A DNA stretch of 56,324 bases, filler included, from Platydemus manokwari (lineage: Eukaryota): the NCBI GenBank assembly GCA_037951405.1. It is 5 parts of 5 records of this genome, joined end to end, with 100 filler letters (N's around TTAATTAATTAA, not from the genome) between each part and the next. Parts side by side here need not be neighbours in the genome. Positions count along the whole stretch, not along the records: positions 31,701 to 42,339 come from JBBMOY011117552.1; 4 more parts are not named here. One strand, 5' to 3'. Of the stretch, positions 1-56,324 are shown piece by piece (positions within the stretch are counted from its first letter, which is position 1; the number at the start of each line of letters is the position of its first letter). A model generated the notes under the pieces. The model was not told where the DNA came from and made no database searches. It worked only from the letters and a program-made list of their open reading frames with translations. A program made the translations under genes and the position numbers.

Positions 1-3000
1 TGTATTTTATTTCATTTTTTAGATATTTATATTATTTACTTCACCAAAGTTATTTAGCTCAAAAATACATATAGATGGTTTAACGGTACTTAAAACGATG
101 CATCCAATAGATATCTTTGATTCTATTTTTCACTAAAACTATACAACTCTTTGAAATTACATAACTTTATCGACAAAATTTTAAAGTTAAGATAGAATAA
201 AATGAAACAGTTTTATCAATTCGCCAGAAAATGTAGTATTCATAAATAGTAAAACAATAACGATCATTTAAAATGTAAACAAAAACTTGTAAGAACCATC
301 AAAATCCCAAATTTAATTCTCTTATACTTACTCTTTGATCGATGCTCAATGTTATGGTAGATTAATAGCCACGCCCTAATTAAAAAGCTCAGACAAAATA
401 CAAAAAGATAGTAAGTATAGTCACCTAAAATATTAATTATGTAATTTTATGTATAAATTTGAGTTAAAAATTGATTTCACGTATAACAAGTGAATTGGTT
501 AAAATTTGAAATATAATTTTTGTATTTTATAATTAGATCGGGTTTCTTAATCTCAGTCGATTACCAAATCAAAATAGATTATTTAAATTTACACACTCAT
601 TTTCGCAACCTTAAACTGAGTCCCTTCAATATCAATCTATTATTTCCACACTTACAATCATATTCTCAAACAAATATTGTCATAATTAGTTTCGACAAGC
701 CTCTCAGATCCTCGTGTATTAAAATTCCTTTGTAATCGATTTCAACAATTATAATATTTCAATTTCATACACTATGGCATTAACAAAAATCTAATAAATT
801 AGAGTTAACACGAAGCAGCTCAACAAAAGATAAAAACAATTGACCGTTTGATATGATAATTTTAATGATTAAGATTATTTTCTTTCAATGAGGAGATTAT
901 TTTTGTATTTATTCTTGCTTAAAAAACAATGATTTAATTTTATATTTTTTTAAATCTATCAAAGAATGTTAATTTATGAATGACATTTTATTTCTTTCAT
1001 TTATAGGAGTGCATTTAAGTTTTATAAAATATTTTTTATTATCAATAGGAAATAAATGGACCAATAATAAACAAAAGAAATTGGAACATGAAATTAATAA
1101 AAATAATAAATAAGTGTTTGCATTAAAGAAATTAATTAAGAATCCGAAGATGATATTGGTGTTGTAAATTCTTTTGGCATATATCTGTTATTTTATAATG
1201 ATGATGTGGCAATATGGCTATAAACGGGTTTATTTTACTTATAATGGTATTGACAAAGATCCGTTAATCAGGATCTGAAATATGTAATGCTTTTTGGGTA
1301 TTTTATTTATTTTATTGCTATATCTTATCAGTTTTTCTGAATTTTGATAACCAATTTTGTTAAGCAATAATCTTTCATATTTGATCTTTCTTCAACTCAA
1401 TAGCTTCAACTACTCGTATAAGAGCAAGATGAGCGGTGTTGGACAATTCATAATTTATGATTGAATCGTAAATTCCATTGATTTTCATTTAATCCCAATC
1501 TTTTCTGGTGAGACCGTCCTTATCTTAATAGTTTTTCCTTTTGTAACCTTTAAGCAGTTATCGCTGTCGAAAAGATATTGAATTGACAGACATTATGAGA
1601 GTTTTATAAAATGATTTAACTATCGAAACCATGAATAACACCTGATTTTGATACAAAAGTATATTGGCACAGCAATTACAACTGAATTTTAGATAATTAT
1701 TTTATACTCTGAAACAGCGTTTAGGTTTATGCTATTTTAAAAAAATATAATGGTTAGTACGCTGCAGTGGAATTAAGCCAATTCAAGAATGAGCCTTTCT
1801 CGAAAAATATTAAATATGCGTATGAATATTTAAAAATCGTTAATTTGGACTATTATTATTATATTCATTCGAACATAATTTGATGTTTACAGTAAAATCT
1901 TAACATATGTATTGTTTTGAAATAGTATTGATGGAAATTAACTGGTGAGATGGATTCATATCAATAAGTTAACATCAATGATTTAAATCTTAATTCAATC
2001 TATGTCCGCCATCTCTAAATAATTGGTAATTTCACCAAAGGTCTAACTCTTCACAGAAAATTATGTTGTGTTCGATAAATAGCAATTATGATAAAATACG
2101 TTTATTTATAATAAAATATACGATTTAAAATTACAATTAAGTTTAACAGATTAAGTGTTATGCTCTGAAGATATTAAAATCAGTGAAGGGTCTAGGTGCT
2201 CCTTTTCTCCGAAAAAAACAGAGGAAAAGTATTTAATTTAATGATTTTGGCTCTATGAATTCTATCGACTTTGTAGAGTAAATTTATTGTTTCCCAACTG
2301 ATCTCCCGTCGGAGATTGATGAAAAGACAATAGAAATGTGAATCATGAAAAATCTTAACATGTTGAATGAAATGCAATTATACAGGTAATTAATTCCAAA
2401 CAATTTTTGATGATAATATTCGTAGTAGCAATCTAAACTGTGATAATGTACTTTTTTGCGTCACTGCAGTATCCATTGTTTCGAATAATTATGCAAAGTC
2501 ATCTGTCTGAAAATTCTGGAGGAAATTTTTTGTGCGTCTAATGACTGACTTCAGTCAGTTCATAAACTATCTTTCTCGAGTGGTTGACTAAGCTCAATTA
2601 CGCATAGTCATGTTTCCTGGGGGGTTTCCAACGTTGCCATGGTTTCGTTGATTAATAATTCAGATTTTATGGTTTTCCTTCCAATTTCCATGACATCGTG
2701 AGATATTGTCAAAATTAATCACTGCTGACTAATAAATTGAAAATCCTGACTTTAAAATTTCTTATTTGTTATGAGTAGTTGTTATTATCTATCTATATAT
2801 TTGTTATGGTATTTTTATTATTTTTGTTATGTAATTTTTTATTATTATAATATTATTATGTTTACGCACTTATGTATTTGTGGGGAACCTACCGGATCAT
2901 TTCGACCAAACCACAGAATTAAAAATAAATAGAAAATAATATAAAGTTTTTTTTAAATAAGACACAAATTATGAAAATAAAATTATTAAAAATCATGAAA

Positions 3001-4199
3001 ATATAATAGAAATAGGTCAAATAAAAATGTGTTTTAACAAATCAAAAATTATACTTGTTTAAGTGCTCAAAATAATTAAAATTATTCCTGCAACCTCAAG
3101 GGCATAAAATTATTCACAAAAAACTTTTTTTAGCAACTGCGTCAGTCCTAAAAATAGATCACCCCAATTTAGTAAAATAATCAACTAAAATTGTGGGTTA
3201 TTACTAAATTTAGCACTGACGTGTAAATGTTGCTAATGATGTTAACAAATATGGGCAATTTGCCTAGCAATACACACGAAACACGTTAAACAGTATAAAA
3301 GCCAACAGCAATAGTTAGTCAACGGACTTTATCGACAGACATGATTTGAATTATATGACAATTTTGAAGGAGCTTATTATTAATTTATACGGTACGTTTG
3401 ACGAAGATTATTATTGAATTATACGATACGTTGTGAAGAAGTTTATCCCAATTCTGATTACTGAAGATATTTTTTGATTATCATGCATCCAATGAGTAAA
3501 TTTTTTATTTTAATTAAATCTAGATCCAAGGTTAGTTTTAGCCTTGTGGTCCTTTAAAATTACTAAGCACATCTTAACAGCTCTCCACTTTTATTTTTTT
3601 AATGAGAGGCTTGCCCAGCCACCTAAGAGGCACGTCCTTTACTGTTACTAGAGGTTCTCTTACTCACCCAATAGATTCATATTTATCTTGAAGCTATTTA
3701 AAATCATTGTTATTCAAATCATTTTTTTATGAATATATTCTATTGTGTTATTTTATTGCCTTTATTATTTATATTTTAAATGTTATTTTTCATTATATCC
3801 GAGCGTAGACGCAGCAACAACCTTATCTGTATGGAGTCCGGATAACTTGAAGATTATAGAGTGACACTTAAGCCTTATTACAAACGATATCACAAATCCT
3901 TCTGATTATATTGATTCATATCTTTTTACAAATTTCACATTTATAATTTGAAATGCAGTAACTTCTATTTGTATAAACCACCTACAATCTTTAACATATT
4001 ATTGTTTATTTCTACGGACATCCATGCATCCAACAGTATAATTAAAAATTGGTTGATATAATTTGAAATTTGAAGAACAATTCGAACATATATTTCATTT
4101 TGAAATTGGATATTTTAATTATGTGGAGCAAAATTTGAACAACTGAACATGCTTTACATCTTAATTTCAAGTTATTGAGTTTTTTAATTTTTCTTGCAT

Positions 4200-4660
4200 C
4201 TTGTTTCAAAATAGTGGTTTATGTTTCATAATGCATGTTTAATAAATATTAAATTATAACATCAAATTCGTGCGAGATGTTTGCTTGTAATTATAGATAT
4301 AGGCAAGTTCCTTTCTTTCTAAGTATAGCTTTTAGATAATTCGTATGTTAATTATTTCTCATGATTGTGGTAATCAGTAATAAAGTTTTTATATGGAGCT
4401 ATGGTTTGTTTTGGCATTTGCTCTTTCTTAGTTATTTAAAAGTGTAAATTGAAGGATGGAGTACAGTACATTGATGAGAAGACACAAGTATTTTTGTTGA
4501 ACGAGGTTGGGTATTGTAATTATAAGAATACAATTATTGAGACTGATTTTTGTGATATTTAGTTGATCTGAATCGTTATAGTTCAGTATAATTGAAATAA
4601 CCGTGAACACAATCGTAATGTCGATTCCTACTATAATGGTTTTTAATATGATCGACATTG
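4200..4660 (-). mobile_element. Highly decayed LINE (CR1/L2-like) endonuclease-to-linker fragment
   Basis: Minus-strand translation gives degenerate APE-like (IVG..., I..P.. ..LI) and Y.N.L..ILRK-like segments with many frameshifts. Weak resemblance only; boundaries approximate. Confidence 0.25.
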
Positions 4661-7073
4661 GTTTTATTATATCTAAAGTTCGACCTAGTTTGCGTAATCA
4701 TGTTCAGTGTTGACACAAGAATTGTAGTTACAAATAATTTTTATTAGTTTCAAGACTCACTTTATTTATATTTGTTTAGTTTCTTAAATTTTTCACTCTA
4801 ATTAACTGTCTATTGCTTTTTTATTATTTTGACTTTAGTTTGATCCGTCTTAAATAACTACTTATTTGTAATTATTTTACCTTTATTTATTTAAATACTT
4901 TCATAACCACCTCTAAGTCGTGAACTTATACATCACAATCACCAGATTCAATTTATAAACAGGAATAATTAAAAAGGGTTATCTTTACATAATATTGACA
5001 ATGTTTCAATAATACACACTATTTGTTTTTCACGATACAGATTCATATTTTTTATATGAAAAATCAAATGATTGGATTTGAAATTAATATTATCTTGTCA
5101 ATAGGAATAAACAAATAATTAAACTAAACATTAGCAATTTAAAAATTCATTCGAATTACTGAGAATGCAGGAATTATTAAATTTTTATGTCGCTAATAGT
5201 CTAGAATCAGAACATATTGATTTTCTGTTTCTGCATTATTTCTAAGCAATTTTGGTTTAGCCCGTATTTCTTTAATAATTTGACTCATATACTTATCATT
5301 TATATTTTCTTTTCGATTTCCGCCTATTCATTAGATGATCATTTTCTGAATAATTACATATGTTTGGTCCGGTAGATTGACATAAACATTCAAATGTTGG
5401 ATTTATATTTTGACAGTAGATGGCGTAATCATTCAACATTTTTTGATTACACAAAACCTAATACTGAAAATACCATGTACTCAGTTTTTATTAATGTGTT
5501 CTGCTTCATTTAAAATATAAGAATAATGTTCTAATAGTTAACTGAAATTAATTTCAATTATACTAAGTGCAAAATTTTTAATTCTGAATTTATTGAATTT
5601 TCACATTTAAGGGTATCACGCTTCTTTGTTATTAGATTGACTACACTTGCACTTATGTCTAGAATAATTACTAACAAATCATTGATGAAATGTTTAACTA
5701 TAGCAATAGTTCGTTGAATCACATTAGAGTATTTAATTATTAAATTTGTTTAGGTACTAAATAACGTTTTCAAAGTTAAACAAATAAAATATTATCTAAT
5801 AATCTAAATTTCTTTGATTATAATGCACTTCGTTAAATAAAATATACATTCCAAGGGTTTGCAGAATTATCTGAGTAGTTCTATCAATTCAGAAGCACTA
5901 AACGTGATCCCGCGTAAAGCATAATAAATACAAATTAACTCCTTTTCACAATTCTGCAAATAAAATTGTGAAAATCAATAAATTAAAAATTTTAACTTAA
6001 GATTTAAATACTTTCAAAAACCTTAGGATTGAAATAAAACATTAAAATAAATCAAATCACAACATTTACGATTCAGAAATTTACTAATAAACAACTTAAT
6101 TAGTTTTTAACAAATCCTTCTTGACAGATAAGTTAAAGTTGAAAATTCGCCAGTGTTCGGATTGAATCCAGATCAGTTAAATTAATTCATTTGTGAATAT
6201 TCTTATGAGTCGAATAATTCAGTTTACTTAAAAATTTCACTTTATCCATTATTAGAATCAATAAATCTTGTTCGCACATTTTAATGATTTACAAATGATG
6301 TAAATCGGACTTTTTCAATTTATATATTTACGTTCCGAAACTAAAATTTCTCAGATTATGTAGCTCAAGTTACATGATCCTTCTTCCGATTAATTGTCCT
6401 AGACACAGATCAAAATGTGTTCCTACAATTCTGATAAGCGAATAACCTAATTTAAATATGAATATCAACTTGCTATTCCTACACACATTTATTAAAATGT
6501 GTCAGTTCATTCAACCAACCTCTGCTCACAACTCAATGGCAGCGGAATATTATCATCATAGACCAATCCATAATATATCCACATTATAAATGCATCAATC
6601 CTCAAACCCAACACCCTACAATTTTTAATTGATAAAATCATTTGATTTTTCAGATGAAATTTTCAAAACTCTGAATATCCAAGCATCGTGGTTACTTACT
6701 ATAACATCTTCTAAATAAGCATATTTTCATTTAATCTCAATGAATTATGAACTGATAATATGAACCCAACTCCACTTTGTTGACACAGATGAGCACAACA
6801 TATTAAACAAGCCCATCGATCCAGCTACCAAAATGATCAACATGTCAAAAATTCAAAACACGAGTATGTCACAGTACGACAGTCATAATTTATTAACGAG
6901 CAAAGGCAAAACGAATTTCACAAATACAATCACAAGACATAGTCGATGACAGCAGGGCATAACATAAACATGGTTAACCAATATCTACACTCACACCACA
7001 GTCAGCACAAGCCTCATCAACAAACACCTCAGTCGAATAAATCACGTGAATGACTGCCTAACTTTGTCAGCAA

Positions 7074-7081
7074 CCTTACCT
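7074..7081 (-). promoter_or_regulatory. Candidate 5' splice donor immediately after the TDP-43 stop codon
   Basis: Minus strand reads TGA AG|GTAAGG: stop at 7084-7082, GT at 7079-7078. Matches the AG|GTAAG consensus; no acceptor assigned. Confidence 0.5.
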
Positions 7082-8471
7082 TCACTTTTTTGAATATTTC
7101 CCATGTATCGGAGCACCTGATTTATTGGCGGCTGCAACAATAGCAGCTACAACTTCGGGATTGTTAAGGATGTTTAAAGCGGTATTTGCTGCTGACCCAT
7201 GCTGATTTGGGTCTGTATATTGATTCATGTAATTCTGGTGCATCATCTCTTGACTAGCATACCCTTGTTGAAGTGCTTCTTGACCTGCTCTGTTGCCATT
7301 GGCTACCATATATGTTTGACCATGACCAGCTATAAGACCTGAATAGGCACCATATGTATTGTTTGTATTCACTCTTGCTTTTTGAGCAGCAGCAATATCA
7401 TAACTTGGTGGCCAAGCAGCCCCATATGTTGGTATCATACCTGGAGCATATCGAGTTTGGTATGTTTGTGTTTGCATTCCAGAATCGGGGTACATTGAAA
7501 AATGTGACGCAATACCTTTTCTATTACTATTAATTTTTGGCACAGCGCTACCTATAGTCAAAGTATGACCATTTATGGTTACCGTTTGACCGATAAGTGC
7601 CTGAGCAGCATCACTGGAGTCAAATGTAACAAAAGCAAAATTTCTGAAGGGTTTTGGTATAAATATATCTGTCACATAACCATATTGCTCGAATGCTATT
7701 CGTAAATCTTCCATTGAAATATCTTCTGAAGCATATCCTACGTGGATCTTTTTCGATATTTCTTGTTTATCAGCCTCATTCTGAATTAAAACGAACATCT
7801 TTACATCGATATTCAACAACAAACTACATTACTTTTGAAAATGGTACTTTAACTGCACACCACCTCCCATCAATCAAATGTTTTTCAGCCAAGCATAAAA
7901 CTTGTGATTCATAATCGGCAAATCTTATAAATGCGTATCCTTTACTGTGACTAGTTTCTCTATCTTTTTTAACCTATATAAAATTTTTGATAAACAGTAA
8001 TAATCATATTATTACTTGAACAAGAACTAATTCTCCAAATTTACCGAAATATTTTCGCAATGTTTCTTCATCCACTTTCCATCCTAGATTCAAGACAATC
8101 AGGTCAGTACATTTTCTGCCCTCCAATCTTTTGGATTTCTGAAGGGGCTTTTCTACTTCCTCATCAATTTTGCGTTTATTATTATTGTCTGATTTAATTC
8201 AATCAGATTTAAAACAATCAGATGAATATATTATACCTTTGGCAAAAACACAATAAAATTTTAGGGATTGCCAGCCTTCCACGGGTTTATAAAATTTACC
8301 ATCAGATAGTTTGAGGGCTCTGAAGGTATTTGTTTCTGGGGCACGGTATTTTAAACCACAGACATTTGGAAAGATTCCTCCTAAAGTTGTCAACAAAACA
8401 GTGTCATCACTCTCGACAGGAATTTCAATTGTTTCCGAATCTTCATATTCACAAACTGCTATGTAGTACAT
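7082..8471 (-). CDS. TARDBP: TAR DNA-binding protein 43 (TDP-43) orthologue, 415 aa; exons 8471-8237, 8188-8016, 7973-7833, 7780-7082
   Basis: N-terminal domain (IEIPVESDDTVLLTTL..FP..CGLKYR), bipartite NLS (KRK...KSKR), RRM1 (DLIVLNLGWK, SKGYAFIRF, HLIDGRWC), RRM2 (DIFIPKPFRNFAFVTF) and a Q/N/G/A/Y-rich tail. Three GT-AG introns of 48, 42 and 52 nt keep the frame (1248 nt = 416 codons) and fall at positions matching human TARDBP (K-D, VQ|VKKD, SK|). Confidence 0.96.
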
Positions 8472-9537
8472 TTTAATAAATATGGATAAAGTAACGATCA
8501 ATGGTATAGTAATAAATGTTTATTTATTTATAAATAATTTAAATAAATTAAAACAAAAATTTATAATATTGGTGTAAATTAAATTAAGCTAAGAAATAAT
8601 CAACTCTAATGTTTAAAAAATTGTTTAGGCAGTTCACGTGACTTATCTTTATTTAAAGTTTTTTTGATTTTGTTAAGAAGTTTTTTAGAAATTAAGATAA
8701 TTTTCCAAAATTAATAAAACAAATTAATAAACATGTAGTATGATTAAATAAGTTTTCATTAAATTAATTTAATGTAGTTTTTTTATTAAAGTGAAATGAA
8801 AGCAATTGTGGTTTAAAATGTAAAATGATACTTTAATATATGTGAAAGCTTGTCTATTGAATAAAGAGTTTGCACGTAGAAGATATTCGAGTAATTTTAA
8901 ATTAAATAAAATTTGATGATCAAGATTTTCTTTATAAAAATGGTAAAAGCTTAAAAAATGAAATCAAAAAGAGTTAAAAGTTGATAAGTAAATTAATTAA
9001 CAATGTAATATGATTGTACATTCAATTTGGAGTTCGAAATAATTGTGCAATACTATGAGCATAAGGCTAAATTACAGCTATGTTGTGTTCACTCTGTTAA
9101 ACCCGAATAAAATAGTTACAATTGTTAAGTTAATCGTTGAAAAGTTATAATAACAAACAACAATTGTCAACAATTAGTAATGATACTTCTATTCAATCCA
9201 ACGCAAAATTATACAGAACATTAGCAGTTATTGATCGAAAAATGAATATGGACCTTTAAAAGAAAAATTGAATTCAAGAGATTTCACCTATTTCGTATAT
9301 ATTTTTTATTATATAATGTATAAATAATTTGTATAAACTCTTCTATAAACATTTAATAACTTTTCGTTTACTAACTTTTTTCAGAACATACTAACTCACT
9401 ATTAATTTTTCACATGTCAACAATTCGTGTTTTAAAAAATTCACTTAAAATTTGGCATAACAAATTTGCTCTCATAAATTAAATTAATTATAATTCTATT
9501 AATTTACTTACACTTCTATCGTCGGATTTTTAAGAAT

Positions 9538-9637
9538 NNNNNNNNNNNNNNNNNNNNNNNNNNNNNNNNNNNNNNNNNNNNTTAATTAATTAANNNNNNN
9601 NNNNNNNNNNNNNNNNNNNNNNNNNNNNNNNNNNNNN
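9538..9637. other. Artificial contig-joining spacer
   Basis: 44 N + TTAATTAATTAA (stop codons in all six frames) + 44 N; identical at four places. Confidence 0.97.
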
Positions 9638-10431
9638 AAAATTTTTTAAAAAATTAGAAAACAAGAATTTTTTTAAACTTGAAAAAGAATTTTAAAGAAG
9701 ATTTCTTTTCCGGTTTATAATAAATCTAAATGGTCTCACCAATGAAATCCGTCACGAACAACTGATTTAAAAATTAAGAGGATTATTTTTAGAAAGTTAA
9801 GCTTTTTAAATGGTTGAACTAATAAGTAATTGGAATATGATGATATTTATTGTAAGAACTCGAATTAAATCTATTCAAAACTTCGATTATACTAAATATT
9901 TTATATTTGAAAGTTAAAAAAAATAATAAAAATAAAGAAATTGATAAAGCATTTCGCGGATCGAAAATAAAATATATGAAAAAAACTAAATATTCACGGA
10001 AAAATAAATTAAAAAACAAATCAAGAAAAATATCAATAAAATAATACCATATACTCCCATGAAACCAAAACACAATCACATCAAGTGTCCACAATTAATT
10101 GGTTGCCATGGGGTGGCATCAGTCAAAGAATTAATTATTAAAAAACATAATAGATTAGAAATCCTATCCGATACTCATACACAGAAAAGATTACAAAGAA
10201 AATCTATCGGTGGACCTCAAGACTAAAGTTTAATCAGCAAACACTCATAAAACTCCTGATAACTGAAGAAAAAATACTGTGATGTATCAATGAGTGATTT
10301 GTGTTTAAAAATATTCCGCTGAATCATTTGATGTTTTTAATTATAAAATATAAAATCAGATAAAATTAACATTATGAACAGTTTAACTAATGAATTTGTA
10401 AAAATATCAAGAAAAATAAAAATAATCACAC

Positions 10432-10961
10432 CTTTTGGTAAAATTTATCTAAACTGGAATCTAACAATTCCATACAAATCCATACATCACCACCTTGAAA
10501 CATTGCACCATAACTGACAACAACATATTGACAATGAGTGCTGCGCATACTTATATTGAGGTCATTAAGCAGTCTTCGTTGCTCTCTATCATTCATTGAA
10601 CATCTGATCTTCTTTACTGCAAATATTAACTGAGATGGTTTGTGACGCATTTTCTCCACAATACCATATTGACCTTCACCTAATACATAAATAAATAAAA
10701 TTTAATTTGATAAATTTATTTATCATTTGTTTAAGAAAACATTGCACAAAAATACTTACCAAGTTTGTTAATGATTTCCATATCTTTTATAGCGACGACA
10801 ATTTTATTTCCATTTACCTTCACTTCGGTATGATCAGTTAAGCCTGCTACTGCATTTGTATTCAAAGCAACTGGCTGAATACTTTCACTTTGAACAGTCG
10901 CGTGTATAAAAGGTGGAGGACGAATTTTTTTATGCCCGCTATCCCCTCTCCCAGTAGACAT
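10432..10961 (-). CDS. MAP2K6: MAP kinase kinase of the MKK3/MKK6 (p38-activating) type, 5' part only; exons 10961-10760 and 10679-10432
   Basis: Spliced translation LGEGQYGIVEKMRHKPSQLIFAVKKIR...QRRLLNDLNISMRSTHC.YVV..YGAMFQGGDVWICMELLDSSLDKFYQK closely follows MKK3/6; N-terminal basic docking-like motif KKIRPPPF. No further exon found before the spacer at 9637. MAP2K3 versus MAP2K6 cannot be resolved. Confidence 0.9.
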
Positions 10962-11319
10962 CTAAAACTAAAAAGCAACTTTAAAATCAAAATAACTTAA
11001 AATGAAAAAGTATTATGTAGTCAAATTAACCCACTATAATAATCAATAATTATAGTAATTATCAACAAAATTAAAACTTTAAGTAAAAGCACAAAATTAG
11101 TCATACTATATTTTTACCAAAATTATTGTTATCTAACTAACTAAGTTAATTAAATTGAAGTAACTAAACAAAATCATAAAATACATACTATATTTTTATT
11201 TTGAAATTGTATAAAACAAAAAAATCTACATTTAAAAAGATTAAAAGGTTAAACAATTTTATTTTACTGTTTTGATGTTTATATTTACTTTTTTATTTCA
11301 AAAATATTAATTAATGACG

Positions 11320-11333
11320 GTAACCATAGTAAA
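11320..11333 (+). promoter_or_regulatory. X-box-like (RFX) motif in the divergent promoter region
   Basis: GTAACCATAGTAAA, one mismatch to GTHNYY-AT-RRNAAC, about 330 nt upstream of the ATG at 11648. Confidence 0.3.
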
Positions 11334-11647
11334 GTTATAATATATCAGCAAACGATAATGTGAGAATATAATCTATTGTTTATCAATTTTAAAGTATTTG
11401 AGAAAGACCGGTAGTAATCCTATAGATATTTTATTATGTATGTAATGATTGATGTCATCAACAACAAAGCTAGCTGTCATAATATAATTCAATTGAACAG
11501 TTAAAATAAATTCGGAATCTTGTGGCTATCAATAAATTAATTTTCATTAGGTAAATTGGTCAGATAATTTTTGTGTATCAGTTTTATTTCTCAATTAGAA
11601 GCGATTACTAAACTATTTGACAATGGTCTTCAGAATAATATTTAATC

Positions 11648-12242
11648 ATGGTTTTACCGAAAGCGAAAATGCCCGAATCTAATCAAGTACCTCGAATGAC
11701 TAATCCAGTTGATTCTATAATGATGACAGTTCAACATAAAAACCTGTTACCATCAGCACCATCAATGAAAAATAAAGAAATTAAAATTCCTAAAACTAGT
11801 GCCTTTAACCCATATCCTGGACTGACTTCATTTTCCTCCAATTTATGTAAAAGAATCAACGTACTTCATCCCAATCCTTCAGTTCGTAGAACGGTATCTT
11901 TAGAAACAAAAGATCAACATGCCCTTAATCTTTTATGTACAACTGAAAAGCAACGTCAAACAAGGGAAAGATTTCATAATGCATATTCGAGATATTTCTA
12001 TGGCGATCCTGTTAATAAGGAGTTGTATAGGTAAGATCAATAATAAATCCATTATATTATATCTTTCTTTGTAAAGGAAGTATCTAAGGGAAAGTCTTAA
12101 AGAACAGATGACAGAAAGGGAATCTATAACTTCTTTCAGTCACAAATTGAAACAAATCGGTAATATATTTATCAATTTTAATGAGTATTTTTTATAATTT
12201 ATAATTTATTATTATTATAATTTATGATTTATTATTTATTAT

Positions 12243-12295
<53 letters not shown>

Positions 12296-26535: not shown

Positions 26536-29500
26536 GATTACGCCATACAGATTAATGCAATTACAAGGAATCAGCTACTAAAGAGCTTGTCGAAATAATC
26601 CAAGGAAGCTCTAAATTTCAATATTCGAAAATTCAATGGAAGAAACCCATATAAGGCTGCAAAGTGGATATGTGATACTGAGGAGTGTCTATTAATTAAA
26701 ATTTCAGCCTGATTAGCGCATTCAATATATTGCTTTCAGACAAAGCAGGTATTCTTTGGAAAAATTTCATATCGGAAGATATCACGTAAGAGTCAGCTAA
26801 ATCGTGGTTTGAAGATACTTTCACAATCAAAAAATCTTTAATGTATATGATTATCGAACTTTTAAACGTTCAACAATCAGAGAGAGAACAGTTTTCCACC
26901 TTCGAGATATGGGTTCAGGAGTTGATGAATTCAGGATTGAAACAAGATTTCATTGTGAAAAATATCACTAGCAAGATAACACGATCAAATGGGTTAAAAG
27001 ACGTTCTTGCCCTAAACCAGACATGGATATCATAGAAATTAGGAGTGCTGCAAAAGTCTTCCAGAATCAAGAACAAAATTTACGAAATTTCCAGGCACTC
27101 AATACAATCCGTAGAGACAGCTACGCTCATGCACTAAAAAGCTGTTGGAATAACCAGTTCAAAAAAGAAAACAACGAATCAAGTAATTATAAACTATCAC
27201 ATACTATCAGAACACAAAACCCCAAGACAATCGATTTAGAACAGAAATTTGCTTCAGGTAGAGAGATATCAATGTATTCAATAAAATACATGGCCAAGTA
27301 ACTGTACAGTCGATTCATCACAATTTAACGTAAAATATACAGAGGAGGAAAGATCGAAACAAGCATTAAAAACTATAAAAACTGGGAACACGGGTATGAT
27401 TGAAAGATTCATCAAGGAATACGGAAAAATATTCATGGCTTCGAAATTGAATTAAGGCAGGACCAACTTAGTTATTTACGGTATTATAATAACCGAAAAT
27501 CCTATTTCGCAGAATCCCAGAAGACAGCTTGAGATTAGAAGTAAAAATTGAAGATATGATAAAAGTTTTTATCGAAATAAGAGTAATAATACCATGCAAG
27601 AGTGCTTGAAATTCACCACTAGTAATCGTAGGAAAAAAGGACGGATCTATCCGATGTACAAGGATTATCAAAGACTCAACGGAGTGACAAAAAAATTTTG
27701 ATGTTTGACAGACTGTTTGGCGGATGCTAAATTTTTCTTCACTATAGATTTCGGGCAAGCTTATTACCAAGTCGAACTACGTTTAAGATACCAAAATTGC
27801 ACAGCTTTTAGCACGAGAACCGGCCAACACTGTTTCAACAGGTTCTCATTTGGACTATATGCAGCGCAGTAACTTTTCTAAAACTAATGCGTAAGCTGTT
27901 AGATGGATTGATCTTTAAAGGTGTTGTGGTATATTTGGATGATGTGCTAATATACCATAAAACTCATGCAAAAGCATAACGACCTGCTAAAAGCCGTGTT
28001 CGACGAATTCAAAAGTTGGGTCTGAAAGTGAATAGGGGGACATGTACGATAATCAAAGATAAAGTGAGGTTTTTAGGCCACAAGGTCAGTACCAAGGGCA
28101 TACAGTCTAATTTCGGCAAAATCAAACAAAGAATAGATGTCCCAGTACCACAAGGTACTAGCAAACTGCAATCATTTTTAGGACTGACAAACTACTACAG
28201 GTGATTCATTAAGGATTATGCTTTAGTAGCGATGCCGCTATACTCGGCAACCACGGGTGGAGACAAGGAATTACAAGTTTTATGAAGCTAAAATCGGCAC
28301 TCTGTGGAGTACTAATTTTGGATTATCCGAGAGAAAATAGGATATTTGTACTCGATACTGACGCGAGTTTGATGTTATCTGTGCTGTTCTAAGTCAAGTT
28401 ACTGAAGAAGGAACAGAAGTAGTAGATTGCTGACTAGTCTCGAGAAAGGATATTGTGTTACCAGAAAGGAGCTTCTGGTTATTCATGAGTATGTTGTTTA
28501 CTTTGGACAATACTTTTACGCGAAGAAATTCATAGTGAGGACCGATAACAAAGCCCTTGTATTCTTGATTTCTCAATTTCAAACATGGATGGCGACGCTG
28601 TCAAAATATTATTTTGATTTAAGATATAGAAAAGGAGAGAATTGCATAGAATCTACGAGACATTATGTTCCCGAAAATCCAAGAAGTACAGCATAAAGAT
28701 GCAGAAATAGTGGAGACATTCAGATTTCTAAATGGTGAAACAACTCTAATTAGCGTGGAATTCTGGAATAAACCTTAACTTTCAAGAATTAAAGATAATC
28801 TGAAGGTGATCGACAATACCCTGATGCTGGAGAAAGAGGAGGGTTTGGCTATTATAATATCAAAAAAATTTTTTTATTTGCCCGACAAGTTAAACACAAT
28901 GAAGGAAATAGTCAAATAATGTATTATCTGTGAAAAGATAAAGGTTGATCAATTCAGAACTAAGGAGTTTCTGCTCTCTCGGTTAGGCTTTGGGTTTCAA
29001 GAGCAAATCTTGGTGGACATTGCCTAAATGGACACGATCTATGGTGACAAGAACTATCTATTAGTCATTATCGACAGATTTAGCAAGCTGAGGAGCCTCA
29101 CTGCTACATTTAACCAAGACGTAGAGAAAATTTTCCAGGTTATCTTGAAGTAATGGATTTGTCGTTTTGGAAAGCCAAAGAGCATTCTATCTGATAACGG
29201 GAAACAATTTGGAGGCAAATTTGGAGAGAGACGTGTTTAAAATCGTGAATCAAACAAGAATTCAGTTCACCATACCAGCATCAATCAAAAGGGCTAGCAG
29301 AAAGAGTCATCAGGACTATACGAGATATGATAACAGCTACCTTAAAGGGTGAGAGCCCAGACAATAGTTGGGCTGAATTGTTGCCAAGGATATAGTTCTA
29401 CATCAACGCAACGCATCAATCAACAACGAAGTTCTCGCCTTTCGAGATAATCTACTGGCGGAAGATCAATGTCTATACGCATGTGAGGCACAAGAACCAA

Positions 29501-29790
29501 ACTCGAAATGATATTGCAGCAGGCGCTAGAGAAAATTCTAAAGTGGTTGCTAACATAATGTTTAACCAAGGCAGTTGGAGAAGAACGCATCGAATTTTTT
29601 AGATAAGAGAGAACTTGCTAGTTCAGATAGATCCTCATAAGATGAAGAAGAATGGATACCAGTACGAAGGCCACTACCGAATTACTGGATTCAAGTCAGA
29701 CATGCAAGTGGAGATTTATTACCCTCATCCGATAAAATCCAGACGATTAGAGTGGCTGAAACTATGGAGGACTTAAGAAGAGGCGAATAA

Positions 29791-29898
29791 CGTGGTTAAA
29801 TAAATAAACACGTTGTACTTGTTTAAATAATTGATTGGCATATTAGATTAGCTTTTTAAATGAATATCATTTCTGCAAGTGTCATTGAAGTAACTATC
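29791..29898 (+). repeat. 3' LTR (about 108 bp)
   Basis: Diverged direct repeat of 26433-26535, preceded by a polypurine tract. Confidence 0.85.
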
Positions 29899-31600
29899 TG
29901 TAATTAAGAAATTATAAATTTAATAAAGATTGTAAAACTTAACTCAATTTGTTACAATGTTGAGTTTAAATGGCAGATAATATTTTGAATTATAAATATA
30001 AAAACTAAAACAAACAATGACAACTAATTTCAATTTCGGAAATACAAATAATAAATAATTTAAAAGATTGGCATGGATTTACTGTAAAAGTAAAACAAAT
30101 AGCGAACCCCTTCTTTCAAATACAAAGGACAAATTATCCTCAAGAAGCTCTGGGTTTTGCAGCAAAGTTCCACGTAAATTGTGAGATCATATTTAGTAGC
30201 AAGCGCTTGATCTAAAACTGTGACGAATTAGCATAATTTGAATGATAATGATGTTATAATTAATGGTGCAAGAAAACAAAGGGTTAAATTATTGAAGATT
30301 ATTTCATTTTATTATAAATAATTTAGTTTTTAGGAGATTATTGTTCTCTAATTGCTTCTCGTTTTATTTTTTAAGTTAGTAAATGAATAAATTACTTGTT
30401 GAGAAGTTCTGTAGTGTTTTTAATGGAGATTTGATCGCTATTTATGCAGAATTATTCATTTTTAAATAAAAAAAACTATGGGCTTCGATATCATCTTTTG
30501 AATTAAACGTTATCTAGATAAAATCCCTACAAGTCGTATGTTTAAAATAACTGATTATTCGTAAAGTTTTTAAAAGAATTACATCGATATCGACCTGTGG
30601 ATTAAATGATCTAAATAATAATTTGAATGCAAACCATTTGATAATATTCTCAGCAGAAATTACGGAAGTATTCGTGAAACATTTTTATTTATCCATTAAC
30701 AATATCAGGATCCTACAATAAAATTTGCAAATACAACACGCAAGAAACACAATGATTGAAATTTATAGTTAAAATAATTAAAAACGTGAAATTGATGCAC
30801 ATGAATGAAAACTTTAAAACGCTACAAGATAGAAGCCAAATGGATTTCAATAGATAAACGCAATCACATTTTGCTTTCATTTCAGATTCTATTGAATTTT
30901 TCTATCTCATTCATTGCCAATAAACTATTGAAATTCAAACCTTTATTTTAAACAATATGTTAATTTTATGGTTGCTAAGAATAGTTTGTTAAGAACAAGC
31001 CCGTTTAGAATTCCAGAACACCATTCAAATGATACTCCAATTTACTATTTACTGAATGTTTTATTGAAGTACAGTTTGCATTTTAATTGTTCCCACTTTT
31101 AATAAATGCAATTCTTAATTTTTAAACTTAGTAATAAAACATGAACAAATATTTTATAATTTTCAAACTTATAAATTTTGGTTAACAATATCACATCATT
31201 TAAATAGATAATAATATTATTAAAATTTTAATAATTATTATAAAATGTTAAATTATTTAAAAATATAATTTGTGAATAACATAACATAATATTTTAACAT
31301 CAACCGAAGTTATTTTTTTCGGAACTCAGTTAAATATATATCATAGTCATGTTTCGGTTTCTCTTATTTCTTGATGCGTCATCATATTTGGAATCTTCCT
31401 GCTTTTGCTGACTGATTTTCATTTGGGATCTTCTCCCTCTATTACAACTGAATCTGTTATGTATTGGGTGTATAACCTTAAAATTTCGATTTGATAAAAG
31501 ATGTCGCTGAGAGTATTGCTTGTATATAATGTCGTATGGTAATACTTTTTTAGAAAGGTGTTTATATAAGCTATCAAACGCAGTATATATCATTTTTCAA

Positions 31601-31700
31601 NNNNNNNNNNNNNNNNNNNNNNNNNNNNNNNNNNNNNNNNNNNNTTAATTAATTAANNNNNNNNNNNNNNNNNNNNNNNNNNNNNNNNNNNNNNNNNNNN
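31601..31700. other. Artificial contig-joining spacer
   Basis: 44 N + TTAATTAATTAA + 44 N. Confidence 0.97.
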
Positions 31701-32319
31701 TAAATAATAAAGCGTTTAATTGTTTTGATGCCATATTATGAGTTTAAATATTAATTTTATATATGCTATTCTTTTGTTTAAATAAATGAGATTCATGCAT
31801 ATCATCCTCCATAAAATTACTTTTTAACTATGCTTTTTAACTAGAAAATTGATTCTTCTAAATTCACCAACAGATTTTAATCCTCACAAATGTTAGATAT
31901 TTTCAAAACAATTTTATAATCACTCAGGTCACCAATTATTGATTTTTTGAACAATTTATTCCTCACAAATTTTCATTTGTCAAAATATTTTTAAAGTAAA
32001 TTAATCTACACTCCTGGCACCCATTGATGTTTTTGGGGCTTGTTTTGTTTATTTATTCTTTTATTCTATCAGTCTCTTTAATTCATATAAGATCATTGTT
32101 GTCTTGATCAGTCTCTATGAGTCATAATAAACCCCAAAGTACAATCTATTAAAACCTTATATTGGTTCTTTTTTCACCTCGCACAAAATATTAAATGGAG
32201 ATAATATGTGTGGCAACAATTATCTTGATGATTTTAAAACTAGTATGCTCAATATTGATTTATAACTATTAACCTCAATCAATGACGATCTCGTTTTACA
32301 ATATGTTTATTAATATAAC

Positions 32320-32700
32320 AACTATTACAACTAAAAACCGAATATATGAAAATGTTACCAGTAAACACGGATTATAAAAATGACAATGATTTTACAATTA
32401 GCTATTATACTAAGCGACCTTATCAAAATTCTGGACAAGAACACGGTTAATAAACTCTTTCTCTTGAAACAAAACCTTCACCTATCAAGGACATTGAAAT
32501 AAACTCGATATTAAGAAATATTCGATGACTATAATGCGAATCAATGGTTTAAATAAAAATCGGACTTACGTTACAAGATCAATGGCATATACAAATGGCA
32601 ATATGTCTGTCGAAATAGGTAGTGATTAACATATCTCTGAAAAGGGGCAAGATTGTGATTTTTGAACCTCTATTTATACGTTTTCACAACTGGATTTTAA
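32320..32700 (-). repeat. Dispersed ~400-bp repeat, copy B (LTR-like, antisense)
   Basis: Colinear similarity to 19850-20240. Confidence 0.45.
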
Positions 32701-34689
32701 TTGTTCCTAATTCTGGTTTATTTTGATAAATTTTATTTTATTCAATAGGAATTTCATGTTTGATAAAATTCTTACCCACGAATACATTTTATATTATTAA
32801 GCCCTTAGGTAAATATAAACATTATAAATAATTTTCCTATACCTTAAACCGTGTACTTAAATATTAATATTACTATTTTATTATATTAATTACATTGTCT
32901 AGAAGTTCTTTTTGGAAACTAAAAACATAAATTAATATGCATGTTCATTCAGAGAGATAAAAATTGTTACATTGAGTTAATACATATTAGCCAAATATAT
33001 AAAATCAATACATAATCGCTACATATATCAAAATAGTAACAATAAATGTTTAAAAATTGTCAATTCAGATGGAACTGTTGTACATAAAATATTGTTACAC
33101 AAGAATTATTGACGAATTGTTGATTCCGTAACAATAAAGTTGTAAGATATTGAAGTGCAAAGTGAAAAATTAACAGTTACGAGATAAAATTGTAGTTGAG
33201 GATTCAACCAGAAACTAATCGAGACTGATTACGGCAGCTGTGATCCTAGATGTGAATTCATTCAACAATATATCAATTAGGATAACCAAAAAACCTGACC
33301 GTAATAAATGGATATAAGATAAATAATAAAATCAATAAACAATTATTAAATAAATAAGTAGAATATTAAATAAAAAGTTAAAATAGAAACAATAATAATA
33401 AAATAGCAAAACGAAAAATGCTATACAGTTTATGAACAAACAAAAGCAGGTAGTAAATTAACAAAGCGAGAAAATTGCAATGTATTCTATGAAACAAACA
33501 TTTAAAATAGAGACATAACAATGGATAACATTGATAAAAATGGTATATGATGATTGTACAATTCTTAGCATTCATCCACAGAAATTTTATATCTATTTGG
33601 AAGCAGTGACCTTAAGAAGAAAAAATTTTCTTTACACTGGAAGAAAATTTGAAGTTTCTCAACTATGAAGATTTACGGGATTTTGAGTGAATGAAAAACC
33701 AACTTTTAATACCAGCTATATATAGAACTTTATTAATAATTCGTAACATTAAAGGCTTCATGTTGTTCCTCTACATCTCATTAAATTATCCGGTTTCTTA
33801 AATAAGTCTCACGAATATAAATTGTGGTTATTATTAATCTCTATTCAAAGCAAATAATATTAAAATTTATTGACTGTTGTGTACATACAGTAGCAAAACA
33901 ATTTGTTGAAGCTGGACAAACAATTATTGTGTCAACAGTTAACCCATATAAATCCTTTAGTAAATATTCACTTAAACCTTTGTTGGAGTTTCGACGACAT
34001 GATTTATTCAAATATGCAAAGAACCATCTATAAATGTTGATGAAAATTTATCTTTGTTTGATTCTATAATTAAGCCCAATTTTCATGTTTTGTACCAACG
34101 TATCATCATAATATTTTAATTATCTTTCATATTTATTAATACACGTCTTTCTGGAAGATCTAATCTAGTTGTGTTAATAAAGGATAAAATGTTTAATAAT
34201 TATTATAATAATACCAATAATAATAATAATAATGATAATAATATCAATAATAATATAATAATTATTATAAAAATTGATAGCCTATATTTTTACTTGGCTT
34301 GGCAACAAAATAACCCTTCAATAAAATATTCCAATGAAATAGCATTAGATAAAATCCTTTGGTTAATAATAACGATGTTGAATTTAATTCTATAGATGTC
34401 CATATTATGAGAATATTTGCCCATAATAATAAATTAAATAATTCAATTGAATTGAAAGAATATTGCTGCATTAATATGGAAATTAGAATCAAATAAACAA
34501 CAGCATAAATAAGCTAACAACATTTAGTTTACAGAACTATCTGTTACAATAAACTGATCTTAATTTGGAAACCACTACTGCAGTAGTTATCCAAAGTCCG
34601 TGAATCGAATAGTGTAAGTCATCAAATCAGCCAAACTCCTCAAACATCTTCGACAATAAAATACCCAGCAAATAACTTCGAGATAAATT

Positions 34690-35078
34690 TAATATTGCTA
34701 TATTTCTTGAAATTTCTGAAAGATCATCCTATATATCTCTGTACCGGGATACTGATGAGGCCTATGGAAGGCCGAAATAGGACTAATTTTTAAACAAAAG
34801 GTAATTTATTTATTTATTTATTGTATCTTGATCACTTAACAATTTTATTAATCATTTGCTTTTCCAGACGTTATAGTCAATCTCTTGTTGTTCAAGTGTA
34901 TAAAAGCATTCGTAAATTTCGTATTAAGTGTTTAACTGTATTTTAATATCAATAAAACAATATTTAAAACAAAAAGCGCTTCATTAATGAAGTTGGTAAG
35001 TGCCATAAGGTAACATCTCATTTACAATAAATTCATAACCTTCAGTATCAAATTATTACCTTTTGGTAAGGCTCGATC
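34690..35078 (+). repeat. Ribozyme-bearing dispersed repeat, copy 1
   Basis: Aligns by eye along its length with 41582-41931 (GCCGAAATAG.ACTAATTTTTAAACAAAA, TTGTATCTTGATCACT, CAGTATCAAATTATTAC.TTTTGGTAAGGCT.GATC). Confidence 0.9.
34727..34782 (+). ncRNA. Type III hammerhead ribozyme
   Basis: Stem III TCCTAT (34727-32) / ATAGGA (34777-82); AUA cleavage triplet with predicted cut after 34733; stem I TATCTC/GGGATA with loop TGTACC; core CTGATGA (34752-58); stem II GGCCT/AGGCC with loop ATGGA; GAAA (34774-77). Confidence 0.88.
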
Positions 35079-35269
35079 GAGGCTATTAGGAATAAAAGTC
35101 TTCGGACATGTAAAAGAGTTTATCGAGGTTAAGAAACATCCTATTATGATGTTCGTGATTACCTGTGGATCAAAAACAAAGACCCAAAATAAGCAACAAA
35201 TTTATCATTAAAGCAGATTTGGTATGTGTAACTATAGCGCTTTATAGTTAGTGCAATATTTTCAACTTA

Positions 35270-36943
35270 TGTTAATAGTATAAAATAATTCTTCGATACC
35301 TTCCAAATGTCAGAATAGTTACCAGCAGAATATCGGAACCATAAATATTTTATACAAGTGTTTTTCTGGAAATGAAAAATTAAATATAAGAATAATATCC
35401 GGTTAGCCATATAAAATGTGAATGTTTTCTTAAAATATTGTTTAGTTATCACTCAAAATTTTGTAAAAATTTGTGGTTAAGCAAATCATCTACAGGTGTT
35501 CTCAATATCGAAATAGGAATCTTCCAAACCTCTTTCAGACAGAAAATGTCCTTCAGGTAATTTTTATAATCTATTATTCGAAAAAGTTTGATTTTGTTCA
35601 AAATATAAATAAAATATATTTTTTTAGTATTTAATCCCATTTGAGTGTCGCAAAGAGTTGTTTGATTATTTCTTTGATAAGTTTGAGCGCATTGTGACAG
35701 CTCATGGATGGAATAATAATTTAAAAAATGCGGTTGCCGCTATATTTAAGGATTTAGTTAAGGCGCTAAGAAAACGAATAGTATTGGATTTGGATCTGCA
35801 TATATATTATGTCAGGCAATTTGTGGACAGATATGTCAGTGTTCAGGTGAAGGGGCGCAAGAATATGCAATGCAATTAACCAAGTTAGCAGAAAAGGCAT
35901 ATTATGACACATTGATTACAAAGGATGGAAGAAACAGAATAATAATGGATCAAATCAAAAGGGGAATTAATAGTGCATTCAAGACTACGCCGGCAAAAGC
36001 GGGATGTTCAACGTTGGAAAATTTAATATTAAAGGCGCGTTGACTGAAATTAACTTGTGGGATGGGTTTCCCGCAGAGAATGTTGGTGCATTTGCGGAAC
36101 CAGAGCGATTAAGTGCGCCGCCCAAGTCAAATCTTCCAAATCTCTTTCACACGGTAAATGTCCTTCGGGTAATTTATATTCTTCGAAAATGTTTGATTAT
36201 GTTCAAGATATCGATTTCTTCTTTACCATTAAATGGAGGAATTCCTTTTTAATTCAATATAGAAATATCGATTATATTAAATAATTTTATACCTATTGCT
36301 ATGGCAATCATTGTTGCTCCAAACGACCAAATGTCTGATTGAATCACATATGGTTGCTTATTACATACCTCTGGAGCCATATATCGGCATGACAACTCAT
36401 TCGATTCTTCCGATCTTTTTAATTGGAATGATTTATCTGAATCATGTTCGTATTTTGTTACACCAAAGTTTGTTTCGCCCATTTAGCAACTTGATGTTCC
36501 GATAATAGATTATCTCGATCAATATATTTCTTGATGAATCCCTAAATATAAGTACTTTATTTATATAAATGATTCTGGAATTTTCCCTTTAACTCCATCA
36601 TTTCCATCTCAATATAAAAGTGTTGATCTCTTTTATAAGCACCCTTCATTTGAACAAATCTCGGATGTGATTTCGTTGTCTGAAAGGTGGCCAATTCATT
36701 TAAAAAAGCCTCATTTTTCATCAGATCAGGAATCAGTTGATATCTTTTCAAAATTATATCTTCTTTTGTATATGAATTTTGACCTGTGAATATTTCGGAG
36801 AAATCACCTTTATTAATGGGTTCATTACTTGTGATATCGATTTTGCTAATACTAGACCAATTTATTATCCATACATATATGTTAACAATGAACTACTTCA
36901 TCAAATGACAAAATTGTATCTCTAAGCCATGTTCAAAATCCAT
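35270..36943 (-). pseudogene. Decayed Ser/Thr kinase (STE-like) pseudogene with tandem paralog fragments
   Basis: INKGDFSEIF, IILKR, FLNEL, HPRFVQMKGAY, IEMEMM, NFGVTK, CRYMAPEV, SDIWSFGAT, GIPPF, LLNHKFL. Stops and frameshifts; no HRD loop. Segment about 36130-36250 is duplicated at about 35520-35640. Confidence 0.75.
35640..36125 (+). mobile_element. gag-like LTR retrotransposon fragment lying between the kinase copies
   Basis: FDYFFDKFERIVTAHGW (capsid-like), IMDQIKRGI and degenerate zinc-knuckle-like stretches; higher GC than the flanks. Confidence 0.45.
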
Positions 36944-37095
36944 TTGAAAAATGAAATGAGAGTCTCATATATTTTTTATTGCAAAATAAGTCATTCTCAT
37001 CTGAAAGAAGTTTTATACATATTTTTCCATAATTACTAAAATCGTATCAATATTGCTGTATTCGATCTTCAGAGGACCTACATAATCGAAAATCG

Positions 37096-37905
37096 ATGGT
37101 ATCAGGAGAGATCCGGTTTTTCTGTAATAACTATGATAATTGTAAATCAATTAATAATATCCATACACATCAATCACTTGTATCCAATCATAATCTTTCA
37201 AATCTTTTAGTTCTCTCAAATCATTTAACGAATCTCCACAATCATGAAAAATCTTGTAAATCACTGAGATCGAATAATTTTGCAAACATTGTTACTAAAT
37301 CTGCAGCTTTTTTATTTTTGGTAATCAACACTGCCGAAGATGTCAAACGGAGCAGGAAACTGACGCTCATATCTTCATTCATTGTTCAGCAGTTCCTGGT
37401 CTGTCATCAAAAAGAAACTCAGTTATTCTAGATCATCTCGGCAAGTATCTTCAATCACTCGGACTGGACACGGACATCGACACAAACCCACCGGAAAGTA
37501 TTACTAAACTACGTTCGGATCTGATTATCAGAAACATAGAAAAAAGGCACGTGTACATCATCGACCTTAAGATCCCCTTCGATATTATTGAAAACTTCGA
37601 AATCCATCGAATTTTGAATTACGAAAAGTACCGATCAATTGCTTCAGAAACGAAAAGCAGATACGAAACCTCACTAGATGTACTATGCATAGGAGTACTT
37701 GGCTCATGGGACCCCAAAAACAACAAGGTTCTCAACAACATTGGTCTCGATAAACCCTAGATCACATACATCTCAGGATGTTAATTTTAGACAAACCTTT
37801 CTTGATGCAAACATCATTGAAACTGGCACATTCTTTATCATTCATGTAAAATGGACTCAATTTCGGACATTGACAAAGACAATATGGTATATAAGAAATT
37901 AAAAT
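37096..37905 (+). mobile_element. Internally deleted RLE-type non-LTR retrotransposon (NeSL/R5-like)
   Basis: Open frame 37320-37760: CRRCQTEQETDAHIFIHC (CCHC knuckle), LRSDLII...IIDLKIPFD...EKY (PD..D/K endonuclease with PD changed to SD) and IGVLGSWDPKN. Upstream Cys/His-rich segment; no RT. Confidence 0.85.
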
Positions 37906-39265
37906 ACAAATTAAGATTCTAGTCATGATGTTGCACTTAAAGATTTTGATTCAAATCCCAAAATGTAAGGTCAATGTTGATTCATTCAAACTTTTCAAAT
38001 TAATATAAACAATATTTTCGGTCGTATATTTAGTAGGAATATGTTTAAGAAAAATTACTCAATTTAAATAAAAAATATAATTTAATTTAATAAATGATTT
38101 AATTTTGATTCTAGTTTGATTTTAAACTTATCTTTAAAGTATATTGTTTCGGAATAATCAATTTATACATTGTATTTAGCAATCACCATTAAGAAATTTT
38201 GATTTGATTCTGATCATGCTTTTTCTATAATTTTTACATAAAGCATATCAAGATATTTGTTTCGCTAAATCTATTATTTGAATTTTAAAATAATATTTTC
38301 AAAAATAATATTTTAATAAGTTTGTCTATTATGAGTTTCTATTTAGTTTAATTTATTTTAAAGTATCATTTTAATAATAATTAATAGAAAATTTATTATT
38401 ATTATTATCTCTTAATTATAAATTCCAATTTTTTAGTGGTCATATTTACATTCATTTTTTATTTGTTCACTTAATTTATGCAATTCCACTTATCCGAAAA
38501 TTTTCTATTTCTTTCTTGCCTCTTATATTTACTTTTAATTGATATACAAGTGCTGGTAATAACCGGATGGTTAATTTGGTGCTATATTAATCACTAATGA
38601 TTCTTTCATCCTAGGTTATCATGATTGCTATTATCCTATTTTCCATGTTTGCACCTTTTCGATATTATCCCGCTTGTTGTTCATTATTTATGAATGAGTA
38701 TTTATGAATAATAAACATTAATCGGGATATTGTTTTGTTTGTCGGATTGATTGTGACCTGCTTAATTCTGAAAGTTTTGATTAACGTTGTAAATTTTGCT
38801 TTTTCGTTCATTCATCTCGGTTTTTCATTGAATAGGTATTGTTAGATTGTTTTTTGTGTTAGATAAAATCAATCAAAACACCAGTCAAGTGAAAATGCCA
38901 GATTTTTGCCGAATATTCAATATTTGAAATTGCACATTCTATGACCAGGTTTCAGATTTTATTCTTCAGTACTCCAATTTTCGCCAAAATTGTTTCTGAT
39001 GAGGCTGGAACTGTACCAAGCCTGTAATGCACGTGAGAAGCTCAAAATTTAAATATGGTTTCTATTAGGCTGTCTCATTCCTAAAATCGGTGTAATGGAT
39101 TATTTTATTTTTGTTTAACTCCTTGAAGTGTTGTAGCGTATCAATCGAACATTTCTACATCAGTGACCAATAAATCGGTGCACCTTATTCTATCCGGTAA
39201 CAATGAGCATATTTTATTTACTACTACAATAATATTTTTTAATCAATGACAATTAACAATTTTGT

Positions 39266-40560
39266 TTAGACGTGGATCATGCGTGTAGTTTGGTCATCAA
39301 AGTTCTCTGAATATAACGGTATACTCTCTATGTAAATTATGGCAAGTGGTACATTTGTTAACACCGTATTCATGAGTCTTTGAAATGTGGCTGGTGCTTC
39401 TGTAAATACAAAAGGCATCTTTACATAATCGTATAATCCCTGTTCTAGACAAAAAGCTGTTTTCTCTATGTCTTCTTCGGTGATTTTTACTTGATTATAA
39501 CCCTTGTTTAGGTCCAGTGTTGTTTTATATTTTGCTCCGTTTAACTTATCAAATATTTCCCTAATGTTTAGTAGCCGACATACATCCTGCTTTATTTCCT
39601 TATTCAACTGCATGTAATCTACGCATAATCGGACTTCTCAGTCTTTCTACGTTACTGAAACCATTTATGTTTATATGATCACGAGCTTATCCGAACACTT
39701 CCATGTGGCGTATCTGCTTTTTCGCTTTTTCTAATATCTTATATGGCATTCTTCTACTTGGTAACTTTCTCATTTGTAATTTTTATCCTTTGTTGTATAA
39801 ATTCCGTCGTCCCCAGATCATATTCATGTTTCGCTATAATATCATCATATTTACTATTATCTCTTGTAATCTTTGATTTTCTTTCTCGGTCAAGTTGTCA
39901 TCCGCTACTTTGATTTTTAGATAGTGTCTTATTTCGCCCAACACCGCGAACTGGTTACTATAAATTACTTTAGCCTTTGCACATCTTCCTAATATCATTC
40001 CTGTTCGCAGTATTTTGAAGTTGTTTCCATAGTTGGTAACTCTTAACGGGTAGTATCCGTCCTGCCATATTGCCAGAACGGAACTCATCTGAATTTCATC
40101 ATCCATCTGTCGTGATTCAAATAATTATCTTTTATTTGTAGCTTCCACCGGAATCATCAATACGCTTTCACATTTTGCCAATAACTGTACTATTTCTTGT
40201 ATTCTTATACTGGGATATTTGTTTATATGATATTTGTAAAGTCTGTAAATCCAAAACCACCCTTGTAAATTGTCTCAACAAATCCTATCAATTCAATCCT
40301 TCCGTTACCACCTTAAATACATGATCTATCTGAATGTTTCCGCATGCTATATTTACCATCACTTTCCCAGTTGTCTCAATCCTTTTACTTCCTGCTCCTA
40401 CAAGAACACCTTTATCTTTGTTAGATCGTACTCATTGAGTAATTTCTTTCTAATCATTGATGTCTCTGCCGCTGTGTCTATTAATGCTTTTTCTGACCTG
40501 TTGTTCATCAACACCGTCACTATGGGCCTATACCCTCTACCTGTTGCTGAACGTATGACA
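39266..40560 (-). mobile_element. Decayed Ty3/Gypsy protease-RT fragment
   Basis: Aspartic protease PIVTVLMNNRSEKALIDTAAETS (catalytic D at 40478), then RMPYK, RLCVDY, IFDKLNGAKYKTTLDLNKGYNQV, KTAF, YVKMPF..APATFQRLMN. YIDD has decayed to YIES; truncated after RT. Confidence 0.9.
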
Positions 40561-40801
40561 TACACATGTTTTATATCTCTGACTAACGGGTCTTACATTT
40601 CACTCATCATTTGTTTTTCCGGATAGTATTTGTTCACGTTCCTAAATGCTGGTATCGGCTGTTTGAATAGCTTCTATTTTCTTCCTCCATATTTCATTTC
40701 CCAAACATCATACCCTGATGGGCAGTTCCAAGGCATTTCTTGTTTCATCATTGGATTATAGAACCCCTGATTCCTCACTCTTTAATCATACATCCCTTTT
40801 C

Positions 40802-41575
40802 TTATTGGACTGTACATTCATGATAAGTCAATATCATATGCTTAGCTATTGGTGGACATATGCAACATAGTATTTTCCATGAACATCCTAAAATCTCTCG
40901 TAGCGTTTTCCCCGTCATTAGTGATGAGAATATCATTTTAATTATTACAACTATGCAATATATTTCAAAAAAGAAAGAAAATATCGCTCCTATTTCTTGA
41001 GATCTTCCATATAGACTATTAAATAGACTTTTCATTGCCTGATTGAAATGGTCTGCCGATAACAGGGCTTCATAATTTAATGTTTCCTCTATGCTTCCTC
41101 CTGATTACTTTCTGTCGCTGTATTGGGAACAACATATGTTTTCGTGCTTTCTCTATGTTTTCTGCTGCATAGATTCCGCTTTCGTCCATGTCCTTAATTG
41201 GTTGAAATTCTATATTCCCTGTTACTCCTAAGCTTTTTAGTACTAATATACCGCTCTTGATTTCTGATTCTCTGTTGAAACCCATCTTCCATCATCTGTC
41301 TTAAATAATGGATCCATCACGTTTGAACACTCATCTATCTTTGCGGCCTTATAATTTTCGCTCAAAATGATTCTTATTACTAGTTTATGAATACTCGCTT
41401 ATTATTGCATGTGATTGGCATCTCTTAGGTACAATATTTGTGTTTTCTTACCAATGAATTGTTTACCATTTTACACTGGAATGTATAAATGACTTATCCC
41501 ACTACTCTAGAAAATGTGCCTTTATCATAAAATATTAATGGGCTATCAATTCTGGATGCTGCCGATGCCATTGTT
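40802..41575 (-). pseudogene. Chuvirus-like viral glycoprotein (env-like), C-terminal half, disrupted
   Basis: Stitched translation: GTFSRVVG*VIYTFQCK...RKHKYCT*EMPITCNNKRVFIN.VIRII...ECSNVMDPLFKTDDGRW...ESGIYAAENIEKARKHMLFPIQRQKV...IGAIFSFFFEIYCIVVIIKMIFSSLMTGKTLREILGCSWKILCCICPPIAKHMIL. Motif order matches chuvirus G proteins as recalled; not searched. Confidence 0.72.
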
Positions 41576-41581
41576 ATACCC

Positions 41582-41931
41582 AACATTGCTATCGTTCTTG
41601 AAAGTTCCGAGAGATCGTCCGATATATATAGCCGAAATAGAACTAATTTTTAAACAAAAATAGTTTATTTATTTATTGTATCTTGATCACTAAACAATTG
41701 CATTAACCATTAGCTTTTCCAGAAGGTGTAGTCAAACTCCTGTCTTTTAAGTGTTAAAAAGTATTCTTAAATTTAATATTAAGCGTATAACTGTATTTTA
41801 ATAGCAATAAAATTGTATTTAAAAAAAATCGCTTCAATAACGAAGTTCGCAAGTTTCATAAGGTAATATCTCATGTACAATAAATTTATCACCGTCAGTA
41901 TCAAATTATTACATTTTGGTAAGGCTTGATC
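41582..41931 (+). repeat. Ribozyme-bearing dispersed repeat, copy 2 (ribozyme core deleted)
   Basis: Homologous to 34690-35078, but reads TCCGATATATATA-GCCGAAATAGAA, lacking most of stem I, CTGATGA and most of stem II. Confidence 0.88.
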
Positions 41932-42339
41932 AGTCTTCCTCAACGAATATATTTAAATCTCAACAATAATCAACCCTAAACCAACAATAATCAATCCTAA
42001 TCAACCCATAAATTAATCAATTCTAAATTCTCAAACAAGCATTAATCAATCCATTAAACAACCATCAAACCAATCGTCAAATCATCCTTATCATCAAATA
42101 ACGAAATTCCTGAACACTTCACTCAAATCATTCTCATCATCAAATAGCTAAATGCCAGAATCTACAAATCAATATCAATTCCAAAATTCCCAAATTGGTC
42201 ATCTTCAGTTTCAAGTAATTCCACAAATTCCGCATCAATAACCGAAACAATAGCATTTGATTTTTGCCGTGATTGGATTTTTAACAATATTTAATATTTA
42301 TTTTGTTATTTGTTATTCACTTACTTGCTTTTCTGAATT

Positions 42340-42439
42340 NNNNNNNNNNNNNNNNNNNNNNNNNNNNNNNNNNNNNNNNNNNNTTAATTAATTAANNNNN
42401 NNNNNNNNNNNNNNNNNNNNNNNNNNNNNNNNNNNNNNN
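42340..42439. other. Artificial contig-joining spacer
   Basis: 44 N + TTAATTAATTAA + 44 N. Confidence 0.97.
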
Positions 42440-43103
42440 TGTTAATATCTGTGGCTCATCATTAGAGTAGTGACTACAAGTATCTTATATCAACCTTATA
42501 AATGAATGTTTTGATTCTTGAAAAGTACTCACGTATCTGAATAGACTGTAATCATAATGAACAATATCTTTGAAATATTGCAGGATGTTCCTTTAATATT
42601 TGCATTGGTGAATTTCGATACATTTGAGCGAGCATTATTATCTTTAAACACTTCTCAGAACTAAAACTGTTTCCCTCTCGTATAATTGCGAACGTAGTAG
42701 TTGATTATCATTTTTAATAATAATTTTTAGCATTATTATTACAATAATAATTATTATAATCTAGATGTACGACAATAATTTATTCACAGATCATGTTAGA
42801 TTATTAGCAGTTCTTTTGTTTTTATTAACGTTTATATTGTTTTTTGCAATATCTTATAAATAACAATTGTTCATTTTTAAACATGTTTGTGACAAAAATG
42901 ACTGGTTTTGTTTGAATGCATCGAATAAATAATGATGAAACTCAATTTTAAACAAATATTTGAATATTTATTTATCACCAGCATGTTGTGTTTTGTTAAA
43001 TATTTAATAGATAATTATTAATTATATACAAATAATAATATTAATTATTATTACTAAATTAATAATTATTTATAATAAAATAATTGACCTTAATACTTTT
43101 CAG

Positions 43104-46100
43104 AGTCATCAGAGGATATTAACGGATCTCGAGGAGACATTAACTCGCACATGTAATGATCCATCCAATCAATCCTCTATCAATTCTTTATCAACTACCG
43201 ATTATTCTCATCAATTATTATTCTCTCAAATTCAAAAGTTAGCTTTATTCCAATTTTTAAAGAATATTTTTTTGATTAATAATCATGATAATTTCCATCT
43301 TAATTATTAATTAAATTATTATTATTATTATTTATTATAAATTTGAATTTTCAGCGTTAAAAATAATCTGAATCTATGTTTATTGAAAAGTGAAGATGAA
43401 ATAGATTTCCGGAATTATTTGGAACAATCTTCATCTGGATTGGTGGAAACATTGTTGGAATTGAATAATTCTCTTTCACCCTCATTGGATTCGAATCAAT
43501 TCGTCGATATTGTGAACAATTTTGAAGATGTCAGTAAAAAGCTTGTCGATTTGCAACATGAAATCCAACAACATTATTCTACACCAACAAATCAACAAAC
43601 CAAATCTGTCTTAATCGATGTCATCAAATCTCATAAAATGATCAAAGGCAAAATCGATGATTTCATTGAAGATTCCAGTTTGGAAAATATTAACACCGAT
43701 ACTTTGTTGAATATTGAAAAGTTGATGAATATTCTCGATGATAAAAATCAAAATTTCATTTCTTCCTTGGAAGAATCGTCAGAAAAATCGATGTATTCCA
43801 GTCCTGCTTTTATTGATCATGAAGCTATTATCAAAGAATGGTTGGAATGTGGTGACAAACTGTTGACTGGGTCGAACTTTGAAAAAATTGACGATTTGAT
43901 TATTAAGATACAAGAATGCAGTGAATTACTTAAATGGGATATCAATGAGAGCATTGACTTTGTATCTGATGCGTGCAATGGTTCCGGTCAAGTGGATAAT
44001 GTCAGTGATAATTATCGACAAAAACGTGAACAGATTCATGGATACTTGAATGATTTAATGACGAAGTCTATGAAATATCATGAATCCATGGTAGATGCAC
44101 ATAAATGTTATCAATGGTTAGACAATCGCCAACCTGGTAATGTTGAGAATGAAACACAACGATCCATTGAATGCCAGCAAAAGATTGATGCTATTCAACA
44201 ATCTCTAAACAATTTACAACAAGAAGCTCAAATTCAAGAAGTTCCAAAAGTAATAATAAATTTACTGGCACATTTGAATGAGGAACGAGATCGATTGGAT
44301 GGCAAATTAATATCGGTTTGTTTTAATATATGAATATTGACTACTACTTGTAATGATAATAAATAATAATAATAATAATAATAATAATATTAATTAGATT
44401 CAATTATATTAAAATATAATATATTTTTAATATTTTAGAATCCTGATCATCGCATATCGCGCCTGTCCGGAGATGGGAATCTGGTGGATCAAAATATTAA
44501 TATTAATGATGATACTTTTGAAGATTTTATGACTTTAAAACAAGAAACTGATAATCGTTCTGTAAGTGTAGACATTAGTGAGATTCCTTACAAGAAGCGT
44601 AAAACACATGAAGCCAATTTAAATAATCTACATCTGATATCCACAGAAAATCCAACCGACGATGACATTAATGATAATTGGAAAGGCTATGATGCTAGTG
44701 AATGGAATGAGAATCAAAACAATATAAGAAACATCAGTGAGATCGATGAAATAGATAAATGTCGACCTTCTTCAGTCAATGATTATTCTATCAATGAAAC
44801 TGAATCCATGTCGATTAATTCTAATGATTCCGATCATGATCATGATATCGATGATATCCATATAATGAAACAATTACCATCAGAACAATATACCGATGAT
44901 AATATTGATCAGGTTGATTTATCAAGAATCGCTGATGACGATCAATATTTTACAGCAATGGGTCAACTGGAACAAATTACACCTGATATTATCGATGGAG
45001 ATCATCTAATTAATAACGATTTAATGAGAGATAATTCCAATAATAATGCTATTGACAATCTGAATGAATATTCACTAGAGAAAGTTAGTATTGTTGAAGA
45101 TTTCATTAAAGACAGCCGATTGGAAAACAATAAAGATCAATTAAACATGAAGGATAATTTAATTTTAAAAGAAAATACTGAAAGTATATCTGGCGACAAA
45201 ATTATGTCTGAGAATAATGTGTACGTTGCAGATGGATTAAACATGGAGGATAAAAATACTGTTAAAGGAACAAGCCTATCAGATAGAGCAATGGAAATAA
45301 CAAATGATGAACAAGAAAATTTACATTCCGATGAACTTTTACAATATCAGAAAGTTCAAAATGAACAAAAAGATCTCGACTTTAATCTCGATGATTTGAA
45401 TGTGGATGTTGAAGAAAAGATCAAATCAAAAAGAAATTTGGTTGATGATATGCCTGTTGATATATCGGATGAAAGATTATTTGCGTTAGAAAATCAAAAA
45501 GAAATGATATTCGATTTATCAGCTGAACCTTGTTATAATGTTGTACCAGATGGTTTGATGAATGAGAGTGATAAGGAGGGATTATTCGTACCATTTTTTG
45601 AAATACCATCATATAAGGATGTCATTGAAATGACAAATGAATCCAAACAGTCATCAATTCATTCTATGATTATCAAACCGAAAGAGGAATTTTATTTATT
45701 TGAAATCCCTGTAAATATGATCCAAGATGTGCTTTTAAATGGTATTCCTTTGAATGATATGAAAGATGGCCAGTTTGTGGAAATGAAGCCAAAAGATGTC
45801 TTGATAGTTAATGAGATTGAACATACAGTCACTGAAGAATTTCCCGTTTATTTACTCATTAAACCAGAAGATTCGGATAATAAGATAATCGATGCATTCT
45901 TTGAAAAGAGTTATATATCGTGCCAAAGACCGATAAGCATTAAAATAGACAATGAAGAGATATGTAGTGGTACAGATCCCTGTTTATTAGTTGTTTCTCC
46001 TGGCCAAAAATTGATAATCAATGATAAACCGATTCGGCTATCAAAGAACAAATATTGTTTGGTTAATATCGAAGATCCCAGCTGTCCAGATGTTATCATT

Positions 46101-49100
46101 TGGCAAGATCCAATTCAAAAATTAATGTTTAATGGAACAAAAGTTTTACAAAATCTTCAACCGGTGGTTCATAGAACACCGGTTGAAGTTGATAATGGTT
46201 TTGACACCTTTCATATTGGTGAGGATATCAGTGAAAGGGTCATTGTTATTCCAATAGATTTTATAAATTATGTCAGATATACTGTGATGTACTTGCCTCA
46301 AGGTTCCAAAATATCAACCAACGTTTTGAATTCTGTGTTAAAAACAGACGATATGGTTTTACTGCGAGATATGGCTAATTTTACGATAGATGACAAAGAT
46401 GTTCATAATCTATGTGATAAAGAATGCATATTGTTGATCTGCAATGATAAAGTAATTGAATTGGATCATCAACTCGATCAAGACATGAAAGAAGAATTAT
46501 TCAGTGATGTTATTACTCAATCTATATCTGCTATTGAGGTTTGTTTAAATGTGTTGTCCTTGTTTCTATTTTAAATCTTTCAATCCTGATCAGGAATTGG
46601 AAAATGCTCCAAGATCAGATGTGTTACGTGATTATGATATGACTAATATCGATATGACCAACGAAGCTATCCAGAAAGCTCGAGAGACAATCGAGAAAAT
46701 CATTAATAATAATAAGGTTTCTCAAATGAAAGTTTGTGTTGACTTTAACCGTTATTTCATAGATTGATGAGAATGTTGAACACGGTGACGTTGTGGTCGA
46801 TCTCAACACTTTACAAGACTGGATCCATTCAATGAACCAAGTATTGGATTCTCTTTATCCATCAAAAAATGATAACGTTCTGGAATTGAACATGAAAAAA
46901 GATAAAATGGATCAAATAATGGTAAATATTGATCGATTGTTTTTGTTTTTGATTTTTCTTATTTTATTTGAAGTTTGAAATCGATTCAAAAACTAATGTT
47001 TTGGAATCACTGGAAGTGAAATTAGAACAACGATCGGATGATCTCGATAAAGTGATATCAGATTCTTTAAGATCACGATTTGCAAATTTAAGAACCGGTG
47101 TGAATTCAACGAAACTATTAACACATGCCACTTTAAAAGAAATTGAAAATAACTTAAGGTTTATTGATTAATTGTTATTTTTCATATCGATTCTATGATG
47201 TTTGATTTGAATTTATCATATTGAATTTATACACAGTGTCACACAACGAAAATCCCGCACAAAAATCTCCATGAATTCATTGAATATTTGTGAATGTCAT
47301 TCGTTGTATCACAATAAATCCTACTAAAATTCTATTGGCTTAGCAATTCAAATGTGAATTCTATCTTTAGAATCATGTAAAGGAATTAGTGACATTCAGA
47401 GACACCCTTAAAAATACAATTTGCGACTCATTCCATAGGGTTTGATGAAAGGGTGTGTAGAGAGGTATGTGCTCGGATTTTTGAGAAGCGAGATCTTCTT
47501 TATATTGATGACATTTGATAAATAAAATTTGAAACTCGAGGTCTTTGTAAAATGAGGGCTAGAAGAATAACTGCGTATGTAGGTATGAAGAATTCTTCAT
47601 TGGGCTTATTGTATCTTTTTCTTACAATTCATTTTTACTTGATGATGTCTTAAATTTCTGACAAAAAACTATAATCTGATATCCTATCAATGTTGTATCT
47701 TGTTTGAACTGTGATAAAGATTAGAATTTATGTGTCTTGCACTTTATTTTGATAAGCACAAGTTATAAGTGTGCCATTGGGAAATACTCATCATTTCGTT
47801 AATTCAAGACCTAATAGATTCTAGATTAAGTATTTCATTGAAACATTCAAAACTTTAAGGAGTTCAGAACATTCTTTGTTATTTTCTTTATATCAAAATA
47901 GATTTATTAGAAGAATTATGATATCCTTTAAGATTATTTAATGATATTATTATCTTGTGTCTTATTATTGTAATCATAAGGGATATCGGTATACCGTTCA
48001 CTGGTGGTGAGTGTATGTGGTTACGTTTTCAATTTAACTTGATTTTGATTAATGGCTTAAATTCAATTACTGGAAGGAAATACATAGATGTAATGAATGA
48101 ATTCATGTTACTAAATTCTACCAAAGCCAACGATAAGTGGGTTGATTAATCCGATATTAATCTGATATTAATCCGATATAACATGATTTGTTCACTGGTG
48201 GATTCGAACTCAATTCACTTACTCATTGTAATTTCATATTACCATATCCTTTATAATTCATTAAGCATTCATAATAATCAATAATTCTTTTATTTTAATA
48301 TTCACTCCTTCGAAGATTCTCGATACACTAGATGCCAAGTCTAACGATGGTGTTGAAAAAATGATCAATAATTATATTATTCAATAATATGGTCCATATA
48401 AAACTCTTTGTTTTCAGAGACAAAGGAAAGGAAAAATGGAAAAGATCAAGTATAATACCTGAAGATAAACCGGTAGATCACAGACGATCATCATTAATAT
48501 CAACAGATGTAATCATTGATAGAAAGTCCAATCAGTATCATCAAACAATGTCTAGAGTACAAATCTGATTGACTTAAACAGAATTTTTGATTGACAAAAA
48601 TCTATTTTATTACAGAAACTATCCACTGATCTAATGACATCTCAAAGCTTATTAGAAGGAATCAAGAAAGATTCGGAAACCATCAGCATAACCTGGCCAA
48701 ATGATGATCCACAACATCAGCGAATAGTTTGGAAACTTCTTTTATCTCGCTGTAAAACTAGATTGGGTCAAATTAAGAATTCATGCAACGGTTATCTTTC
48801 ACAAGTAAAATTGAATTTTCGTGTATTATTTTGTCCGGCATCAAAAACAATATACTTTGTGTGTTGAATAATGATGAAATATAATTTATTATTCTAGAGA
48901 TTATCTCCATCGTTTTTTGTGATGAACACAGACAGCCAAATAGATCCGCTGGTAAACATTAGAGAATTGATGAACAATTTGTGGAATGGAGATATTCATA
49001 ATTCCAATGAAAGAGCATATGAGTTAATGAAAACTATTGAATCCATCGCACAAAATGTGGAGAATAGGATTATCAGTAATCAACTTTCATACAACGAAAA

Positions 49101-52100
49101 TGACCTTGTGAGATTTTTGTTTTAATTTATGATTATAACGAGATTTTTTGTGAAGGCATTATTTATTTATCTTATTTGTGGTATCTAAATTTTAGATATT
49201 TCTTGACGAAATAATAACTTTAGTTTTCTATCAGTTATTATTGTTAAATTTTATATCAAGCGAAATTTATCATTTTATAATAAAGAATTATTTTTGTAAA
49301 TTATTTGATATTTTCTCTCTAATATCTCAATCAAGAATAAATCGATCAATGAAATTGTATGTATTGTGAAAATGTGGTGTTCGATATTTCATTGAGAGAT
49401 CTATTTCAAACACACATTTCTACTCATCAGTATTGGATAAGATCTGAAATTCACCATTTTATGATTCTCTCTCTTCTCAGTGGTTGACTTCAATCCTCAT
49501 CAATTCAATCATTTTGACTATCACTTATCATTTCGGTGTCATCAGAATTATTCATTACAAAATTATTTTTATCATATTTGTTTTCATGACATATTCATCA
49601 TTGTAGATCACAGCAAAAGATTGCAAATACCAGTTATCGGAAATTCTCAATGATCTATCTGAAAATCAAGATGTTTTGAAAAATCGACTCAATCCAGAAA
49701 TCTTTGAATCTTACAATTTCATTCTCAAATTATTGAAAGAGAGATTGGAAGTTCTTGATCAAACACTGTCGACAGATGTCGATACTCAAACTCCAAGAGA
49801 ATTTCATCAGAACAAGGATCCAATCGAGAAATCCATACAAACATATGTGAAAAGTGAATCGAGAAGAGTATCAATTATCGATCCGTTTGTAAATAAGATG
49901 GATGTAATTATATTTTTTATTAATATCGATTATTATTTTGGTTCTATTTTTAGAAATCTTATCATCATACAACAGAATATTGTGCCAAATTAGCAGAATT
50001 GCTTAAGAAAACCTATGATGTCCGTTCCAATGATCCCAATTATTTTGATTTGAAAAGATTGTGCGAAATGGATTCAGAAATGCATTTCATCACATTGAAT
50101 GTCAGTTCAATAGTTGTGTTGGGTGAAAACATTTTGAAAATATGATTTGTATTTTAGTTGGATGAATTAACCGTTGAATTGACAGAGATTCTGGAGAGCA
50201 ATTATCAATACGAACAATTGTTGAATAATTACAATCAATTTTTACTTACAGGATCGCATAAATTACAAGAAAAAGTGATAACCATCAAGAATTTATCAGA
50301 TATGAAGATGAGAGTTTTCCAATTTAAGGTGAGATAAATTATCCTGATTATATACTGGGTGGCTCAAAAGTAGGTTTACAGTTGTTAAAGTGTGTGTGTG
50401 TGTCAGAATGTCCTGGAGAGATTTGAAGAATATTGCAATGTTGAAGGAGGTTATTTAATATAAATTGTTTATGTTAACAAGTATAATGAGTTTCTCGCTG
50501 TTTTTGAGTCGAATTTTCAAATAAATAGTCTAAGTGATAACTGTAAACCTAATTTTGGGCCACCCGGTATTATTAAATAAAATGAAACGTGATTATCTAT
50601 AAATGCTTGTCTTATTATTATGTTATATTGGATCGGTAACTAGGTTGCTCCAGGTTTATTTTTGTAACTCCTAACTAAATGATATAACGGTTGAAATAAA
50701 CCGTTTTTATCGATTGAATTAGATGACTTATGATTGTGATGAAGATAAAACATTATTTGATAAAACTCCAGCAATAGAATTATTGTATAAACCTGTCAAT
50801 AGAAATACAAAATAATCGTGTCAATTATTGAGTACATTAGCACTACTTGTGTCATTTCATTCTATTAGATTGTCAATTTATTAACGTTGTCTTAATGTTG
50901 AGCTTAACTAAGCACCCCCATCCAATTAAACGATCTGTTTGTAAAGACCGTGAGAATATGGCAGATCATTGGAGTCTCAAATTAATCAAATTTAGTTCAT
51001 TAAAATGCTTTTATTATTTGTTTCTAAATACAAGATCTGTTGTTCTTTTGTATAAAATTGAACACGATAAATTTTGTTGATAAAGATATTTCAGATGAAC
51101 GAAATGCAAAAAAAGGTTTCTTCATTCCCTAATGTAAATTTATAGATTTCGGCTTGTGTCGGGACACTACTATTTCAAGACCATTACTATCCTTGATTAT
51201 AAAAATATTAAATCAAATCAAATATTATTACAATTCATTCGATTCTTTGGGGTTATTTATATCATGAATTTATTTCTACAACTGCTTCCTTCGAAGATTG
51301 AATTTCTGAAATTCTTTACTGTTTTTATGCGCCTGTCTTACCATTTTTACTTTTAACGTCATTCTTGATTATTATTATTATTTGCATATTTTTCTTATTT
51401 TCTCCTCTATTTTTCTTATAAAATGATTTGTAATTTTTTGATTCTTACATAGTCCTTACTAGCTTCATGACAATAATATCAACAATCTTTCTTCAGGACT
51501 TTTTCAGTAATTTTCACGTCTATCGCGAAGCTCTGGAATCATTGAGATTGAAAGTATCTAAGGAGGTTTCTGCTCGTTTGAACGATCAACATCTCGAAGT
51601 TATCAAGCGAAGTGATGTTTTGGAGAAACAAGCTCATGAAAAATTCATCGAATTATTAGTTGTCTTGTATGATTGGTTGGAATTTGACAGAAATTTCAAA
51701 GAACTGAAAAGTATTTGTGTAAGTTTAATTAAAAATAATCCTAATTTTTGATTCAGTGTACTTGGAGACAACACAATCCTTGTTAGATGATTATCGAAAA
51801 GATGAATTAAAAAGTGTATCTAAGGAATACTTGTCTGTTCTGGAATCTCTCAATGATCAATTAGTGAGTAATACATTCAAAGCTGCTTATACCCTTAACA
51901 AAGGCAAAACCATCATTAATCGCATATCAAGCACAGATCTCCATGCTGATATTGAAGAATTCTCGGAAAAATGGGACGATATTTCATCCATTGTTTCTTT
52001 GGCTTTGGATGAAGAAAAGAATGCATCAGAATTGTCAAATGAATTTGAGAAATCATCACATGAAATTGACGTTCACATCGACACGATTCATGAATTAATA

Positions 52101-55100
52101 GTTCAAATTGAAGATCAAATGCAAATCGACAAAAATTTGAGTTTTCAAAATATCGTTCAACGACAATCCAGTGTCTATCATATCAAACAGCGATTCTTTA
52201 GCGAAGAGAATTTGAAAAGGTCTGTCTTAAAGATTGGTGACCAGCTATTGAAAACAAAACGCTATAATTTGACGAAGCTAAATCGACAGTTGTGTTTCTT
52301 GGAAAATAAATGGGAAGGAATCGGTGAAAAAATTCGAGATCTGGAAGAATTGTCCATGAATCCCGTATTTCTATCGGAATCAATGGAAATACCGCGTGAT
52401 GAAATCAGATCTTTAGTGAATTCGATTGAAAATTCGATGGATAAATTAATTTTCGTTACAAGAATTCAAACGTTATCCGATATTGAAATGATGGGAGATC
52501 AGTTAAAATTTATCAATTTAAAACTCAATACCATTCAACCGTTGATTGATTTGTATTGTCAAAGAAATGTTGGATTTCAAACTGATATCATTAATGATGA
52601 AGTGACTCATCAATCTAGAGAATTACAGAATGCCATCAATCAATGTTCACAAATTTGTGGAATTATGAGGATTATCAATGAACAAATTCTGAAAATTACC
52701 GATTGGATTTCTGTTGAATCTCACAATTCAGAATTGATTGCAAAAAGTCTCTTCTCAAAAATAAATGTCAAAATTGCTATTACAAAGATGAAGGTTTGAA
52801 TTAAAATATTGTTTAGTATTTTAATATTTTTTTGTTTTATTCAATAAATCTCGTTATAAAAAATATTAAATAACTAATTATTCAATAAACATTGGATTTT
52901 AAAATGACTTTGACAAAGTTTAGATTTCAGAACTTTATTTTATCAGAATAATTCTCTGAGACTTTCCAAAGATTGTCTTAGTAATCACTCTTCATTGGTA
53001 GCTTCTTCTACACATCCCATTTTACCGTTTCAACTACTTCCTCTGAAATTGAGGTACTCGGATATATTTCCTTCATATCTGATAAAGTGCCTCCCCACGA
53101 GTTATCGATTCAGTTAAGAAAAATTATCAATTATTAGGAATCTCAATTAGTAAAGTCCTCGTTATCAGCGTCGATTGACTTTGATATGATGATCCCTGTA
53201 CCATTCCGCTTCGATGTTGGCACCGATTCATTCAGATTGTCTTTATCCTCAAGACTGATTCATTGGTTGATGCTCCCCAAGACCCCAGCACATCTATGAT
53301 AATGGTTTTGTCTAAAGACAAGTTTATACATTATAACGGCATCCTGATTTTTCATTTCTTAATTCCTTTCGTTTTCTTAAATTTCCGTTAATTCGAGAAA
53401 ATATATTCAATTTTGATTCAATCTGATATTTTCAAGCCAACGATATAGTGAGCTTTTAATTTCATTCTCAAATCTCAATATGATGTTGTACTACTTAATA
53501 TTTTTTTTAATTTGTAAGTCATAATATATATTGGAGATTATTAAGTACATATAATTCGTAATGTAATTCAAATTCTGTCCGTGAATATTTCTTATTGATT
53601 TCAACAAAACTATCAGGATCATTTTAGAATTTTTTAAATACCTCATTAAATTCTCTTTACATGTAATAGAAAGTTATTTGAGTACTTCTTTGATTTTAGA
53701 CACTTCAAGAAAAATCTATTCATCAATACGATTGTCTCCAGGAAGCAAAAATTTCATTTCAATCACTTCTATCGTTGAAAACCGTTATCAAGTTAGACAT
53801 GGAATATATTTCTGATTGGTTGAGATCCATAGAAACATCATTATCAAAGGAATGTGAGAAACATTTGAACATTTTATCTACAGCAGAAACATTGAACCAA
53901 TATTGGAAAGAACTGGAAAAATACGAATTGACAATCATGGAAGTTGAAGTTGAAATCGATCATTTTATCGGTGAATCGAAATCACTTATTTTCTGTACAC
54001 TGAATTGTGTCAAAACTCACTACAACAATCTCGAGGAATTGAATGAAAAATTATTTGGTCCAAATGGTGTGTACAATTTGTATGGAGAAAGGATTTCATT
54101 GATGAAGAACGATTTACAGACAAATCTGAAACAATCCATTCGAATCATACCCACTGTTCCAACACCTTCTAAATATGAGATCATTAATAAGATAAAACCT
54201 TACTCTGACCATTTACACAATCTTTTAGTATCTTGGCAACAATTCGAAGACTTAAGTGCTGTGTGTGTGGACGGCTACTTGGTGATGGAAAAATTGATAA
54301 TTGCATGCTATGAACCACAAAATCAATACCAGATCCAATTGATAACTGGCAATCTCAATAAACTCGATATCATGATCAAAGAAATTCAAAATGTATCAGC
54401 CAAACTTGGTGGATTGTTGGAATATTTGACGAAAATACTCGATCCAAACACAGTGATCAAATTGAGAAATCTACAAACCGTTAACAATCATCGATTATAT
54501 CGAATTAAAAAATATCGTGACAGTCTTAAAAATAAACTCTATTGCCATAATAAAGATTTACATTTATTCGATCTGAATTGTCAGAAAATGGAGAAAATCA
54601 TTGCCAGAACTGAAATGACTTTCAATGTTTTGATTTGTTCGAATTATTCCGATTTATCATTTGATAATGAAATGAAAGATTTGTTGAGAGATTTAATCAA
54701 TTCTCGGAGAAATATTAATGAAATCAAATCGATTTCTCATCGATTTCATATGGACCAATCCAGAGAAAGACGATTCGAAATGATTGTCACTCAACGACGA
54801 GACCTTATCAATAAAATCCTTCAAGCTATTCAAGATAAAGATATTGAGAATTCATCGAAAATGGAGTTCCTCAATTTATGCAATTACTGTTTGGATCTCA
54901 TGAAATTTTTGGAGCCTCATTTGCAATATGTCAGTGCAAATAATCTCGATGATGTCATTGATCAACAAATAACTTTTGAGGTGATGTTATTTTTTACATA
55001 TTTAATCTATGACGGAAATTCCTTATCTGTAACAACATAATATTCCCATTGTCTCATTTATTATACTAATGTTTTCATACCTCACTAGTAGTACCCTATA

Positions 55101-56044
55101 CGCGCTTATCAAAATCTGCAGTTTAATTGTTATGAGCGTTTATATTTATCATCGCAGTGGGCTTGTAACTATTTGCAGTAAATGTCAGATAATCATAGAT
55201 ACTGTTGGTATGATTAAAAATCATAATTAACTCGACGTTTCAGAAGAGAAAGGATTAATCATTATAAATGATGCTATATAAATCATTAGCAAAAGAATGA
55301 CATACATATGGTACAATTGGGTGGTAATAATTGGGATTAATTGATTTATTGACTGTTCTTTTTTAATAATATTTTATTTATTACATTTTAAAAATATCTT
55401 TTGTTTAGTTTTTGGATTTGCTTATTCAACCTAAAGAATCGCTATTGTTGGTTCTTGTTGAGAAAGGTAATGTCACTGAAAATCAGAATTGTGAACATTT
55501 CCAATCAAATCTCAATCAATTAAAACAACAATGGAATAATATCACTGATCAAATTAACAAGACGAGACTGTTTCTCGACAAAAATGTGTCGACATATTTG
55601 GAATTTCAAGGAAAATTGGAACTATTTCATTTGTGGTGTGACAATCTATCTGACAGATTAGTCGATTTTGAGTCAGATATTTGGTCGGTCGATGAAATGA
55701 AAAATCTTCAATTCCGTCTCGCTATTTTCATTCAGGAACAAGACGCTCATGTTGCCGTTTATGAAGCTTGCTTGGCAACCGGAGAAAATGTTTATCAAAC
55801 GACAATAGATACGGACACCAAGGCACGAATTCAAGAACATTTACAAGAATTACACGAGAAATGGTGTAATCTTTCCGATAAGATGCAATTAACAAGCAAT
55901 AAACTCAATGATAGATATAATAAATGGTTTCATGTCGATGAGAATATCAAAAATCTCTTTGCCTGGATCCAGGAAATAAGCACATTCACCATGTCAGATA
56001 TTCCATATTTTGAGGGTTTGAATCTCAATTTACAAAAAGCAGAT
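43104..56044 (+). CDS. Giant multi-exon spectrin-repeat protein (nesprin/SYNE-like), internal portion
   Basis: Junctions checked in frame for exons 43104-43237, 43355-44315, 44439-46538, 46594-46716, 46763-46921 and 46974-47158. Further approximate exons at 48418-48557, 48616-48804, 48899-49107, 49608-49903, 49954-50100, 50158-50328, 51499-51718, 51757-52793, 53700-54980 and 55409-56044. Spectrin signatures: F...L..W, LQELHEKWCNL, LKQQWNNI. No CH or KASH domain in the window, so the subfamily is unproven. Confidence 0.82.
50355..50567 (+). mobile_element. Tc1/mariner-derived MITE (213 bp) in an intron
   Basis: About 29-bp TIRs: CTGGGTGGCTCAAAAGTAGGTTTACAGTT versus reverse complement CCGGGTGGCCCAAAATTAGGTTTACAGTT; TA on both sides; internal RFEEYCNVEGGY resembles a transposase C-terminus. 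Confidence 0.9.
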
Positions 56045-56324
56045 GTAAGAAATTGTTTTATGTTTCTCTAAATATTTTTTGTTAATATTTTATTTCCAAA
56101 CATTATAAAATAATCACATATAATATAATTAACGATATGACCTGTAAGGATTTTAAGTTTTACGTTTATGTTTGTTTTCAATTCCTGTTTTTTAATAATA
56201 TCAGCTATCAATAATGTCAATAATAATAGTAATAATAATAATAATAATAATGTTATTAGGTGTATTAGTATGATTCCGGCTTTTACAAAAATGAGTTAAA
56301 ATTTGTATTTCAATGAATAAATTT

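Follow-up and report, generated by a model that had tools for sequence, protein, structure and literature searches.

A decayed glycoprotein–protease–RT remnant

We found that a short interval of the window (the whole 56,324-nt stretch of DNA that was analysed) carries, on one strand, a class III fusion glycoprotein (G) gene directly upstream of an aspartic protease (PR) and a reverse transcriptase (RT). The remnant is very probably what is left of a Ty3/gypsy LTR retrotransposon that had a gB/chuvirus-type fusion gene ahead of PR and RT; this copy is decayed and truncated at both ends, and its ancestor was likely a Burro-like element with Gag-Env-PR-RT-RH-IN in a single polyprotein. The order G-linker-PR-RT is observed in the window itself and is confirmed far above chance; the single ORF, gag and LTRs of the intact ancestor would follow from its relatives. 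The parts of the locus, its borders and a second copy in the window are as follows.

39266–41575, minus strand: the whole finding, G, then linker, PR and RT, decayed
41582–41931, no strand assigned: repeat that borders the 5′ end of what remains of G and matches 34691–35078 at 84% identity (self-blastn)
40796–41607, minus strand: class III (gB/chuvirus-type) fusion G, C-terminal ~42% only (PF24664, our own G profile, colinear tblastn)
40928–40984, minus strand: transmembrane-like anchor of G (Kyte-Doolittle 19-mer mean 2.33)
40546–40799, minus strand: coding-like linker of 254 nt; stops number 3 in its best frame, 5 and 9 in the other two
40225–40545, minus strand: aspartic protease remnant, frameshifted (RVP E 0.0087, below cut-off; pol profile positions 5–118)
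39699–40226, minus strand: PR–RT spacer, homologous to the spacer of relatives (tblastn; pol profile 169–304)
39254–39673, minus strand: N-terminal part of a Ty3/gypsy-type RT (RVT_1 E 6.7e-9)
38796–39250, no strand assigned: unrelated, very high-copy repeat where the RT breaks off (contig depth; no pol-profile match)
20285–23466, plus strand: sister element, decayed, RT-RNase H-integrase-C-terminal region (Pfam RT_RNaseH and Integrase_H2C2; pol profiles)

The homology of G is firm from about 41545 and weaker between 41607 and 41545. Six-frame translation of 38800–42340 shows the gene split over three frames by stops and frameshifts, and the N-terminal half, including the part that holds domains I–II, is missing. 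The G motifs quoted in the original prediction all lie on the minus strand where it had placed them (VIYTFQC at 41508, CT-stop-EMPI, DDGRW at 41296 and SGIY...MLFP at 41180), with the refinement that its G[E]VIYTFQC reads RVVG-stop-VIYTFQC, a stop occupying the position of the bracketed E. The transmembrane-like block that it described is the anchor at 40984–40928, which aligns to a hydrophobic stretch of the G profile. It had also described a coding-like linker of about 250 nt free of gag, LTR and PBS; the measured length is 254 nt, and a simple CA..TGG pattern for a PBS-like signal is unmatched within it. The linker is likely the cytosolic tail of G passing into the protease.

Downstream of the linker the decay continues. 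The active-site motif of the protease is altered near 40480, the PR–RT spacer also carries frameshifts and stops, the catalytic motif of the RT is altered near 39334, and RT homology stops near 39254. Compared with natural relatives, the protease is 47% identical to P0012 across 43 aa, the spacer is 23–31% identical to P0013, P0043, P0044 and P0023 by tblastn, and the RT is 42–50% identical to the RT of G-bearing polyproteins. Neither gag, RNase H, integrase nor LTR was assignable to the copy at 39254–41607 by tblastn with the polyproteins or by pol profiles. The copy is dead, with stops, frameshifts, altered catalytic motifs and both ends cut; since the N-terminal half of G, gag, RNase H and integrase are gone, and the frames and catalytic motifs that are left are broken, it is incapable of its ancestor's function.

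The repeat that cuts the RT is of a very different abundance from the locus, with a summed contig depth of 22,000–23,000 at 38796–39059 versus 11–18 for contigs identical to the locus. At the other end, the border between G and the repeat 41582–41931 is uncertain by about 60 nt, and the last 46 nt of the repeat overlap the weak edge of the G match. We tried this repeat as the missing N-terminal part of G and rejected it, as a tile search and a frameshift-aware G score stayed at null level (13.1 and 13.9 vs a null of 16.8 ± 2.2, n = 40); one tblastn alignment that reaches into it, from P0014, is gappy and scores 38.9 bits. It likewise failed as a plus-strand integrase, with no pol or IN profile match, and as one of an LTR pair with 34691–35078, the interval between them holding a kinase-like gene, a non-LTR fragment and a gag-like piece on the opposite strand.

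The window consists of five joined pieces, so neighbourhood across the spacers is unsure. The four 100-nt gap spacers (9538–9637, 18911–19010, 31601–31700 and 42340–42439) are identical, each made of N runs flanking a 12-nt stop-codon linker. The piece carrying the finding (31701–42339) has no N gap inside it, and its end at 42339 lies 730 nt ahead of G on the upstream side.

Identity of the encoded domains

The original prediction of a chuvirus-like glycoprotein on a Ty3/gypsy-type element, placed before PR and RT, is borne out by several lines of evidence. In a Pfam search of six frames with stops read as X, the Monjiviricetes_fusion family PF24664 (class III, gB-like) matched at E 4.5e-11 and 41.9 bits (cut-off 27), and a second frame matched the same family at E 5.2e-4. 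RVP (below cut-off) and RVT_1 matched the same minus strand, in order after G, and the three plus-strand frames of the finding stretch gave no Pfam match. A profile built from 14 natural G homologues matched 41607–40796 over its positions 352–627 of 658 (E 1e-9 to 1e-29); run against 4362 tiles of the window, it scored up to 84 bits on the G tiles and at best 6.8 bits elsewhere. Finally, the tblastn alignments of natural polyproteins on the window are colinear and keep the order G-PR-RT.

Natural relatives carry G within a pol polyprotein

We searched a database of 1.84 billion representatives by phmmer with one frame of the window G alone and obtained 22 matches, with PF24664 present in 21. 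An aspartic protease follows G in the same ORF in 12 of them; the remaining ten comprise six short G fragments (P0001 among them), two G proteins that stand alone, one spurious match and P0015, whose sequence stops behind G. The closest, P0001 (43%, 155 aa), stops shortly past the anchor and has no protease. Eight natural ORFs contain the full series G-PR-RT-RH-IN (P0007, P0013, P0023, P0026, P0043–P0045 and L001), P0023 and P0026 being cluster members. The guess that glycoprotein and pol were one polyprotein is thus matched by intact natural relatives, and the possibility raised with it, that the junction was a one-off, ran against the 12 of 22 matches with protease behind G. By these comparisons, the G–PR junction is the normal layout of the element family.

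Signs of gag precede G in several relatives: zf-CCHC in P0008, Retrotrans_gag in P0011, and two CCHC knuckles in L001, a metagenome contig with a polyprotein ORF of 3703 aa. Further domains include a Bcl-2-like domain before G in P0015 (E 1e-3), a ubiquitin-like domain in L001 (E 0.0025) and ankyrin in P0023 (4844 aa). The spacing in the window agrees with the intact forms. A conserved G motif lies 194 codons from the protease in the window and 147–281 aa from it in relatives (the motif was found in 10 of 17); the protease and the RT motif are 383 codons apart, vs 403–410 in 8 of 8 relatives. With its single protease and compact G-to-RT spacing, the window copy resembles P0007 and P0014. Hydrophobic segments, at the threshold used, follow G in 8/8 intact polyproteins and lie on both sides of it in 5/8.

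The relatives also have features of their own. Two to four aspartic protease domains occur per polyprotein in P0003, P0004, P0008, P0013, P0023, P0026 and P0043–P0046, some of the extra ones sitting behind integrase, against one in the window copy. Behind integrase, five of the eight intact polyproteins have at least two hydrophobic segments, which frame a domain of ~260–300 aa, seen at L001:9994–11016 and at the C-termini of P0007, P0026, P0043, P0044 and P0046. This domain is likely, judged by its segment pattern, a second type I membrane protein; it has no Pfam match, and the Atlas offers nothing beyond weak leads to fibronectin-III, none above 0.82. Behind the L001 polyprotein, 11375–13473 holds two extra ORFs, one with an RNase_T exonuclease match at E 0.001, below cut-off. 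P0007 (HBK71150.1), a complete G-PR-RT-RH-IN polyprotein, is labelled a hypothetical protein of a Flavobacteriaceae MAG; it probably comes from animal DNA that was placed in a bacterial bin.

Other searches returned little. A word-based protein search with the G frame gave 0/183 candidates, the frame being too broken for it; the G alignment found none among 23 stretches of viral_contigs, and P0012 none among 60 of genome_contigs. The metagenome scan for relatives yielded one in 201, L001. RT queries in viral_contigs returned only two loci, neither of which matches the G profile, and these were used as the outgroup.

Structure of the glycoprotein

The structure was modelled on the G ectodomain of the intact relative L001, with an 18-row alignment. 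The model reached a pLDDT of 74.9 and a pTM of 0.43, compared with a pLDDT of 30 for the single-sequence fold. Foldseek matched it to herpesvirus gB in the PDB (best E 2.2e-12, with gB the only protein among the matches listed) and to chuvirus-like glycoproteins in BFVD (best E 9e-34). The TM-scores of these matches are low (0.30–0.53), probably because domain positions differ between conformations, and the fold call is therefore carried by the Foldseek E-values. On this basis, the G of the relative models as a herpes-gB/chuvirus-like class III fold.

Origin of the glycoprotein and placement of the RT

Against its two best matches the C-terminal G piece of the window reaches 44% and 34% identity, and against polyprotein G 25–33%; the values are 26% for a Bemisia copy that stands alone and 25% for the G of Hubei lepidoptera virus 4; among the 22 G-frame matches the Bemisia copy ranks 16 and the viral G ranks 19. 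With thin viral sampling, these identities favour old inheritance within retroelements over fresh viral capture, and a fresh capture appears unlikely from them.

The RT tree has 14 rows and 140 columns, two near-identical outgroup rows and long window branches. In it the window RT and the copy at 20285–23466 are sisters with support of 100/99, and their lineage falls outside nine G-polyproteins at 89/94 (not starred), which leaves an open fork. The identity of the window RT to the G-polyproteins overlaps the 43% that it shows to the two outgroup elements, which we take to be F-type errantiviruses from their gag-pol-third ORF layout. In the sister copy, RH-IN is 28–33% identical to G-polyproteins vs 24–25% to the F-type errantiviruses, again on a long branch. 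From the trees we conclude only that the two window copies are sisters.

Alternative readings of the junction

An element of the same GAG-ENV-POL kind could have expressed env and pol as separate ORFs, divided by a stop or a programmed frameshift in the linker. We consider this unlikely, though it is the alternative to be taken most seriously. In the window, the end of G and the protease are in different frames, the closest match P0001 ends after the anchor, and a survey of errantiviruses treats GAG, ENV and POL as ORFs and, in the available part of its text, allows ENV–POL gaps of up to 2000 nt (Chary and Hayashi 2026, PMC13524379). However, frameshifts also lie inside G, PR and the spacer, so that a change of frame at the junction says little, and G and protease are fused in 12/22 matches, whose fused forms the window spacing fits.

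The original prediction proposed an independent chuvirus capture. A recent capture of this kind by a separate gypsy lineage would be consistent with the RT of the window, which sits on its own branch with the sister copy and not inside the sampled G-polyproteins, and with the report, in the portion of that survey available, that GAG-ENV-POL elements are not monophyletic in POL (PMC13524379). We nevertheless regard it as improbable, for the window G stands nearer to retroelement G (up to 44%) than to the named viral G, and RH-IN of the sister copy is nearer to the G-polyproteins than to the F-type errantiviruses. Least probable of all, and very much so, is a junction made once by deletion, nested insertion or assembly error, which brought the 3′ env of one element, or a viral EVE, up against pol from a different one. 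Other repeats do abut both ends of the remnant, and the window was assembled from pieces with N gaps. Yet the piece 31701–42339 is free of such gaps, the order and spacing agree with intact polyproteins, and a 1406-nt contig of run X1 spans 39739–41144 without a difference, which argues against an assembly slip, although X1 may be the source of the assembly and not independent of it. Among the matches listed, two further X1 contigs link the end of G to the linker side, weakly (44 and 23 nt). Run X1 gave 1263 contig placements over the stretch, most below 95% identity, with many diverged contigs on G, PR and RT; contig cover is lowest across the linker, at 47–57.

Other elements and genes in the window

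The sister element is 70% identical to the RT of the finding at the nucleotide level. It is 5′-truncated: no remains of G or PR were detected, and neither a tile search nor a frameshift-aware score gave a G signal upstream. A candidate G N-terminus at 19.9–20.2 kb was rejected at a score of 15.4, which is null level. The C-terminal region of its integrase is repeated a second time at 23177–23466 (plus strand).

The RT, RNase H and integrase at 26444–29894 (plus strand) belong to a third gypsy element, also decayed but more distant, which shows no G signal; it is framed by an 88-nt direct repeat of 84% identity, probably LTR remnants. On the strand opposite to the finding, 35628–36043 (plus strand) is a gag-like fragment with weak similarity to the L001 gag (E 7e-4), and 37299–37760 (plus strand) matches zf-RVT at E 0.003 and represents the 3′ terminus of a non-LTR element, followed by what we take to be a restriction-like endonuclease stretch. 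Between these, 36300–37100 (minus strand) matches Pkinase at E 5e-7 and is a gene or pseudogene of the protein kinase type.

Host genes with short introns, an RRM gene and an MKK3/6-like kinase, are found at 7082–8519 and 10426–10961 (both minus strand). The RRM gene is presumably TDP-43-like; its exon met only generic RRM clusters in the Atlas, under 0.9. For the MKK3/6-like exon, the 12 matches among 32 candidates fall on proteins of lamprey, mussel, fly, tick and nematode at 55–67% identity, a spread that points to no one phylum. By these similarities, the host genes of the window are animal.

Proposed working of the intact element

What is known of other class III fusogens and of viral polyproteins suggests how the ancestor might have worked. 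G would be preceded by a hydrophobic stretch acting as an internal signal, by which its ectodomain would be threaded into the ER; past the C-terminal anchor, the chain with PR-RT-RH-IN would be back in the cytosol. Signal peptidase and the element's own protease would then cut the parts of the polyprotein free, and G, as a fusogen of class III, could form trimers on enveloped particles, which might carry the element between cells.

A bolder proposal, which we hold to be doubtful, is that the window represents a separate env-before-pol gypsy lineage (no sampled G-polyprotein being more than 50% identical to its RT) from an animal phylum other than those of the nematodes, bryozoans and flatworms, one that extends or independently repeats the membrane-spanning Gag-Env-Pol design, and whose intact kin carry a second membrane protein behind integrase as a possible receptor-binding partner of the class III fusogen. 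The available portions of PMC6431247 and PMC13524379 contain no mention of a second membrane protein in this position.

Comparison with known systems

The original prediction regarded the family as undescribed, and this does not hold, as an env-before-pol design has been published for planarian Burro/GYPSM1 and for nematode, bryozoan and flatworm elements. Burro/GYPSM1 are giant planarian Ty3/gypsy LTR retrotransposons (Arkhipova and Yushenova 2019, PMC6431247). As described in the accessible part of that paper, their Env lies in frame between gag and PR-RT-RH-IN and matches mononegavirus fusion glycoproteins of arthropods and fish, a dUTPase-like stretch sits between PR and RT, cargo domains include Bcl-2, ubiquitin-like, BIR, ankyrin and MATH, and Dugesia japonica contains decaying fragments with stops and frameshifts. 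The relatives of the window element share env in frame before pol, together with Bcl-2-like, ubiquitin-like and ankyrin cargo. In contrast, the window remnant is 2.3 kb, with a compact G-to-RT region and one protease, and the size, LTRs, gag and cargo of its source are not visible there. By analogy, the window element would work like a Burro-type GAG-ENV-POL element, the likeness being to the published description rather than to Burro sequence.

According to the available text of PMC13524379, the errantiviruses of Nematoda, Bryozoa and Platyhelminthes have only HSV/gB-type ENV, in the order GAG-ENV-POL; its supplement 1 contains 10 bryozoan and 9 flatworm elements, all ENV_HSV, and the GAG-ENV-POL elements are not monophyletic. 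The window shares with them a Ty3/gypsy pol, a gB-type env and env before pol. In the window copy, env lies directly upstream of pol on the same strand across the 254-nt linker; gag is missing upstream of env, and is present there in the relatives P0008, P0011 and L001; and the pol order is PR-RT with the remainder cut off, the sister copy showing RT-RH-IN. By envelope type and gene order, the window copy belongs with the GAG-ENV-POL elements. It differs in that the published elements are intact and the window copy is dead. The same text, as far as available, makes no statement on ENV–POL fusion. Nematode ERVs with a metavirus-captured RNA-virus glycoprotein gene and ENV before POL are a further parallel, going by the title of Sacco et al. 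2022 (PMID 35550022) and its citation in PMC13524379.

Other captures of related glycoproteins differ in backbone or layout. Anakin is like the window element in having a chuvirus-type, gB-like glycoprotein on an LTR retrotransposon, in mosquitoes, and unlike it in its BEL/Pao backbone and arthropod host, as seen in the part of the account at hand (Dezordi et al. 2020, PMC7642597). The pol of the window does not appear as BEL/Pao-type, its RT being 42–50% identical to gypsy-type RT in a comparison with no BEL control sequence, and that of the sister copy is gypsy-like (RT_RNaseH and Integrase_H2C2 in Pfam). An Anakin-type glycoprotein, resembling the Chuviridae envelope, also adjoins gypsy POL in the account given by PMC13524379, and the available text of a 2023 study had found no clear gypsy capture in arthropods (PMC10084718). 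Dingle of Dimorphilus gyrociliatus is likewise a Ty3/gypsy element with a gB-like env, but there env is described as lying downstream of integrase (PMC7854359, in the part available).

The locus alone matters little, as it is a dead fragment of a published design, and the processing of a membrane-spanning polyprotein and the making of enveloped particles are questions for its intact natural relatives rather than for a broken copy. The gypsy layout with env inside the polyprotein is already published, and the window adds to it one more lineage and possibly a host group.
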